Shown here in pieces: positions 1-64,000 of a DNA stretch of 64,000 nucleotides; positions within the stretch are counted from its first letter, which is position 1, and every line of letters begins with the position of its first letter. Source of the DNA: an uncultured Gemmatimonadales bacterium (GTDB taxonomy: Bacteria; Gemmatimonadota; Gemmatimonadetes; Gemmatimonadales; GWC2-71-9); contig CAVYSW010000003.1 in NCBI GenBank assembly GCA_963771275.1, positions 1,728,001-1,792,000 on the forward strand. Direction: 5' to 3'. The notes beneath the pieces are model-generated. The model was not told the DNA's origin. It saw only the letters and a list, made by a program, of their open reading frames with translations, and searched no databases. A program made the position numbers and the translations under genes.

Positions 1-212
1 CGTGTCCTGGTTCGACAACACACCAACCGAAACCGAATCGAAAAGCACGAACTCCGACAGAATGTCTGGCCTCGTGCTCTGCTCCAATCATCTGAGATTC
101 CGACCGTGCTGTAATGGTTACCCGCGGCTGCTGCCTGACGCCGAACGGCTGCCTTCGCCTGACGAGCGTCCTGCACCCCTGCTGGGCCCGGCCCGGGAGC
201 CGTGCGGTTTGT

Positions 213-626
213 TCATTCCACAGGCAGCAGCTCGACCCCCAGCTTCCGGAGACTCTGGTCGAAGGAGTGCACGCCTCTCAGTTGGCGGCTCGAGCAGAGC
301 GCGGTGAGATACGCATCGACCAGATCCACCGGACGCTCCGCCAGGGTGTCGAGACAGGTCCGCAAGACGGGCTTTTCCGGGACGCGGAGCCCCCGGAACG
401 CCAGAAGGTCCCGCAGCTTGGCGGCGGCCTCCGCGCTCGGGACCTCGTAGTAGCTGGTCAGCACGAAGTAGGACTGGAACAGCACCAGCGGTGTGAGGAG
501 GGCCGTGCGCTCGCCGCGCTCGAGCTTCTCGAAGAAGGCGAAAACGCCCCGAAACGGCTTGGTGATGGTCGCGGGATCCTCGACGAGGTAGCGGATGATG
601 ACGTTGGTATCAACCGGATCAGCCAC
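213..626 (-). CDS. vapC: PIN-domain (VapC-type) toxin
   Basis: GTG start at 626 gives VADPVDTNVIIRYL...DLVDAYL...SFDQSL, the PIN acidic motifs; overlaps the antitoxin stop (GTGGCTGA). Confidence 0.85.
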   Translation of the reverse strand: MADPVDTNVIIRYLVEDPATITKPFRGVFAFFEKLERGERTALLTPLVLFQSYFVLTSYYEVPSAEAAAKLRDLLAFRGLRVPEKPVLRTCLDTLAERPVDLVDAYLTALCSSRQLRGVHSFDQSLRKLGVELLPVE

Positions 627-873
627 GCGGCACCAGCCCCCGGCGCAGCGCCTCCGCGATCCGCCGGTCCGAGGGGAAGCGCTTGCCGCGCGCGTACTGC
701 TTGAGGGAGCCCGCCAGCGATCGCGCCCTGGTCTCGCTGGGGCGGCGGAGTTGGATCTTGCCCTCCTGCGGCAGGACCTCCACCTCCAACACGTCACCCA
801 CATCGATCCCCAGTTGCTCGCGGACCTGTGCCGGGATGACGACCTGCCCCTTGTTGTGGACTTTCATCAGCAT
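619..873 (-). CDS. AbrB/MazE/SpoVT-family antitoxin
   Basis: MKVHNKGQVVIPAQVREQLGIDVGDVLEV is the AbrB swapped-hairpin signature; directly upstream of the PIN toxin. Confidence 0.9.
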   Translation of the reverse strand: MLMKVHNKGQVVIPAQVREQLGIDVGDVLEVEVLPQEGKIQLRRPSETRARSLAGSLKQYARGKRFPSDRRIAEALRRGLVPRG

Positions 874-885
874 GTGACACCCTCG

Positions 886-907
886 GGTTATACTAGCCAG
901 TATAACC
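886..907. promoter_or_regulatory. Palindromic operator upstream of the TA operon
   Basis: Perfect 9-bp inverted repeat GGTTATACT-agcc-AGTATAACC just upstream of the antitoxin ATG; typical of TA autorepression sites. Confidence 0.65.
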
Positions 908-923
908 TACCCACCGGTCCAGG

Positions 924-1136
924 TCAAACCTCTCGGCCACCCACCGGTTGGCGCCCGTTGACGAGGATTGCGACGGCGGAGACGTAGATGTGGGTGTCGA
1001 AGACTGCCCTCACCGGCGGAGATAGCGCGCGAGGTCCCGCCGCGCTCAGCGTCTTCCCCTCCGCGCGCGCGAGCTCCTCCGCCTCCCGCGTCAACTCACG
1101 GGGCAGCGACATCGTCTTCTTGACGGCGGTCGCCAT
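924..1136 (-). pseudogene. Collapsed RHH-antitoxin/PIN-toxin remnant
   Basis: MATAVKKTMSLPRELTREAEELARAEGKTLS (RHH/CopG N-terminus) joined in frame to VRAVFDTHIYVSA (PIN N-terminus); both truncated. Confidence 0.65.
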
Positions 1137-1219
1137 CCTTCCCCCTCGTAGACCGTGTCTGGCCCGGTATGAACTATTACTCCCCAGACATGGCTGGATG
1201 ATCAGGGCCACACGGCCCC

Positions 1220-1282
1220 GCGGTGCGGGAGCGCCTGATGCGCATCGTGGAGAACGAGGACCTGCGGAAGTACATCCTGTAG
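1220..1282 (+). pseudogene. hslU: Orphan 3' end of hslU (last ~20 codons)
   Basis: Translates AVRERLMRIVENEDLRKYIL*, matching the characteristic HslU C-terminus (..V..RL..IV.DEDL.RYIL); no upstream hslU coding sequence attached. Confidence 0.7.
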
Positions 1283-1295
1283 GACGCTGACTTGG

Positions 1296-2988
1296 CTAGT
1301 TGGAATCCTCAGGTGCGCGATCCCACCCGCCTCCCAGCCTGATGGTCACGGTGGTCGGTTCGCTGAGCATGACGGGCGCCCCGATCTCGGAACCGGCACG
1401 CAGTACTCTGAAGGTCGCGCGGGCAGCGGCGATTTCCAGTGTGAGTGTATCGGGGAGGATCCCCGCAAGGGAGAATCGGAGACCCCCGCGGCCTCGGCAG
1501 GCGGAGCTCGAGCCGCCGGAAGCCCTCAGCGTGGCGGCTAGTGGGGCTGAGTCCCCGGGTGCCAGCAAGCGGACTGTCAGTTCCGCCGCACCAGTAACTG
1601 AGGAGTCCATGGCGAGCTCGACCGTTTCGCGAGCCGAGCGGGACGCCAATGCAGTGCACGCGATAGCGAAGCGGATGGGGCCAGCGAGCGCCGCGGGGGG
1701 GCGTGCCCCAGCGGTGGCAAGACTGTCTCGCGGCTGCGATCCGACAGCGCGACTCGAGTGCCGCGCCGGTACTGCTGGGGCTAGCTCGAGGCGCTCCGGC
1801 GCCACGCGCGGGGCGCCTTGACCGGTGAGGTCATAGATGTCGAGCCATAATTCGCCGTACGGACCGGTCACCCAGGCCACCACCCATCGATCGGACGCCG
1901 CGGCCGGAGCACGATTGATCAGAACTCGACGAGCAATTGCTGACTGACGATCCACCAGGTCGAACCTCAGCATACCCGGCTCTCGGCGTAGACCGACCCA
2001 TATGCTACCACCCCCGGACAGCAGTTGCCGCACCACGGCGTACCGCAAGGGTCCGACATCGCGCGATGTGATAGCGTGGCCGCCGACCGAGTTCCCTCGT
2101 AAGGCCCGCGCAAGCTCCGCCTCCGGCACCAACTCGTCTGAGGTCTCCGGTTTGCGAAACCAGGTTCCCAGAGTGCCGCCGGGCCGCACCGTGTCCACCT
2201 GGAGACGGCTTCCTCTCGCGAAATAGACCAGCCCGCCAGCATCGACGGTCCAGCGCACCTGCCCCTGATCGCGAACGTAGTCGGATGATGTGCTGAAATC
2301 TCCCACTCCTGCCACCGGGGAGCCTGATCTTCACAGGACCCTCGGTCGCGAGGCGCGGAGTCACCGCCGAATCCCCGTGATCCGGGCCCATGCGCATGAC
2401 CATGACGCTGAGGGAATCGCCTTCCCACACTGCCACGGGGACGTACACGCGGCCCACCGAGTCAATGCCCACGCCATCCGACCACACACGGGAACCGCGT
2501 TCCAGCGCGTCGACTGCCAGTCCCCAGCTCGCATCGCCGATGCGCTTCACCCAGCGCACGGCACCTGCCGTGTCCCACACGCGCACAGTACCGGAAAGCA
2601 CGTCAAGGATCGCCAAGAACCCATTGCCTGACAGGGCGATGTGGTCGCCCCACGCGCTGCCCGGCGGGACATCGCTTGGACCCGAGCCGCGCCGGCCCAG
2701 GATGCGGTAGGTTCTCGTCTCGAGATTGATCACGACGACCCGCCCGGCGCCGGTCTGGAGGATTGCCAGCCAATCGCCGCTGAGCGCGGCGGACGTCGCG
2801 CCGTCCAGGGGGAGGCTGTCGCCTCCCCCCAGCGCGATTCCCTGAATGCGGTACTCTGGAGCTGGATAGACCCTTGATGGTGGTGCGTCCGCGGCTGGGG
2901 GGGTATCCGCGAACCCACACCCCCCAGCCAGGCCACACACTAGGCCAGCGGCGTACAGCATGCGTGGCCGCGTGCGACGATGGGTCAC
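1296..2988 (-). CDS. Six-bladed beta-propeller (NHL/DUF5128-like) lipoprotein with C-terminal extra domain, split by a +1 frameshift near 2317-2320
   Basis: Lipobox LAGGC and GRRGSGP motif in ORF 2005..3315; the family C-terminal half (WTVDAGGLVY...SIWVG...FDLVD...LDIYDL) is in ORF 1296..2315; deleting one C of CCCC joins them; start could be 2988 or 2961. Confidence 0.65.
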
Positions 2989-3271
2989 CCCCACGGTCAC
3001 GGGCAAGCCTGATAGGGTCCGGGTCCGCTGCAACTGGCAGATGCACATCCAGGGCCACGCTATGCAGTTGTACGGCGGATTGATGTCAGGCATACAGTAC
3101 TGAAAGCACGAACGGAAGTGCGCCGATCGCCAGCAGCTCCTCACGCCCACCGAGGCCCCCAGCCATCGCGCCTCTCCAGCAGGACCTCGGCAAGACGTTG
3201 AGAGGCGGCGAACAAGACGACATCGGCCGCCCCTCAAGTGCAGACCAAAGTCGAGGCTAGTACTCCGTTCC

Positions 3272-3508
3272 CTACAGCGAATCCCCGGGCAGGATAATAC
3301 AGCCTTCGTCTTCACATCCGCCCGCTGTCTCCCTGCATCTGGTGTCCCAGTGGCTCTGGAAGCAATTGCCTGAATCCAGGCTGCACATGTCCGAATCGCA
3401 CCAGTCAGCGACAGCTGATGCTGGCACGATCATTGACCCCAACGAAATACCGGCCGCCACAATCGTACCGAGCAACAGAGAGTGGTGTTCGCGGCTGTGC
3501 ATTCGCAT
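3272..3508 (-). CDS. Secreted six-cysteine mini-protein, copy C
   Basis: GAGGAGG RBS, signal peptide ending AVA, mature DWCDSDMCSLDSGNCFQSHWDTRCRETAGGCEDEGCIILPGDSL; paralogous to 3593..3835 and 5827..6042. Confidence 0.85.
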   Translation of the reverse strand: MRMHSREHHSLLLGTIVAAGISLGSMIVPASAVADWCDSDMCSLDSGNCFQSHWDTRCRETAGGCEDEGCIILPGDSL

Positions 3509-3592
3509 ACCATGCCTCCTCTCTTTGGCAGACTAGTTGAGGCGCTCCAACCAACATGCTGACATGGATGGAGTATCGTCCTGCCTGACCAA

Positions 3593-3835
3593 CTATGGCG
3601 TGGAATCCGACGGCAGGATCACACATCCTTCGTCCCTGCACCCGTCAGCAGTCTCATCACAGTTGATGCTGTGCGAAACCAGCTGGCAGTTGCCACCAGT
3701 TGCGTCGCACGCATTCATGTCGCAATCCCACGCATAGCTACTGGACGGGACCATTGTGGCCCCTATCGCCGCCCCAAGAACAACCGCCATCGACAGAACC
3801 CACGGTCGAGCGCCAAGTTTGTTGTTCCATGACAT
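3593..3835 (-). CDS. Secreted six-cysteine mini-protein, copy B
   Basis: GGAGG RBS, signal peptide ending SYA, mature WDCDMNACDATGGNCQLVSHSINCDETADGCRDEGCVILPSDSTP. Confidence 0.85.
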   Translation of the reverse strand: MSWNNKLGARPWVLSMAVVLGAAIGATMVPSSSYAWDCDMNACDATGGNCQLVSHSINCDETADGCRDEGCVILPSDSTP

Positions 3836-3887
3836 CGGAAGCCTCCGTTATCTGGCTGTTGGACAATGGAATGGTCGGAGCTACTGG

Positions 3888-4535
3888 CTACCATGAGCCA
3901 TCGTGCCGTCCGACACGACTCGAGGACTGACTACGCGGAGTTGGCGGTGGGGTTGGCAGGGGTACACCTGCCTTGATCCAGGCTTGGATTTCAAAGAGGC
4001 CCACCTTCCGGACTAGTAGCTCTCCGCGGTTTGCTGAGTACAGGGGATCGTTGGACGTACTGTCTGGAACCTGAACGGCACGATGAATCACCAGAAGCGT
4101 CGGTGTCGCTGGGGGCCCAGGGATCTCGTTCCAGAAGTACTTGAATGCAAACTCGTTAGCCCATCCACCGCCGACTGAAATCTGGTCAAACGCGCCGAAC
4201 TTGCTGAGGTGCCTGAGCCCGCTGGTGATGGTGGGATCCAACGCGACGCCCTCGGTCACAAATCGGAATCCAGTCGCAGCTGCCCGATGGCCAAGAGCCT
4301 CTTTCACTTCTCTCACTTCTTCGGCGAAACCAGCGCGATTGCACCACGAGCATGATGCCTGGCCGATATAGATCATCACCAGCTCATCGCCCGTGCGCAG
4401 CGAACGTCGGGGTGGGTCTGCGAGCCTTACGTAGTGAAAGCCGCCCACCACACGTTTGGCAGCCGCTCCCGCAGCTATCGATCCCACGAAGACAGCCACA
4501 GAAACCACCACGAGGCTCCTGTTCCAGACTCTCAT
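3888..4535 (-). CDS. Membrane-anchored thioredoxin-fold CxxC protein
   Basis: N-terminal hydrophobic helix, beta-strand MIYIG followed by CSWC, later cis-Pro-like ATPTLLV; ATG at 4535 overlaps the upstream TGA (ATGA). Confidence 0.7.
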   Translation of the reverse strand: MRVWNRSLVVVSVAVFVGSIAAGAAAKRVVGGFHYVRLADPPRRSLRTGDELVMIYIGQASCSWCNRAGFAEEVREVKEALGHRAAATGFRFVTEGVALDPTITSGLRHLSKFGAFDQISVGGGWANEFAFKYFWNEIPGPPATPTLLVIHRAVQVPDSTSNDPLYSANRGELLVRKVGLFEIQAWIKAGVPLPTPPPTPRSQSSSRVGRHDGSW

Positions 4536-5713
4536 GAGGATCGCGTCCCCCATTCGTAGATCTCGATGCGTGGGAAAGGATCCTCCCGCAGCGACACAAA
4601 GAAGCCATCGCCGAACGCCACTATCCGTGGGAACCCCCGGCCAAGTGCGACTATCCGTCCATCCTGTGCGCCGATCGCGAATGTGCGCAACTCTGTCAGC
4701 TCATTCCGAGCATCCGCGTCTTCGCGACTGACGTAGGCAATCTGCGCAAGAAAGAACGGCCTCGTCACGCCAGGTGGCCAAGGTCTCACAGGCACGAGAG
4801 AGTATGTATGGTCGTATCCGTCCTCCGGAATCCGTGTACGTGTACCTCGAGCGGTCCTCGCGAAGTAAATCGGGCGGAAGCCATCAACAACCGTAATCCA
4901 CTCAGGAGTTCCGTCTGTTCCATAGGCGTGGAACTCTCCCAACAAGGCCATTGGCGCCAACACCAGTCGATCCGGGTCCCGGTCACACGCGAGCAGACTA
5001 CGGTTCACGTGGACCGCTACCATCGCGTCAGGGGCGTTGTATACCTGTCCGAATGATGCTTCCACGCGCTCACCGGAGACTCGGTGAATCAACGGAGGCG
5101 CTTTGAAGGCAGCTCCTCCGGGCGCGAATGTCGTTCCGTGAATGAAGAGCCCTGACGGCAGCACACACACGTCGATGGGCTCAAAATCGTATGAGAAACT
5201 CCGCTCGAATCTGAAGCCCGCTCCATCATGGATGAACTTGTGAACGTGGTAGACATCCAGCACATACAAGGCGCCGTCTTGTCCCATCGCCAGCCGGCGA
5301 GGTTCGACGAACTCGCCGGGGCCCCTTCCGGCCGCACCGACACTCGCTATGTACTGGCCATCCCGTCCGAAGACTCGAACCGCATGGCTGTAGGAGTCCA
5401 GCACGTAGATGCTGTTAGATGAGTCGACGACAACGTCCGACACCTTGCCAAACATCTGCTCACGCGGTCCCTCCAGTACGCCCACGACCGCTGACCGGCG
5501 TGCTGCCGACAGCACCCGGAATAGAGGGTGGTCCTCGGCGGCAGCAGCTCCCAGATCAACGCGCGAATGGACCGGGATTGGACGGTGGAAGAATTCCTTC
5601 CGGGGATGCACAACATCCCCGCCCGCGGTTCCTGCCGCAGCGCTCCCTCCAGTTCCCCTGCATGAGCACAATGTAACGGCGATTAGAGTCAGTACCTGAA
5701 GCTCGTTGAGCAT
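4532..5713 (-). CDS. Six-bladed beta-propeller (NHL/DUF5128-like) lipoprotein
   Basis: Lipobox-like LCSC, FGKVSDVVVDSSNSIYVLD and VGAAGRGPGEFVEP NHL-type repeats. Confidence 0.8.
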   Translation of the reverse strand: MLNELQVLTLIAVTLCSCRGTGGSAAAGTAGGDVVHPRKEFFHRPIPVHSRVDLGAAAAEDHPLFRVLSAARRSAVVGVLEGPREQMFGKVSDVVVDSSNSIYVLDSYSHAVRVFGRDGQYIASVGAAGRGPGEFVEPRRLAMGQDGALYVLDVYHVHKFIHDGAGFRFERSFSYDFEPIDVCVLPSGLFIHGTTFAPGGAAFKAPPLIHRVSGERVEASFGQVYNAPDAMVAVHVNRSLLACDRDPDRLVLAPMALLGEFHAYGTDGTPEWITVVDGFRPIYFARTARGTRTRIPEDGYDHTYSLVPVRPWPPGVTRPFFLAQIAYVSREDADARNELTELRTFAIGAQDGRIVALGRGFPRIVAFGDGFFVSLREDPFPRIEIYEWGTRSS

Positions 5714-5826
5714 GTTTCACACTCTTCGGCCAGGACAGCAGCAGGACGGACCTCTCATCTCCACACGCGCATCGTCGCCCAAGGGCCTATGCGCATCCTT
5801 CGGCTTGGGATCTCCACAGACCGCTC

Positions 5827-6042
5827 TCATTCCCCTGGGAGCACAACACACTCACTATCGTCGCACGGGTCGCCAGAGCAGTTGATCTCCCATCTCACCG
5901 CCTCGCACTTGTGACTATCCAGATTGCATGCCTGATGATTGCAGCTATCTGCGCTACTGGCAGCAGGAGTCAGCAGGAAGCCCACGAAGAGGCCGCCCAC
6001 GATCATGCCTCCTTGGACCAGGTTCGCAATCGCTTTGCGCAT
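5827..6042 (-). CDS. Secreted six-cysteine mini-protein, copy A
   Basis: Signal peptide ending SSA, mature DSCNHQACNLDSHKCEAVRWEINCSGDPCDDSECVVLPGE; same Cys framework as copies B and C. Confidence 0.85.
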   Translation of the reverse strand: MRKAIANLVQGGMIVGGLFVGFLLTPAASSADSCNHQACNLDSHKCEAVRWEINCSGDPCDDSECVVLPGE

Positions 6043-6194
6043 GGCTCAACCCACTCATCGTGAGGGTCAAGTACCCTTGGCTACGGTACGCCGTACTTTA
6101 TGGCACCGGCATTGTCGACTTAATGCTATGAAAAACCAGAGGCTGCTGCTAGGTCACATTCCCGGTAGACGCGGCACATGCCTCGCGAACCCCG

Positions 6195-6659
6195 TCACCA
6201 GTCTCTGGCCTTCTCGAGCGTCGATACAACCCCTGCCCTGAAGGTGCTTGGTGCGCAGCCAACCACCCGTTGGAACCACCGCTCGAATCCACGAAGATCA
6301 TTGAACCCCACCGCGAATGCGACCTGAGTAATCGGTATATGACGGCTACGCATGAGCTCCATAGCCTTTTCAGTACGTATGCGCGCAAGCCATTCGGTGA
6401 AAGTCATGCCGGTTTTCGAGCGGAAGTACGTTGAGAAGTACTTCGGCTTAAAGCCACTCGCGGCAGCTGCAGCCGTCAGCGAAATCGGTCGCGCTGGATT
6501 GCGCAGAACACACTCCGCGACACGCGTGAGCGGCCGGTAGTAGCGCAGTATTGCCCGGTCCACGCCGCCGATCCGCGTGTTCGCATCCATAGTCGGAAGC
6601 GTTGCCTCATCGGCATCGGCTGGCTCAGTGACCGAGGGGCGCCCCTTCAGAACATGCAT
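6195..6659 (-). CDS. Stand-alone AraC-family HTH regulator
   Basis: ISLTAAAAASGFKPKYFSTYFRSKTGMTF...ITQVAFAVGFNDLRGFERWFQRVVGCAPSTFR AraC double HTH; start uncertain (6659 or 6590). Confidence 0.8.
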   Translation of the reverse strand: MHVLKGRPSVTEPADADEATLPTMDANTRIGGVDRAILRYYRPLTRVAECVLRNPARPISLTAAAAASGFKPKYFSTYFRSKTGMTFTEWLARIRTEKAMELMRSRHIPITQVAFAVGFNDLRGFERWFQRVVGCAPSTFRAGVVSTLEKARDW

Positions 6660-6819
6660 CGCCGCACAGGAGACGGTACCGCCGCGCTCGTCAGCCAACA
6701 CCTCTACCCCCATCAAGGCATCGGCTTCACCTCGGAAGCCTCTGCGTTCAGTACTCAAGGGCCGGCCGCCACACCGCAGCGTCGCTTCTAGTCCGAAGAT
6801 GCACCTAGGCGTGCTCCCG

Positions 6820-7026
6820 TTACATCCCGACCTGCCATGTAGCGCGTGTGCCACCTCCTTGGTAGATCCGCCACACATAGCTATGAACCGTGTGCGCAGA
6901 GAGGCCCAAGTGGCTCGCTATGGTAGCCTCCACGTCGCCATCCAGAAGGCATTGCGCGACCTCGGACTCCCTCGGCGACAGCCCAAGGCGATCCGTCACC
7001 ACGTTCCACTCTCCGGCCTGGAACAA
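6820..7026 (-). CDS. Short LuxR-type HTH protein, possibly degenerate
   Basis: LSPRESEVAQCLLDGDVEATIASHLGLSAHTVHSYVWRIY; C-terminal helix atypical. Confidence 0.6.
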   Translation of the reverse strand: MFQAGEWNVVTDRLGLSPRESEVAQCLLDGDVEATIASHLGLSAHTVHSYVWRIYQGGGTRATWQVGM

Positions 7027-7304
7027 CTCGTTGCTGACTTGATGCCGAGGGCCTGCCGATGCTGAAGGAGGATCGGAGGGGGTCCACGCATGTTCATCCT
7101 CACTGCTCTGCGAACCCGTGAAACCGGTGAGCGAGTGGGCGTCAGGTGCCGCGATCCGCGAGCGTGCTCACCGCGAAGGTACGGGAGGCGTCCTGCTCGT
7201 CAACTGCTACCTGTAGTAGGTTGGGCACAATCCTGGGTCCCACGCCGCTCTGAACCTCCGGGTCTGCAATGTCTTACGCCGCCGGCCATCTGCCGGAAGT
7301 CATG

Positions 7305-8265
7305 TTAAGACGCATCCGCTTCCTGGCCTCCGCGCTTCCCGCTGATCCAGATGAACGGCGGCCACGCCCCGGCGATGAGGTGGTCGCGCAGGGCCCTCAC
7401 CAGTCGGGGGACGGGGCGGTAGCTCTCCCAGTGCGTGACCTGCCGAGGCAGGAGGTTGAGCCACACACCGACCATCTCCTCCCACCTGGCGCCACGCGGG
7501 GTGAAGTGGAGCCGGACATGGGGGTGGCGTGCCTCGTAGTCCTGCGCGCCACGTCGTGGGTACAGCGCGCGCTCGCTGAGGATCGCGTGGAGCTCGGCGC
7601 CGGAATCCACGGCGAGAGCGTCGAGAAACCGGAATACGTCCGCCCGGGGATCGTCTCTCCGCTCCCTCGAGGAGCGCAACCCGCCCGCGACTGCCGCGAA
7701 GACGCTGGTGAACTCCGGCAGGGCTTCGTTGCCCGGCCTTGCGCGCGCCGAGTTGCACGAGAACACGAACGCGGGGTCCCTCGCCCGCAGATGAACGCCG
7801 GCGATGCCCTCGACCCGGAGCGGCGTGAGCGGTGACCGCACACCGGTGGGCGACCCCAGCCGGTGTTCGCTGAGGATCTCACGCACGCGGTGCAAGGACA
7901 CTGCGGTGCGGTGGGCAAGGGCGGGGATCGCCGGAGGCCGACGCCCGCGCACCGCGGCGCGAAGCGCCAGCGCCACCACTCGCATCGCACTGCGGAGCGG
8001 CAGCCCTCGGAGGCCTGCCGGACTTGGGACGGTCTGCCAAGCCGGCCAGCCTCCCCGCGAGGAAGCGCGCGCGCAATCGGCTCACGTGCACAGTGGTGTA
8101 TCCGGTCCGACGAGCGATCTCCTCAGCCGGCAGCCCCGTGCCGAGCAGCAGCACGGCGTAGGCGCGGCGGCGCCGGCCGGCGGACCCGCCCGAGCCGCCG
8201 GCGAGCGCCGTCAACTCGCGGCGCTCGTCTCGGCTCAACCCGACATAATGCCGAGGCTCAGTCAT
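7305..8265 (-). mobile_element. IS630-family transposase derivative, frameshifted near 7990, catalytic DDE degenerate
   Basis: LSRDERREL...RRAYAVLLL...GLADRPKSGRP HTH in one frame; HPHVRLHFTP..W and PPFIW C-terminal motifs in the next frame; no terminal inverted repeats recognised. Confidence 0.7.
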
Positions 8266-8406
8266 GGATCCGCTCTCGCTCAATACCCAATCCCTAGATG
8301 CCGCTGGAAGGCCAGTCGTTACCACCACACCCGTCTTTACACCTACCACCCACGCGGATACTATCCCCCGGGGTCCTGTCAATTTGACCGACTGCCGCCC
8401 ACGGAC

Positions 8407-9314
8407 ATGCCGAAACGAGACTTCCTAGCCATCCCGGACTTCCGCCGCGAGGAGATCGTGGCGCTGTTCGATCTCGCCGCCCGGATGAAGAGCGGGGAGT
8501 ACCGCGCCAAGCCGCTCGCCGGGAAGACCCTGGGGATGATCTTCACCAAGAGCAGCACACGGACCCGCGTGTCGTTCGAAGTGGGAGCCTACGAGCTCGG
8601 CGGGCACGCGCTGTTCCTCTCGTCGCGCGACATCCAGATCGGCCGCGGTGAGCCGATCAAGGACACGGCGCGGGTGCTGTCGCGCTACGTGGACGGGCTG
8701 ATGATCCGCACGTTCGCGCACGCCGATGTGGTGGAGCTCGCCCGGTTCGCCAGCATCCCCGTGATCAACGGGCTCACCGACCTGCTGCACCCGTGCCAGG
8801 TGCTCACCGACGTGTTCACGATGCGGGAGCACCTCGGAGGGTGGGAGGGGAAGGTGGTCGCCTGGATCGGGGACGGGAACAACATGGCCAACTCGTGGCT
8901 CAACGCGGCCGCGGTGCTCGGCTTCGAGCTGCGGCTCGCCTGCCCCGAGGGCTACGAGCCCAACCACGAGATCTTCGAGTTCGCCAAGGCGCGGGCCCCG
9001 GTGACCATCACCGAAGACATCGAGGAAGCTGTGGAAGGGGCCCACGTGGTGAACACCGACGTCTGGGCGTCGATGGGTCAGGAGGGAGAGGCGGAGCAGC
9101 GGGCCCTCGCGTTCCGCGGCTACCAGGTGAGCGCGGAGCTCATGCGGCTGGCCGACCCCAAGGCCATCTTCCTCCACTGCCTGCCGGCGCACCGGGGGGA
9201 AGAGGTCACGGAAGAGGTGTTCGAGGGGCCACAGTCCCGCGTATTCGATCAGGCGGAGAACCGGCTGCACGTGCAGAAGGCGATTCTCGCGACGTTGATG
9301 GGAGGGGGAAGCAC

Positions 9315-9318
<4 letters not shown>
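8407..9318 (+). CDS. argF: Ornithine carbamoyltransferase
   Basis: SSTRTRVSFE, HPCQ, GDGNN, FLHCLP, QAENR motifs; ATG at 8407. Confidence 0.97.
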
Positions 9319-10424
<1,106 letters not shown>

Positions 10425-10430
10425 CCGGCC

Positions 10431-10916
10431 ATGGTGCGCGTCGCGGTACTGACCGTGTCCGACCTCGGAGCGGCCGGCCGGCGGGCGGACGCGTCGGGCG
10501 ACGCGATCGCCGCCTGGGCGGCCGGCCGGGGCTTCACGCTCGCGGCACGGGACGTGGTGCCCGACGAGAGCGATCGCATTGCGGGGACGCTGGCGCGGTG
10601 GGCCGATGACGGCGTCGCCGATCTCATCCTCACGACGGGGGGTACCGGACTCGCACCGCGGGACGTGACCCCGGAGGCGACCCGGGCGGTGCTCGAGCGG
10701 GAGGCCCCCGGCATCGCCGAGGCGATCCGCGCCGCCGCCCGCGGCGCCGTGCCGCGGGCGGCACTGTCGCGCGGCCTGGCCGGCGCTCGCGCCGCGGCGC
10801 TGATCGTCAACCTCCCCGGCAGCCCCGCCGGCGTGCGGGACGGACTCGGCGTGCTCGATCCGCTGGTCGAGCACGCCGTGCAGCTGCTCACCGGATCGCC
10901 CACCGATCACGCATGA
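10431..10916 (+). CDS. Molybdopterin adenylyltransferase (MogA/MoaB family)
   Basis: VLTVSD, TTGGTGLAPRDVTPEAT, NLPGSP. Confidence 0.92.
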   Translation: MVRVAVLTVSDLGAAGRRADASGDAIAAWAAGRGFTLAARDVVPDESDRIAGTLARWADDGVADLILTTGGTGLAPRDVTPEATRAVLEREAPGIAEAIRAAARGAVPRAALSRGLAGARAAALIVNLPGSPAGVRDGLGVLDPLVEHAVQLLTGSPTDHA

Positions 10917-12433
10917 CCGGCCGCGTGGTGGTCACGATGGACGACCTCGAGGTCGCCGTCCCGCTCAACGCCGGGCTGGAAGCGGCCGCCTTGCACACCA
11001 CGCTGGTCTCCTCGCTCGACGACGTGCGCGCCGCGGTGCGCCGCGCCGATCCCGAGGTCATCGTGCTGACGGGCGCGCTGCACGAGCGGCCCGCCGCGGA
11101 GCTGGTCGGTCTGGCGCGCGGCCGCTCGATCTCGACGCTCGGCCTGCTCGAGGCGACCGACCACGAGCCCGCCCGCCTGGCGCAGGACATCGGTCTCACG
11201 GTGTGGATGCAGAAGCCCGTCGACCCCGGCGACGTGGCGGCGGTCGTCCAGCGGCTGATCGAGCGGCGGCAGCTGCAGGAGCGCACGGGGATCCTGGGCG
11301 ACAGTCCCCCCGTGCAGGAAGTGCTCGTGAAGATCGAGCAGATGGCGCCCGTCTCGAGCACGCTGCTGATCGAAGGGGAGTCGGGGACGGGGAAGGAGCT
11401 CGTGGCGCAGGCGATCCACAGCCTCTCGCCGCGCCGCGACAAGCCGTTCGTCGCCGTGAACTGCGCCGCGCTGCCGGAAACGCTGCTGGAGTCCGAGCTG
11501 TTCGGGCACGAGAAGGGATCGTTCACGGGCGCGGCCGAGCGGCGGCTCGGCCGCTTCGAGCTGGCAAACGGCGGCACGCTGTTCCTCGACGAGGTGGGAG
11601 AGATGCCGCCCGCCGTCCAGGTGAAGCTGCTCCGGGTGCTGGAGACGCGCAGCTTCTTCCGGGTCGGCGGCGTCCAGCCGATCCGCGTGGACGTGCGCGT
11701 GATTGCGGCCACCAACCGGTCGCTCAAGGACGCCGTGGCAGTGGGGCAGTTCCGCGACGACCTGTTCTACCGGTTGAACGTGCTGTACATCTACCTGCCA
11801 CCGCTGCGCGAGCGGCGCGGCGACATCCCGATCCTCGTCCATCGCTTCGTCCGGGACCTGAGCCGCCAGCACGGACGGGAGTTTCGCGGCATCACCCGGG
11901 AGGCGATCGAGCTGCTCGCCCGCACCCCCTGGCCCGGCAACGTGCGCCAGCTCCACAATCTCATCGAGTCGATGGTGGTGCTCGCGCCGGGACGCGAGAT
12001 CGGGGCCCTCGACATCCCGCCCGACATTCGCGATGGCGGGGCGCGACTGCTCCCGGTGCGCCTGCCGGAGACGTCGCGCGACATCACCGGACAGGAGCTG
12101 GAGTTCATCTTCCGCTCGCTGGTGGAGCTCAAGGTCCAGATCGAGGACCTGCGGCGGCGGCTCGACGAGACCGACCACCCGGTCGAAGTGATCGACGTGC
12201 GGCGGACCCCGCTGCACGGCGACGATCTCGTCCGCGCGCGGGACGGCGGCCCGCGTGAGCCCGAGCCGAGTGCGGTGCTCTACCGCGCGGGCATGAAGAT
12301 GACCGACGTGGAGCGTGCGGCGATCGAGGCGGCGCTGGAAGAGACCGGCGGGAACCGGCGCAAGGCCGCGGAGCGGCTGGCGATCGGCGAGCGGACGCTG
12401 TACCGCAAGATCAGGGAGTACGGGTTGGACTGA
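10913..12433 (+). CDS. Sigma54-dependent Fis-family activator with pseudo-receiver N-terminus
   Basis: [37 protein letters not shown]-terminal HTH. Confidence 0.92.
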
Positions 12434-12434
12434 A

Positions 12435-12508
12435 ATGCAAAGTGAAAAGTGAAAAGTGAAAAGCGCCGCCCCCGCCGCCCCTGCCGCTTCTGCCGCTTCT
12501 GCCGCTTC
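12435..12508 (+). repeat. Heptamer (GTGAAAA)n followed by nonamer (CTGCCGCTT)n tandem repeats
   Basis: aagtgaaaagtgaaaagtgaaaag then ctgccgcttctgccgcttctgccgcttc. Confidence 0.8.
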
Positions 12509-13245
12509 GTCACTCGCCGCACTCTCGGCCTCGGTGATCGCGTGCCGCGCCTGCCCCCGCCTCGTGGCGTGGCGCGAGCGCGTCGCGCGCGAGAAGCGGC
12601 GCGCCTTCCGCGCGTGGGATTACTGGGGCCGCCCCGTGCCGGGGTTCGGCGATCCGCGCGCCCGGATGCTGATCGTCGGGCTTGCGCCGGCGGCACACGG
12701 TGCCAACCGCACGGGCCGGATGTTCACCGGCGACCAGAGTGGCGATTGGCTGTACGCCGCCCTGCACCGGTTCGGCTTTGCCAGTCAGGCCGGCTCCGCG
12801 GCGCGCGATGACGGGCTCGCGCTGGCGGACTGCTATGTCACCGCCGCCGCACGATGCGCCCCGCCGGGCAACCGGCCGACCGGCGAGGAGCTGACGCGCT
12901 GTCGGGGGTACCTCGCGGGCGAGATCGCGCTGCTCCGCCGCGTGCGCCTCGTCGTGACCCTCGGCCGGGTGGCCCACGAGGCGTGGCTCCGGGCAGCGGG
13001 CTGGTGGCACGCGCTGGCGCCCGCCCAGCGACCGGCGTTCGCGCACGGCGCCCTGACGACGCTGCCTGACGGGATCCGCGCTGCTCAGCGCCTACCACCC
13101 CAGCCGGCAGAACACCAACACGGGCCGCCTCACCCGCGCCATGTGGCACGCGATCTTCCGACGGGCGCGGGGCGTGCTGGACGATGCCGGCCCGCGAGGG
13201 AGCGCGGACGGAGAGAGAGCGAGGGGGGCTGGGAGGGAGCGATGA
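12456..13245 (+). CDS. udgB: Family-5 uracil-DNA glycosylase, +1 frameshift near 13076-13080
   Basis: CRACPRL, GLAPAAHGANRTGRMFTGD; the missing motif LLSAYHPSRQNTNTGRLT is in the next frame from 13081 and ends TGA at 13243-13245; start approximate. Confidence 0.85.
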
Positions 13246-14231
13246 GGGCCATGCTGCTCGAGCGGCAACGCGCGCCGCTCCGGGAGGCCGCCATGGACGT
13301 GCCGCGGCCGGGGCCGGGCCAGGTGCTGCTCCGGGTCGGCGCCTGCGGGGTGTGCCGCACCGATCTCCACGTCGCCGACGGCGACCTGCCGGATCCCAAG
13401 CTGCCGCTCGTGCTGGGCCACGAGATCGTGGGGGTGGTGGCAGCGGCCGGGGCGGGCGCCGCGCGGTTTCCCGTCGGCGCGCGGGTCGGCGTGCCCTGGC
13501 TGGGCTGGACCTGCGGCGCGTGCCGCTACTGCCGCGCGGGGCGGGAGAACCTCTGCGACCGCGCGCGGTTCACCGGCTATCACCTGGACGGCGGCTACGC
13601 GGAGTACGCGCTGGCCGACGAGCGGTTCTGCGTGCCCCTGCCGGGAACGCTGTCGGACGCGCACGTGGCGCCGCTCTTGTGCGCGGGCCTGATCGGCTAC
13701 CGCGCGTACCGCGCGGCGGGTGAGGGCGAGCGGCTCGGCCTCTACGGCTTCGGCGCGGCGGCCCACATCATCGCCCAGGTGGCGATGCACGACGGGCGAA
13801 GGGTATACGCGTTCACCCGGGCGGGCGACCGCGCCGCCCAGGATCTGGCGCTCGGTCTGGGCGCGGCCTGGGCGGGCGGGTCGGACCAGACGCCGCCCGA
13901 ACCGCTGGACGCGGCGATCGTGTTCGCGCCGGTCGGCGGGCTCGTGCCGGTCGCCCTGCGCGCGGTCATCAAGGGGGGCACCGTCGTGTGCGCCGGGATC
14001 CACATGAGCGACATCCCGGCGTTTCCCTACGAGGTCCTCTGGGGCGAGCGCGTGCTCCGCTCCGTGGCCAACCTCACCCGGCGGGACGGCGAGGAGTTCT
14101 TCGCCGCCGTGGCGGCGGCGCCGGTGGAGACCACGGTGGAGCTGTACCCGCTGGCGGCCGCCGACCGCGCCCTGGACGACCTCCGGTCGGGGCGTCTGCG
14201 GGGAGCGGCGGTGCTCGCCGTGCGGGAATGA
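13242..14231 (+). CDS. Zinc-dependent alcohol dehydrogenase family protein
   Basis: CGVCRTDLH, GHEIVG, CGACRYC...ENLC, LLCAGLIGY; GGGAGGGAG RBS and ATGA overlap with the corrected udgB stop. Confidence 0.92.
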   Translation: MRAMLLERQRAPLREAAMDVPRPGPGQVLLRVGACGVCRTDLHVADGDLPDPKLPLVLGHEIVGVVAAAGAGAARFPVGARVGVPWLGWTCGACRYCRAGRENLCDRARFTGYHLDGGYAEYALADERFCVPLPGTLSDAHVAPLLCAGLIGYRAYRAAGEGERLGLYGFGAAAHIIAQVAMHDGRRVYAFTRAGDRAAQDLALGLGAAWAGGSDQTPPEPLDAAIVFAPVGGLVPVALRAVIKGGTVVCAGIHMSDIPAFPYEVLWGERVLRSVANLTRRDGEEFFAAVAAAPVETTVELYPLAAADRALDDLRSGRLRGAAVLAVRE

Positions 14232-14253
14232 ACCTTCGGGCGGAGTCCGTGTA
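14229..14253 (+). promoter_or_regulatory. Candidate ECF-sigma promoter for the Gld-type ABC operon
   Basis: TGAAC-N16-TGTA about 30 nt upstream of ATG 14284. Confidence 0.35.
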
Positions 14254-14283
14254 AGACAAGCCGCCAGCAGCCAAAACGAGACC

Positions 14284-15225
14284 ATGTCACTGCTCAATCT
14301 GGATGGCGTCGGCAAGCGGTTCGGAGCCGTCGTCGCCGTCGATGGCGTCGACGCGTCGGTGGACCGCGGGGAAGTCGTCGGCTTCCTCGGGCCGAACGGC
14401 GCCGGGAAATCCACCACCATGCGGATGATCACGCAGTTCCTCGAGCCGGATCGCGGGGCGATCCGGCTGGACGGCGTGCCGCTGGCCCAGGCCGGGCGCG
14501 AGGCCAAGCGCCGCATCGGGTACCTGCCGGAGAACAATCCGCTCTACACCGACATGCTCGTGGCGGACTACCTCGGCTTCATCGTGCGCCTGCGGGAGAT
14601 TCCCCAGCCGGCGCGCCGCGGCGCGATCGACCGCGCGGTGGCGCGCACGGGCGTGGAGAGCGTGTACTACCGCAGCATCGGCGAGCTGTCGAAAGGGTTC
14701 AAGCAGCGCGTCGGGCTCGCCCAGGCGATCGTGCACGAGCCGGACCTGCTGGTGCTCGACGAGCCCACCGAGGGCCTCGATCCCAACCAGCGGGTCGAGA
14801 TCCGTCGCCTGATCGGCGACCTCGGCCGCGAACGGACCGTGATCCTGTCCACGCACGTGCTCTCCGAGGCGCAGCACACCTGCTCCCGCCTGCTGATCAT
14901 CAACCGCGGGCGCCTCGTGGCCGACGGGCCCGTGGGACAGCTCGTGGCCCAGGCCCAGGGGCTGGCGCAGGTGGGTGTGGAGATCGCCGGCGCCGGCGTG
15001 GCCGATGCGATTCGCGCGCTCCCGGGCGTCACGCTGGTCGAGGAGCGGGGCGCGCTCGACGGGCGCGTGCGGCTCGGCGTCAGCGCGCAGGGGGAGACGG
15101 ACGTCCGGCCGGCGATCTTCCGGCTGGCCCACGAGCGCGGCTGGACGCTGTACGAGCTGCACGAGGAGGGTGGCAGCCTCGAGGCGCTGTTCCGGCAGCT
15201 GACCACCGAAGGGGGGCGCGCATGA
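14284..15225 (+). CDS. ABC transporter ATP-binding protein (GldA-like)
   Basis: GPNGAGKSTT, LSKGFKQRVGLAQA, LDEPTEGLDPNQ. Confidence 0.92.
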   Translation: MSLLNLDGVGKRFGAVVAVDGVDASVDRGEVVGFLGPNGAGKSTTMRMITQFLEPDRGAIRLDGVPLAQAGREAKRRIGYLPENNPLYTDMLVADYLGFIVRLREIPQPARRGAIDRAVARTGVESVYYRSIGELSKGFKQRVGLAQAIVHEPDLLVLDEPTEGLDPNQRVEIRRLIGDLGRERTVILSTHVLSEAQHTCSRLLIINRGRLVADGPVGQLVAQAQGLAQVGVEIAGAGVADAIRALPGVTLVEERGALDGRVRLGVSAQGETDVRPAIFRLAHERGWTLYELHEEGGSLEALFRQLTTEGGRA

Positions 15226-17474
15226 GTCGCGTCTGGACGGTGGGCCGCCGCGAGCTCACGGCGCTGTTCGACGCGCCGACGGGTTATATCCTGCTGATCG
15301 TCTTCCTCGCGGTCAACAACTTCCTGTTCTTCCGGCAGGCGTTCCTCATCGGCGTGGCGTCGCTCCGGCCAATGCTCGACCTGCTGCCCTGGATCCTGCT
15401 GTTCCTCGTGCCGGCGGTCACGATGCGCTCGCTCGCCGACGAGGTCAGGAGCGGCACGATCGAGGTGGTGCTGGCGCAGCCGATCACGGAGCTCGAGCTC
15501 GTGCTGGGCAAGTACCTCGGGGTCCTGCTGTTCCTGTGGTGCGGGCTGGCGCTCACGCTCGGGCTGCCGCTGGGGTTCGCGCTGGGGGCCCACCTGCCGA
15601 TCGGGGTGATCGCGGCGCAGTACGTCGGCGCGCTGCTGCTCGTGGCCGGGCTCACGGCGGTGGGCCTGTGGACCTCGAGCCTCACGCGCAACCAGATCAC
15701 CGCGTTCATCGTGGGCGTGGGGGTCATGTTCGTGCTGGTGCTGATCGGCCTCGATCCGCTGATCGTGGGGCTGCCACCCGTGCTCGGCGCCCTCGCCGCG
15801 CGGCTCGGCGTGCTGTCGCACTTCGAGAGCATCGGCCGGGGCGTGATCGACCTGCGGGACGTGGTGTACTTCGGCTCGCTCGCGGCCCTGTTCCTGGTGC
15901 TGAGCTACGCGGCGGTGCTGGCGCGCAAGCTGCCGGCCGGGGCGCCCGCCGCCCGCCGCCTCCAGGCGGGGACCGCGGCGCTCGCGGCGGTCGTGGTCGT
16001 CGTCAACCTGCTCGGCGGCTACATCGGCGGCCGGCTCGACCTCACGCCGGGACGGGCCTACACCCTCTCGCCCGCGACGCGCGCGCTGGTGCGGAACGCG
16101 GGCGACATCGTGACGCTCGAGCTGTTCGCGTCGCGCGAGCTGCCGCCCGAGATCTCGCTGCTGAAGCGCGACGTCGACGACATGCTGCGCGACCTGCGGG
16201 CGGCCGGCCACGGCAACGTGCGGATCATCGAGCGCGACCCCGCCGAGGACCAGCAGGCCAAGGACGCGGCCCAGGCGGCGGGCATCCCGCCGATCCAGTT
16301 CAACGTGATCGGGCAGTCGCAGCTCCAGATCCGCCAGGGTTACATGGGCCTCGCAATCCGCTACGCGAATTCGCAGGAGGCGATCCCGGTGATCCAGCGG
16401 ACCGACGATCTGGAGTACCGGATCGCGTCCGCCATCCGGTCGATGACCCGCACGGGCAAGCCGGTCGTCGGGTTGGTGATCGATCCCTCGGCCGCGGCGA
16501 TGGGCCAGCGCACCTACCAGGGGCTGCGGGGCGAGCTGGCGAAGACCTACGACGTGCGCAGCGTGTCGCTCGCCCAGGACTCCGCGCCGACGCGTGATGT
16601 CCGGGCCCTGCTGCTCGTGGGGTCGCCGGATTCGCTGCCCGCCGGCGAGGCGGAGCGGCTCAGGGCGTATCTCGCGGGCGGGGGCGCGGCCCTGGTGATG
16701 GCCGGCGGCATGGCGATCGATCCGCAGCAGCCGTACTTCGCGACGCCGCGCCCCGTGACGTGGGACGCCGTGCTCCAGGACTACGGCGTGACGATCCGGC
16801 CGGATATGGTGTACGACCTGCTCGCCAACGAGAGCGTCGCGCTGCCGACCCAGTACGGCCGGCTGCTCACGCAGTACCCGCTGTGGGTTCGGGCCGCCGG
16901 GACCGGCCGGTCGGTGGTGAACGAGGAGATCGCCTCGCTGTTCCTGCCGTGGACCAGCTCGATCGACACGACGGGCGCGCGGGCGGGGACGGTGACGCCG
17001 CTGTTCGTGTCGAGCCGCGCCGGCGGCATCTCCGCCAGCGAGACGCTGCTCGATCCCCAGCGGCACTTCGCCACCGATAGCCTCGCGTCCCGCCTGCTCG
17101 CCGTGCTCGTCAATCCGCTCAGCCCGCTGGTGTCGGGCGACACCGCGGGACCGCGCGGCCGGCTCGTCGTCGTGGGCAACGAGGAGTTCGCCTCCGACCG
17201 GCAGGCGCGCTCCGTGCCGGAGAACCTCACGTTCGTGCTGAACGCGGTGGACTGGCTGGCGCAGGACGAGGGGCTGATCGCGATCCGGTCGAAGGACCGG
17301 CGCCCGCCGCCGCTCGCCTTGAGCGAGGGCACGCGCGGCGCCGTGAAATACGCCAACGTGGTCGGGATGCCGCTGCTCGTGGGCCTCGCGGGTCTCGCGC
17401 GGCTCGTGGGCCGGCGGAGAACCATGCGACGGACGTACACACCGGGCACGGCCGCCGGAGGAGGGGCCGCATGA
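15222..17474 (+). CDS. Fused ABC-2 permease (GldF-like) and GldG-like auxiliary domain
   Basis: TMRSLADEVRSGTIEVVL, HFESIGRGVIDLRDVVYF, RLDLT...YTLS, NAVDWL...LIAIRSK. Confidence 0.88.
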   Translation: MSRVWTVGRRELTALFDAPTGYILLIVFLAVNNFLFFRQAFLIGVASLRPMLDLLPWILLFLVPAVTMRSLADEVRSGTIEVVLAQPITELELVLGKYLGVLLFLWCGLALTLGLPLGFALGAHLPIGVIAAQYVGALLLVAGLTAVGLWTSSLTRNQITAFIVGVGVMFVLVLIGLDPLIVGLPPVLGALAARLGVLSHFESIGRGVIDLRDVVYFGSLAALFLVLSYAAVLARKLPAGAPAARRLQAGTAALAAVVVVVNLLGGYIGGRLDLTPGRAYTLSPATRALVRNAGDIVTLELFASRELPPEISLLKRDVDDMLRDLRAAGHGNVRIIERDPAEDQQAKDAAQAAGIPPIQFNVIGQSQLQIRQGYMGLAIRYANSQEAIPVIQRTDDLEYRIASAIRSMTRTGKPVVGLVIDPSAAAMGQRTYQGLRGELAKTYDVRSVSLAQDSAPTRDVRALLLVGSPDSLPAGEAERLRAYLAGGGAALVMAGGMAIDPQQPYFATPRPVTWDAVLQDYGVTIRPDMVYDLLANESVALPTQYGRLLTQYPLWVRAAGTGRSVVNEEIASLFLPWTSSIDTTGARAGTVTPLFVSSRAGGISASETLLDPQRHFATDSLASRLLAVLVNPLSPLVSGDTAGPRGRLVVVGNEEFASDRQARSVPENLTFVLNAVDWLAQDEGLIAIRSKDRRPPPLALSEGTRGAVKYANVVGMPLLVGLAGLARLVGRRRTMRRTYTPGTAAGGGAA

Positions 17475-18376
17475 GTCCCGCCGCACTCAAGCGCGCGCTG
17501 CTGGCGCTGGCGGTGCTGCTGGTTGCCTGGGGAGGGCTCGCGCTGTTCCGCCGCTCGATGAGCGACGCGCCGCTGGCGCTCGCGCTCCCCAAGCTGAGCG
17601 CGGCGGACATCGACCGGATCACGATCACGGCGCCCGGCGACACGATCGACCTCAGGAGCACCGCGAGCGGCTGGCAGGCCAACGGGTACGCGGCGGCGGC
17701 CGGCTCGGTGGACGACCTGATCGCCGCGCTGTCGGACACGGGCAACGCGAGCGAGCTGGTCGCGCGGAGCGCCGCCTCGCACGCCCGCATGGGGGTGGAC
17801 ACGGCGGGCGGCCGGCGGGTGCGGTTCTTCAAGGGAGATCGCGCGCTCGCCGACGTGATCGTCGGGAGCCAGGGTCGCTCGTTCCAGACCGCCTACGTCC
17901 GGTTGGCCGGGGACGACGACGTCTACCTGCTGCACGGGCGGCTGCCGAGCCTCGCGGCGCGCGACCTCGACGCATGGCGCGACCGGCGGATCGCGGCGGT
18001 CCCCGCCGACAGCGTGCGATCGGTGGAGGTGGCGCGCGGCGGGCGGCGCTGGGTGCTGTCGCGGGCGGATGGTGCCTGGCGGCTCGGCGCGGCGGCGGCG
18101 GATTCCGGAGCGGTCGCCCGGCTGCTCCAGGGCATGGGCGACGTGAGCGCGCTGGGCTTCGCCACCGTCGCGCAGGCGGAGTCGCTGGACTTCGCGCATC
18201 CCAAGCGCGCGCTGACGGTGTTGGGCGGCTCGAGCGACACGCTGCTCCGCCTGCTGTTCGATTCGACGGCGGGCGGCTCGTGGGTGCGTCGCGCGACGGG
18301 CGGCCCGGTGTACCGGCTGGATTTCTGGCGGCTCGATCAGCTGACGCCGAGCGACAGCACGCTGCGGAAGAAATAG
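17471..18376 (+). CDS. DUF4340-like protein
   Basis: N-terminal TM and two repeated domains (WRDRRI); usual third gene of Gld-type operons. Confidence 0.75.
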   Translation: MSPAALKRALLALAVLLVAWGGLALFRRSMSDAPLALALPKLSAADIDRITITAPGDTIDLRSTASGWQANGYAAAAGSVDDLIAALSDTGNASELVARSAASHARMGVDTAGGRRVRFFKGDRALADVIVGSQGRSFQTAYVRLAGDDDVYLLHGRLPSLAARDLDAWRDRRIAAVPADSVRSVEVARGGRRWVLSRADGAWRLGAAAADSGAVARLLQGMGDVSALGFATVAQAESLDFAHPKRALTVLGGSSDTLLRLLFDSTAGGSWVRRATGGPVYRLDFWRLDQLTPSDSTLRKK

Positions 18377-18688
18377 GGACGATTCTCCTCGCGTTTCTCC
18401 TCCGTTCCGGGCGGCCGGTGCGCGCCGGAACGGGGGATCCGCAGCCTCCCAGTGGCATACTCTCTGCTCCCCTAAGGCACGCTCCAAGGCACAGGCCCCC
18501 GACGAAGGGGCGTGTGTGGAGTGTGCGCAACAAGGGTTGAACCCTGGCGTGGCGGAGGGGGCATAAGTTGCATCCTTTCAACACGTTGAGTCGCATTCGG
18601 CCATTGACATCCCCGGGGCGGCAACGCCAATGTTGCCGGGCGTTGCCGTCCTCGGAACCCACGCATTTCGCGCTAGGTCGGCTGCATC

Positions 18689-20368
18689 GTGCGGTTTGAG
18701 GTCAACGACAAGTGCGTCAGCTGCATGGCATGCGTGCGGGTCTGTCCGTCGAACGCCATTGCGGTTGAGGACACGGACGTCTGGATTGTCGACGAGGCCT
18801 GCGTGCGCGCGGGGCTGTGCGTCGAGGCGTGCCCGCATGACGCGATCGATGTCGTCGGCGACCGGGCGCGGGTGCGCGAGCTGCTCGCGACCGGCTCCAC
18901 GGTGCTGGTGTTGGCGGGCGAGGCGGCGGTGCACTTCCATCCGCACGCGCTGGAGCAGGTGGTGAACGCCTGCTTCCGGGTCGGGTTCATCGGGGTGCAT
19001 CATGGGGTGGTGGGAGAGGAGCTGGTGGCCGCGGAGTACCTGCGGCTATGCAGCGACACGCGGTGGCAGACGATGATCCGGTCCACGTGTCCGATCCTGG
19101 TGGAGAAGATCCGGAGCGAGTATCCCGAGCTGGTGCGGTATCTCGCGCCGGTGGTGACGCCGCTCAAGGCCGAGGTGGACTACCTGCGCGACGTGTACGG
19201 GGAGGGCGGGGCCATCGTGTACGCCGGTGTGTGCCTGGCGGACGCGACCGGGAACGTCGAGGCGGCGCTGACGTTCCGCGATCTGGAGCTGTTGCTCGAG
19301 GAGTCCGGGGTGAGCGTGGGGGCCGAGCCCACGTACCATCGCCGCATTCCGGGCGTCCGGCGGCGGCACGTGAGCACGGCGGGCGGGATGCCGCTCGAGA
19401 TGCTGCTGCGGGAGCATCAGGCGAGCCGGCGGTTCCGCAAGTTCCGCGGGCTCGGGGCGCTGGATCTGATTCACCACGCGGTGGTGACGGACGGGATCGC
19501 GCTCGGCTTCGTGGACATTCTGCCGTGCGAGGGGTGTCTGGACCACCCGCTGCTCGGCCCGCGGGACGAGCTGTTCTGGCGGCGCCGGGTGGCGGCGCAG
19601 AGCGAGCCGCCGCGGAGCGAGTTGCCGGTGATCGACCCGGAGGTCATAGTCAACGTCGCCACATCGTTTACATTCCATGGCGACGGGACGCACCCTCCGG
19701 ACGATGAGATCGAGGCGGTCGTCCGGCAGGTGGGGACCGCCCCGAACGGCGCGCCGTGGGATTGCGGGGCGTGTGGGTTCGGGACCTGCCGGGAGTTCGC
19801 GGCGCAGCTGCTGCGGGGTCGCGCGACGCTGCGGCAGTGCCCGCCGTATCAGGAGCGGGTGGCGGCGGAGGCGCAGCGCGAGGCCGCGGTGGACGCGCTC
19901 ACGGGGCTGGTGACGTACCGCGTGCTGCGGGACCGGTTGGCCAACGAGGCGGCGCGCAGCAGCCGGAGCGGCGAGCGGTTCGCGGTGCTGTTCATGGATC
20001 TCGACGGGTTCAAGCAGGTGAACGACACGTTCGGGCACCGGGCGGGGAGCGAGGTGCTGGCGGCGATCGGGCAGGTGGTGCAGAAGGCGGTGCGGAGCAC
20101 GGATGTGGCGGGGCGGTACGGCGGTGACGAGTTCGTGGTGCTGCTGGTGCGGACGGACGTGTCGGGCGCGCTGCGGGTGGGGGAGGTGATTCGGGAGCGG
20201 GTGGAGGCGGTGGGGCGCGCGCTGGGGTATGCGCCGGGGACGATCAGCGCGTCGATCGGGGTGGCGGAGTGCGATCCCGAGGCGGCCAACGGCACGGACG
20301 TGCTGGAGCGGGCGGACCGGGCGCTGTATCGGGCGAAGGCGCTGGGCGGCAATCGCATCGAGGTCTGA
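18689..20368 (+). CDS. Diguanylate cyclase with ferredoxin, [FeFe]-hydrogenase-like and Fe-S sensor domains
   Basis: CVSCMACVRVCP and CVRAGLCVEACP; RSTCP, AGVCLA, DILPCEGC; DCGACGFGTC...QCP; DLDGFKQVNDTFGH and RSTDVAGRYGGDEF. Confidence 0.88.
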   Translation: MRFEVNDKCVSCMACVRVCPSNAIAVEDTDVWIVDEACVRAGLCVEACPHDAIDVVGDRARVRELLATGSTVLVLAGEAAVHFHPHALEQVVNACFRVGFIGVHHGVVGEELVAAEYLRLCSDTRWQTMIRSTCPILVEKIRSEYPELVRYLAPVVTPLKAEVDYLRDVYGEGGAIVYAGVCLADATGNVEAALTFRDLELLLEESGVSVGAEPTYHRRIPGVRRRHVSTAGGMPLEMLLREHQASRRFRKFRGLGALDLIHHAVVTDGIALGFVDILPCEGCLDHPLLGPRDELFWRRRVAAQSEPPRSELPVIDPEVIVNVATSFTFHGDGTHPPDDEIEAVVRQVGTAPNGAPWDCGACGFGTCREFAAQLLRGRATLRQCPPYQERVAAEAQREAAVDALTGLVTYRVLRDRLANEAARSSRSGERFAVLFMDLDGFKQVNDTFGHRAGSEVLAAIGQVVQKAVRSTDVAGRYGGDEFVVLLVRTDVSGALRVGEVIRERVEAVGRALGYAPGTISASIGVAECDPEAANGTDVLERADRALYRAKALGGNRIEV

Positions 20369-20396
20369 GGTGGCGGCTTCGAGAGGGGAGCGGGCG

Positions 20397-21149
20397 TTGA
20401 CGGCGACAGATCCGAACCGGGGCATGGAGCGGCCGGGCGGGCCGGCGCGGGCGGGCACGACGGCGACGGCGGGAGTGCACCAGGCCGACCCGTGGGGCGT
20501 GAAGCGGGCGGAGAACCTGCTCACGAGCCTGCAGGGCGTGCTGTCGGCGCGGGTGGTGGTCTCGCCGATCGGCGAGGTCGAGGAGATCCACGTGCTGACG
20601 CAGGGGAGCACGCCGGCGAAGCAGGTGGTGCGCAACGTGGAGAGCGCGCTGCTGGCGCATCTCGGCCTCAAAGTGGATCATCGCAAGATCAGCGTGGCGC
20701 AGACGGCGGAGGTGCGGCCGATCGAGGCGCTGGACCAGGACGCGGTGCGCGAGATGGCGATGCGGCGCGGGGTGCTGTTCGGCCGGCTCGAGTTTCAGTC
20801 GACCGGCGGGGGCCAGCGGATCGGGCTCCACGTGACGCTGCGCGTGGGGGACGAGGAGGTGGCGGGGACGGCGGAGGCGGTGGACAACGCGCGGGCGCGG
20901 CTCAACGGGGCGGCGCGGGCGGCGGTGGCAGCGTTGGACAAGATCCTGACGCGCGGGATGATCGACGTGGAAGGGGTGCAGGTGGTGGAGGCGTTCGACC
21001 GGCGCTTCGTGATGGCCGGAATCCTCGTTGCGGAAAGCCGTGGAAGTAGTTTATTGACAGGCACTTGCGAGCTGGCAGACAGTCCTGAGCAGGCGTCGGT
21101 GCTGGCGGTGCTGGACGCCACGAACCGGTGGCTTGCATCACGGCGCTAG
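20397..21149 (+). CDS. Conserved hypothetical protein
   Basis: GAGAGGGGAG RBS before TTG; EEIHVL...KQVVRNVESALLA.LGL.VDHRKISVAQ and AVLDATNR conserved-looking blocks. Confidence 0.75.
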   Translation: MTATDPNRGMERPGGPARAGTTATAGVHQADPWGVKRAENLLTSLQGVLSARVVVSPIGEVEEIHVLTQGSTPAKQVVRNVESALLAHLGLKVDHRKISVAQTAEVRPIEALDQDAVREMAMRRGVLFGRLEFQSTGGGQRIGLHVTLRVGDEEVAGTAEAVDNARARLNGAARAAVAALDKILTRGMIDVEGVQVVEAFDRRFVMAGILVAESRGSSLLTGTCELADSPEQASVLAVLDATNRWLASRR

Positions 21150-21434
21150 CGTAGACCAAGTCCTATCATTACTTTGGTTCGCCCAAACCACAGGGCGGGC
21201 CGGCGCGGTCCAATCCCATGTCGCGGGTTTGGTTGTGTCGGCTTATTTGATCTGGTTTCTCACCAGTCTTCACGAGTACTTAAGGAGAGATCGAAGGGGC
21301 CCCCGGTCGCCGAGCTGCCAGTACGGAGCGAAGTTGATCGGGTAAGACGAGCGGAGCGTCAGGGTATGCCATAGCGGGGCATGCCACTTCTCATCGTGAT
21401 CCGTCTGAAACGGTCAGGGGGGAGGTGACGCTCA

Positions 21435-21515
21435 ATGCCAGGATTCGGTTGGCTCGCGTTCCTGCTGGGGATTTTTGCTCGAGCTTTCTCCGCGCAGGGA
21501 ACGATCATGTGGTAG
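21435..21515 (+). CDS. 26-aa hydrophobic peptide, putative signalling-peptide precursor
   Basis: GGGGGGAGGTGA Shine-Dalgarno, ATG 21435, MPGFGWLAFLLGIFARAFSAQGTIMW, TAG 21513-21515; below the ORF-track length cutoff. Confidence 0.7.
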   Translation: MPGFGWLAFLLGIFARAFSAQGTIMW

Positions 21516-21525
21516 TTCGTCAATC

Positions 21526-21545
21526 GGGGGCACCCCTCCCTTTTT
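21526..21545 (+). terminator. Weak hairpin plus U-tract between the peptide gene and HD-GYP gene
   Basis: GGGGG-CA-CCCCTCCC-TTTTT. Confidence 0.4.
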
Positions 21546-21555
21546 CGCGTTCAGG

Positions 21556-22878
21556 ATGCAGAGGCCACGGGCGATCCATGTCTATGTCGCCGCAGTCTTC
21601 ATTGCGGCGGCGGTCCTGATTGGGCGGGCTTCTTGGGTCGTCCCGGGGGAGCCGAGCCAATTCTGGAACGCAATGGCGGCGTTTCTAGTCTTGGCGGTGG
21701 TTTCGGAGTTGGCATTCCTCAAGCTCCCCATGGGTACGGCGACCTCATCCGTATCCTTCATTCCCTACCTAGCCGCGATTGCCTTGGTTGGTCCGGCGTG
21801 GGCGATGGCGTTGACGGGACTCGCCACGTTCTCGGCGGAGACATTTGTCCGGCGCAAGCCCCTGATCAAGATCATCCTCAACACATCGAAGGAGGTAGTG
21901 GGCGTTGGGCTGGCAGGCTTGTTGTACCTGCAGTTAGGAGGCACAGTCTCGCTAACGGGCCTCGTAGTGGCTCCCTTCGCCTTCGCCATTGCAGTCTGTG
22001 GTTACATGGTTGTGAACACTGGCGCGCCCGCAATCGCTATCGCGCTGAGTAGCGGAACCGCCCTAGGGGACTCGTGGAATCGACTGGTTGGGGGGTCGCT
22101 TCTTTTCGACTTCCTCGCGAGCCCTCTTGCGTTGCTGCTCGCGTTCTTGTACACGGAGGCACAGCTCGCCGGTGTGATCGTAGTGACGATCCCGCTGTTC
22201 CTGATCCGTCACGTCTATAGCGTCAACCTGCGGCTCGAGCAGAACAACCGTGACCTGCTTGAGCTGATGGTCAAGAACCTCGAAGCACGGGACCCGTACA
22301 CATCCGGTCACTCGGTGCGCGTGGCGCGGCTCGCGGACGTCCTGTCGCGCGCCCTCGGGCTGCCTGGCAAGCAGATCGCGCAGATCGGGACGGCAGCTCT
22401 CCTTCATGACGTGGGGAAGATCCACGAGGAGTACGGGGTCATCCTGCGAAAGCAGGGACGGCTCACCGCCGAAGAGATGGCTGTGATGCGGACACACCCG
22501 ATCAGGAGTTACGAACTTGTTCGCATCATTTCTGGGTTCAGAGGTGGCGTCGATCTTGTCGTGCGGCATCACCACGAGAACTATGATGGGTCTGGCTATC
22601 CGGATGGCTTAGCGGGGGAGGCAATCCCGATCGGGGCACGGATCATCATGGTTGCTGATACTGCCGATGCGATGACGACGGACCGCCCGTATCGGACAGC
22701 CCTAGGGTACAACGAGGTGCTAGCGGAACTTGAGCGGTATGCGGGTATGCAGTTCGACCCGCAGCTCGTGAAGCTTTTCGGGACCACGCCTGCTGTCAGG
22801 GCCCTAGTTGAGGCCACCAAGGTTGGCCAGGAATCGCCTCGGGAATTGCCCACCCATAGAGCTGTGCAGCTCGCCTGA
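21556..22878 (+). CDS. Multi-pass membrane HD-GYP phosphodiesterase
   Basis: About 7 hydrophobic helices then EARDPYTSGHS, LLHDVGK, HHENYDGSGYPDGL, DAMTTDRPYR. Confidence 0.92.
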   Translation: MQRPRAIHVYVAAVFIAAAVLIGRASWVVPGEPSQFWNAMAAFLVLAVVSELAFLKLPMGTATSSVSFIPYLAAIALVGPAWAMALTGLATFSAETFVRRKPLIKIILNTSKEVVGVGLAGLLYLQLGGTVSLTGLVVAPFAFAIAVCGYMVVNTGAPAIAIALSSGTALGDSWNRLVGGSLLFDFLASPLALLLAFLYTEAQLAGVIVVTIPLFLIRHVYSVNLRLEQNNRDLLELMVKNLEARDPYTSGHSVRVARLADVLSRALGLPGKQIAQIGTAALLHDVGKIHEEYGVILRKQGRLTAEEMAVMRTHPIRSYELVRIISGFRGGVDLVVRHHHENYDGSGYPDGLAGEAIPIGARIIMVADTADAMTTDRPYRTALGYNEVLAELERYAGMQFDPQLVKLFGTTPAVRALVEATKVGQESPRELPTHRAVQLA

Positions 22879-25800
22879 GATTCACGATCCCTCTCGCATC
22901 GGCCAGTTCAGCTTGGGGTGCGGTTCCCACGACGGCGAGATGCAGCAGGACTCCTGGCACAGTGGCCTGTAGAATCTCCTGAACAACGGCGATTCCGGCC
23001 TGCTCGTCACCCCGGACCATCCGCAACCACGCGTCGAGTCCTCGCACCTCAAGCTGGCCCGCGATTGGCAGACGCCCGAGTCGCTCCTCCCGCTGCTCTT
23101 GGATGGAGACGTAGGCATCCCAGCCTTGTGTCGCAGCGACATAGTGTCTCAGGAGTCGCTCGTGCCTTCCAGCTTCGCCGGTGGTCACGATCCGTTCGCC
23201 CACCGGAAGCACATGTTCTTCCACGAGTCCCCAGGCTAGTTCTGCTTCTTGTTCTGCGAGATGGTAGTCAGCACGAACCAGGAAGACGTCGAGGGCGTCC
23301 TGCCGAAATGTGGAGCGTGCAGCCCAGTGCTCTGCTAATCGCAACAGGTCGTCGGCCTGCTGGGCTTGGCCTGTGTCGAGACAGAACGACGCCGCTGCGG
23401 CGAATACTGTGGCCTTGGCTCTTGGACTCTGGTGGCGCCGGGCGGCGACGAGCGCGTTGGCAAACGAGCCGGCTGCCTGCAGGAACTTGCCGCGGTCCTG
23501 TTGGAGAACCGCGACGTTGCACCACAGAAGCGGCTTCGCTGCTCGCAACGGTTCAGGTGTTGTGCTGACGATCTGAGCGAACGTCGCCTCCGCATGGTCC
23601 AGGCGACCAGCTGAGGTGTGAGCCATACCCATGCCGTTCAACAGACGGTGAAGCAGGGACAGGTTCACAATATCCTCCCGCTTCGTCAATCCGATTCCTT
23701 CATCAAACACCGTTGCGGCCTCCTCAGGGTGTCCTGAAATCAACAGGCAGTAGCCAACGGTCAATGCGATCATCGCCTTGGAGTGTGGCTCGACAATTCT
23801 CGCCCTTACCTCCGCTATCACTTGCTCTATCTGTTGGAGGCGCCGCAAGTCGCCTGCCTCACTGGCCATCTCTGCAGCCACCTGGAGGGCCTCCGCGATC
23901 AGGAGCTCAGATCCGTCCCTGATGGCTGCAGCGAGAACGGAGTCGGCCATCTCCCTGACCTTGTGACTCGACTCCTCGCGGAGAGCAGCAAGTGATCGGA
24001 CCTGCAAGAGAGAGGCGTGGGTAGCCTCGCGGGGCGATACTTGCCGGAGGTCCTCCACCTTCTCCAATGTGGTCAGCGTCTCTCGATCTTTGCCCTGAGC
24101 TGACTGTGCCGAAGCGAGTGTGAGGATCGCGTCTACCCCACTCGCGTCTGGAGCTGTCGATAACAGATCCCCAAGAGCCTCCTCAGCTTCAGCAGGTGCC
24201 CCGGCGGCCACGGCGACCTTCGCCGCGACACGTATGAGGTTGCCTGCCTCTTCACCGTTCCCGGCTCTCAGAAAGTGGTATCCCTGTTCCAAGCGCTCCT
24301 TGAAATGGCTGGGCTTCAGCGGTTCGACGGGGCCACGTGCGAGAATCGTGTGATAGTACTTCTTCCTCTCGGGGCTGGTGGCGAAGTAGACAAAGGCCCG
24401 ATGTAGCTCACCCTTGAAACGTAGCGCTCCGTGATCGAGGCCGAGGATTCCTCGGTCCAGCAACACCAGTGCGTGTGGATCGAGTTCCCCGACCTCGATG
24501 CTCAGACAGCGGGATAGCTCAGCCGGCGTCAGAGATCTGCGTGCCGCCGCCAGGACTTGAAGTAGGTTCTGCGATGCCGGCAACAGCCCCCTGTATTGGT
24601 TCGCGAACGCCTGCCTCATCGAATCGGGCGGAGTCCAATCGGCTGGCAACTCGTGGGTTGTCGCACCGGCCGCCAACGAGTCTGCGGCGTACTGCTTCCA
24701 ATCCGCGACGAGCATCTCCGCGAAATGTGGGTTCCCCTCCGCGAGCTCGACAATGCGCGCGCGCACTCCGCCGGCCTGCACGTTGAGTGACGGTGCGAGA
24801 GTGGTGAGCAACGTGTGCATCTCTCCCGCGTCCAGCGGTCCGAGGCGCAACGTCCGGTGCCAGGCGAGCGGCTCGTCGCCCAGGGGGCCGGCCAGCAGCC
24901 CTCCCTCGAAGCTGCGCACGCGTGAGGTCGCGACGAGCAGCACCCCGTGGCCCTCGAGGCGACGGGCGAGCACGTGGAGCACGTCCCGCGTTGCCGGATC
25001 CATGAACTGCAAGTCGTCAAACACGATCGCGACCGGGCCACCGTCGGCGACTGCGTCGAGCATCTGGAGCACGCCCTCGGCCACACGCAGCCGCACGGAC
25101 TCGGCCGGTGCGGGTGGCGGCTCGGGGATCCCCGGATAGACCGTGCGCAGGCCGGGATGCACTCGGCTCACCTCCGCGAGCCACTTGGGATCCGTGCCGG
25201 CGGCCGCCGGATCCCGCGCCAAGGCCGTCACGACATCCGAGATAGCCGCGAACGGGATGCCTTCGCCGATCTCCTGGCAGCTCACCAGGAACACCGGCTG
25301 AGCACGCGCCGCGAGCGTGGCGGCGAACCGGCGGATCAGCGAGCTCTTCCCGATGCCCCCGGGGCCCTCGACGAGACAGGCCTGAAAGCCACCCGTCCGG
25401 GCGCAATCCCACTCGGCCTCGAGCTGGGCCAGTTCGTGCTCCCTCCCCACGAAAACCGCCGGCCGCAGTGCCGTCGCGCCGGATGCCATCCGTGGCGGGA
25501 TGACCTCCACCGGCGGGTGCGCTCCCGCCTCCAACCGGCGCAGGAGCCGCTCGGTGTCCTTCTGCGGCATGCAGCCGAGGGCTTCTCGAACGCCCGCGAT
25601 GTGCTCGCGCAACAGCCGAATGGCGGCGATCACATCCCCGCGCAGCAACTCACGCTCCGCCAAAGCGTGCACCGCGAGGTCCGAGAGCGGGTCGATCTCA
25701 TAGAGCACGTGTGCGCACAGGTGCACCCGGTCGAGCTCGCCGTTCCGGCGGTGGCGAGCCATGTTGTCCCGCAGCGCCTGGTCGGCGAGACGCAGACAAC

Positions 25801-26212
25801 GGGCACGAGCCCGCTCCACCCAGTGCGCGAATTCAGCACCCGCCCATTCGTCGAGCTGCGCGAGCGGGTGTGCCACATCGAGCCGCTCAGGCTCGTCCCC
25901 CAACAGGTCCAGATCGGTGGCCAGCGCCACCGACAGCCGCACCCCGCTTCCCACCCTGGTGACGGCACGCGGACCCAGCAGGCCGCGAATCGCGCTCACC
26001 GCCTGTTCCAACGAGTGTCGCGCGCGCCTGATCGGGACGTGCTCCCACAGCATCTCCGCCAGGAAATCCCGACCGACCGGCTGATCACGGCCCTCGAGTG
26101 AGAGGTACACCAGGAGGCTCAGCTGCTTCTTTGCGCGCAGCCGCCGTGGTGTGCCCTCCGGGTCCAGGACCTCGGGCACCCCGAACAGCCTGAGTTCAAA
26201 GTCGTCTCGCAT
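22796..26212 (-). CDS. BTAD/SARP - STAND ATPase - TPR regulator (AfsR/MalT-like architecture)
   Basis: ELRLFG...LLVYL...RDFLAEMLW N-terminus; FVGREHE, GPGGIGKS, FDDLQFMD, GNPHF; long helical-repeat C-terminus. Confidence 0.88.
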   Translation of the reverse strand: MRDDFELRLFGVPEVLDPEGTPRRLRAKKQLSLLVYLSLEGRDQPVGRDFLAEMLWEHVPIRRARHSLEQAVSAIRGLLGPRAVTRVGSGVRLSVALATDLDLLGDEPERLDVAHPLAQLDEWAGAEFAHWVERARARCLRLADQALRDNMARHRRNGELDRVHLCAHVLYEIDPLSDLAVHALAERELLRGDVIAAIRLLREHIAGVREALGCMPQKDTERLLRRLEAGAHPPVEVIPPRMASGATALRPAVFVGREHELAQLEAEWDCARTGGFQACLVEGPGGIGKSSLIRRFAATLAARAQPVFLVSCQEIGEGIPFAAISDVVTALARDPAAAGTDPKWLAEVSRVHPGLRTVYPGIPEPPPAPAESVRLRVAEGVLQMLDAVADGGPVAIVFDDLQFMDPATRDVLHVLARRLEGHGVLLVATSRVRSFEGGLLAGPLGDEPLAWHRTLRLGPLDAGEMHTLLTTLAPSLNVQAGGVRARIVELAEGNPHFAEMLVADWKQYAADSLAAGATTHELPADWTPPDSMRQAFANQYRGLLPASQNLLQVLAAARRSLTPAELSRCLSIEVGELDPHALVLLDRGILGLDHGALRFKGELHRAFVYFATSPERKKYYHTILARGPVEPLKPSHFKERLEQGYHFLRAGNGEEAGNLIRVAAKVAVAAGAPAEAEEALGDLLSTAPDASGVDAILTLASAQSAQGKDRETLTTLEKVEDLRQVSPREATHASLLQVRSLAALREESSHKVREMADSVLAAAIRDGSELLIAEALQVAAEMASEAGDLRRLQQIEQVIAEVRARIVEPHSKAMIALTVGYCLLISGHPEEAATVFDEGIGLTKREDIVNLSLLHRLLNGMGMAHTSAGRLDHAEATFAQIVSTTPEPLRAAKPLLWCNVAVLQQDRGKFLQAAGSFANALVAARRHQSPRAKATVFAAAASFCLDTGQAQQADDLLRLAEHWAARSTFRQDALDVFLVRADYHLAEQEAELAWGLVEEHVLPVGERIVTTGEAGRHERLLRHYVAATQGWDAYVSIQEQREERLGRLPIAGQLEVRGLDAWLRMVRGDEQAGIAVVQEILQATVPGVLLHLAVVGTAPQAELADARGIVNLRRAAQLYGWAIPEAIPGQPWWPQLGP

Positions 26213-26665
26213 AAGGAGACGCCGCCCGTCTCGCTAACGGTCGCGAATTTCCAACGCCAGTGTCAACAGACACTCAACACAATGTGGGACGATAGTTTAC
26301 AACACTGATGATTGGTCTTGCCAGGGCTAGTGTTGCGTTGACTCAACCGTGTAAGCCGAGCTCCCTGTCCACCATGGCTCCGTCCCGGCCCGGCGTCCGG
26401 CGTTCTACGGATGCCGGGTTGTCCCCTCCTCCTGACACCGGAGTCCCCTGAAGGCGACGTCGCGCCTCGGTTGGACGGCGTGCCGCAGCGCCACGGAACC
26501 GCGCGGGAACTGGTTCCCGGACGTCAACCCGTAACGCCGAACCGTGTTACGCGCGACGGCGCGCCCCGTTGTTCCCGCGGGTTCCCGTCCACCCAAGGTC
26601 CCCGTGGCTCCGGCACGCGTGATGCCCCTCACCACGCTGGCAGTTCATCACCAAAGGGAGGATGT

Positions 26666-27343
26666 ATGAGGTACGCAATGCTGGCTCTATCCTTCGCCCT
26701 GCTCACGCCGGTCCGCGCGCCGGCCCAGAGCGAGCCGCCGATCCGACTGAAGCTCTCGGACCGCACGCTCACCAGCGGGCAACGCGAGAGGATCCGTGTG
26801 CGCACCGCCGCCGATGGCTATCTGGTCGTGCTGCGGACGGACACGCAGGGCAACGTCCGGGTGCTGTTCCCGGTCAATCCGACGGATAACGGGGCGATCC
26901 CAGGCGGCAAGGACTTCGAGGTCCGCGGCCGCGGGAATCGGGACGCCTTTGCGGCGTTCGAGCAGCCGGGCTCCGGTACCGTGCTGGCGGCCTGGGCCGA
27001 TCATCCGTTCACGTTCACCGATTTCGCGACCCGCGGTCACTGGACCCGGGCCGGTCTGGTGGCCGACAGCGCGGGGACCGATGCCGAGGCCGCCATGCTC
27101 GGCATCGTCGACCAGATGAGCACCGGTCCGTACCGGTACGACGTCGCGGAGTACACCGTCCACCACCGCGACTACCGCGAGTTTTATGGTGGGTGGTACA
27201 ACCCCTGGTACGGCCCGGGTTGGGGCGGCGCGTTCACGCCGTGGTCGTGGAACCCCTACCTGTACGGGCCCCGACTCGGCGTGCGGATGGCCCTGCGTCC
27301 GGGATTCGGCCTGAGGCGGTTCGACGTGGACGATGGCCGATAG
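26666..27343 (+). CDS. Secreted DUF4384-like protein with Tyr/Gly/Trp-rich tail
   Basis: AAAGGGAGG RBS, signal peptide ending APA, DGYLVVL.TD..G.VRVLFP motif. Confidence 0.75.
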   Translation: MRYAMLALSFALLTPVRAPAQSEPPIRLKLSDRTLTSGQRERIRVRTAADGYLVVLRTDTQGNVRVLFPVNPTDNGAIPGGKDFEVRGRGNRDAFAAFEQPGSGTVLAAWADHPFTFTDFATRGHWTRAGLVADSAGTDAEAAMLGIVDQMSTGPYRYDVAEYTVHHRDYREFYGGWYNPWYGPGWGGAFTPWSWNPYLYGPRLGVRMALRPGFGLRRFDVDDGR

Positions 27344-27369
27344 CCGATCACCGATGGCGATAACCGATG
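27334..27369 (+). repeat. Degenerate heptamer (GCCGATR)n
   Basis: ggccgatagccgatcaccgatggcgataaccgatg spanning the stop codon. Confidence 0.7.
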
Positions 27370-27434
27370 GGGATGCTGTGCGCAGCACGCGCGGGCATCC
27401 CTGTCGCGCGTCTGAGTCGCCGGCCGGCAGGCCG

Positions 27435-27552
27435 GAGGCGCCACGGCCAGGGTAAGCCCGCGGAGAATGCCCAGACCGCCGAGGATCACCCGCGGCGTGA
27501 CCGGCTCGCCCAGCACCGCCGTCCCCAACAGCACCGCCATGAGCGTGCTCCA
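27435..27552 (-). pseudogene. Duplicated 3' end of the EamA gene
   Basis: WSTLMAVLLGTAVLGEPVTPRVILGG; 27496-27552 matches 29009-29065 at 55 of 57 nt. Confidence 0.85.
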
Positions 27553-27608
27553 CCGCGTGAATTCGTCGGGCCTTGCCTTGGCTCCCCGGTGCTCCACATA
27601 TTCGGGCT

Positions 27609-27824
27609 ATGAGCGCGCCGAAGTTCGACTTTTCCCGGCTTTCCCCGTCTGAGCGCCTCCAGTTGGTGGAGGAGCTGTGGGACAGCCTCACGGATGAGGA
27701 GATCGACCTGACCGCCGAACAGCGGGCGGAAGTGGAACGCCGGCGGGAACGCTTGGAGCGGGAAGGCCCGGCCGGACGGCCCTGGCGCGAGGTGCTCGAC
27801 GATCTCGGCGCGCACGGTGGATGA
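27609..27824 (+). CDS. Addiction-module antitoxin (TIGR02574-like)
   Basis: LSPSERLQLVEELWDSL...EVERR...GRPWREV; ATGA-coupled to the ParE-like gene. Confidence 0.85.
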   Translation: MSAPKFDFSRLSPSERLQLVEELWDSLTDEEIDLTAEQRAEVERRRERLEREGPAGRPWREVLDDLGAHGG

Positions 27825-28118
27825 CGCCGCGCGTCGTCCTGGAGCCAGCGGCTGAGGCGGAGTTTCGGGAAGCGGCGTCCTGGTACGCGGCGCGAACCCC
27901 AGCCCTGGGAGTGAGCTTTCGGCAGGCGGCGGCCTGCGGTGTTCCGGACGATCGAAGAAAACCCACTGCGCTTCCCGGTCGCCCTTCGGGACATCCGGAA
28001 GGCTCGGCTGCAGAGATTCCCGTACATTGTGTACTACGTCGTTCTACCGGAGGCGGTGTCCGTCATCGCCGTGATCCACGGCGGGCGCGAGCCACGGCGC
28101 TGGCAAGAGCGCCGCTGA
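27821..28118 (+). pseudogene. ParE/RelE-family toxin with +1 frameshift near 27933
   Basis: AAEAEFREAASWY...LGVSF then in the next frame IEENPLRFP...RFPYIVYY...VIAVIHGGREPRRWQERR*. Confidence 0.8.
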
Positions 28119-28175
28119 GCGAAACCCGCCGTTCCCCCGACTCCCCCCTCGAAAGTGCACGTCGGCGATCTTGCG

Positions 28176-28366
28176 TGCAGGTTACGATCAAGAATCGGCA
28201 GGTGCTGTTTCAGCCGCCGCCGCCCGAACAGTCGAGTGGCGAGGTAACCCCAGCGAGTGTGCGGTTTCTTTTCGGAGATGCTCCACACGACCGTCTCTCT
28301 CGTGGTGCATCCTTCAGCCTGTACGAGGGTCCAACGAAGGTGGCTGACGTAGAGGTGCTCGACTAG
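28176..28366 (+). pseudogene. Fragment of a small hypothetical protein
   Basis: ...RFLFGDAPHDRLSRGASFSLYEGPTKVADVEVLD* looks like a genuine C-terminus; no clear start. Confidence 0.35.
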
Positions 28367-28395
28367 GGTGGGCCAGCAAGGGCGTTCCGAGGCTA

Positions 28396-28524
28396 TTACG
28401 ACGTCCGCCGCCGGTTAGCGACGAGGGCGTCGACGAACTTAAGCACGGCGCGCTGATCGGCTTGCGGCAGCGGCTCGATGCGCTGGAGCCGTTTGAGGAG
28501 CCTCACCGTATTGGGTGAGCCTTT
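28396..28524 (-). pseudogene. C-terminal remnant of an XRE-family regulator
   Basis: RLLKRLQRIEPLPQADQRAVLKFVDALVANRRRTS*; HTH part absent. Confidence 0.5.
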
Positions 28525-28882
28525 CTGTTTTTGCAGGGACAGGGATTCGTACGGCCCTGAGGGGGATGGGATAGGGGGGTGTGGACCCGCCCGTCCGGAC
28601 GTGTCCAGCGAGCCCCTAGGAAGTGCTCAGACGGCCGCGTACCAGTCCCGCCGCCTTGACCCACCTTCCCGATCGTCGTGCGATGCCAGCGAACGCCATG
28701 CGGTGGGTTCCCCGGTTGTTGGACAGTCAGGACTGCGAGTAAGCGAGTCGTCAGGGTCCGGAGTAAAGGACCTTCGTGCGAAGGCCCGGATTGTCTGGAG
28801 CCGCCAGCGCGGATCGCCCTGCCGGAACTGCCACTCTACAACGTCGGATACAGTGAGTCAGTCCGCCTGCGCACAGCGGGCT

Positions 28883-29812
28883 CTACCCCTCGACTTGTGG
28901 ACGTTGCTCGGCGCTCTCCCGCGCCAGCCGCGATCCGCCGAGCGGCCGGGTGCCCACCGCCAGCACGAGCCCCCCCAGGATCGCCACTCCACCCAGGATC
29001 GTGCGGAACGTGACCGGCTCGCCCAGCACCGCCGCCCCCAACAGCACCGCCATCAGCGTGCTCCAGAGCGGCATCAGCATCATCCGCGTCACCTGCATGC
29101 GGCGGATCAGCCAGTAGAGCAGCGTGAACGTGAGCGACGAGCCCACCAGCGCGAGGTAGCACAGCGCAAACACGGCGCGCCCGGTCCACGCGAACCCGAG
29201 CGGGTTCCCCTCCAGCGTGATCCCCACCATCAGCATGGGCACGAGCCCCACCACCATCTGCACCGCGGTCATCACCACGGGGTCGATGTGTACGCCCTCG
29301 CGCTTGATCAGCACGTCGGCGTACGCGGTGCCGAGCGCCGCGACCACGACTGCCGCACTGCCCGCCAGCGCCAGGGCGCCCCGCACCGACAGCTCGTGCG
29401 CGAAGATCACCACCACGCCGGCCAGGCCCAGCAGGGCCCCACCCAGCTTCCTCGCGGTGAGCGGCTCGTCCGCCAGCATGCCGTGCGCCAGCAGCATGCC
29501 GAAGATGGGGAACGTGGTGTAGAGGATGGCGGCGAGCCCGGAGGTGATGTGCGACTCGCCCCAGAACACCAGCGAGTAGTTGAGTGCGAACGTGAGGAGC
29601 CCGGTCACGATCATCAGCCGCCAGTCGCGCCACGCCCGGGGCAGCGGCACGCGGCGCACCACGATCCACAGCACCAGCGGGGCCGAGGCCACCACGAAGC
29701 GGATCCCCGCGAAGGTCAGGGGCGGCAGGTCCGCGAGCCCCACCTTGATGAACAGCCAGGTGGAGCCCCAGATGCTGGCGAGCAGCAGCCACACGAGGGC
29801 GGGAAGCGTCAC
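28883..29812 (-). CDS. EamA/DMT-family transporter
   Basis: IWGSTWLFIK, PPLTFAGIRF, ten hydrophobic helices, LGEPVT. Confidence 0.92.
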   Translation of the reverse strand: MTLPALVWLLLASIWGSTWLFIKVGLADLPPLTFAGIRFVVASAPLVLWIVVRRVPLPRAWRDWRLMIVTGLLTFALNYSLVFWGESHITSGLAAILYTTFPIFGMLLAHGMLADEPLTARKLGGALLGLAGVVVIFAHELSVRGALALAGSAAVVVAALGTAYADVLIKREGVHIDPVVMTAVQMVVGLVPMLMVGITLEGNPLGFAWTGRAVFALCYLALVGSSLTFTLLYWLIRRMQVTRMMLMPLWSTLMAVLLGAAVLGEPVTFRTILGGVAILGGLVLAVGTRPLGGSRLARESAEQRPQVEG

Positions 29813-29830
29813 GACGCGGATAATAACAAC

Positions 29831-29892
29831 CGTGCAACGTGCAGCGTACAGCGTGCAGCGTGTGAACGACCGTGTAGCATGTGGCGTGCAGC
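29831..29892. repeat. Degenerate heptamer (CGTGCAG)n
   Basis: cgtgcaacgtgcagcgtacagcgtgcagcgtg...gcgtgcagc. Confidence 0.7.
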
Positions 29893-29907
29893 GGAACTGC
29901 CCTGGAA

Positions 29908-29941
29908 TCGGCTGTCGGCCATCGGCTATCGGCTATCGGCC
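29908..29941 (-). repeat. Heptamer (GCCGATR)n
   Basis: Minus strand reads gccgatagccgatagccgatggccgacagccga across the SET gene stop. Confidence 0.75.
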
Positions 29942-30447
29942 AACCGCTCGGCGTGCCGCCGCACGAACCAGTCGGCCAGGAGCGGGCGGTACTCGCGCTG
30001 GATTTCGGGCGGGAGCAGGAAGAAGTCCCCCACCGTGGTGCCGCGACACCGCGCCGCCCCGCAGTGGCAGGGCCAGGCGGTCCCGCCGGTGATGTTGACG
30101 TTGTAGTCGCAGGTGATCTCCTCGCCGGCACGGATGTCCCGCCGGGCCAGCAGGTAGCAGTGCCCCGGCCGGTAGGCCGCGTAGGCGTTGGGATTGCAGC
30201 TGTGGTTGAGGTGCCGGTCCGGAAAGCCGAACAGGACCACCTTGCCGTCGGGATAGTCGCAGTGATCCGCCCGCTCGCCCAGATCCTCCCGCAGGGGAGC
30301 CTCGGGCGTGATTTCCCGAATCACGTTGATCTCGCGGATGCGCCGGCCGGCGGCGAACGGGCGGAGCGCGAACAGGCCGAGGCCCTCGATCGGGGAAGCC
30401 CGGACCGCGACGTCGCCGAGCGGGACTTCGTCATGCGGGCCGGTCAT
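29926..30447 (-). CDS. SET-domain protein with post-SET Cys cluster
   Basis: SPIEGLGLFA, LNHSCNPN, IRAGEEITCDY, CHCGAARC. Confidence 0.9.
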   Translation of the reverse strand: MTGPHDEVPLGDVAVRASPIEGLGLFALRPFAAGRRIREINVIREITPEAPLREDLGERADHCDYPDGKVVLFGFPDRHLNHSCNPNAYAAYRPGHCYLLARRDIRAGEEITCDYNVNITGGTAWPCHCGAARCRGTTVGDFFLLPPEIQREYRPLLADWFVRRHAERLADSR

Positions 30448-30654
30448 GCTGTAAAGAACGCGGGCCTTCCGGCGAATGCCAGGGGCGGGAACGCCGCGGC
30501 GCACCGTCGCCGGCAGCCAACGCCCGCGCGGATGACCGACGCTCCGTGGGGCTGGTAGCACCCCGCAGCGGCTATTACCCTTCGGCCGGCAGGCCGACCA
30601 AACGCGCGACCGGGAGGTGCGACGACCGGCGTCCCGACGGATCCAACGTCCTCG

Positions 30655-32109
30655 GTGGTGGCCCGGGCGCGCCGCGCCCAGGCACCCTGGGGCGCGCTCG
30701 GCGTCCGGGCGCGGGCCCGCCGCCTGCGCGACGTGCGGCGCGTGCTGGTCCGCCGGATGGACGACATCCTCGCCATGATCCGGGCCGAAACCGCCAAGCC
30801 CCCCGTCGAAGCCCTGCTCCAGGAGTGGCTGGTGGCGCTGGGCCTGGTGCGCTACTGCGAGCGCCGCGCCCCGCGCGTGCTCGGCCGCCGCCGGGTCGGC
30901 ACCGCGCCGCTGCTCACCAAGTACGCCTACAAGCAGTACGAGCCGCTCGGCGTGATCGCGGTGATCTCTCCCTGGAACTATCCGTTCATGCTGCCGGCGC
31001 TCCCCGCCGTGGGCGCGCTCGTCGCCGGCAACGCCGTCGTGCTCAAGCCGTCCGAGATCGCGCCGCGATCGGGCCGTCTGCTGGGCGCGCTGCTGCAGGA
31101 AGCGCTGGCCGAGTTCCCGGACCTGGTGCAGGTCGTCGAAGGGGACGGCGCGGTAGGCGCCGCCCTGGTGCGCGCGGGCGTGGACAAGGTCGCGTTCGTG
31201 GGGGGTGGGCTCACGGGCCGCAAGGTGCTCGCGGCCGCGGCCGAGTCGCTCACCCCGGTGGTGCTCGAGCTGGGCGGCAACGACGTCGCCATCGTGTGCG
31301 ACGACGCCGACGTCGCGCGCGCGGCGGCCGGGATCGTGTGGGGCGCGATGTCGAACGCCGGCCAGTGCTGCATCGGGATCGAGCGGGCGCTGGTGGCTGC
31401 GCCGGTGCACGAGGCGTTCGTCGCGGCGCTCCGCCGGGAGCTGGCCCGCCTGCGCCTCGGCACCGGCGACGACGCCGACATGAGCCGGCTGATCCACGCG
31501 CCGCAGCGCGCGATTCTCGACCGGCTGGTGGACGACGCGGTGGCGCGTGGCGCCCAGGTGGAGCGCTGGCCGGTGCCGCCGGGCCCGGACGGCGACCGGT
31601 TCTACCCGCCGACGCTGCTGGTGGGCGCCACGGCGGCCATGGAGGTCAATCGCTCGGAGGCGTTCGGCCCGCTGCTGTCGGTGATCACGGTGCGGTCGGA
31701 CGACGAGGCGGTGGCGCTCGCCAACGGCGGGCCGTACGGCCTGAGCCCTTCGATCTGGACGCGGAGCCGCGCCCGCGCCCGGCGGCTCGCCGCCCGGCTG
31801 GAGGCGGGCCTGATCACGGTGAACGACCACATGGTGGGTTTCGCCGTGCCGGGCCTGCCGTACGGCGGCGTCAAGGAGAGCGGGTTCGGGCGGCTGATGG
31901 GGGACGAGGGGCTGCTCGAGTTCGTGCGGGTCAAGTCCGTGGCGGGCGCCAGGCTCACGTTCCGGCGCGAGCCGCAGTGGTTCCCCTACCGGCCGCGCGA
32001 CGTGGCGCTGGCGCGGCGCCTGCTCGCGGCGTGGTACGCGCCGGGGCTCGTGGCCAAGCTCCGGGCCCTGCTCGGCCGTCACGTTGCGCGGGACCGGTCT
32101 CCTCCATAA
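30655..32109 (+). CDS. Aldehyde dehydrogenase family protein (5' end uncertain)
   Basis: SPWNYP, LKPSE, LELGGND, NAGQCC, EAFGP, PYGGVKESGFGR; upstream 30530-30650 looks indel-disrupted. Confidence 0.9.
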   Translation: MVARARRAQAPWGALGVRARARRLRDVRRVLVRRMDDILAMIRAETAKPPVEALLQEWLVALGLVRYCERRAPRVLGRRRVGTAPLLTKYAYKQYEPLGVIAVISPWNYPFMLPALPAVGALVAGNAVVLKPSEIAPRSGRLLGALLQEALAEFPDLVQVVEGDGAVGAALVRAGVDKVAFVGGGLTGRKVLAAAAESLTPVVLELGGNDVAIVCDDADVARAAAGIVWGAMSNAGQCCIGIERALVAAPVHEAFVAALRRELARLRLGTGDDADMSRLIHAPQRAILDRLVDDAVARGAQVERWPVPPGPDGDRFYPPTLLVGATAAMEVNRSEAFGPLLSVITVRSDDEAVALANGGPYGLSPSIWTRSRARARRLAARLEAGLITVNDHMVGFAVPGLPYGGVKESGFGRLMGDEGLLEFVRVKSVAGARLTFRREPQWFPYRPRDVALARRLLAAWYAPGLVAKLRALLGRHVARDRSPP

Positions 32110-32181
32110 GCTTGCGCCTCTGTTGCCCCGAGCCCGCCTGCGGCGGGCGATCCCACGCCCATCCCGACGGAGGCGCCCCCG

Positions 32182-33732
32182 GTGCAGCTCTTCGCACGCA
32201 AGCCGGTTGACCAGCTCGAAGCCGAGGCCGAGGCGGGCTCCACCACGGGGCTGCGCCGCGCGCTCGGCAAGTGGGACCTCACCGCGCTCGGCGTGGGTGC
32301 CATCATCGGGGCCGGGATCTTCGCCACCACCGGCTCGGCGATCGCCGGCGGCGGCTCGCACATCGGGGCCGGCCCCGCGATCGTGCTGTCGTTCCTGCTC
32401 ACGGCGGTGGCCTGCGGGTTCGCGGCGCTGTGCTACGCCGAGTTCGCCGCGATGATCCCGATCTCCGGCTCGGCCTACACCTACTCCTACGCGGCCCTGG
32501 GCGAGCTGATCGCGTGGATCATCGGCTGGGACCTGATCATCGAGTACGCCGTGGGGAACGTGGCGGTGGCGATCTCGTGGTCGGGGCACTTCCACGAGCT
32601 GCTGCGCACCATCGGGCTCGAGCTGCCGGCCTGGCTGGTGACCGACTACCGCACGGCGCACCAGGCCGCCGCCCGGCTGGCGGAGGCGGTGGGGAGCGGG
32701 GGCGGTGTCGACGCGGCCACCCAATACCTGGCGACCGCGGCCTCGGGGGCGCCGCACATCTTCGGCGTGCCGATCATCATGAACGTGCCGGCGGTGGCGA
32801 TCGTGGCCCTGATCACCGCGCTGCTGGTCTACGGCATCCGCGAGTCGGCGACGTCGAACACCGCGATGGTGGTGCTCAAGGTCGGCATCATCGTGTTCTT
32901 CATCGTCGTGGGGGCCACGTTCATCAAGCCGGCCAACTACACGGTGCACGGCGGGTTCGCGCCCAACGGCTGGAAGGGCATCTCCTCGGCGGCGGCGATC
33001 ATCTTCTTCGCCTACATCGGGTTTGACGCGGTCTCGACGGCGGCGGAGGAGGCGAAGAATCCCAGGAAGGACATGCCGTTCGGCATCATCGCGAGCCTGA
33101 TCCTCTGCACGGTCCTCTACATTCTCGTCGCACTGGTGATGACGGGCATGACGCCGTGGAACCAGCTCGACACGCCGGAGCCGATGCTCACGGCGCTGGC
33201 CGGCGCGAGCGGCAGCCCGCGGCTGGCGGCGGTTGCCCGGGTCGTGATCGCGATCGGCGCGGTGATCGCGATGACGTCGGTGCTGCTGGTGTTCCAACTC
33301 GGGCAGCCGCGGATCTTCTTCTCGATGGCGCGGGACGGCCTGCTGCCGCCGTGGGCCGCGAAGGTGCACCCGCGGTTCCGCACGCCGTACATCCCGACGA
33401 TCCTCACCGGCGTGTTCGTCGCCGTGTTCGCGGCGTTCGCCAACATCGACGAGGCGGTCGAGCTGACCAACATCGGGACGCTGTTCGCCTTCGTGCTGGT
33501 GGCGGCGGGGGTGCTGGTGCTCCGGGTCAAGGAGCCGGCGCGGGAGCGGCCGTTCCGGGTACCGGGCTCGCCGGTGACCCCGGCGATCGCGATCGTGGCC
33601 TGCTGCTACCTCATGCTCAAGCTCCCGGCGGTGACGTGGTGGCGGTTCTTCATCTGGCTCGCCATCGGCGCCGTGCTGTACTTCTCCTACGGCTACCGGC
33701 ACAGCCGGCTGAAGCGGCAGGCACAGCCATGA
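32182..33732 (+). CDS. APC-family amino acid permease
   Basis: GAIIGAGIF, CYAEFAAMIPISGSAYTY, AYIGFDAVSTAAEE. Confidence 0.95.
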   Translation: MQLFARKPVDQLEAEAEAGSTTGLRRALGKWDLTALGVGAIIGAGIFATTGSAIAGGGSHIGAGPAIVLSFLLTAVACGFAALCYAEFAAMIPISGSAYTYSYAALGELIAWIIGWDLIIEYAVGNVAVAISWSGHFHELLRTIGLELPAWLVTDYRTAHQAAARLAEAVGSGGGVDAATQYLATAASGAPHIFGVPIIMNVPAVAIVALITALLVYGIRESATSNTAMVVLKVGIIVFFIVVGATFIKPANYTVHGGFAPNGWKGISSAAAIIFFAYIGFDAVSTAAEEAKNPRKDMPFGIIASLILCTVLYILVALVMTGMTPWNQLDTPEPMLTALAGASGSPRLAAVARVVIAIGAVIAMTSVLLVFQLGQPRIFFSMARDGLLPPWAAKVHPRFRTPYIPTILTGVFVAVFAAFANIDEAVELTNIGTLFAFVLVAAGVLVLRVKEPARERPFRVPGSPVTPAIAIVACCYLMLKLPAVTWWRFFIWLAIGAVLYFSYGYRHSRLKRQAQP

Positions 33733-35021
33733 AGCTCCACACCAAGATTCTGCTCGGCCTCGTGCTCGGCGCCGTGCTGGGCGTGAGCGCGAACCAGCTG
33801 CTGCCCGGCGCGGCGTGGGTGAAGTGGCTCGCCGACAACGTGCTGGGGCCCGTGGGGCAGGTATTTCTGCGGATGCTGCTCATGACCGTGGTGCCGCTGG
33901 TGTTCGCCTCGATCACGCTCGGCGTCTCCGGCATCGGCGACATCCGCAAGGTCGGGCGGGTCGGCGGAAAGGCGATCGGGTACTTCGTGATCTCGACGGC
34001 CATCTCGGCGACCATCGGGCTCCTGCTGGTGAACGCCGTGCAGCCCGGCGCGGGGATGGACACGGCCGTGCGGGAGCAGCTGTTCGCCACCTACCGGGGC
34101 CAGGCGGAGGGCCTGCAGGCGGGCGGGGCGAGCGCCTTCGGCATCGGCATGTTCGTCAACATGGTGCCGCGCAACCCGGTGCAGGCCGCCGCTAACATGG
34201 ATATGCTGGCGATCATCTTCTTCTCGATCGTCTTCGGCGCGGCGCTGACGCTGATCCCGCGCGAGCGGGCGGAGCCGATGGTGCGGCTGCTGGACGCGCT
34301 GGTCGAGGTGGTGATCAAGATCATCGACTTCGCCATGCGGCTCGCGCCGTACGGTGTGTTCGGGCTGATCTTCGTGGTGACGTCGAAGTTCGGCTGGAGC
34401 CTGCTGGGTCAGCTCGGGATCTACATCCTGGTGGTCGTGGTCGGCCTGCTGATCCACGGGGCGGTCACGATCTCGCTGCTGGTCAAGTTCCTCGGCGGCA
34501 TGAACCCGCTGACCTACTGGAAGCGGATCCGGCCGGCCCTGTTGACCGCGTTCTCCACCAGCTCGAGCAACGCCACGCTCCCCACGGCGATCTCGGTGGC
34601 GGAGAAGGAGCTGGGGGTGCCGCCCAAGATCGCGGGGTTCGTGCTGCCGATCGGCTCCACGATGTGCATGAACGGCACGGCGCTGTACGAGGGCGTCACG
34701 GTGCTGTTCCTGGCCCAGGTCTTCGGGATCGTGCTCACGATCCCGCAGCAGGTGATCGTGATCCTGCTCTCGGTGCTGATGGCGATCGGCGCGGCGGGTG
34801 TGCCGGGCGGGTCGCTGCCACTCTTGATGATCGTGCTGGGCATCGTGGGGATTCCGCCCGAGGCGATCGCGATCATCATCGGCGTGGACCGGCTGCTCGA
34901 CATGTGCCGCACCACGCTCAACGTGGCGGGGGACATCAGCGCCACGGTCTACGTGGCGCGGTCGGAGAGCCTCGCGGAGGCGCGCGCGGCGGCGCGGGGA
35001 ACGCTGGCCGGCCCCACCTGA
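33729..35021 (+). CDS. Dicarboxylate/amino acid:cation symporter (GltP family)
   Basis: AFSTSSSNATLP, AAGVPGG, GVDRLLDMCRT; ATGA overlap. Confidence 0.95.
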   Translation: MKLHTKILLGLVLGAVLGVSANQLLPGAAWVKWLADNVLGPVGQVFLRMLLMTVVPLVFASITLGVSGIGDIRKVGRVGGKAIGYFVISTAISATIGLLLVNAVQPGAGMDTAVREQLFATYRGQAEGLQAGGASAFGIGMFVNMVPRNPVQAAANMDMLAIIFFSIVFGAALTLIPRERAEPMVRLLDALVEVVIKIIDFAMRLAPYGVFGLIFVVTSKFGWSLLGQLGIYILVVVVGLLIHGAVTISLLVKFLGGMNPLTYWKRIRPALLTAFSTSSSNATLPTAISVAEKELGVPPKIAGFVLPIGSTMCMNGTALYEGVTVLFLAQVFGIVLTIPQQVIVILLSVLMAIGAAGVPGGSLPLLMIVLGIVGIPPEAIAIIIGVDRLLDMCRTTLNVAGDISATVYVARSESLAEARAAARGTLAGPT

Positions 35022-35140
35022 GCGCGGCCGCTCACCGGAGCAGCGTTTTTCCGAGCATAACGCTTGCCTTTTTCGGACCTGGTGGTTGTCCCACGGGTAG
35101 CGCATACTGTGTTCGGGCGCTCCTCCGCCGAGAGGGGTCT

Positions 35141-37318
35141 ATGCGCGCGTGCTTCGTGTTGCCCTTCCTGCTCATCGCGACATCCACGGCCGTCGGGCAG
35201 ACGCTGGCGGACGCCGAGCGCCTGGTGGCGCGCGGCGACACGGCCGGCGCCGTCGCGGCGTTCGAGGCGCTGATCGCCAAGAACGAGCGGAACGCGCAAG
35301 CGCACTACCGCGCGGGTCTCCTCCGCCTGGCGCGCGCCCAGGACGACGGCCCGGTCAGCGAAGACCGCCGCAAGGGCGAGGCGCATCTGCGGTACGCCGC
35401 GCGGTTCTCGCCGGACAGCGCGCGGTACTGGCTGGCGCTCGCCGACTTCTTCCGGTCCCAGACCTTGATGACGCTGCGGGTGCAGGTGCCGCAACTGGTC
35501 GGGAACGCGCAGGAAGCGGCCGATCGGGCCGGCAACCCGGTGGAGATTGCGGACGCGGCGTACCGCGGGGCGCGGGTGGAACTGGACCGGTGGGAGCAAT
35601 ACGGGCGACGCTATACGAACGCGTCCGCCGGGACTCACGTGGTGATGCCGCCGATCGTCGCCGAGTGGAAGGACTGGGACACGTTCGCCACGATGCTGAT
35701 CCGCCCGGCGGCGCGCGACATGGGGTCCGGGTACCTCGCGGCCGCGGAGCAGAAGCTGCGCCACGGCCTGGAGACGCGCCCGGCCGACGGCCGGCTGCTC
35801 GGGTTGCTGGTGGTGGTGCTCGGCGAGCAGAACCGCTGGGCGCAGGCCGTGTCGCTGATGCGCCACGCCACGACGCTCGCGCCCGACAGCGGGCGGAACT
35901 GGGCGCTCCTCGGCCTGGCCCTGGCGCGCGGCAACCGCTGGCACGAGTCCCAGGAGGCCTTCCGGACGGCGCTCCAGCGGATGACGCCGGAGGAGCGTGC
36001 GCCGTACCGGGATATCGGCCAGATCATGCGTCGGGCCGACCGGCTCCGCTGGGAGGGGACGCCCTACGCCGCGCGCGAGGCGTTCGATTCGCTGTACTGG
36101 CGGACGGCCCAGCCGCTGGTGTTCACCGAGACGAACGAGCTGCAGGCGGAGTTCTACGCCCGGCTGACCTACGTCGAGCACCGCTGGACGGATCCGTGGC
36201 GGGGCTATCGCGGCTCCCTCACCGACATGGGCGCGGTGTACGTCTCCTACGGCCCGCCGGACGTCTGGGTGGTGCTGGGGGATGATGGCCCCGCGCAGGC
36301 GATCGCCTGGTTGTACCGGGTGCCGAAGTTCCGCTTCGTGTTCACCCAGATGCAGGGCTACGCGCATGCGTACTTCGTCGACGACAGCAAGGAAGCGCTG
36401 CGCGTGGACCGGATCCTGAGCCCGGCGCGGTTCGACAACGTCCCGGTATACCGGGCGATGGACACGATTCCGGTGCAGGCGGCGCAGTTCCGCGGGCCGG
36501 GCGATTCCACCGCGATCGCCGTGTTCGGCGCGGTGCCGTTGCGCCGCATGACGGCCTCGCTGCCGCTCGTGACGGTGCCGCTCGTGTCGGGGGCCTTGCT
36601 GCAGAACCAGCGCGGCGTCGAGCTGCTGCGGGACCGGCGCACCGAGACGGTCCGCATCACGGGTGAAACGCCCGCCGTCCAGCACCGCAGCTGGCGGCTC
36701 ACGATCGGCCCGGGCGAGTACGTGCTGCGGGTGGAGGCCCACGTCCCGGCCCTCGACCGGGCGGCGCGCGGCGTGCGGCCCTTCGCGGTGCGGAGCTTCT
36801 GGGGCTCGTGGCTGATGCTGTCGGACTTGCTGGTCGCGGGGCGGGTCGCGCCGCGGGATTCCACCGCCGCCCGGTGGAGTGACTACCTGATCGAGCCGAA
36901 CGGCGGCTGGTTCACGCCGGGGCAGTCGGTGGGGTTGCTGTGGGAGATCTACAACCTCGTGCCCAACGACGCCGGCCAGGTGTCCTACACGGTGGACCTC
37001 CGGTTCACGATCGAGTCCCTCACGCGGCGCAACATCTTCGCGCAAATCGCGGGCGGGATCGCGGACGCGGTGGGGCTCACGGCCGAGGGGGACAACCGGA
37101 TCGCGCTGCACTACACCCACACGGCGGACGCGACGCCCAGCCGCGTGAACGTCGAATACCTCACGGTGAACCTGAAAGATGCGCCCGAAGGGGTCTACAC
37201 GATCGAGGTGGAAGTGACGGATCTCCGCACCGGCGGGTCGGTCGTCCGGCGCCAGGTGATCCACGTCGACCGGGCCCCGCCGGTGCGCTGCGACCCGTGC
37301 CCGGATCGGGTGCCCTAG
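35141..37318 (+). CDS. Secreted TPR plus GWxTD-domain protein
   Basis: Signal peptide, TPR-like helices, EFYARL...GSLTDMGAVYVSYGPPD, LMLSDLLVA C-terminal beta domain. Confidence 0.75.
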   Translation: MRACFVLPFLLIATSTAVGQTLADAERLVARGDTAGAVAAFEALIAKNERNAQAHYRAGLLRLARAQDDGPVSEDRRKGEAHLRYAARFSPDSARYWLALADFFRSQTLMTLRVQVPQLVGNAQEAADRAGNPVEIADAAYRGARVELDRWEQYGRRYTNASAGTHVVMPPIVAEWKDWDTFATMLIRPAARDMGSGYLAAAEQKLRHGLETRPADGRLLGLLVVVLGEQNRWAQAVSLMRHATTLAPDSGRNWALLGLALARGNRWHESQEAFRTALQRMTPEERAPYRDIGQIMRRADRLRWEGTPYAAREAFDSLYWRTAQPLVFTETNELQAEFYARLTYVEHRWTDPWRGYRGSLTDMGAVYVSYGPPDVWVVLGDDGPAQAIAWLYRVPKFRFVFTQMQGYAHAYFVDDSKEALRVDRILSPARFDNVPVYRAMDTIPVQAAQFRGPGDSTAIAVFGAVPLRRMTASLPLVTVPLVSGALLQNQRGVELLRDRRTETVRITGETPAVQHRSWRLTIGPGEYVLRVEAHVPALDRAARGVRPFAVRSFWGSWLMLSDLLVAGRVAPRDSTAARWSDYLIEPNGGWFTPGQSVGLLWEIYNLVPNDAGQVSYTVDLRFTIESLTRRNIFAQIAGGIADAVGLTAEGDNRIALHYTHTADATPSRVNVEYLTVNLKDAPEGVYTIEVEVTDLRTGGSVVRRQVIHVDRAPPVRCDPCPDRVP

Positions 37319-37366
37319 CGCCCGACCCCTGCGGGCCCACCTGCGCACGGGCCGGCCGGGCGTGCG

Positions 37367-38614
37367 CTACTCGTAGCGCAGCGACTCGATGGGGTCGATC
37401 GCGGCCGCGCGGCGGGCGGGCAGGATGCCGGCCATGAGGCCGATGGCGACGAGGATCGAGACGCAGCCCAGGGCGATGGGCCACGAGAGGACCGGGTTGG
37501 CGATGTACTGCATGGCCTCGTTGCCGTCGGACGGCAGCGCGTTGACGCCGAACACCACCAGCGCCGCCACTCCCAGCCCGAAGCCGCCGCCCAGCAGCGC
37601 GATCAGCAGGGCCTCGAACACGAACTGCGCCACGATGTGGGGCCGGCGGGCTCCGACGGCGCGCTTGATGCCGATCTCGCGCGTCCGCTCCCGTACCACC
37701 ACGTACATGATGTTGGCGACGCCCACGCCGGCCACGATCAGCGTGAACGCGCCGACCAGCCCGAGGAAGATCTGGATGCCGAGGCCGATGGCGTCGGTCT
37801 CCTTCTGATCCGCGATGAAGTCCCACATCGCCAGGGCGCGCTGGTCGGTGGGGTCGAACCGGTACTTGCTGCCCAGCACGCGATACAGCTGCTGCTTGAC
37901 GTAGCCCGCGTCCTCCACCGAGCGCGGCCGGATCAGCAGGTGCTCCACATAGCGGGGGCCGTAGATCGCCTTGAGCGTGGACGCGGGGATGATCGCGCGG
38001 TCCTCGTCGGGGCCGTTGTTGCTGGAATCCTGGAACTTGGGCGCCATCACGCCCACGACGGTGAACGGCAGGCCGTCCACGATCACGGTCCGGCCGACGG
38101 GGTCGGCCGTGCCGAACAGGCGCTCGGCCAGCTTGTTGCCGAGGAACACGACGCGGCGGCGGCGGTCCACGTCCTCGCGGTTGATGAACCGCCCGCCCGC
38201 GGCGGGAAACACGCGCCGCATCTCCGAGAACTCGGGGACCACGCCCTCCATGTAGGTCGTGGTCTTCTGGTCCCCCACCTTGAGGCTCGTGCCCCAGCGG
38301 CCGTAGGACGGGCTCCCCATCTCGATCTCGGGGGTCGAGCGCTCGAGCAGCGCGAGGTCGTCCTCGGTGAGGCGAATGCGCCGGCCGGTGGGCAGGCCCT
38401 CGAACTCGCGGCTGGTGGTGCCGCCGTACACCATGAAGATCCGCTCACCCGCGTTGAGCAACCCGGCGGTGAGCGTTTGCTTCAGGCCCTCGCCGAACGA
38501 CAGCAGCAGCACAATGGCGATGGTGCCCCAGGTCATGGCGAACATCGTGAGCCCGGCCCGCAGCTTCTGGGTCTTGAGGTCGCCGAAGAACTCCTCGAGC
38601 AGGATCTTCCACAT
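37367..38614 (-). CDS. MacB/FtsX-like ABC permease
   Basis: GVGVANIMYVVVRERTREIGIKRAVGA, PARRAAAIDPIESLRYE. Confidence 0.92.
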   Translation of the reverse strand: MWKILLEEFFGDLKTQKLRAGLTMFAMTWGTIAIVLLLSFGEGLKQTLTAGLLNAGERIFMVYGGTTSREFEGLPTGRRIRLTEDDLALLERSTPEIEMGSPSYGRWGTSLKVGDQKTTTYMEGVVPEFSEMRRVFPAAGGRFINREDVDRRRRVVFLGNKLAERLFGTADPVGRTVIVDGLPFTVVGVMAPKFQDSSNNGPDEDRAIIPASTLKAIYGPRYVEHLLIRPRSVEDAGYVKQQLYRVLGSKYRFDPTDQRALAMWDFIADQKETDAIGLGIQIFLGLVGAFTLIVAGVGVANIMYVVVRERTREIGIKRAVGARRPHIVAQFVFEALLIALLGGGFGLGVAALVVFGVNALPSDGNEAMQYIANPVLSWPIALGCVSILVAIGLMAGILPARRAAAIDPIESLRYE

Positions 38615-38616
38615 GG

Positions 38617-39849
38617 TCAGTGCCGCAGGCACTCGACCGGATCGAGCGCCGCCGCGCGCCGGGCCGGGAAGAATCCGGCGAGGACGCCGATCCCCGCGAG
38701 CAGCACGAGGGTCACGAGGATCACGACCGGCGAGATCGTCGGCGTGCCGACGAAGTCCTGCATCGGGACGAGGCCCAAGAGCTTGACGATGCCCCACGAG
38801 CCGACGAAGCCGAGCACGGCGCCGACCCCCACGACCATCAGGCTCTCGGCGAAGAACTGGGCGAGGATGGTGCGGCGGGTGGCGCCCACCGAGCGCTTGA
38901 GGCCGATCTCGCGGGTGCGCTCCTTGACCACGATGTACATGATGTTCGCGACGCCGATGCCGCCCACCGTGAGCGTGAAGCTGCCGACGATGGCGAAGAA
39001 GGCGTTGAAGGCGAGGAACAGGTAGCTGAACTGCTGCTCCCAGTAGGACGTGTCCCACACCTGGAGGGCGTCGGTGTCCTTGGGATCGAAGGTGTAGCGG
39101 CGTCCCAGCGTCTCGTAGACACGACGCTCGACGTCCTTCGCGATTTCGGGCCCAGTCAGGCGGTAGACGAAGTCGGCGACCCAGCGATCGCCGAACAGGG
39201 CGACGTGCGTGCTCGCCGGGATGAACACGCGGTCCTTGTCGCGGCCGTTGTAGGACGAGTTCTGCGTCTTGGGGCGCATCACCCCGACCACCGTGAACGG
39301 CGTCTGGCCGAGGAAGATCTGGCCGCCGACGGGGTTCGCGGTGCCGAACAGCAGGGTCGCGAGCTCGTCCCCCAGCACGGCGACGCGGCGGCGCTCGTCG
39401 AGGTCCCGCTGATTGAGGAACCGGCCGCCCGTGTCGGCGATGATGTTGCGCATGTCGCCGTAGACGGGGTAGACGCCGGTGATGTTCGGGTTGGCGGACT
39501 TGGTCCCGCGCCGCACCGGCGTGCGGCGGTTGCTGTACTCGGGGCTCAGACTCACGATCTCGGGAATCTGGCGCTGGAGCAGAGGGCCGTCGTCCTCGCG
39601 CAACTGGATGTAGCGGCCTTCCGGGAACCCCTCGAAGCTGATGGTCGTCCGGCCGCCGAACAGGATCACGATGCGGTCGCCCAGCCCGTGGAACCGCTTG
39701 CGCGTCTGGCGCTCGAGGCCGACGCCGAACGCCAGCAGCACGACGACCGCGATCGTCCCCCACGCGATGCCGAGCACCGTGAGGGTGGTGCGCAGCCGTT
39801 GCGCCTTGAGGTCGGCCACGAACTCGCGGAACGCCGTGCCGAGCTGCAT
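38617..39849 (-). CDS. MacB/FtsX-like ABC permease
   Basis: GGIGVANIMYIVVKERTREIG, PARRAAALDPVECLR. Confidence 0.92.
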   Translation of the reverse strand: MQLGTAFREFVADLKAQRLRTTLTVLGIAWGTIAVVVLLAFGVGLERQTRKRFHGLGDRIVILFGGRTTISFEGFPEGRYIQLREDDGPLLQRQIPEIVSLSPEYSNRRTPVRRGTKSANPNITGVYPVYGDMRNIIADTGGRFLNQRDLDERRRVAVLGDELATLLFGTANPVGGQIFLGQTPFTVVGVMRPKTQNSSYNGRDKDRVFIPASTHVALFGDRWVADFVYRLTGPEIAKDVERRVYETLGRRYTFDPKDTDALQVWDTSYWEQQFSYLFLAFNAFFAIVGSFTLTVGGIGVANIMYIVVKERTREIGLKRSVGATRRTILAQFFAESLMVVGVGAVLGFVGSWGIVKLLGLVPMQDFVGTPTISPVVILVTLVLLAGIGVLAGFFPARRAAALDPVECLRH

Positions 39850-39853
39850 CGGC

Positions 39854-40951
39854 CTACTTGATCTCGCGGGGCGGGGGCTCGACGAGCCGGTCGCCGTCGG
39901 CCAGCCCCTCGAGCACCTGGACGTTGATCGCGTCGCTCAAGCCCAGCTTGACGACGCGCTCCTCGCGCCGGCCGTCGGGAAGCAGCACGGTCACGCGGGC
40001 GGTGTCGCCCGTCATCGTGACGACGCGCTCGGGGATCGTGAGCACGCTGTCGCGCCGCTCGACGATCACGTCGGCGTTGGCGGAGTAGCCGGCGCGCAGC
40101 GTGGTCCCGTGGGTTTCCGTCAGCGCGATCTCGACCGGAAAGACGGTCGCGTTGTTCTCGGTCTTGGCCTTGAGCGAGATGCGGGTGAGCCGGCCTGCGA
40201 TCTTGGCGTCGGGCTGCGCGCCGATCTTGAGCTCGACCGGCATGCCCTCGTGGAGGCGGCCCACGTCGATCTCGTCCACCGTGCCGCGGAACATCAGGGT
40301 CGTCATCTCCGCCATCTTGATCAGGGCGGTGCCTTCCTGATACGTGCTGAGCGGAACGACCGGGTCGCCCACCTCGACGGCGTACTCGAGGATGTAGCCG
40401 TCGATCGGAGAGCGGATCACCGTCTCGAGGGCCCCCCGGCCGGTGTCAATCCGCCCCTCTTCCATGAGCGAGAGCCGCTCGGCGGCGATCTGGCGCTGGA
40501 TCTGGACCTGCTCGAACCGCTGCTTCGTGGCCAGGTAGTCCTGCTCCGACACCAGCCCCTGCGTGCGCAGGGTCTCGTTGCGATCGAGCTCGAGCCTGAG
40601 GTTGTTGACCTCGAGGTCGCGCAGCTGGATCTGGCGGCGGGCATCGGCGAGCTCGAGCGGGGTCGGCGTCGGCTTGATCTCGATGAGCGGGGTCCCGGCG
40701 CGCACGAACGCCCCCTCCTCGGCAAAGCGCCGCTGGACGACGCCGCTGACCTGCGACTTGACGCTGATCTCGACCTCGGGCTCGATCGTGCCGACCGCGA
40801 GGGCCTTGTCCACGATGCTGGCCCGTGTGACGGTCACCGTCTTGAGCGAGGCGTCGTCTCCCTTGCCGCCGGCGGCGCGGAGGGCCGACACGCCACCCAC
40901 GACGACGGCGACGGCGACGATCCCCAGGATGATCTTGGTACGGCGCTTCAT
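39854..40951 (-). CDS. MacA-like periplasmic adaptor (membrane fusion protein)
   Basis: N-terminal TM, VKSQVSGVV, IRSPIDG, VDEIDVG, GLADGD. Confidence 0.92.
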   Translation of the reverse strand: MKRRTKIILGIVAVAVVVGGVSALRAAGGKGDDASLKTVTVTRASIVDKALAVGTIEPEVEISVKSQVSGVVQRRFAEEGAFVRAGTPLIEIKPTPTPLELADARRQIQLRDLEVNNLRLELDRNETLRTQGLVSEQDYLATKQRFEQVQIQRQIAAERLSLMEEGRIDTGRGALETVIRSPIDGYILEYAVEVGDPVVPLSTYQEGTALIKMAEMTTLMFRGTVDEIDVGRLHEGMPVELKIGAQPDAKIAGRLTRISLKAKTENNATVFPVEIALTETHGTTLRAGYSANADVIVERRDSVLTIPERVVTMTGDTARVTVLLPDGRREERVVKLGLSDAINVQVLEGLADGDRLVEPPPREIK

Positions 40952-40984
40952 GGCGGACGATTCCGGATGGATGGCGATTTTCCC

Positions 40985-41010
40985 TACGGGTCCCCCCGCC
41001 CGGATGTTTC
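40985..41010 (-). promoter_or_regulatory. Candidate ECF-sigma promoter for the MacAB-like operon
   Basis: GAAAC-N17-CGTA on the minus strand about 35 nt upstream of ATG 40951. Confidence 0.45.
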
Positions 41011-41078
41011 GCCCGTCCGGCGTGCCCGATGACAGGTGCCGTCCGCCCCGGTACAATCCGGGAAAGGAGGTCGTGTCC

Positions 41079-43217
41079 ATGAACCCCATCGCGCTCGTCG
41101 TGCTGGTGCTGGCGCCCGCCGGCGGGCCTGCCACCGCGCCCTGCATGGAAGCCGCGTTACCCGAGATCCGGCGTGCCGCCACCCGGGCCGATTCCATCGC
41201 GCTCGCCGAACGCTACCTGCGGGAGCCGCCCGGCGGTGACCAGGCCTGCGGCCAGGTACTGGCCGGCTTTCTCCTGGGGATGACCTCGACGCCGGCGGAG
41301 GACGACTGGCAGCATCGCCAGCGGGCGGGTGACATGATTACCGCCGCGTTGCGCAGCGCGCCGAACGAAGGGCGGCTCTACCTGGCGCTCGGCGTGACGC
41401 TGTACGCGCGCCAGAGCCGGGTGGATGCGACGCGCGCGCTCGACCGTGCGCTGCAGCGGCAGGAGAGCGGGGTTCCGCTCACGCCGCGCGAGGTCGCCCT
41501 CGTCCACTACCTGCGGGGCCTGATCGCGCAGGACCAGTGGCGCGATTGGCGGAGCTACGGCGAGCTCAAGACCACCGGGGAGGGACAGTGGCGCTGCTCG
41601 TCCGACGAGGCCGGCGGGCAGGAGAACTTCACCAGCTCGGCGACCGACCTCACCTGGCTCATTCCGGTCAACCAGATGTGTCCCGAGCGCTTCGCCGAGA
41701 ACATGGCGGTCTACTTCGGCGATCGGTCCGCCATGAAGCGCGACGAGCTGCGCGATCTGGAGACCGAGTTCACGGCGGCGATGACCACCGACTCGACCTA
41801 CGTCGAGCCGGTCGAGGCCCTGCTGGGCGAGTGGGTCTACCTGCGCGACTGGGATCGCGCGCGCCCGGTCGCCGAGCAGCTGGTGCGTCGACTGCCGGAG
41901 GACTACCGGTCCCATCTCTACCTCGGACTCGTCTACCACGAGACGGGCCGCGACTCCGCGGCTGCGATGGAGTTCGGGCGGGCTTCGCGCTTCATGCCCG
42001 ACAGCGTGGCCGCGGTGATCAACGACGTGGTCGGGCTGCTGCGCCCCGAGCAGGTCACGGCGCTCAACGCACTCGACAGCGCAGGCCAGGCGATGGCGGT
42101 GGCCGCGCTGTGGAGCTCGCTCGACCCGCTGTTCCTCACGACCACCAACGAGCGGCGGGTCGAGCACTACGCGCGCATCGCGGCCGCGAACCTGATGTTC
42201 GGATCGACGGCGGAACGCGAGCCGGGCTGGCACACCTTTGCCGGACGCATCTGGGTACGGTACGGGCGGCCCAAGCACATCTGGGAGCTGTCGGCGCCGG
42301 CGGGCCGCGTCGTGTTCTGGGACTACGGGCGCGGGCCCGACGTGAGCTTCACGCGGGGGACGGCGTACCGCGGCTACCGGCCGACCGACGAGGCGGTCCA
42401 GTACGCCAACGCCCTGTCGCGGGTGTCGCCGCAGACGTACGACGCGTCGGGCCTGTTCGACACGACCATGACGCTGCAATCGCAGGTCGCCCGGATGCTC
42501 GGTCCCTCGGGCAAGCCGCAGCTGCTGGCGTACGGGCAGTGGCCCGACAGCCTGGGGGAGGGCGCCGAAGCCGGCCTCATGCTGCTCGACCTCACGTACC
42601 AGCCGGTGGCCCAGTGGCGGGGCCGGACCGCGGACCGCCCCGGGCTGAGCGCCGAGCTGAACGGCATGGCGGCGGGGAGCTACTCCCTGACGCTCGAGGT
42701 CTGGGACCACGTGCGCGCGCGGCTGTACCGGCTGCGGGACACCGTCAGCACGCTGCCGATCGAGGACTCGACGTTCGTGGTGTCGGACCTGCTGCTGGTC
42801 GGGGACGTCACGTCGCAGCGGGGCGACGATGTGACGAGCCGGCGCGACCTCACGTTCACCCCGCTGTACGGGGGCATCGCGCCGCGAGGCGCCCCCGTCG
42901 GCCTCATATGGGAGGTGTACCACCTCACCGGCCCGGCGGAGGGGCGCGTGCGCTATCGGGTGGTGCTGGAGGTGCTCGACGCGGGTCGCCAGCCGGTGTT
43001 CGCCGGGGTGCTGCGCGGGGTCGGGCTCAAGGGGGGGCAGCGGCCGGCGAGCCGCATCGCCTACGAGACGTCACGGCCGATGGTGGATCGGCGGGCGGTC
43101 GAGTGGCTGGAGCTGACCAGCGATCTCAAGCCGGGCGAGTATCGCCTCGTCATGCACCTGATCGATGCGGAGAGCGGGCGGGAGGTCGTCCGCGAGCGGC
43201 GGCTGAAGGTGCGATGA
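41079..43217 (+). CDS. Secreted TPR plus GWxTD-domain protein
   Basis: AAAGGAGG RBS, signal peptide, DPLFLT..NERRVEHYARI...PGWHTFAGRIWVRYGRP, VSDLLL. Confidence 0.78.
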   Translation: MNPIALVVLVLAPAGGPATAPCMEAALPEIRRAATRADSIALAERYLREPPGGDQACGQVLAGFLLGMTSTPAEDDWQHRQRAGDMITAALRSAPNEGRLYLALGVTLYARQSRVDATRALDRALQRQESGVPLTPREVALVHYLRGLIAQDQWRDWRSYGELKTTGEGQWRCSSDEAGGQENFTSSATDLTWLIPVNQMCPERFAENMAVYFGDRSAMKRDELRDLETEFTAAMTTDSTYVEPVEALLGEWVYLRDWDRARPVAEQLVRRLPEDYRSHLYLGLVYHETGRDSAAAMEFGRASRFMPDSVAAVINDVVGLLRPEQVTALNALDSAGQAMAVAALWSSLDPLFLTTTNERRVEHYARIAAANLMFGSTAEREPGWHTFAGRIWVRYGRPKHIWELSAPAGRVVFWDYGRGPDVSFTRGTAYRGYRPTDEAVQYANALSRVSPQTYDASGLFDTTMTLQSQVARMLGPSGKPQLLAYGQWPDSLGEGAEAGLMLLDLTYQPVAQWRGRTADRPGLSAELNGMAAGSYSLTLEVWDHVRARLYRLRDTVSTLPIEDSTFVVSDLLLVGDVTSQRGDDVTSRRDLTFTPLYGGIAPRGAPVGLIWEVYHLTGPAEGRVRYRVVLEVLDAGRQPVFAGVLRGVGLKGGQRPASRIAYETSRPMVDRRAVEWLELTSDLKPGEYRLVMHLIDAESGREVVRERRLKVR

Positions 43218-43220
43218 AAG

Positions 43221-43310
43221 GCTCAATGCTCAATGTTCAGTGTTCAATGTTCAATGTCCAGGTAGTTGAGCATTGAGCATTAAGCATTGAACATTGAGCC
43301 TTGAACATTG
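43221..43310. repeat. Inverted arrays of heptamer (TCAATGY)n between convergent genes; probable bidirectional terminator hairpin
   Basis: gctcaatgctcaatgttcagtgttcaatgttcaatg facing ttgagcattgagcattaagcattgaacattgagcc. Confidence 0.8.
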
Positions 43311-43311
43311 C

Positions 43312-44328
<1,017 letters not shown>

Positions 44329-44364
44329 GAACCCTCCTGGGTGAGCCCGCTGCGCCCCCCGTGG

Positions 44365-44389
44365 TACGCTCACGGAGCTGGGAAGTTGC
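44365..44389 (-). promoter_or_regulatory. Candidate ECF-sigma promoter for moxR
   Basis: GCAAC-N16-CGTA on the minus strand about 36 nt upstream of TTG 44328. Confidence 0.45.
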
Positions 44390-44531
44390 GGGGGCCATGG
44401 GATCCTGCTCGAGCGGCGCCGGGCCGCCGCGGTCGCGCGGTTGGGCGCCGAATCCTAACCTCAGGCGGCGGGATGGGGCCACCGCGCGGTTGCTTGCGAA
44501 ACTTTTCACAAGAGGTACATTTCGGCGGCCT

Positions 44532-44783
44532 ATGGACCCCACAAAAGGGCCGGGCCGCGAGCTGAGTGAGGCCCACGGACTGGCCACGCTTGGATATACG
44601 TTTGGGGCTGCCGTTGTCGTCTTCACGGGGATCGGCTGGCTGCTCGACCGGTGGCTGGGCACGATTCCGGTCTTCACGGTCGTCACCGCGCTCGTCGGCG
44701 CCGTTTTGGGGTTCCTGAGCGCCTATTTCCGCATCCGCCAGGCCACGGAGGCCGAGCAAAAGCGGAAGCGACAGGGCCGATGA
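44532..44783 (+). CDS. atpZ: AtpZ/AtpI-family two-TM protein
   Basis: GIGWLLDRWLGT.P motif at the head of the atp operon. Confidence 0.8.
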   Translation: MDPTKGPGRELSEAHGLATLGYTFGAAVVVFTGIGWLLDRWLGTIPVFTVVTALVGAVLGFLSAYFRIRQATEAEQKRKRQGR

Positions 44784-45124
44784 TCGTCGCGGGCCTGGGT
44801 GGTATCGGACTGACCGCGTTGGTGACGGCGATCCTCGTCCTGGCCTGGGGACGTGAAGCGCTTCTCCCGGGCGTGGCGTTCGGGCTGCTGGCGACGGTGA
44901 TCCAGGTGGTCTCCGCCGCGCTGGTGGGACCCGCGGCCAAGGGGGAGTTCAAGCGCTTGATCCGGCGCTGGGCGATGGGGATGGGGCTGCGGGTCGCAGG
45001 GATCGCCGTCTTTGGGGTGGCGGTCTGGGTCCGGCGGGACCTGTTCCCGCCGCTTCCCTCGGCCTTCGGATACCTGGGGGTGGTCGTCCCCCTGCTGTTC
45101 ATGGAGACGCGATTTCTCAAATGA
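44780..45124 (+). CDS. atpI: ATP synthase protein I-like, four TM
   Basis: Four hydrophobic helices, ATGA-coupled between atpZ and atpB. Confidence 0.65.
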   Translation: MIVAGLGGIGLTALVTAILVLAWGREALLPGVAFGLLATVIQVVSAALVGPAAKGEFKRLIRRWAMGMGLRVAGIAVFGVAVWVRRDLFPPLPSAFGYLGVVVPLLFMETRFLK

Positions 45125-45975
45125 TGCAGGAACCGAACATCGGTGAGATGGTCATGCATCATACGGCCGATGCCTACGCGATCGGCATCGAGCCGTTCTT
45201 CTCGTTCCACTGGAGTCGCTGGCCGGATCTCCACCTCGGGCCGCTGACGGTCAACCTCACGCCGACGAAGCACGCGGTGTTTCTCGTGGTCGCCGCCGTG
45301 CTCGTCTTCCTGACGATGCGCCTCGCGGGCAAGAGCCTCGAGCGCCAGCGCGCGCACGAGAACGCGCCCAAGGGGTTTGCCAACGCGATCGAGGCGATGG
45401 TGCTGTTCGTGCGCAACGACATGGCCATCGCGAACATCGGCCCGGACGGGGCGAAGTACGCGCCGTACATCATGGCGCTGTTCTTCTTCATCCTGTACGG
45501 CAACGTGATGGGGCTGATCCCCCACGCGGCGACCCCGACCGGGAACCTGGCCGTCACCAGCGCCCTTGCCCTGCTCACCCTCGGCGTCGTGGAGATCGGC
45601 GGGCTCGTGAAGCTCGGCCCGAGAGGGTACCTGCATACGATCTTCCCGCAGGTCTCCGGGCTGTCCGGGCCGTGGGCCGTGGCCCTGCCGATCATCATGG
45701 CGCCGATCGAGGTGATCGGCAAACTGGTGAAGCCGTTCGCGCTGGCCGTCCGTCTGTTCGGCAACATGACGGCCGGGCACTTCGTGATCCTGTCGCTGTT
45801 CGGGGTGATCTTCATTTTCGGCCGGGCGCACGGCTGGAACTGGGGCATCGGTGGGCTCACCGCGTTGCTCGTCGTCGGCGTGATGTGCCTGGAGCTGTTC
45901 GTGGCGCTGCTGCAGGCGTACGTGTTCGCCCTGCTGTCGGCCGTGTTCATCGGGCTGATGCAGCACGAGCATTGA
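45121..45975 (+). CDS. atpB: ATP synthase F0 subunit a
   Basis: KPFALAVRLFGNMTAGH, LELFVALLQAYVF. Confidence 0.97.
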   Translation: MMQEPNIGEMVMHHTADAYAIGIEPFFSFHWSRWPDLHLGPLTVNLTPTKHAVFLVVAAVLVFLTMRLAGKSLERQRAHENAPKGFANAIEAMVLFVRNDMAIANIGPDGAKYAPYIMALFFFILYGNVMGLIPHAATPTGNLAVTSALALLTLGVVEIGGLVKLGPRGYLHTIFPQVSGLSGPWAVALPIIMAPIEVIGKLVKPFALAVRLFGNMTAGHFVILSLFGVIFIFGRAHGWNWGIGGLTALLVVGVMCLELFVALLQAYVFALLSAVFIGLMQHEH

Positions 45976-46243
45976 GAAGGCAGAATGCTCAATGGTCAAG
46001 GCTCAAGGGTGCGGAAGGGCGGAGAGGCAGAGGAGAGGGGCAGAGGGGTAGGGAGAAGGACATAAGGGGCGGCCCGGGCGCTTCGCGCCGCTCCGTACGT
46101 ACCCGGTCGAATGACCGGAGAAGCCCGCCGGCCCGAGGCCGAGGGCGGGTCACCCATCGCACGGGATCGCCGGGAGACGGTTCCGGGCGCGGGAAGCGCG
46201 ACACGAGCACGTCATCTCCCGCCGGAACGAGGGAGCTTCGAGT

Positions 46244-46564
46244 ATGCTGAGCGTCTTGCAGGCGGTGCAGGATACGGTCGCGCACATGGGCGCGGCTGCG
46301 GACTCGGTGACGCAGGCGGCGACTGCCGCCGGGATGAGCATCGGCGACGGGCTGGCGCTCCTGGGAGCGGGGCTGGGGTTGGGGTTGATCCTGATCGGCG
46401 CGGGCATCGGCCTGGGCCGGATCGGCGGTCAGACGGCCGAGGCGATGGCGCGGCAGCCGGAAGCGGGTACGGAGATCCGCGGCGCCACGCTGGTGATCGC
46501 GGTGCTGCTCGAGGGGGTCACGATCATCTCGCTCGTGTTCGCGCTGCTCTTCAAGCTGGCGTAG
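46244..46564 (+). CDS. atpE: ATP synthase F0 subunit c
   Basis: GAGIGLGRIG, ARQPE, LLEGV; N-terminal extension or later start possible. Confidence 0.95.
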   Translation: MLSVLQAVQDTVAHMGAAADSVTQAATAAGMSIGDGLALLGAGLGLGLILIGAGIGLGRIGGQTAEAMARQPEAGTEIRGATLVIAVLLEGVTIISLVFALLFKLA

Positions 46565-46571
46565 CGCGGTC

Positions 46572-47123
46572 ATGGTGATGCCCATGTGGCTGGTGCTCGC
46601 CGCGACCCAGGAGGGCGACTCGGGCTTCTCCTCGCCGTTCGAGGTGAACTTCGGCCTGTTCTTCTGGACCTGGATCGTCTTCATCCTGCTGTTCTTCGTG
46701 CTCAAGCGCTTCGCGTGGCCGGCGATCCTCAAGGCCACCGAGGAGCGCGAGCGCAAGATCGCGCGCCAGTTGAGTGACGCCGAGCGGCTGAACGCGGAAG
46801 CACAGGCGCTGCTGGAGGAGCAACGGAAGCTGCTGGCCGGTGCCCGCCACGACGCGCATCAGCTGTTGCAGGACGCCAAGGTCGCGGCCGAGAAGGAGCG
46901 GGAGCAGATCCTGACGCGCACGCGGCAGGAGCAGGAGCAGGTGCTCGAGCGCGCCCGGAAAGAGCTGCAGGCGGAGCGCGATCGTGCGATCGCGGCGTTG
47001 CGGCGCGAAGCGGTGGACCTGTCGCTCGCGGCGGCGTCGCGGTTGATCGGCGAACGGCTGTCGGCGTCGGCCGACCGTAAGCTGGTGGAGTCGTATCTCC
47101 AGTCGATCGAGGAGCAGCGTTGA
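46572..47123 (+). CDS. atpF: ATP synthase F0 subunit b
   Basis: GLFFWTWIVF...FAWPAIL...EERERKI coiled coil. Confidence 0.95.
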   Translation: MVMPMWLVLAATQEGDSGFSSPFEVNFGLFFWTWIVFILLFFVLKRFAWPAILKATEERERKIARQLSDAERLNAEAQALLEEQRKLLAGARHDAHQLLQDAKVAAEKEREQILTRTRQEQEQVLERARKELQAERDRAIAALRREAVDLSLAAASRLIGERLSASADRKLVESYLQSIEEQR

Positions 47124-47659
47124 GGGAGCCGACGATCGCCCGGAACTACGCCCAGGCGCTGTTCGCGGCCGCTGAGCCGGGTGATCAGACGGAGCGGTTC
47201 GCCGCGGCGCTCGAAGCGCTCGTGGGAGCCGTCGAGGCGGACGAGCGCGTGCGGCAGGCGCTCGACTCGCCGCGGGTGCCGAAGGCGACCAAGATGGCCA
47301 TCGTCGAGCGGGCCCTGGCCGGCTGGGCGCCGAGCCGGTTCGTCCGGTTCGTGGTCGCCGTCGTGCGGCGCGGGCGGCAGGGACTGCTCGGCGCCATCAG
47401 CCGTGAGTACCAGCTGCTGACGGACGTCAAGTTCAATCGCGTCCACGCCGGTGTCACCCTCGCGCGGCCGGCAGACGCCGAGTTCAGGGAAGCGATCCGG
47501 CGCCGTCTGGCCGCCGCCCTCGGCAAGGACGTGGTGCCTCACTTCCATGAGAATCCCGCGCTCCTGGGTGGCGTGCTGCTGCGGGTCGGCGACCGCGTGA
47601 TGGACGGGTCGCTGCGGCGCAAGCTGAAACAGCTGCGGCGACAGATGTTGGGGGGGTGA
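47120..47659 (+). CDS. atpH: ATP synthase F1 subunit delta
   Basis: IARNYAQALF, PALLGGVLLRVGDRVMDGS. Confidence 0.95.
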   Translation: MREPTIARNYAQALFAAAEPGDQTERFAAALEALVGAVEADERVRQALDSPRVPKATKMAIVERALAGWAPSRFVRFVVAVVRRGRQGLLGAISREYQLLTDVKFNRVHAGVTLARPADAEFREAIRRRLAAALGKDVVPHFHENPALLGGVLLRVGDRVMDGSLRRKLKQLRRQMLGG

Positions 47660-47661
47660 GC

Positions 47662-47709
47662 CGGAGCGGCAGAGGCGGCAGAAGCGGCAGCAGGGGCAGA
47701 GGGGGAGCG
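47662..47709 (+). repeat. Purine-rich nonamer (GCGGCAGAR)n
   Basis: ggagcggcagaggcggcagaagcggcagcaggggcagagggg; reverse complement of the 12480-12508 repeat unit. Confidence 0.65.
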
Positions 47710-47773
47710 ATGAGCCCCGGGGATTGCTTCCCGGGGCTCGTCGTTGATGCGCTGTTCACTCACGGGGGGACGC

Positions 47774-48655
47774 ATGGCGGAGACGGTGGGGTTCATCGGG
47801 CTTGGAGCGATCGGGACGCCGATGGCGCGGCACGTTGCACAGCGGTTCCCGGCGGTGGTGTGGAACCGGACGGCGAGCAAGGCGACGGCGTTCGCGGCGG
47901 CGCATGGGGCGACGGCGGCGCCGAGCCCTGCCGCGTTGGTGCGCGCGTGCGGAGTCGTGATCACGTGCCTTCCGACCACCCGCGAGGTGCGGGAGGTGAT
48001 CGAGGCTGCGGGCGGGGCCTGGCGAACGGGACAGCTGCTGATCGACGCGACGTCCGGCGACCCCGCCGGGTCACGAGCCAACGCGGCGTGGCTGGCGGAG
48101 CGGGGTGTGGGATTCGTCGATGCCCCGGTGAGCGGCGGCACGTCGGGGGCGGAGCAGGGCACGCTCACGGTGATGCTGGGCGGTGACGCGGCCTGGGTGG
48201 AACGGGCGCGCCCGTTCGTCCAGGCCTACGCCCGGAAGGTCGAGCACGTCGGCCCGGTGGGCGCCGGGCACGCGCTCAAGGCGGTGAACAACGCCCTGCT
48301 CGCGCTCAACATCGTGGCCGCCGGGGAGGGGCTGGCGGCGCTGGTCAAGCTCGGAGTCTCCGGACGCCGCGCCGTGGAGGTGCTGAACGCGTCGAGCGGC
48401 CGTTCCAACGTGACGGAGAATCTCATCCCGGAGCGGGTGTTGTCGGGCGCGTGGCCCCGCACGTTTTCCCTGGCGCTGCTCGACAAGGACGTGGGGGTGG
48501 CGCTCGCCGTGCTGCAGGACGCCGGCGTGGCGTCGGACACCTATCCCGCGGTGAAGCGCGCACTCGAGGAGGCACGCGCGATCCTCGACCCCGCCGCCGA
48601 CCACGTGGAGGTCATCCGGCGGATCGAGGACCGCGAGGGCGTCACGATCCGGTAG
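47774..48655 (+). CDS. 3-hydroxyisobutyrate dehydrogenase-family oxidoreductase
   Basis: GFIGLGAIGTPMA, FVDAPVSGG, LKAVNN, LLDKD. Confidence 0.92.
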   Translation: MAETVGFIGLGAIGTPMARHVAQRFPAVVWNRTASKATAFAAAHGATAAPSPAALVRACGVVITCLPTTREVREVIEAAGGAWRTGQLLIDATSGDPAGSRANAAWLAERGVGFVDAPVSGGTSGAEQGTLTVMLGGDAAWVERARPFVQAYARKVEHVGPVGAGHALKAVNNALLALNIVAAGEGLAALVKLGVSGRRAVEVLNASSGRSNVTENLIPERVLSGAWPRTFSLALLDKDVGVALAVLQDAGVASDTYPAVKRALEEARAILDPAADHVEVIRRIEDREGVTIR

Positions 48656-48658
48656 CCG

Positions 48659-49207
48659 CTAGAACGTGACCTTGGGCGCCTCGGCGGCGCCGGCTTCCGC
48701 CTCGAAGTACTCGCGCGATCCGGCGCCGATCGCCTTGGCGGTGAGCACCTGCGGAAACGCGCGAATGTAGGCGTTGTACTGCCGGACGGCGTCGTTGTAG
48801 TCCTGGCGCGCCACGGCAATGCGGTTTTCGGTCCCTTCGAGCTGGTCCTGCAGCATCCGGAAGTTCTCGTTCGACTTGATGTCCGGGTTGTCTTCCGCGA
48901 TCGCGATCAGCCGTCCGAGCGACGCGCCGAGCGAGGCATTGGACTGCGCCATGGCCTTGAGGTCGCCGCTTTCGACGGCGCTGTGCACCGCCGCGCGGGC
49001 GTTGGCGAGCTCGGTGAACACCGCGAGCTCCTGCTTGGCGAAGCCTTTGACGACTTCCACCAGGTTGGGCACGAGGTCGGCGCGCCGCTGCAGCTGGACC
49101 TCGATCTGGCTGCGGTAGCCGTTCACCTGCTCGTCCAGCGTCTGGATGCGGTTGTAGCCGCAGCCCGTCAGGGCGACGGCGACGCACAGCAGCACGACTC
49201 GTCTCAT
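48659..49207 (-). CDS. lemA: LemA family lipoprotein
   Basis: LTGCGYN, QRRADLVPNLV, QLEGTENRIAVARQDYN. Confidence 0.93.
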   Translation of the reverse strand: MRRVVLLCVAVALTGCGYNRIQTLDEQVNGYRSQIEVQLQRRADLVPNLVEVVKGFAKQELAVFTELANARAAVHSAVESGDLKAMAQSNASLGASLGRLIAIAEDNPDIKSNENFRMLQDQLEGTENRIAVARQDYNDAVRQYNAYIRAFPQVLTAKAIGAGSREYFEAEAGAAEAPKVTF

Positions 49208-49226
49208 CGGTGCACTCCTTCGAGAG

Positions 49227-49952
49227 CTAGGCTCGGTCGACAAAGTTCACGAACGCGGTCACCGCGTCGAGGAAATGCGCCGCAAGCGGATCGTACGGCG
49301 CGAGCTCCGGCGTCCTGGTGCCGGCGAGGCGCGCGAGGGGCCAGGCCAGCGCGTCCTCCCCGAACCCGCACAGCGCGGCGATCTGCCGCGCCACCTGCGC
49401 GTTCGGCGCCGGGGCGTCGCGGCCCGCGAGCCTGAGCCCGGTGCGGAACAACACCAGGAACGCCTTGCAGGATGCCGTGATCAGGTTCCCCAGAGCCTTG
49501 CCGTCGGGTGCCGCCGCCGCGTAGTGCGCGGAGAGCTGGATCTGCTTGCCGCGCGCCTCGCGCTCCAGCTCGCGGCGCAGATCGGCGCGCGAGGTCGGGA
49601 GGTCCTGCACCGGGTCGGCGCCGCGCAGGATCCGGTGGTGCTGCCGCACGTCTTCGATCTCGATGGGAAAGACGTCCGCCGAGGCGCGCCAGCTCGCCTC
49701 GGAGAAGATCAGCGGCGGCGGCTCGCCCGACTTGACCCACTGGCGCACCGCCGGGCCCAGCAGGCGCAGCGCGGCGGCGGAGGCGTCTCCGAGAAGCAGC
49801 AACAGGTTCACGTCGGAGCCGGGCCCGACGTTGCCCCGAACGGCGGAGCCGTAGAGCACGAGCGAGCGCAGGTTGTCACCGGCCGCGCGCTCCAGGTCGG
49901 TCGCGAACGCATCGAGCCGCTTGTCGAGGTCCCGCAGACGGTCTTGCGCCAT
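49227..49952 (-). CDS. Nucleotidyltransferase-fold protein
   Basis: LVLYGSAVRG....SDVNLLLLL, DVFPIE. Confidence 0.75.
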   Translation of the reverse strand: MAQDRLRDLDKRLDAFATDLERAAGDNLRSLVLYGSAVRGNVGPGSDVNLLLLLGDASAAALRLLGPAVRQWVKSGEPPPLIFSEASWRASADVFPIEIEDVRQHHRILRGADPVQDLPTSRADLRRELEREARGKQIQLSAHYAAAAPDGKALGNLITASCKAFLVLFRTGLRLAGRDAPAPNAQVARQIAALCGFGEDALAWPLARLAGTRTPELAPYDPLAAHFLDAVTAFVNFVDRA

Positions 49953-49953
49953 G

Positions 49954-50766
49954 TCAGAATCTCCCGCTTGCGCCGCCACCACCGAACCCACCCCCGCCCC
50001 CGAAGCCACCGAATCCGCCGCCTCCCCCGCCTCCCCCGAAGCCGCCCCCGCCGAACCCACCCCAGCCGCCGCCCCGGCCCCGGCCGCTGCTCGCGATCAG
50101 CGCCCACAGCAGCCAGCTGAGTCCACTGCCGCGCCGGCGGTACCGCCCTCCCGCCGCCGACGCGGCGAGCGCCCGCAGGAACATGAACGCGATGAAGAGG
50201 GCGAGCATGACGCCCGGCCCGATGGGGGCGCTGGGAGGGCGGGGCGCCGGCGGCGGCGTTGCCGCGCCGGTGAGGGCGAACCCGAACTCCCGCGCGTAGG
50301 ATTCGGCGAGCAGCTGGACGCCGACCAGCAGCCCCGCGTCGTACGCGCCGGCCCGCACCGCCGCCTGGCCGATCGCGTCGCGGATCTGGCCCGCCCGCGC
50401 GTCGGTGATGAAGCCCTCGGTGCCGAGTCCCGTCGCAATCGCGACCTCCGACCGGCCGTCGCCTGGGCGCTCCCCGGGCTTGAACAGCAGGACGACGCCG
50501 GCGTTCCGCGCCCGGTCGCCGGGTCCGCCGCGCGCGCCGACCCGCCACGCCCGGCCGATCTGCATTGCCAGATCGATCGAGGTGCGTCCCTGGAGATCCC
50601 GCACCGTCACGACGACGATCTGGCCCCCGGACTTGGCGCGGACCTCGTCGATCACCGCGGCCATGCGCTGCGCGATCTCCGGCCGGATCAGCCCGGCGAA
50701 GTCGTTGACGTAGCCGACAGGCTGCGGGATCTGCAGCTGCAGCAGCAGCACGAGCGGGAGCAACAT
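49954..50766 (-). CDS. TPM-domain membrane protein with Gly-rich tail
   Basis: GYVNDFAGLI, QIVVVTV, IATGLGTEGFITD, GGFGGGGASGRF. Confidence 0.9.
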   Translation of the reverse strand: MLLPLVLLLQLQIPQPVGYVNDFAGLIRPEIAQRMAAVIDEVRAKSGGQIVVVTVRDLQGRTSIDLAMQIGRAWRVGARGGPGDRARNAGVVLLFKPGERPGDGRSEVAIATGLGTEGFITDARAGQIRDAIGQAAVRAGAYDAGLLVGVQLLAESYAREFGFALTGAATPPPAPRPPSAPIGPGVMLALFIAFMFLRALAASAAGGRYRRRGSGLSWLLWALIASSGRGRGGGWGGFGGGGFGGGGGGGGFGGFGGGGGFGGGGASGRF

Positions 50767-50929
50767 GACCCGTAAGGTAGCAGGAGACCGGGGGGAGAGG
50801 GGGCAGAGAAGCAGCGATGGAGGAGTGGCGGGGGCGGCAGGGGCGGTGGCGGCGGCGGGGGGGCAGGGGGGGCGCAAACCCGCTACTTTTCACGCGTTCG
50901 GCCGTTCACCCTATTCGCTCATTCGCCCC

Positions 50930-51505
50930 ATGATCAACGCAGACGGCAATCGCAGGGATTTCTTCCGTGCGACCTTGGGACGGCTCGCGCGGGAGTTGGC
51001 CGAGCGGACGGAGCGGCGGGTCGTGGTGGAACGGTACTTCCGGCCGCCGGGTGCGGTGGAGGAGATCTCGTTCCTCTCGCTCTGCACGCGCTGCGACCTC
51101 TGTGCTGAAGTGTGCCCGGCCCATGCGATTCTGAAGGCACCGCCCGCCGCCGGGCTCGCCGCCGGCACGCCGATGATCGAGCCCAGGCGGGCAGCGTGCA
51201 CGGTCTGCGCCGACATGCCGTGCGCGGCGGCGTGCCCGACCGGCGCCCTCGTCGTTCCGGAGCGGCTCTGGGAGGGCTATCGTCTCGGCCGGCTCGAGCT
51301 GCTGCCCGAGCGGTGCATCGTGTTTCACGGCACGCCGTGCGGCGTGTGCGCGCGGGCCTGCCCCGTGGGTGAGCACGCCATCGCGCTGGACGGCGCGGGG
51401 CGACCGGTGATCAAGGTGGAGGGGTGCGTCGGCTGCGGCGTGTGCGTGCGGGAGTGCGTGACCATGCCGCCGTCGCTCACGCTGCATCGCCTGGAGGAGC
51501 GCTGA
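50930..51505 (+). CDS. NapG/MauM-like polyferredoxin
   Basis: RRDFF, RPPGA...CTRCDLCAEVCP and three more Cys clusters. Confidence 0.85.
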   Translation: MINADGNRRDFFRATLGRLARELAERTERRVVVERYFRPPGAVEEISFLSLCTRCDLCAEVCPAHAILKAPPAAGLAAGTPMIEPRRAACTVCADMPCAAACPTGALVVPERLWEGYRLGRLELLPERCIVFHGTPCGVCARACPVGEHAIALDGAGRPVIKVEGCVGCGVCVRECVTMPPSLTLHRLEER

Positions 51506-51858
51506 TGGAGACACCCTATCGGGTCGAGAAGCCGTGGGGCCACGAGCTGGTGTGGGCCCGGACCGAGCGGTACGTGGGCAAGATCCTGCACATCGAGGCG
51601 GGGCACCTGCTGAGCCTGCAGTACCATCAGAAGAAAGACGAGACCATCTACGTCCTGCGGGGGGAGATCATCTTCCGGGTCCAGGAAGGGGGCAGGGGGG
51701 AGGTGCGCGAGGTGCCGATGCGGGAGGGGGACGCCTATCACGTCACGCCGCACACGGTGCATCAGATGGAAGCCGTGACGACCGCCGATCTGCTCGAGGC
51801 GTCCACGCCGGAGCTGGACGACGTCGTGCGGCTGCAGGATCGGTACGGGAGGGCCTAG
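51505..51858 (+). CDS. Cupin (mannose-6-phosphate isomerase type II-like)
   Basis: VEKPWGHE, LSLQYHQKKDET, STPELDDVVRLQDRYGR. Confidence 0.88.
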   Translation: METPYRVEKPWGHELVWARTERYVGKILHIEAGHLLSLQYHQKKDETIYVLRGEIIFRVQEGGRGEVREVPMREGDAYHVTPHTVHQMEAVTTADLLEASTPELDDVVRLQDRYGRA

Positions 51859-52842
51859 GTGAAGGTCATCATTCCGCTCGCCGGCAAGGGGACGCGCCTG
51901 CTGCCGCTGACCCGCCACGTGCCGAAGCCGCTGATCCGCGTGGCCGGTCGCCCGGTGATGGACTACGTGATGGACACGCTCGACGGGCTCGACGTCGAGG
52001 AGCTGATCTGCATCACAGGACACCTCAAGGAGCAGGTCGAGGCGTACGTGCGGACGCACTACCGCCAGCCCGCGCGCTTCATCGAGCAGCGCGTACAGGA
52101 CGGGACCGCCGGCGCCGTCGCGCTGGCCGAGCCGTACGTGGATGGGCCGGTCCTGATCGTCTTCGTGGACACGCTGTTCGACGCGGATCTCTCGCGGATC
52201 ACGCGGGACGACGCGGACGGCATCATCTGGGCCAAGGAGGTGGAGGACTACCAGCGGTTCGGGGTGGTCGTCACCGATCGGGACGGCTACATGACCCGGA
52301 TCGTGGAGAAGCCGACCGAGCCGATTTCCCGTCTCGCGAACATCGGCCTGTACTACGTGCGCGATTGGCGGACCCTGTACGAGGGGGTGCACTGGACGCT
52401 CGCGCGGCCGCCGCACAAGGGGGAATGGTTCCTCACCGACGCGTTCCAGTACATGATCGACCGCGGTCGCCGGATCCGCGTGGCGGAAGTGTCAGGCTGG
52501 TACGACTGCGGCAAGGTGGAGACGCTGCTGGAGACCAATCGCCACCTGCTGCGCACCGAGCGGGCGCTCGTCCCGCCGGCGCGACCGGGGGTCGAGGTCG
52601 TGGCCCCGGTGCGGATCGCCGCGGGCGTGACGCTCGCGGACTGCGTGCTCGGTCCGAACGTCACGGTCGATGCCGGGGCCACGATACGTGGCAGCACGGT
52701 GCGCCACGCGATCGTGGGGGAGCGGGCGCGGATCGTGGGCAGCACCGTCGAGCACTGCCTGGTCGGGGACGACGCCGTGATCGAGCGGCAGGAGCTGCGG
52801 GGCATGGTGGTGGCCCGGGACGAAGCGGCGCCGGCACGATGA
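51859..52842 (+). CDS. Sugar-phosphate nucleotidyltransferase with hexapeptide tail
   Basis: PLAGKGTRLLPLT...PKPL, IVEKP, WYDCGK. Confidence 0.92.
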   Translation: MKVIIPLAGKGTRLLPLTRHVPKPLIRVAGRPVMDYVMDTLDGLDVEELICITGHLKEQVEAYVRTHYRQPARFIEQRVQDGTAGAVALAEPYVDGPVLIVFVDTLFDADLSRITRDDADGIIWAKEVEDYQRFGVVVTDRDGYMTRIVEKPTEPISRLANIGLYYVRDWRTLYEGVHWTLARPPHKGEWFLTDAFQYMIDRGRRIRVAEVSGWYDCGKVETLLETNRHLLRTERALVPPARPGVEVVAPVRIAAGVTLADCVLGPNVTVDAGATIRGSTVRHAIVGERARIVGSTVEHCLVGDDAVIERQELRGMVVARDEAAPAR

Positions 52843-53177
52843 TCGTGCCGATCACGGGGGTCGCCGCCGTCGACGCTGCCGTGGCGACCCGCGCGGTTGC
52901 CGTGCTCTACAAGCACAGCCCGCGCTGCGGCAGCTGCGTGGCGGCGCTCGATGAAGTGCAGCGTTTCGCCGCGGCGCACCCGGACATCCCGGTGTTCCAG
53001 GTGGATGTCCTCACGCAGCGCGCCGCGTCCGACGCAATCACCGCCCGACTGGGCGTGCGCCACGCCTCGCCGCAGGCGATCGTGATCCGCGAGGGGCGCG
53101 CCGTGTGGTCGGCGACGCACTGGGACGTGACCGCGGCCGCGCTGGCGGAGCAGGTGTCCCGGGTCGGCGCCGTCTAG
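52839..53177 (+). CDS. YtxJ/BrxC-like thioredoxin-fold protein
   Basis: KHSPRCGSC, LGVRHASPQAIVI...AVWSATH. Confidence 0.8.
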   Translation: MIVPITGVAAVDAAVATRAVAVLYKHSPRCGSCVAALDEVQRFAAAHPDIPVFQVDVLTQRAASDAITARLGVRHASPQAIVIREGRAVWSATHWDVTAAALAEQVSRVGAV

Positions 53178-53815
53178 TGCCGGCAGACGCGGCGGCGCGG
53201 TCCCGGGCGGTGTGGGTCCGACGGGCCCTGTGGCTCGTTGCCGGCACCATGGCCTACAACGCCGCGGAAGCGCTGATCGCGCTCTGGGCCGGCGCCGAAG
53301 CGGGCAGCATCGCGCTGTTCGGATTCGGGCTCGACAGCGTGATCGAGCTGGCCGCCGGCGCGGTGGTGCTGTGGCGGATGGGCGTGGAGGCGCGGGGCGC
53401 GGCCGCCGAGGACGTCGAGCGAACCGAGCGCCGCGTGCGGCGGTTCGTGGGCGTCACGTTCTTCGCTCTGGCAGTGTACGTGACCGCCCAGGCGGCGCGG
53501 ACGCTGTGGCAGGCGATACCTCCGGGCGGCAGCCCGATCGGCGTGGCATTGGCCGTGGCTTCGCTCGTCGTGATGCCGTCGGTGGCCTGGGGCAAGCTGC
53601 GCGTGGCGCGCGCCCTCGGGAGCCGTGCGCTCGTTGCGGAGGCGAAGGAGACGCTCGCGTGCTCGTACCTGTCGTTCTGCCTGCTCGTTGGACTCGGTGC
53701 CAACCTGGCCCTCGGGTGGTGGTGGGCGGACCCGGTCACCGGCTTACTCATGGTCCCGTGGCTGCTGCGCGAAGGGATCGAGGGGGTGCGGGGCGAAGGG
53801 GACGAGGAGGAATGA
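53177..53815 (+). CDS. Cation-efflux (CDF) TM-only transporter
   Basis: GSIALFGFGLDSVIE, ALVAEAKETLAC, GWWWADPV. Confidence 0.85.
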   Translation: MPADAAARSRAVWVRRALWLVAGTMAYNAAEALIALWAGAEAGSIALFGFGLDSVIELAAGAVVLWRMGVEARGAAAEDVERTERRVRRFVGVTFFALAVYVTAQAARTLWQAIPPGGSPIGVALAVASLVVMPSVAWGKLRVARALGSRALVAEAKETLACSYLSFCLLVGLGANLALGWWWADPVTGLLMVPWLLREGIEGVRGEGDEEE

Positions 53816-54327
53816 GCGCGCTCGAGATCGTGGGACTCGACATCCGGCACTGGGAGGCGGTGCGGGCGATCCTCCAGGAGGGGATCGAGACCGGGCAGGC
53901 AACGTTCGAGACCGCGGTGCCCGATTGGAAGGACTGGGACGCGGCGCACCGGCGGGACTGCCGGCTGGTGGCCGTCGTGGACAGCGCGGTCGCCGGGTGG
54001 GCCGCCCTCGCGCGGGTGTCGCCACGGGCGGCGTACGCCGGGGTGGCGGAGGTGAGCATCTACGTCGGGGCCGCGTATCGCGCCCGGGGGATCGGCCGCG
54101 CGCTGCTCGGCGGGCTGATCGCGGCCTCCGAGGCGGAGGGCATCTGGACGCTGCAGGCGATCGTGTTCCCGGAGAACGCCGCGAGCGTGGCGCTGCACGA
54201 GGGCGCGGGCTTCCGCCTGGTGGGCCAGCGTGAGCGCATCGCGCGGCTGGGCGGGCGGTGGCGGGACACCCTGCTGCTGGAGCGTCGGAGCCTCGTTGCG
54301 GCGACTGACGCCACGGAGGCCCCGTGA
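53812..54327 (+). CDS. GNAT acetyltransferase (Pat/MddA-like)
   Basis: ATFET, AEVSIYV, RGIGRALL, FPENAASVALH..GFR.VG.RE. Confidence 0.9.
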   Translation: MSALEIVGLDIRHWEAVRAILQEGIETGQATFETAVPDWKDWDAAHRRDCRLVAVVDSAVAGWAALARVSPRAAYAGVAEVSIYVGAAYRARGIGRALLGGLIAASEAEGIWTLQAIVFPENAASVALHEGAGFRLVGQRERIARLGGRWRDTLLLERRSLVAATDATEAP

Positions 54328-55937
54328 CCGAGCCTGAGCCGCTGCGCGCGCTCGTCGCGTCGTACCTCGACCTCCGCTGGCACCTGGACCCGGTGGACGG
54401 CTCGGCGGCGGGCCGGGCCGAGCACGACGGACGGCTCGGCTCGTTCTCCGTGGAGAGCGCGGGGCAGCACGTGGCGGCCTTGCGCTCGCTGATGGGCGCG
54501 GTCGAGGAGCTCGAGCTGGATGCGCTCGAGGACGAGATCGACCGCACGGCGCTGCTCAACGAGATCCGCGTGGCGGTCCACCGCCTCGTGCAGGAGCAGC
54601 CACACGTGCGGGACCCGGGCTACTGGGTGGCGCACGTGCTGGAAGGCCTGCATCAGATGCTGCTGCTGAGCGATCGCCCGGCGGACGCGCGGGCACGCGC
54701 CGCCGCGGCGCGGCTGCGCGCCGTGCCGGCGTTCTTCGACGAGGCGCGCGCCACGCTGGCCGGCTGTCCGCTGGTGTTCGTCGAGACGGCGCAGCACATG
54801 GTGCAGGCCGGAGCGCCGCTGGTGGACGAGATCGAGGCGGCGTTCCCCGGCGGGCCGGAGCTCGACGTCGCGGCCGCGTGCGGGGCCGCGCGGGACGGGC
54901 TCGCGGCGTTCGCCGCGCAGCTTGCGGGGCCGCTCCGCGAGGGCGCGCCGGCCGACGGGTTCGCGATCGGCGAGGACGCGTTCAACTTCCGGCTGCACTT
55001 CCAGCACGCGGTGCAGGCCACGGCGACCGAGCTGCTGCGTTACGGATCGCGCCTGGTCGAGCAAGTCGAGGACGAGCTCGCGACCCTGGCGGACGCCATC
55101 ACGCCGGGCGCTCACTGGCTGGACGTGCTGGACCGCCTGCGCGACGACCACCCGACGGCCGACGGGCTGGTGGCGGCGTACGCGTCCGAGATGCAGCGGG
55201 CGCACGCGTTCGTTGCGCAGCGCGGGCTGATGCCGCTGCCGGACGGTCCGCTCGCGGTCGTGGCGACCCCGGGGTACCTGCGGCCGGTGATCCCGCTCGC
55301 GGCGTACCTGCCGCCCGGAGCCTGCTCCGCGGACCGGACGGGACGGTTTTTCGTCACCCCGCCGGTGGGAAGTGGCAATGGGGCAGACCACGGGCTGAGG
55401 GATCACTGCACGCACGAGATCCCCGCAACGGCCCTGCACGAGGGGTACCCCGGGCATCACCTCCACTTCCTCACCGCGCATGGGAGTCCGCGCCTCACCC
55501 GGCGGTTCCTGTTCACCCCGGTGACGGTGGAAGGCTGGGCGCTGTACTGCGAAGACATGATGGGCGAGGAGGGGTTCTACCGCTCCGCGGCGGAACGCCT
55601 CTGCCAGCGCGCCGCGCTGCTGTGGCGGGCGCTGCGGATCGTGCTCGACGTCGGCATTCACACCGGGCGCGTGAGCTTCGCGGACGGCGTGCGCCTGATC
55701 GAGCAGCGGCTGCACTACTCCCGCGCCCATGCGGAGGCGGAGGTCCGGCGCACCTGTGCGACGCCCGCCTACCAGATGGCGTACGCGGTGGGCCGGCGGG
55801 AGCTCCGGGCCCTGCGTGACGACTTCCGGCGCGCGGCGGGTCCGGACTACTCGCTGCGCCGGTTCCACGAGTCGGTGCTCGCGTATGGCGGGCTGCCGGT
55901 CAGCCTGATGCGCTGGGGGCTCGGCCTCGGTGGCTGA
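54324..55937 (+). CDS. DUF885 family putative metallopeptidase
   Basis: HEGYPGHH, EGWALYCE, RIVLDVGIH, FHESVL.YGGLP. Confidence 0.9.
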   Translation: MTEPEPLRALVASYLDLRWHLDPVDGSAAGRAEHDGRLGSFSVESAGQHVAALRSLMGAVEELELDALEDEIDRTALLNEIRVAVHRLVQEQPHVRDPGYWVAHVLEGLHQMLLLSDRPADARARAAAARLRAVPAFFDEARATLAGCPLVFVETAQHMVQAGAPLVDEIEAAFPGGPELDVAAACGAARDGLAAFAAQLAGPLREGAPADGFAIGEDAFNFRLHFQHAVQATATELLRYGSRLVEQVEDELATLADAITPGAHWLDVLDRLRDDHPTADGLVAAYASEMQRAHAFVAQRGLMPLPDGPLAVVATPGYLRPVIPLAAYLPPGACSADRTGRFFVTPPVGSGNGADHGLRDHCTHEIPATALHEGYPGHHLHFLTAHGSPRLTRRFLFTPVTVEGWALYCEDMMGEEGFYRSAAERLCQRAALLWRALRIVLDVGIHTGRVSFADGVRLIEQRLHYSRAHAEAEVRRTCATPAYQMAYAVGRRELRALRDDFRRAAGPDYSLRRFHESVLAYGGLPVSLMRWGLGLGG

Positions 55938-57126
55938 GTCGGTGGGGCCGGCCGCCGAGGGCAAGCTGCCGCCGGTGGTGAAAGCGCTCGGGGCTGTCTC
56001 GCTGTTCAACGATCTCGCGAGCGAGATGGTGTACCCCCTGCTGCCCGCATTCGTGACGCGCGGGCTGGGCGGCGGGGCGCTCGCGCTCGGCGCGCTCGAC
56101 GGGATCGCGGACGCGGTGTCGGCGGTGGTGAAGATCGCGGCCGGCCGGCTGGGTGAGCGGCGGGCCTGGCGCCGGCCACTGATCGTCGCCGGCTACGCGG
56201 TGGCCGCCGTGACCAGGCCGCTGGTGGGGCTGAGCGCCGCAGCCTGGCAGGTCGTGGCCCTGCGCGCCGCCGACCGGATGGGGAAAGGGGCGCGCAACCC
56301 GCCGCGCGACACGGTCATCGCGGACGCCGTGGACAGCGGGCAACGCGGGCGGGCGTTCGGATACCACCGGGCGATGGACCACGCGGGGGCGATGATCGGG
56401 CCGCTGGTGGCGACCGCGCTCATCGCCCTGCTGGCCTGGACCCCGCGCCGCGTGATCACCTGGAGCGTCGTGCCGGGCGTCGTCGCGGTGCTCGTGGCGG
56501 TTCTCGCGCTGCGGCGGACGCCGGCCCTCGCGGCGCCCGAGCCACCGCCCGCCGCGAGCCCGATGCCCACCGGCGCCCCCCCGGCGCCGCTCGTCGCCCT
56601 GATCCTGCTGTTCGCGTTCACGCGCCTGCCCGAGACGCTGTTTCTGCTGCGCCTCCAGGAGCGCGGCATACCGGTCGCCGTGATTCCCGTGGTGTGGGCC
56701 ATGCTCCACGTCGTGCGATCGGCCGCCAGCTACCCGGGCGGCCGGCTTGCCGACCGGATCGGGCCGGCGCGTACGATGCTGGGAGGCTGGGCGGCGTATG
56801 CGGTGGTGTGCGTGGGACTCGCGCTCACGGTGTCGCCCGTCGCGGCCGGTGCCTGGCTGCTCGGCTACGGCCTGGTGGCGGCGGCGACGGAATCGCCCGA
56901 GCGCATGTTCGTGGCGGCGTGGGGTGGCCGCGCCACGCGGGGGCGGCGGTTCGGTCTGTACCATGCCGGGGTGGGCCTGGCCGCGCTGCCCGGCGGGCTC
57001 GCGCTCGGCGCGCTGTACGAGTGGCGTGGCGGGACCGCGGCGCTGCTCGCCAGCGGGGCCGCCGGTGGGCTGCTGGCGCTGGCGGGGCTCGCCGTGACCG
57101 GCCCGCCGAGGCGCGCCGCCGGGTAG
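55930..57126 (+). CDS. MFS transporter
   Basis: SLFNDLASEMVYPLLP, DRMGKGARNPPRD, GRAFGYHRAMD. Confidence 0.92.
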   Translation: MAESVGPAAEGKLPPVVKALGAVSLFNDLASEMVYPLLPAFVTRGLGGGALALGALDGIADAVSAVVKIAAGRLGERRAWRRPLIVAGYAVAAVTRPLVGLSAAAWQVVALRAADRMGKGARNPPRDTVIADAVDSGQRGRAFGYHRAMDHAGAMIGPLVATALIALLAWTPRRVITWSVVPGVVAVLVAVLALRRTPALAAPEPPPAASPMPTGAPPAPLVALILLFAFTRLPETLFLLRLQERGIPVAVIPVVWAMLHVVRSAASYPGGRLADRIGPARTMLGGWAAYAVVCVGLALTVSPVAAGAWLLGYGLVAAATESPERMFVAAWGGRATRGRRFGLYHAGVGLAALPGGLALGALYEWRGGTAALLASGAAGGLLALAGLAVTGPPRRAAG

Positions 57127-57191
57127 CGGGTCGCAGGCACGCGGGTTGCCGCCGGGCCCGGCGCGGCGTACCTTGTCCCGGCCTACTCCCG

Positions 57192-58070
57192 GTGGTCATC
57201 ATCCCGTTCAACCCGCAGGATTCCGAGTGGCTCGCCAGGCCGCGGGGTCGTGAGAGCGGCGCGGCGCTCGCGCCGCTCCCGCAGACGCAGCGCGCGCCGC
57301 TCGCGAGCGGCGGCACCCGGGGCAACACGGCGATCGTGACCGGGGGCGCGACCGGCATCGGGCGCGCCGTGGCGCTCGAGTTCGCCCGGGGCGGCACGAA
57401 CGTCGCGTTCAACTACATCGATCTTCCGGGACGGGACATCGTCGAGCAGGCGCTGCTCACGGAGACGGCGCTCCGGGCGTTCGGCGTCTCGGTGTATTCC
57501 GAGCGGTGCGACGTCCGCGACCAGGACGCCGTCGAGCGGTTCGTGCATCGCGTGAAGGCCGAGCTGGGCGGGGTGCATTGCCTGGTGAACAACGCGGGGA
57601 TCACGCGCGACGCCGCGATGTGGCGCCTCTCCTCGGAGCACTGGCGTGACGTGATGGACACGAACATCACGGGTGCGTTTCACTGCATCCAGGCGGTCGC
57701 ACGCCTGTTCCGGGCGCAGCGCGGCGGGAAGATCGTGAACATCGCGTCGATCCAGGCGTTCCACCCGAGCTTCGGCGTCGCGGCGTACGCGGCGAGCAAG
57801 GCCGCCCTGATCGGCCTCACGCGTTCGGCCGCGATCGAGCTCGGGCCCTCCAATGTGAACGTCAACGCGGTGGCGCCGGGCTACGTCCGGACCGAGGCGC
57901 TGGAAGCGCTGCCGGAGGACGTGGTGGACCGGGCAAAGAAGAACTCGGTGCTGGGCCGGCTTGCCGAGCCGGAAGACGTCGGCAGCGTGGTCGTATTTCT
58001 CTGCTCGCCGGAAGCCCGGCACATCACGGGACAGGTTATCTTTGTCGACGGCGGACTGAGCATCGTCTGA
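57192..58070 (+). CDS. SDR oxidoreductase (FabG-like)
   Basis: TGGATGIG, VNNAGITRD, YAASK, VNAVAPG; start uncertain. Confidence 0.9.
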   Translation: MVIIPFNPQDSEWLARPRGRESGAALAPLPQTQRAPLASGGTRGNTAIVTGGATGIGRAVALEFARGGTNVAFNYIDLPGRDIVEQALLTETALRAFGVSVYSERCDVRDQDAVERFVHRVKAELGGVHCLVNNAGITRDAAMWRLSSEHWRDVMDTNITGAFHCIQAVARLFRAQRGGKIVNIASIQAFHPSFGVAAYAASKAALIGLTRSAAIELGPSNVNVNAVAPGYVRTEALEALPEDVVDRAKKNSVLGRLAEPEDVGSVVVFLCSPEARHITGQVIFVDGGLSIV

Positions 58071-58137
58071 CCGCCGCCCCCGTCCGCCCGCCCCGCGCGG
58101 TGCGGCGGGAGCCGCCTTCCTCAGCAACGGACGTTTC

Positions 58138-58770
58138 ATGGCGCCTCGCTCGAGCGTCATCGCGCTGTCCTGTCTCCTCCTGACGGTCGCCTGCGGCGCC
58201 AAGCAGCCACCCGAGAACGCCGCCCCCGTCGCCGCGCTGCCGCTGCCGACGGCGGGGATCGCCGGCCAGGACGTCCCGGTCTACCCGCTCACGCTGCTCT
58301 CGGCGGACGCGGCGCTGGGCTGGGAGGCGGCGCTGACCCCCCACCGCGACGCGCTCGCGCGGGCCGACAGCATCATCGCGGCGCTGCTCGCGGAGCGCTC
58401 GCCGGAGGTTTCGTGGATCCTGCCGCCGGCGCTGCGGCACGCCGCGGCGCGGGCACCGGGGCTGCTCGCCGACCCCGATCGGATCGGCACCGCCCTGCTG
58501 CGCGCTCGCGGCCTGAAGGTGATCCCCGACCCGTTGCGCAGTCAGATGCGCCAGCTCAACGCGGTGGCCGGGGGGCGCTACGCGTTCGTCCCGGCCGCCC
58601 TGGTGTACGTGCGCACCCCGGAGGGGCGCGCGCGCGCGGAGCTCACGGTGGTGCTGGCGGACGTGCGGAGCGGACAGATCGGCTGGTGGACGGTGGCCAA
58701 CGCGGAGGGCGCCGATCCCTGGGCCGCGCTGATCGCGGCGTTCAAGACGCTCACCCCCGCGCTGCCGTGA
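58138..58770 (+). CDS. Hypothetical lipoprotein
   Basis: Lipobox TVAC after a hydrophobic stretch; host-like codon usage. Confidence 0.7.
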   Translation: MAPRSSVIALSCLLLTVACGAKQPPENAAPVAALPLPTAGIAGQDVPVYPLTLLSADAALGWEAALTPHRDALARADSIIAALLAERSPEVSWILPPALRHAAARAPGLLADPDRIGTALLRARGLKVIPDPLRSQMRQLNAVAGGRYAFVPAALVYVRTPEGRARAELTVVLADVRSGQIGWWTVANAEGADPWAALIAAFKTLTPALP

Positions 58771-58848
58771 CCCACGCCGTCACGCCGATCCCGGGCGGCG
58801 CGATCATGCCGCGCGGCACTGGGACCTGGACGCGGAATCTGGGGAGCC

Positions 58849-59166
58849 ATGCTACGACGAACGAGCTCGCTGTCGCCGTCGTTCGGCGGCTTGCGTGAGC
58901 GCGAGTGCCCGCGCTGCCACCGCGAGGTAGACCTGCTGCTGGGCGAGCTCTGCGCCGCGTGCCGGCGCGAGATCGACGGCCGCGCGGCCCGGGTGGCGCG
59001 ATGGGTGAGCCTCGGCACGACATTGCTGTTCGGCCTCTACGCGATGACGGCGCTGCCGGTCGACCGCACCGCCCGGATGGTGGGGGCGACGGCCACGGTC
59101 ATCTGGTTCCTGATCGTGCGACGGGTGGTCCAGCGGGTGGCGCGCGAGTGGTTCCTGACCCGGTAG
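58849..59166 (+). CDS. Small membrane protein with CxxC...CxxC zinc ribbon
   Basis: GGGGAG RBS, CPRC and CAAC, two TM helices. Confidence 0.7.
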   Translation: MLRRTSSLSPSFGGLRERECPRCHREVDLLLGELCAACRREIDGRAARVARWVSLGTTLLFGLYAMTALPVDRTARMVGATATVIWFLIVRRVVQRVAREWFLTR

Positions 59167-59176
59167 CGGAGCGGCG

Positions 59177-60025
59177 ATGAGCTTCAGTCTGGTGCACCTC
59201 GCGGACGTCCACTTCGGCGGCGTCGCGGACATCGCGCAGATCGAGGCGGTGGAGGCCTTGGTGCCCGATCTGGAGCCGAATCTGGTCGTCCTGTCGGGCG
59301 ATCTCAGCCAGCGCGCGCGGCACGGCGAGTTTCAGCGCGCGCGCGCCCACGTGCGCGCCCTGGAGCGGGCCGCCCCGGTCTATGTGATGCCCGGCAATCA
59401 CGACGTGCAGTGGTGGTGGCGGCCGTTCGTCCCGCTGGGGGGGGCGGCCAAGTACGCCAAGTACCGGCGTTACTTCGGGCCGACGCTGGCGCCGACGCTC
59501 GATCTGCCGCAGGCGCTGGTCGCGGGCGTGCTGACGTCGCACGGGGTGGCGTGGGGATCGCTCACGCCGCGGCTGCGGGACATCGCGGTCAAGGGACACC
59601 TGCCCCGGAGCGAGATCCGGCGGGCGGCGGCGGCGTTCGCGCGCGCGCGGCCCGAGCAGGCCCGCATCCTGGTGTTGCACCACAACGTGCTGCGCGGCGA
59701 GCTGTCGCGGCGCATGGGCCTGGCGCGGTGGCGCCAGGCGCAGCGGCGCATCGCCGCCTGCGGGGCCGACCTGGTGCTCTGCGGCCACGATCACCAGGAG
59801 CAGGTGGGGACGCTGGAGCACACGGTGGTGGCGTGCGCCGGGACGCTGTCGACGCGCGCGCGCGGTCAGCGGCCGTCGGTGTTCTTCCGCATCGTGATCG
59901 AGGACGCGGCGACGCACGTGGAGCAGTACCGCTGGGATCGCGCGCATGGCGTGTTCCGGCGCTCGGACCGGCACCAGTTCGCGCGGCGACCGGACGCGCG
60001 CCAGCCCGCTGCCCCGGTCGGTTGA
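59177..60025 (+). CDS. Calcineurin-like metallophosphoesterase
   Basis: ADVHFG, SGDLSQR, PGNHD, LHH, CGHDH. Confidence 0.92.
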   Translation: MSFSLVHLADVHFGGVADIAQIEAVEALVPDLEPNLVVLSGDLSQRARHGEFQRARAHVRALERAAPVYVMPGNHDVQWWWRPFVPLGGAAKYAKYRRYFGPTLAPTLDLPQALVAGVLTSHGVAWGSLTPRLRDIAVKGHLPRSEIRRAAAAFARARPEQARILVLHHNVLRGELSRRMGLARWRQAQRRIAACGADLVLCGHDHQEQVGTLEHTVVACAGTLSTRARGQRPSVFFRIVIEDAATHVEQYRWDRAHGVFRRSDRHQFARRPDARQPAAPVG

Positions 60026-60710
60026 CGCCGCCCGGGCGGCGGACGCGGCGCTGCTCGAACGGCGGCTCGCGGAGGCCGGGCTCGAGGGCGTCGCCCGGAT
60101 CGTGGTACACGAGAACCGGGCGGTGCTGGTGACCGTGCGGCGCGGCGTGCTGAGGATCCAGCGCGGCTTCGCGTATGCCCCCGACCGCGTGCTGCGGGCC
60201 GTGGCGACGTTCGTGCGGGGCCGGCGACGGTCCCGGCGCGAGGTCGCGCGCGAGTTGCTCGCGTTTCCGGTGCATGAGTACGTTGCGGCGCGTCCGGCGC
60301 GGCGGCGCCGCACGCGCCCACGGCCCGGTGACGGCCGGATCGTGGCCGCGCTCCTGGCGCTGCACCGGGAGCTCAACCGGCGGCACTTCGACGGGCGCCT
60401 GGCCTCGCCGCGGTTCCGGCTGTCGGATCGGATGCGGGTGCGGCTGGCCGACGTGACGCTGCGCGAGTCCCGGGGCGGCCCCGTCGAGATCGGGTTCAGC
60501 CGGCGCCACCTCCGGCGCGACGGCTGGGACGAGATCGGGAAGACACTGTTGCACGAGATGGTGCACCAGTGGCAGGTCGAGTCGGGCCTGCCATTGAACC
60601 ACGGAGCGGAATTCCGGCGCAAGGCGCGGGAGGTGGGTGTGGAGCCCTCCGCGCGGCGCCGCGTGGCATGGGCGGCCGCCCGGCGGGCGGCGCCCGAGCG
60701 GGAGGATTGA
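59946..60710 (+). CDS. SprT-like zinc metalloprotease
   Basis: ELNRRHFDGRL, LLHEMVHQW, HGAEFR; true start uncertain. Confidence 0.8.
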   Translation: MACSGARTGTSSRGDRTRASPLPRSVDAARAADAALLERRLAEAGLEGVARIVVHENRAVLVTVRRGVLRIQRGFAYAPDRVLRAVATFVRGRRRSRREVARELLAFPVHEYVAARPARRRRTRPRPGDGRIVAALLALHRELNRRHFDGRLASPRFRLSDRMRVRLADVTLRESRGGPVEIGFSRRHLRRDGWDEIGKTLLHEMVHQWQVESGLPLNHGAEFRRKAREVGVEPSARRRVAWAAARRAAPERED

Positions 60711-61894
60711 TGGCGTTCGAGGCAGTGGATTTCTACGACGTCGAGTCGCTCCTCAGCGAGGAGGAGCGCGCGGTGCGCGACACGGTGCGCCGGTTCGTCG
60801 ACGAAGCCGTGATGCCGATCATCAACGAGCAATACCTGGAGGGCGGCTTCCCCGTGCAGCTGGTGCCGCAGATCGGCGCGCTGGGCCTGCTCGGGGCGAA
60901 CCTGCCCGAGAAGTACGGCTGCGCCGGGCTCAACAACGTCGCCTACGGGCTGATCATGCAGGAGCTGGAGCGCGGCGATTCCGGGATCCGCTCGTTCGCG
61001 TCGGTGCAGGGCGCCCTCGTGATGTACCCGATCTTCACGTTCGGCGACGAGGCCCAGCGGATGCGGTGGCTGCCGCCGCTCGCGTCCGGCGAGATGGTGG
61101 GGTGCTTCGGGCTGACCGAGCCGGACTACGGCTCGAATCCCGCCGGGATGATCACGACGGCGCGGGCGACGCAGGACGGCTGGGTGCTGAATGGCGCCAA
61201 GATGTGGATCACGAACGGCTCGATGGCGGACGTCGCCGTGGTGTGGGCCAAAACCGGGTCGCTGGACGATGCGAAAGCAATCCGGGGATTCATCGTCCCG
61301 ACGGACACGAAGGGCTTCACCGCCAGGGACCAGAAGGGCAAGCTGAGTCTGCGGGCGAGCGACACGAGCGAGCTGGTGCTCGAGGACGTCCACGTGGGGA
61401 AGGACGCGCTGCTGCCCAACAGCGGCGGGCTCAAGTCACCGCTCAGCTGCCTGACGCAGGCGCGCTACGGCATTGCGTGGGGCGCGGTGGGCGCGGCGCT
61501 GGCGTGTTTCGACGAGGCGGTGCGCTACGCCAAGAACCGCATCCAGTTCGACCGGCCGATCGGCGGCTTCCAGCTGCAGCAGGCCCGGCTCGCCGAGATG
61601 CTCACCGAGATCACGAAGGCGCAGCTGCTTTGCGTGCAGCTCGGGCGGCTCAAGGATCGGGGCACGGCGACCCCCGAGCAGGTCTCGCTCGCCAAGCGCA
61701 ATAACGTGAGTATGGCGGCCGAGTGCGCGCGGGAGGCCCGCCGGCTGCTCGGGGCGAACGGGATCCTGGTCGAGTACCAGTCGATGCGGCACATGGCGAA
61801 CATCGAGAGCGTGTACACGTACGAGGGGACGCACGACATTCACACGCTCGTGCTCGGCCAGGCGATCACAGGGCTCAACGCGTTCGGCGGATGA
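60710..61894 (+). CDS. Acyl-CoA dehydrogenase (glutaryl-CoA dehydrogenase-like)
   Basis: ELERGDSGIRS, CFGLTEPDYGS, KMWITN, YTYEGTHDIH. Confidence 0.93.
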   Translation: MAFEAVDFYDVESLLSEEERAVRDTVRRFVDEAVMPIINEQYLEGGFPVQLVPQIGALGLLGANLPEKYGCAGLNNVAYGLIMQELERGDSGIRSFASVQGALVMYPIFTFGDEAQRMRWLPPLASGEMVGCFGLTEPDYGSNPAGMITTARATQDGWVLNGAKMWITNGSMADVAVVWAKTGSLDDAKAIRGFIVPTDTKGFTARDQKGKLSLRASDTSELVLEDVHVGKDALLPNSGGLKSPLSCLTQARYGIAWGAVGAALACFDEAVRYAKNRIQFDRPIGGFQLQQARLAEMLTEITKAQLLCVQLGRLKDRGTATPEQVSLAKRNNVSMAAECAREARRLLGANGILVEYQSMRHMANIESVYTYEGTHDIHTLVLGQAITGLNAFGG

Positions 61895-61979
61895 GCCGAT
61901 GGCCGATAGCCGATGGCCGATAGCCGACGGGGAATCACCAAGGACAGAACGGCTCTCGGCTAACGGCCAACGGCTAACG
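61894..61979. repeat. Facing heptamer arrays (GCCGATR)n and (GCCGTTR)n between convergent genes
   Basis: agccgatggccgatagccgatggccgatagccgacgg and tcggctaacggccaacggctaacg. Confidence 0.8.
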
Positions 61980-64000
61980 TCTTCTCCAGGAACGCCGCCG
62001 TCGCCGAGTCCACCGTCACCGCGTTCTGATAGCGCATCCAGTGGTGCGTGTCTCCCGGGATCGCCAGCGCCTCGAACGGAATGCCCCCGGCAACCAGGCG
62101 GCGCACCAGGTCCACGCTCTGGCTGAAGCGTACGTTGCGGTCATCGTCGCCCTGAATCACCAGCACCGGTGAGTGCCACGTCGCCATCGAGGAGACCGGT
62201 GACGACTGCCAGGCGACCGCCAGCGCACGCGCGAGGTCGGCCGGCTCCTCGTAGCGCTCGCGGTTCAGCATGCCGCGCGCCCGCTCCGCGGTCCAGTCGT
62301 GCACGCCGTGCAGGTCCACGCCGGCGGCGAACAGGTCGGAGTTCCGCGCCAGCGCCATCGCCGTGAGGAACCCGCCGTACGACCCGCCGTAGATCCCGAT
62401 CCGCGCGGGATCCACGTGGGAGAGCGTGCGCAGGTATTCCGCTCCCGCCTTGACGTCCTGATACTCGGCCGCGCCGCGCGCGCCGGTTTCCGGCGGCTGG
62501 TGGAATTCGTAGCCATAGCCGATGCCGAGCCGGTAGTTCACCGACAGCACCACGAACCCGCGGCTCGCGAGGTACTGATTCATCGCGTAGCAGTTCGCGT
62601 AGTAGTCCGAGTAGTGCCAGCCCAACAGCATCTGCCGCGGCGGCCCGCCGTGCACGAAAATCACGGCGGGCTTCCGGGCCGGGCCGCCGGGCCGCTCGAA
62701 CAGCTGGGCGTGGACGGTGACGCCGTCCGGCGCGCGGAAGACGACCTGGGTCGGGGTCACGAGCTGCGCGGTCGGGAAGTCGGCCGGGATCCGGTCGGCG
62801 GCGAGCGTGCGCTGCGCGCCGCCGTCCAACGGCATCACGCTGACGAGCGGCGGGCGCTGGGCCGTGGCGCCGATGAACGCCATCGTCTTGCCGTCACCGG
62901 TGACGACCGGCGTCCACTCCAGTCCCGTACCCGGCGTCATGACCTTGGGGCTCGCGCGGTCCACCGGCACCTTCACCACGTGCCGCCGGTCGATGTCGAG
63001 CCGGTCGCTCCCCGCGTTGGCGGCGAACACCAGCCAGCGGCCGTCGGGACTCAGCGAGATGTACTCGGCCATGAAGTCGCCGGGCGTGAGCAGCAGCGGA
63101 TCGCCGCCCGAGTCCGCGATCGAGTAGAGATGCGGCCAGCCGTCCTGGTAGGACAGGAACACGATCCGCCCGCCGGCGGCCCAATGCAGGTTGGTCCCAC
63201 CCTGCGTCGACGGCACCGAGCCGCGCAGCGTTTCCGGCGCCTTCCACAGGCGCCGCGCGTCGCCGGTGGCCACGTCGGCCGTCCAGATCTCCCACGGGCG
63301 GTGACGCTGGACGAGCAGGGAGTCGGGTGCGCCGCCCGCGCCGGACGTCCGGATGAAGGCGATCCGAGTACCGTCGGGCGACCAGCGGGGCGAGCCGTCG
63401 CGCGCGAACGAGGGGGCGAGCCAGCGGAGCGGCGTCGCGTCGTTGGTGTAGACGCCGACGTACGCGTGGTCCCCGCGGCCCGACATGAATGCCAGGCGCG
63501 CGCCGTCGGGGGACCACTGGAGATCGCCGTTGCTCCCGCGGTCGGTGACGATCGCCTTGGCGGGCACGGAGCCGTCGAGCGCCACCGCCCAGATCTGGCC
63601 GCCCTTGATGAACGCCACGATGTCGCCCCTGGGGGAGATCGTGGGCTCGTCCCCGTCGCCGATCACTCCGGGCTCGCCGCCGTCGAACGGGACGGCCAGG
63701 ATCTGCACCTTGGGTGGAGTGGGGCTGGCGGTCACGTTCACCGGCAGAGCGTCGTCCCAGTTGGCGCCGTGGTCGCCGCCCCGTACGTACACGACCCACC
63801 GTCCGTCGGCCGAGAGGCTGACACTCGAAAGCTCCTGGCCGTCGTCGGCGAGGTAGCCGGTGAGGCGGCGCGCGGCGAACTCGGGTCCCTCGGCCACGTA
63901 GACGTTGCGGAGGCCCTGCTCGTTCATCGCCCACGCGATGCGCGAGCCGGTGGCGGCGGCGGTCAGCTCGTTGGGGAACGGGTAGGAGCGGACCTGGGCA
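61960..64000 (-). CDS. S9-family serine peptidase with TolB-like propeller; 5' end beyond the window
   Basis: WSPDG repeats, VHGGP, GGSYGG, QGDDDRNV, DTHH. Confidence 0.93.
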   Translation of the reverse strand, partial: AQVRSYPFPNELTAAATGSRIAWAMNEQGLRNVYVAEGPEFAARRLTGYLADDGQELSSVSLSADGRWVVYVRGGDHGANWDDALPVNVTASPTPPKVQILAVPFDGGEPGVIGDGDEPTISPRGDIVAFIKGGQIWAVALDGSVPAKAIVTDRGSNGDLQWSPDGARLAFMSGRGDHAYVGVYTNDATPLRWLAPSFARDGSPRWSPDGTRIAFIRTSGAGGAPDSLLVQRHRPWEIWTADVATGDARRLWKAPETLRGSVPSTQGGTNLHWAAGGRIVFLSYQDGWPHLYSIADSGGDPLLLTPGDFMAEYISLSPDGRWLVFAANAGSDRLDIDRRHVVKVPVDRASPKVMTPGTGLEWTPVVTGDGKTMAFIGATAQRPPLVSVMPLDGGAQRTLAADRIPADFPTAQLVTPTQVVFRAPDGVTVHAQLFERPGGPARKPAVIFVHGGPPRQMLLGWHYSDYYANCYAMNQYLASRGFVVLSVNYRLGIGYGYEFHQPPETGARGAAEYQDVKAGAEYLRTLSHVDPARIGIYGGSYGGFLTAMALARNSDLFAAGVDLHGVHDWTAERARGMLNRERYEEPADLARALAVAWQSSPVSSMATWHSPVLVIQGDDDRNVRFSQSVDLVRRLVAGGIPFEALAIPGDTHHWMRYQNAVTVDSATAAFLEKTLAVGR

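Follow-up and report, generated by a model that had tools for sequence, protein, structure and literature searches.

Sequence comparison across related genomes indicates that a 26-codon open reading frame in the window (the whole 64,000-nt stretch of DNA that was analysed) is a real and conserved gene, missed in annotation and associated with a membrane (MASE9) HD-GYP phosphodiesterase. The same comparison indicates that this mini-ORF is embedded in a folded mRNA leader of ~245 nt (21296-21541), and that the leader belongs to a module with the conserved order (Fe-S diguanylate cyclase), gene X, leader with mini-ORF, MASE9-HD-GYP phosphodiesterase. All features described here lie on the + strand. 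We favour, as slightly better than an even bet, a model in which the leader controls translation of the mini-ORF, and this translation in turn opens a long-range RNA helix (P0) and supplies ribosomes to the start of the HD-GYP gene, while the peptide acts at the membrane with MASE9.

The mini-ORF and the genes around it

The mini-ORF occupies 21435..21515, running from the ATG at 21435 to a TAG at 21513-21515, and its product is MPGFGWLAFLLGIFARAFSAQGTIMW. The ribosome site, GGGGGGAGGTGA at 21417-21428, has a GGAGG core that ends 8 nt 5' of the ATG. The original prediction had placed an ORF with a very strong Shine-Dalgarno sequence (SD) ahead of a membrane HD-GYP gene, and both halves of this claim were reproduced. 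The mini-ORF stop is followed after 40 nt by the ATG of a MASE9-HD-GYP c-di-GMP phosphodiesterase of 440 aa (21556..22878), and the 440-aa form from this start is on record in protein collections. The protein matches the Pfam families MASE9 (PF20972; 37.9 bits, cut-off 24.3) and HD_5 (PF13487; 121.6 bits), and its translation carries the HD and GYP motifs LLHDVGK and GSGYPDG. These matches make it a member of the MASE9-HD-GYP family, which includes TM1467 of T. maritima and HdgA of S. venezuelae in the account by Galperin and Chou (bioRxiv 10.1101/2021.11.05.467447). Among same-genus genomes, which are 71-89% complete, an HD-GYP orthologue was found in 1 of 6 at E<=1e-40.

The prediction had also proposed a scan for short hydrophobic ORFs ending in Trp upstream of homologous genes. 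We compiled 36 distinct MASE9 loci, each having 200 nt or more of upstream sequence, two of them from unpublished genomes (L011, L065); 32 had an SD-led ORF of 14-45 aa with a GRAVY of at least 0.7 (range 0.7-1.7) and 27 had W among the last two residues of the peptide, the loci being related and hence not independent. Applied to the reverse complement of the 36 loci, the same criteria returned a single ORF; inside the HD-GYP genes they returned none, and in 1800 dinucleotide shuffles 52, with no terminal W in any of these controls. At orthologue loci the mini-ORF was present in 20 of 20, lying 22-68 nt ahead of the MASE9 gene, with W as the last or next-to-last residue in 18. The module was also seen in a Gemmatimonas MAG (locus L071). 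There were exceptions. Four of the 36 loci lacked a qualifying mini-ORF, the peptide ends in I or F instead of W at four loci (L040, L149, L157, L074), and W is located further inside the peptide at two (L024, L028). A search of 401 genomes with the pattern GAGCGGAGCN{5,30}TAGN{20,50}GGTGA was too loose, its backward control matching many genomes, and served only to pick loci by eye.

The relatives' peptides range from 17 to 31 residues. The exact window peptide is absent among ~15 billion predicted proteins, and of the 10 peptides looked up from relatives, 2 have an entry there, as unnamed or 'hypothetical protein'; in all, 9 of the 11 exact sequences are missing. Pfam, NCBIfam and Atlas gave no family for the peptide.

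Initiation signals at the two starts were compared as duplexes with the anti-SD. At the mini-ORF start the median was -14.8 kcal/mol, with all 31 loci at or below -6 and at proper spacing. At the HD-GYP start it was -4.6 kcal/mol, with 9 of 31 at or below -6, and in the window the value is +0.7 kcal/mol; the HD-GYP start mostly has no SD of its own. Single-sequence minimum free energy (MFE) folds revealed no conserved masking of the HD-GYP start codon, its AUG not being consistently paired.

Upstream of the leader lie the two other genes of the module. The first (18689..20368) encodes a 559-aa diguanylate cyclase with a 4Fe-4S and Fe-hydrogenase-like N-terminal part, recognized by Pfam (GGDEF at 138.5 bits, plus Fe_hyd_lg_C, FeS and Fer4) and by NCBIfam (GGDEF). 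The original prediction had set the phosphodiesterase against this upstream Fe-S cyclase. The cyclase is indeed a conserved neighbour within family f1, adjoining the module in the same orientation in 13 or more genomes, but none of the 16 f2 and f3 genomes had a match at E<=1e-60. The second gene, X, encodes 241 aa (20424..21149, with the start set at M66 of a long ORF at 20229-21149); among the 33 loci that have 900 nt or more of upstream sequence, 31 carry X in that upstream region in the same orientation. Pfam and NCBIfam gave no match for X, and its Atlas neighbours were Gemmatimonadota hypotheticals only. In an AF2 model (pLDDT 85.9), residues 19-95 adopt a common ferredoxin-like fold, and residues 115-238 are similar in fold to the Ile/Leu-binding regulatory domain of citramalate and isopropylmalate synthases, defined by two beta-beta-beta-alpha units with Leu or Ile bound at the dimer interface. 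X aligned with 3f6g_B over 110 of 115 residues (Z 9.2, rmsd 3.3, 11% identity) and with LeuA at a Foldseek E of 1.5e-6. From this model, X looks like a cytosolic ligand-binding protein with a LeuA-regulatory-like fold. The conserved cluster contained no protease, exporter, importer or processing gene. A literature search, whose coverage did not extend to subscription journals and preprint supplements, found no paper describing this module.

The leader RNA and helix P0

The original prediction read the ORF and a hairpin and missed both the leader that masks the SD and the weak HD-GYP ribosome site. Covariation across 31 leaders places a three-way junction at 21354..21433. It consists of P1 (21354-21360 with 21427-21433), the hairpin P2 (21363-21370 with 21378-21385, loop AUAGCGG) and an anti-SD:SD helix (21386-21392 with 21420-21426) that encloses a variable hairpin, P3 (21393-21419). 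Both the mini-ORF ribosome site and the nucleotides that separate it from the AUG are base-paired within this covarying junction. RNAalifold on raw MAFFT columns gave no structure; the pairings were thereafter set by hand and then counted. Across the 31 leaders, 83.7% of junction cells were paired, compared with 33-49% for slid partners, and double-sided changes occurred in 14 of 22 pairs, including all 8 of P2. The A/G of the SD covaries with the U/C of the anti-SD (UA 9, CG 7).

Searching positions 20800-21800 on both strands with cmscan against Rfam 15, which includes the c-di-GMP-I and c-di-GMP-II riboswitches, returned no match at E<=1. A covariance model of the leader, R1, was run on 150 sampled genomes of the phylum and matched in 78, in 75 of them once only. 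In at least 57 of these 78 genomes a PF20972 match followed the R1 match by 250-850 nt, in the same orientation and on the same contig, and four more were confirmed separately; the leader precedes the MASE9-HD-GYP gene almost exclusively.

Repeated AGCGG/GAGCG words (…GGAGCGAAG…GAGCGGAGCGUC) at 21323..21360 form nearly invariant columns in alignments A1 and A3. Of the leaders, 25 of the 28 from Gemmatimonadota and 4 of the 9 from Actinomycetota contain AGCGGAG followed by UAGCG[GA], and none of the reverse complements does; shuffles produced it 9 times in 2800 and 0 times in 900, respectively. The sites of TRAP and HutP are (G/U)AG repeats, and c-di-GMP-I and -II riboswitches precede GGDEF, EAL and HD-GYP genes. 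The leader resembles these systems in its unpaired AGCGG words and UAGCGG loop among covarying stems, its SD-masking helix and the c-di-GMP gene downstream, and differs from them in lacking an Rfam match and in the small number of its repeats. Triplets of (G/U)AG in a 5-nt register are enriched in many leaders; the window is weak, with 2 in register, a number reached by 35 of 200 shuffles. With chains of only 2-3, a TRAP-like array was set aside as merely a lead. CsrA was also dropped as a reader of the GGA-containing repeats, PF02599 not being found in the window's genome (96.7% complete).

The MFE fold of 21292-21545 (z -3.63; as stable in 0 of 200 shuffles) pairs the 5' strand of P0, GGGGCCCCCGGUCGCCGAGC at 21296..21315, with its 3' strand at 21516-21536. 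The latter lies within 21516..21545, which contains a hairpin (21526-21538) followed by a T run. P0 strands show compensatory changes between genomes. Cognate strands formed duplexes averaging -38.3 kcal/mol in Gemmatimonadota compared with -32.0 for non-cognate strands (0 of 5000 permutations), and -39.9 compared with -28.4 in Actinomycetota (2 of 5000). The case for P0 rests on these cognate versus non-cognate tests, the column-wise count on a MAFFT alignment standing only weakly above its slid controls (78% paired compared with 52-72%). Its runs of G and of C allow pairing in several registers. The 3' strand begins 0-1 nt past the mini-ORF stop codon in 22 of 28 loci, and the partner segment lies ~200 nt upstream of the stop region, 5' of the junction, in both phyla.

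The hairpin with a U-tract that had been proposed to follow the mini-ORF does exist in the window as a terminator-like site (stem 21526-21538, then the T run). However, the U-tract is not conserved among the relatives' loci and, where present, often pairs with the A run of the P0 5' strand (L015, L017, L173); to judge from these comparisons, the 'terminator hairpin' is more likely one strand of P0. This bears on the idea of a tryptophan-sensing attenuator, in which the lone UGG by the stop would stall ribosomes when charged tRNA-Trp is scarce, shifting the P0/hairpin pairing and HD-GYP expression, with X perhaps sharing the same amino-acid input. Such a role would fit an invariant UGG at the last or next-to-last codon, directly 5' of the P0 3' strand, as well as the hairpin with its T run in the window and the likeness of X to a Leu/Ile-binding domain. 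Yet classical trp leaders carry tandem Trp codons and here there is one only at that spot, the T run behaves as described above, the cluster contains no tryptophan metabolism genes and the conserved hydrophobic helix is left unexplained. We give an attenuator very little credence.

It is likewise highly improbable, in our view, that the open frame is no gene at all but a side effect of a structured non-coding RNA that is itself conserved, a riboswitch- or sRNA-like domain with P0 as its closing helix. In favour of such an RNA, the domain as a whole folds well, the leader is better conserved in its nucleotides than the ORF, and contigs of relatives from RNA libraries show no difference as far as 21434 and diverge beyond it. 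A non-coding RNA does not account for an SD of consensus strength at proper spacing in 31 of 31 loci, for a frame, length and hydropathy that are maintained while nucleotides diverge, for the near absence of such ORFs in controls (0-1 of 36 loci) or for the frame-specific pN/pS given below. Of the RNA-library contigs, one of 189 nt is identical to 21341-21529 and three more cover the leader, from three studies in all; DNA can be present in such libraries. The contigs do not reach the HD-GYP coding region, which is uninformative as to attenuation or processing, given the contigs and the way the runs were found.

The peptide and its relatives

Substitution patterns indicate that the mini-ORF peptide is under protein-level constraint. 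Pooled pN/pS was 0.55 in the mini-ORF frame and 0.96 in the +1 frame over 31 pairs; the pairs were picked at >= 50% peptide identity, which biases pN downwards, and the frame control alone offsets this bias. In peptide alignment A4 (17 rows) W is invariant, and the strongest conservation lies in a C-terminal (A/G)(E/D/N)G-x-x-W. Because Trp has a single codon, its invariance cannot separate constraint on the peptide from constraint on RNA or decoding. The UGG is paired in most MFE folds with varying partners; a fixed RNA partner for it was rejected, pairing with a far-upstream strand occurring in only 6 of 24 folds. Many peptides have a second Trp ~19-20 residues ahead of the C-terminal one, a distance we take to be the spacing of a membrane-spanning helix, and A4 also has a polar residue (R/K/N/H) within the hydrophobic helix.

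The SD-masking leader and the weak HD-GYP ribosome site both point as well to a cis-acting role of the ORF. In a purely cis-acting version the act of translation alone would matter, through unmasking or coupling or through a ribosome-arrest peptide that senses within the exit tunnel, and the freed peptide would have no job. A ribosome site locked in the junction, a P0 that begins at the stop codon and an SD-less HD-GYP start all suit a cis-acting ORF. So does a peptide that is best conserved at its C-terminus, by analogy with arrest peptides such as TnaC, SpeFL and the Erm leaders. Simple coupling, however, needs neither the hydrophobicity nor the length of the helix, which are kept across order-level divergence and in a second phylum, and the difference in pN/pS between frames also speaks against it. 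We regard a purely cis-acting ORF as unlikely.

Short pheromone precursors are encoded beside their receptors in the Phr, PapR, SHP/XIP and AgrD systems, and the original prediction built on this precedent. The hydrophobic part of the peptide would be an export or insertion signal, and a cleaved, Trp-ended tail would accumulate outside and be sensed by MASE9, so that cell density would tune c-di-GMP breakdown. The likeness lies in a short precursor beside a presumed receptor, a hydrophobic body and a short C-terminal tail that looks active. The differences are a much shorter precursor, a second messenger as output, and the lack of an RRNPP- or AgrC-type receptor and of export or processing genes in the cluster. 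Gemmatimonadota peptides do have a small residue (A/G) ahead of (E/D/N)G-x-x-W. They generally lack a charged n-region, however, with K/R among the first four residues in 1 of 17, and the cleavage-like sites 'ARA' and 'FSA' occur in the window peptide without A-x-A being conserved there. Neither a protease nor an exporter or importer lies in the conserved cluster, X looks cytosolic, and at 17-31 residues the precursors fall short of every Sec-exported pheromone precursor that we know of.

The Actinomycetota offer better ground for export. Of 27 MASE9 loci in this phylum, 10 are preceded by a member of a similar mini-ORF family (none when the reverse complement is read), the other 17 having no such ORF by the same criteria, and the Gemmatimonadota leader model scarcely matches in this phylum. 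The peptides start with MKK or MKR, continue with a hydrophobic core and AGA, SGA or GGA, and close with a 4-6-residue tail; 8 of 10 end in W or W+1. A signal peptide with an A-x-A site is built in this way. These relatives resemble mini signal peptides, and by virtue of that layout an exported tail is possible. An exported pheromone seems to us quite unlikely. Outside Gemmatimonadota, a hydrophobic mini-ORF was found in 2 of 4 full-length MASE9 loci with enough upstream DNA (L075, L078, L097, L121).

A target within the membrane is suggested by the phosphodiesterase itself. Galperin and Chou argue from charged membrane-core residues that MASE9 binds a ligand within the membrane (bioRxiv 10.1101/2021.11.05.467447). 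In alignment A2, two residues of the membrane part, N109 and D185, do not vary. When residues 1-235 of A2, the MASE9 part, were co-folded with the peptides of A4, the scores of 0.23 and 0.21 (mark 0.32, no control runs) spoke neither for nor against an interaction.

Proposed mechanism and meaning

In the favoured model of a leader-gated, membrane-acting peptide, the junction would hold the mini-ORF silent by default, and some input would open it, candidates being a small molecule or protein X acting on the AGCGG words. Gating by the leader is argued from the covarying SD:anti-SD and P1 pairings and from the near-exclusive association of the leader with this gene. A ribosome reaching the mini-ORF stop would have to unzip P0, and that ribosome or its 30S subunit would then start at the SD-less HD-GYP AUG, 22-100 nt downstream. 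Coupling of this kind is argued from P0, the weak HD-GYP ribosome sites and the gaps of 22-68 nt to the HD-GYP start. Peptide and enzyme would be made together. The peptide, as we picture it, comprises a hydrophobic helix, a break formed by a small or acidic residue and Gly, and a tail of 3-5 residues with the Trp; it would insert in the membrane and act on MASE9 as a subunit or in-membrane ligand.

Small membrane proteins modulate sensors and transporters, among them MgrB and SafA with PhoQ, PmrR, KdpF and AcrZ. Like these, the predicted peptide is shorter than 50 residues, would form a single hydrophobic helix and is encoded beside its putative membrane target; unlike them, it has a MASE9 phosphodiesterase as its target and a gene within a structured leader, probably translationally coupled, and it has no sequence relation to them. 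Unmasking and coupling are known from the erm and cat leaders and from the long-range coat-replicase pairing of MS2. In the accessible part of a study of Salmonella, mgtQ is a uORF before mgtB that acts through uORF-dependent unmasking or coupling (PMC8092293). The mini-ORF shares with these cases a short ORF before a gene with poor or structured initiation, and its translation would likewise open an RNA helix. It departs from them in that P0 is long-range and encloses the entire leader including the ORF, the ORF's own ribosome site is masked by a three-way junction, and the peptide itself is conserved. For the enzyme family, the accessible part of the MASE9-HD-GYP account (bioRxiv 10.1101/2021.11.05.467447) makes no mention of an upstream mini-ORF, a leader RNA or gene X.

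A bolder version, to which we assign only a limited chance, would make the leader a new sensor RNA. Closed by P0 and bearing the invariant AGCGG words and UAGCGG loop, it would time synthesis of the Trp-tailed micropeptide in at least three phyla (Gemmatimonadota, Actinomycetota and one Bacillota MAG). The input would be a riboswitch ligand or X liganded by an amino-acid-like molecule, and the micropeptide an in-membrane ligand or subunit of MASE9. Within this sensor-RNA reading, c-di-GMP or a related nucleotide is a riboswitch ligand that would fit the gene context. The P0 stem, ~26 bp long, could also be cut by RNase III, which would set free leader and ORF as a stable RNA with two functions.

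Gene callers overlook an entire conserved gene family of 17-31 codons, and a feature that looks like a terminator can prove to be a single strand of a long-range helix. As a new structured RNA, the leader would have its possible trigger ligands narrowed to a short list by the gene context. MASE9, like most membrane-embedded sensor domains of c-di-GMP enzymes, has no known input, and the conserved micropeptide, which would be produced along with the enzyme, is a candidate for it. If the sensor-RNA reading is true, the module would be a circuit of RNA, peptide and enzyme, complete in itself, in which c-di-GMP breakdown is set against the Fe-S cyclase next door.

Short hydrophobic ORFs ahead of MASE9-HD-GYP genes

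The window contains a 26-codon mini-ORF with an ATG start (21435-21515, forward strand; MPGFGWLAFLLGIFARAFSAQGTIMW). Immediately 5' of it is GGGGGGAGGTGA, whose GGAGG core ends 8 nt before the ATG. Past the ORF lies a terminator-like site, a stem (21526-21538, forward strand) and then a T run, and 40 nt past the stop codon is the ATG (21556, forward strand) of a 440-residue HD-GYP protein. This protein scores 37.9 bits against Pfam MASE9 (cut-off 24.3) and 121.6 bits against HD_5, and contains both the HD and the GYP motifs. Window sequence and Pfam confirmed the coordinates and description that the original prediction had given for the ORF, its Shine-Dalgarno (SD) sequence, the hairpin and the downstream gene. 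The 440-aa protein is already in the public protein collection. The window's mini-ORF peptide was not found there, and 2 of 10 peptides from relatives were, unnamed or as "hypothetical protein". A convergent gene on the reverse strand (22796-26212) encodes a 1138-aa STAND-type AAA_16 and TPR protein; as listed, its ORF overlaps the 3' end of the HD-GYP gene by 83 nt.

Using the HD-GYP protein as query against 41 related genomes, we obtained matches at E≤1e-40 in 28, the closest orthologues having just 40-52% identity. A hydrophobic ORF was present in all 20 loci with usable upstream DNA; it has 17-31 codons, its end lies 22-68 nt 5' of the HD-GYP start, and in 18 of the 20 Trp was the last or next-to-last residue. 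We then pooled the MASE9 loci that had 200 nt or more of upstream sequence, 36 distinct ones in all (two, L011 and L065, from unpublished genomes), and scored SD-led ORFs of 14-45 aa with GRAVY of at least 0.7. Such an ORF was present in 32/36, with Trp within the last two residues in 27/36, as expected from the original proposal that homologous genes would be preceded by similar ORFs; the loci are relatives, so these counts are not independent trials. The corresponding numbers were 1/36 and 0/36 on the reverse complement, 0/36 and 0/36 within the HD-GYP gene, and 52/1800 and 0/1800 in dinucleotide shuffles. In a 17-row alignment the peptides run from a hydrophobic helix that contains a single polar residue (R/K/N/H) through (A/G)(E/D/N)G-x-x to Trp, the sole invariant column. 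Pooled pN/pS over 31 equal-length pairs was 0.55 in frame versus 0.96 in the +1 frame, the in-frame value being flattered by the choice of pairs by peptide identity. The DNA 5' of the mini-ORF is more conserved at the nucleotide level than the mini-ORF itself, as a locus acting only through a non-coding RNA might be; set beside the peptide features, we judge that explanation highly improbable. Some family peptides lack the terminal Trp (L040 ends in I, L149 and L157 in F, L074 in II), and those of L024 and L028 carry it 3-6 residues before the C-terminal end. The HD-GYP orthologue match of L025 (G026:C7:151301-152158) has one in-frame TGA; its upstream leader and mini-ORF look intact.

A search seeded from one Actinomycetota MAG (E≤1e-6) found PF20972 in 48 of 201 sampled Actinomycetota genomes. 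We retrieved 30 loci, 27 with at least 220 nt 5' of the gene; an SD-led hydrophobic ORF was present in 10/27, versus 0/27 of the reverse complements. Of these ten peptides, eight end in W or W+1. The peptides start with MKK/MKR and have AGA, SGA or GGA followed by a 4-6-residue tail. A Bacillota MAG (L078) has the order X (the gene upstream, see below), mini-ORF, HD-GYP, with the word AGCGGAGCG 5' of the ORF.

A folded leader and the long-range helix P0

The aligned upstream DNA contains, in order, AGCGG/GAGCG repeat words, GAGCGGAGCGUC, a hairpin with a variable stem and the loop (A/G)UAGCG(A/G), CCACUUCC, a second, variable hairpin and AAGGGAGGUGACGCUC-AUG. GACGCUC, between SD and AUG, is the exact complement of GAGCGUC, and the SD itself (GGGAGGU) pairs with ACUUC(U)C. 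Together with hairpin P2, these elements form a three-way junction (21354-21433) in which P1 joins 21354-21360 to 21427-21433. Across 31 leaders, 83.7% of cells were paired, compared with 33-49% with slid partners, and 14 of 22 junction pairs were altered on both sides. U/C in the anti-SD tracks A/G variation in the SD (UA 9, CG 7). The leader had no Rfam match at E≤1. Its covariance model matched 78 of 150 sampled Gemmatimonadota genomes (one, G096, unpublished), just once in 75 of them. At least 57 of the 78 have the leader 250-850 nt 5' of a PF20972 match that shares its contig and strand, and 4 more were confirmed by an HD-GYP orthologue search. AGCGGAG followed by UAGCG(G/A) was found in 25/28 Gemmatimonadota and 4/9 readable Actinomycetota leaders; reverse complements gave 0, and shuffles 9/2800 and 0/900, respectively. 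The Gemmatimonadota model scored weakly on Actinomycetota loci, with correctly placed matches at E 0.04-0.06 in two of them.

Although the terminator-like site of the original prediction is present and its G4-N3-C4 element is conserved, the T run is not. A strand 5' of the repeats (21296-21315, forward strand; GGGGCCCCCGGUCGCCGAGC) is complementary to 21516-21536 (forward strand), which starts right past the mini-ORF stop codon, and we refer to this pairing as P0. Changes on one strand are matched by changes on the other across genomes: AAAACCCCCG with CGGGGGUUUU in L015 and L017, AGCGGCCCUG with CAGGGCCGCU in L018, and GGCGGCCUCG with CGAGGUCGCC in L016. P0 is a perfect 17-bp helix in L165 and a long helix in L149, L173 and L025. 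Over 28 loci, cognate segments had a mean duplex energy of -38.3 kcal/mol versus -32.0 for non-cognate ones, with 0/5000 permutations as low. A column count on the MAFFT alignment was weakly above slid controls (78% versus 52-72%), which we put down to runs of G and C and to bulges that shift. All four helices, P0, P1, P2 and SD:anti-SD, coexist in the minimum-energy fold of 21292-21545 (z -3.63; 0/200 shuffles as stable). In Actinomycetota, the helix from the stop codon to the 5' flank gave -39.9 kcal/mol for cognate versus -28.4 for non-cognate segments (2/5000 permutations), and L201, L202 and L190 have clean long-range helices of unrelated sequence. Judging from these sequences, the "terminator" is more likely one strand of P0. 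Trp-sensing attenuation, to which the invariant Trp might seem to point, must be weighed with this reassignment and the variable T run, and we give it very little credence. The paired 3' strand starts 0-1 nt past the stop codon in 22/28 loci, and therefore a terminating ribosome would have to open P0.

Metatranscriptome assemblies from three studies contain short contigs over the leader and mini-ORF. One of 189 nt is identical to 21341-21529, and others span 21333-21434, 21359-21434 and 21292-21434; RNA libraries can contain DNA, and contigs give neither ends nor levels. Several, from other samples, match the leader identically or nearly so as far as 21434, the last base ahead of the ATG, and then continue into different ATG-led sequence. 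We read these as coming from relatives in which this leader precedes a different mini-ORF.

Gene X and the Fe-S cyclase

Directly upstream of the module is gene X (241 aa; 20424-21149, forward strand), for which Pfam, NCBIfam and protein-atlas neighbours gave no named family. Of 33 loci with sufficient upstream DNA, 31 have X 5' of the module in the same orientation; in 21 the two are adjacent, and about ten loci have a receiver-like gene in between. In eight loci with MLxxLAALFTAxAKLFF-type peptides (L150, L069, L050, L157, L040, L169, L012, L178), ~900 nt separate X from the leader and encode an apparent receiver-domain C-terminus. The X profile matched 7/30 Actinomycetota loci, two in the same orientation and five divergent. 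In a structure model (pLDDT 85.9), the N-domain is a common ferredoxin-like fold and the C-terminal half resembles the Ile/Leu-binding regulatory domain of citramalate/isopropylmalate synthases (LeuA; Z 9.2, rmsd 3.3, 110 aligned; also by Foldseek), a likeness that we take as fold resemblance only. A weak paralogue of this half is present at G000:C9:354859-355218 (E 5e-5). The model of X does not suggest a peptidase or an exporter. The original prediction of an exported pheromone, compatible with a short hydrophobic peptide encoded beside a membrane protein, appears rather unlikely.

The cyclase that the peptide was proposed to oppose is a GGDEF protein fused to a 4Fe-4S/Fe-only-hydrogenase-like N-terminal part (18689-20368, forward strand). 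Family f1 has at least 13 genomes, one of them (G020) unpublished, in which this gene adjoins the module on the same strand; a search of the 16 f2 and f3 genomes at E≤1e-60 did not find it. Just 5' of the cyclase (14284-18376, forward strand) are genes for an ABC ATPase, an ABC-2 permease fused to a GldG-like auxiliary domain, and a DUF4340 protein. A listed 591-aa ORF (12456-14231, forward strand) has both uracil-DNA-glycosylase-superfamily and ADH_N domains; it could be a fusion, or the ORF listing may have joined two genes. CsrA was not found in the window's genome.

Ribosome sites and a proposed role of the peptide

We estimated SD strength in 31 loci as the hybridisation energy between a generic anti-SD word and the 18 nt that precede each start codon. 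The mini-ORF start had a median of -14.8 kcal/mol and was at or below -6 in 31/31 loci; the HD-GYP start had a median of -4.6, reached -6 in 9/31, and gave +0.7 in the window. In single-sequence folds, the HD-GYP AUG itself was not paired in a conserved manner. We propose that the junction would keep the mini-ORF ribosome site shut, with X or a small ligand as candidate openers, and that a translating ribosome would open P0 at the stop codon and could move on to the SD-poor HD-GYP start. A purely cis-acting or arrest ORF would share these features. However, the peptide's hydropathy and length, its small/acidic-Gly break and its terminal Trp persist across an order and recur in a second phylum, which is more than simple coupling requires, and we consider this explanation unlikely. 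In 10.1101/2021.11.05.467447, MASE9 is proposed to bind its ligand inside the membrane. N109 and D185 in the membrane part are invariant in our HD-GYP protein alignment.

We found no published description of the module in a literature search whose coverage left out subscription journals and preprint supplements. Small membrane-protein modulators of the MgrB type are one of the two known kinds nearest to it. The other is unmasking that depends on a uORF, as in mgtQ (PMC8092293). On balance we lean slightly towards a combined role, in which translation of the mini-ORF acts in cis and its peptide product has a function as well, the two being compatible.
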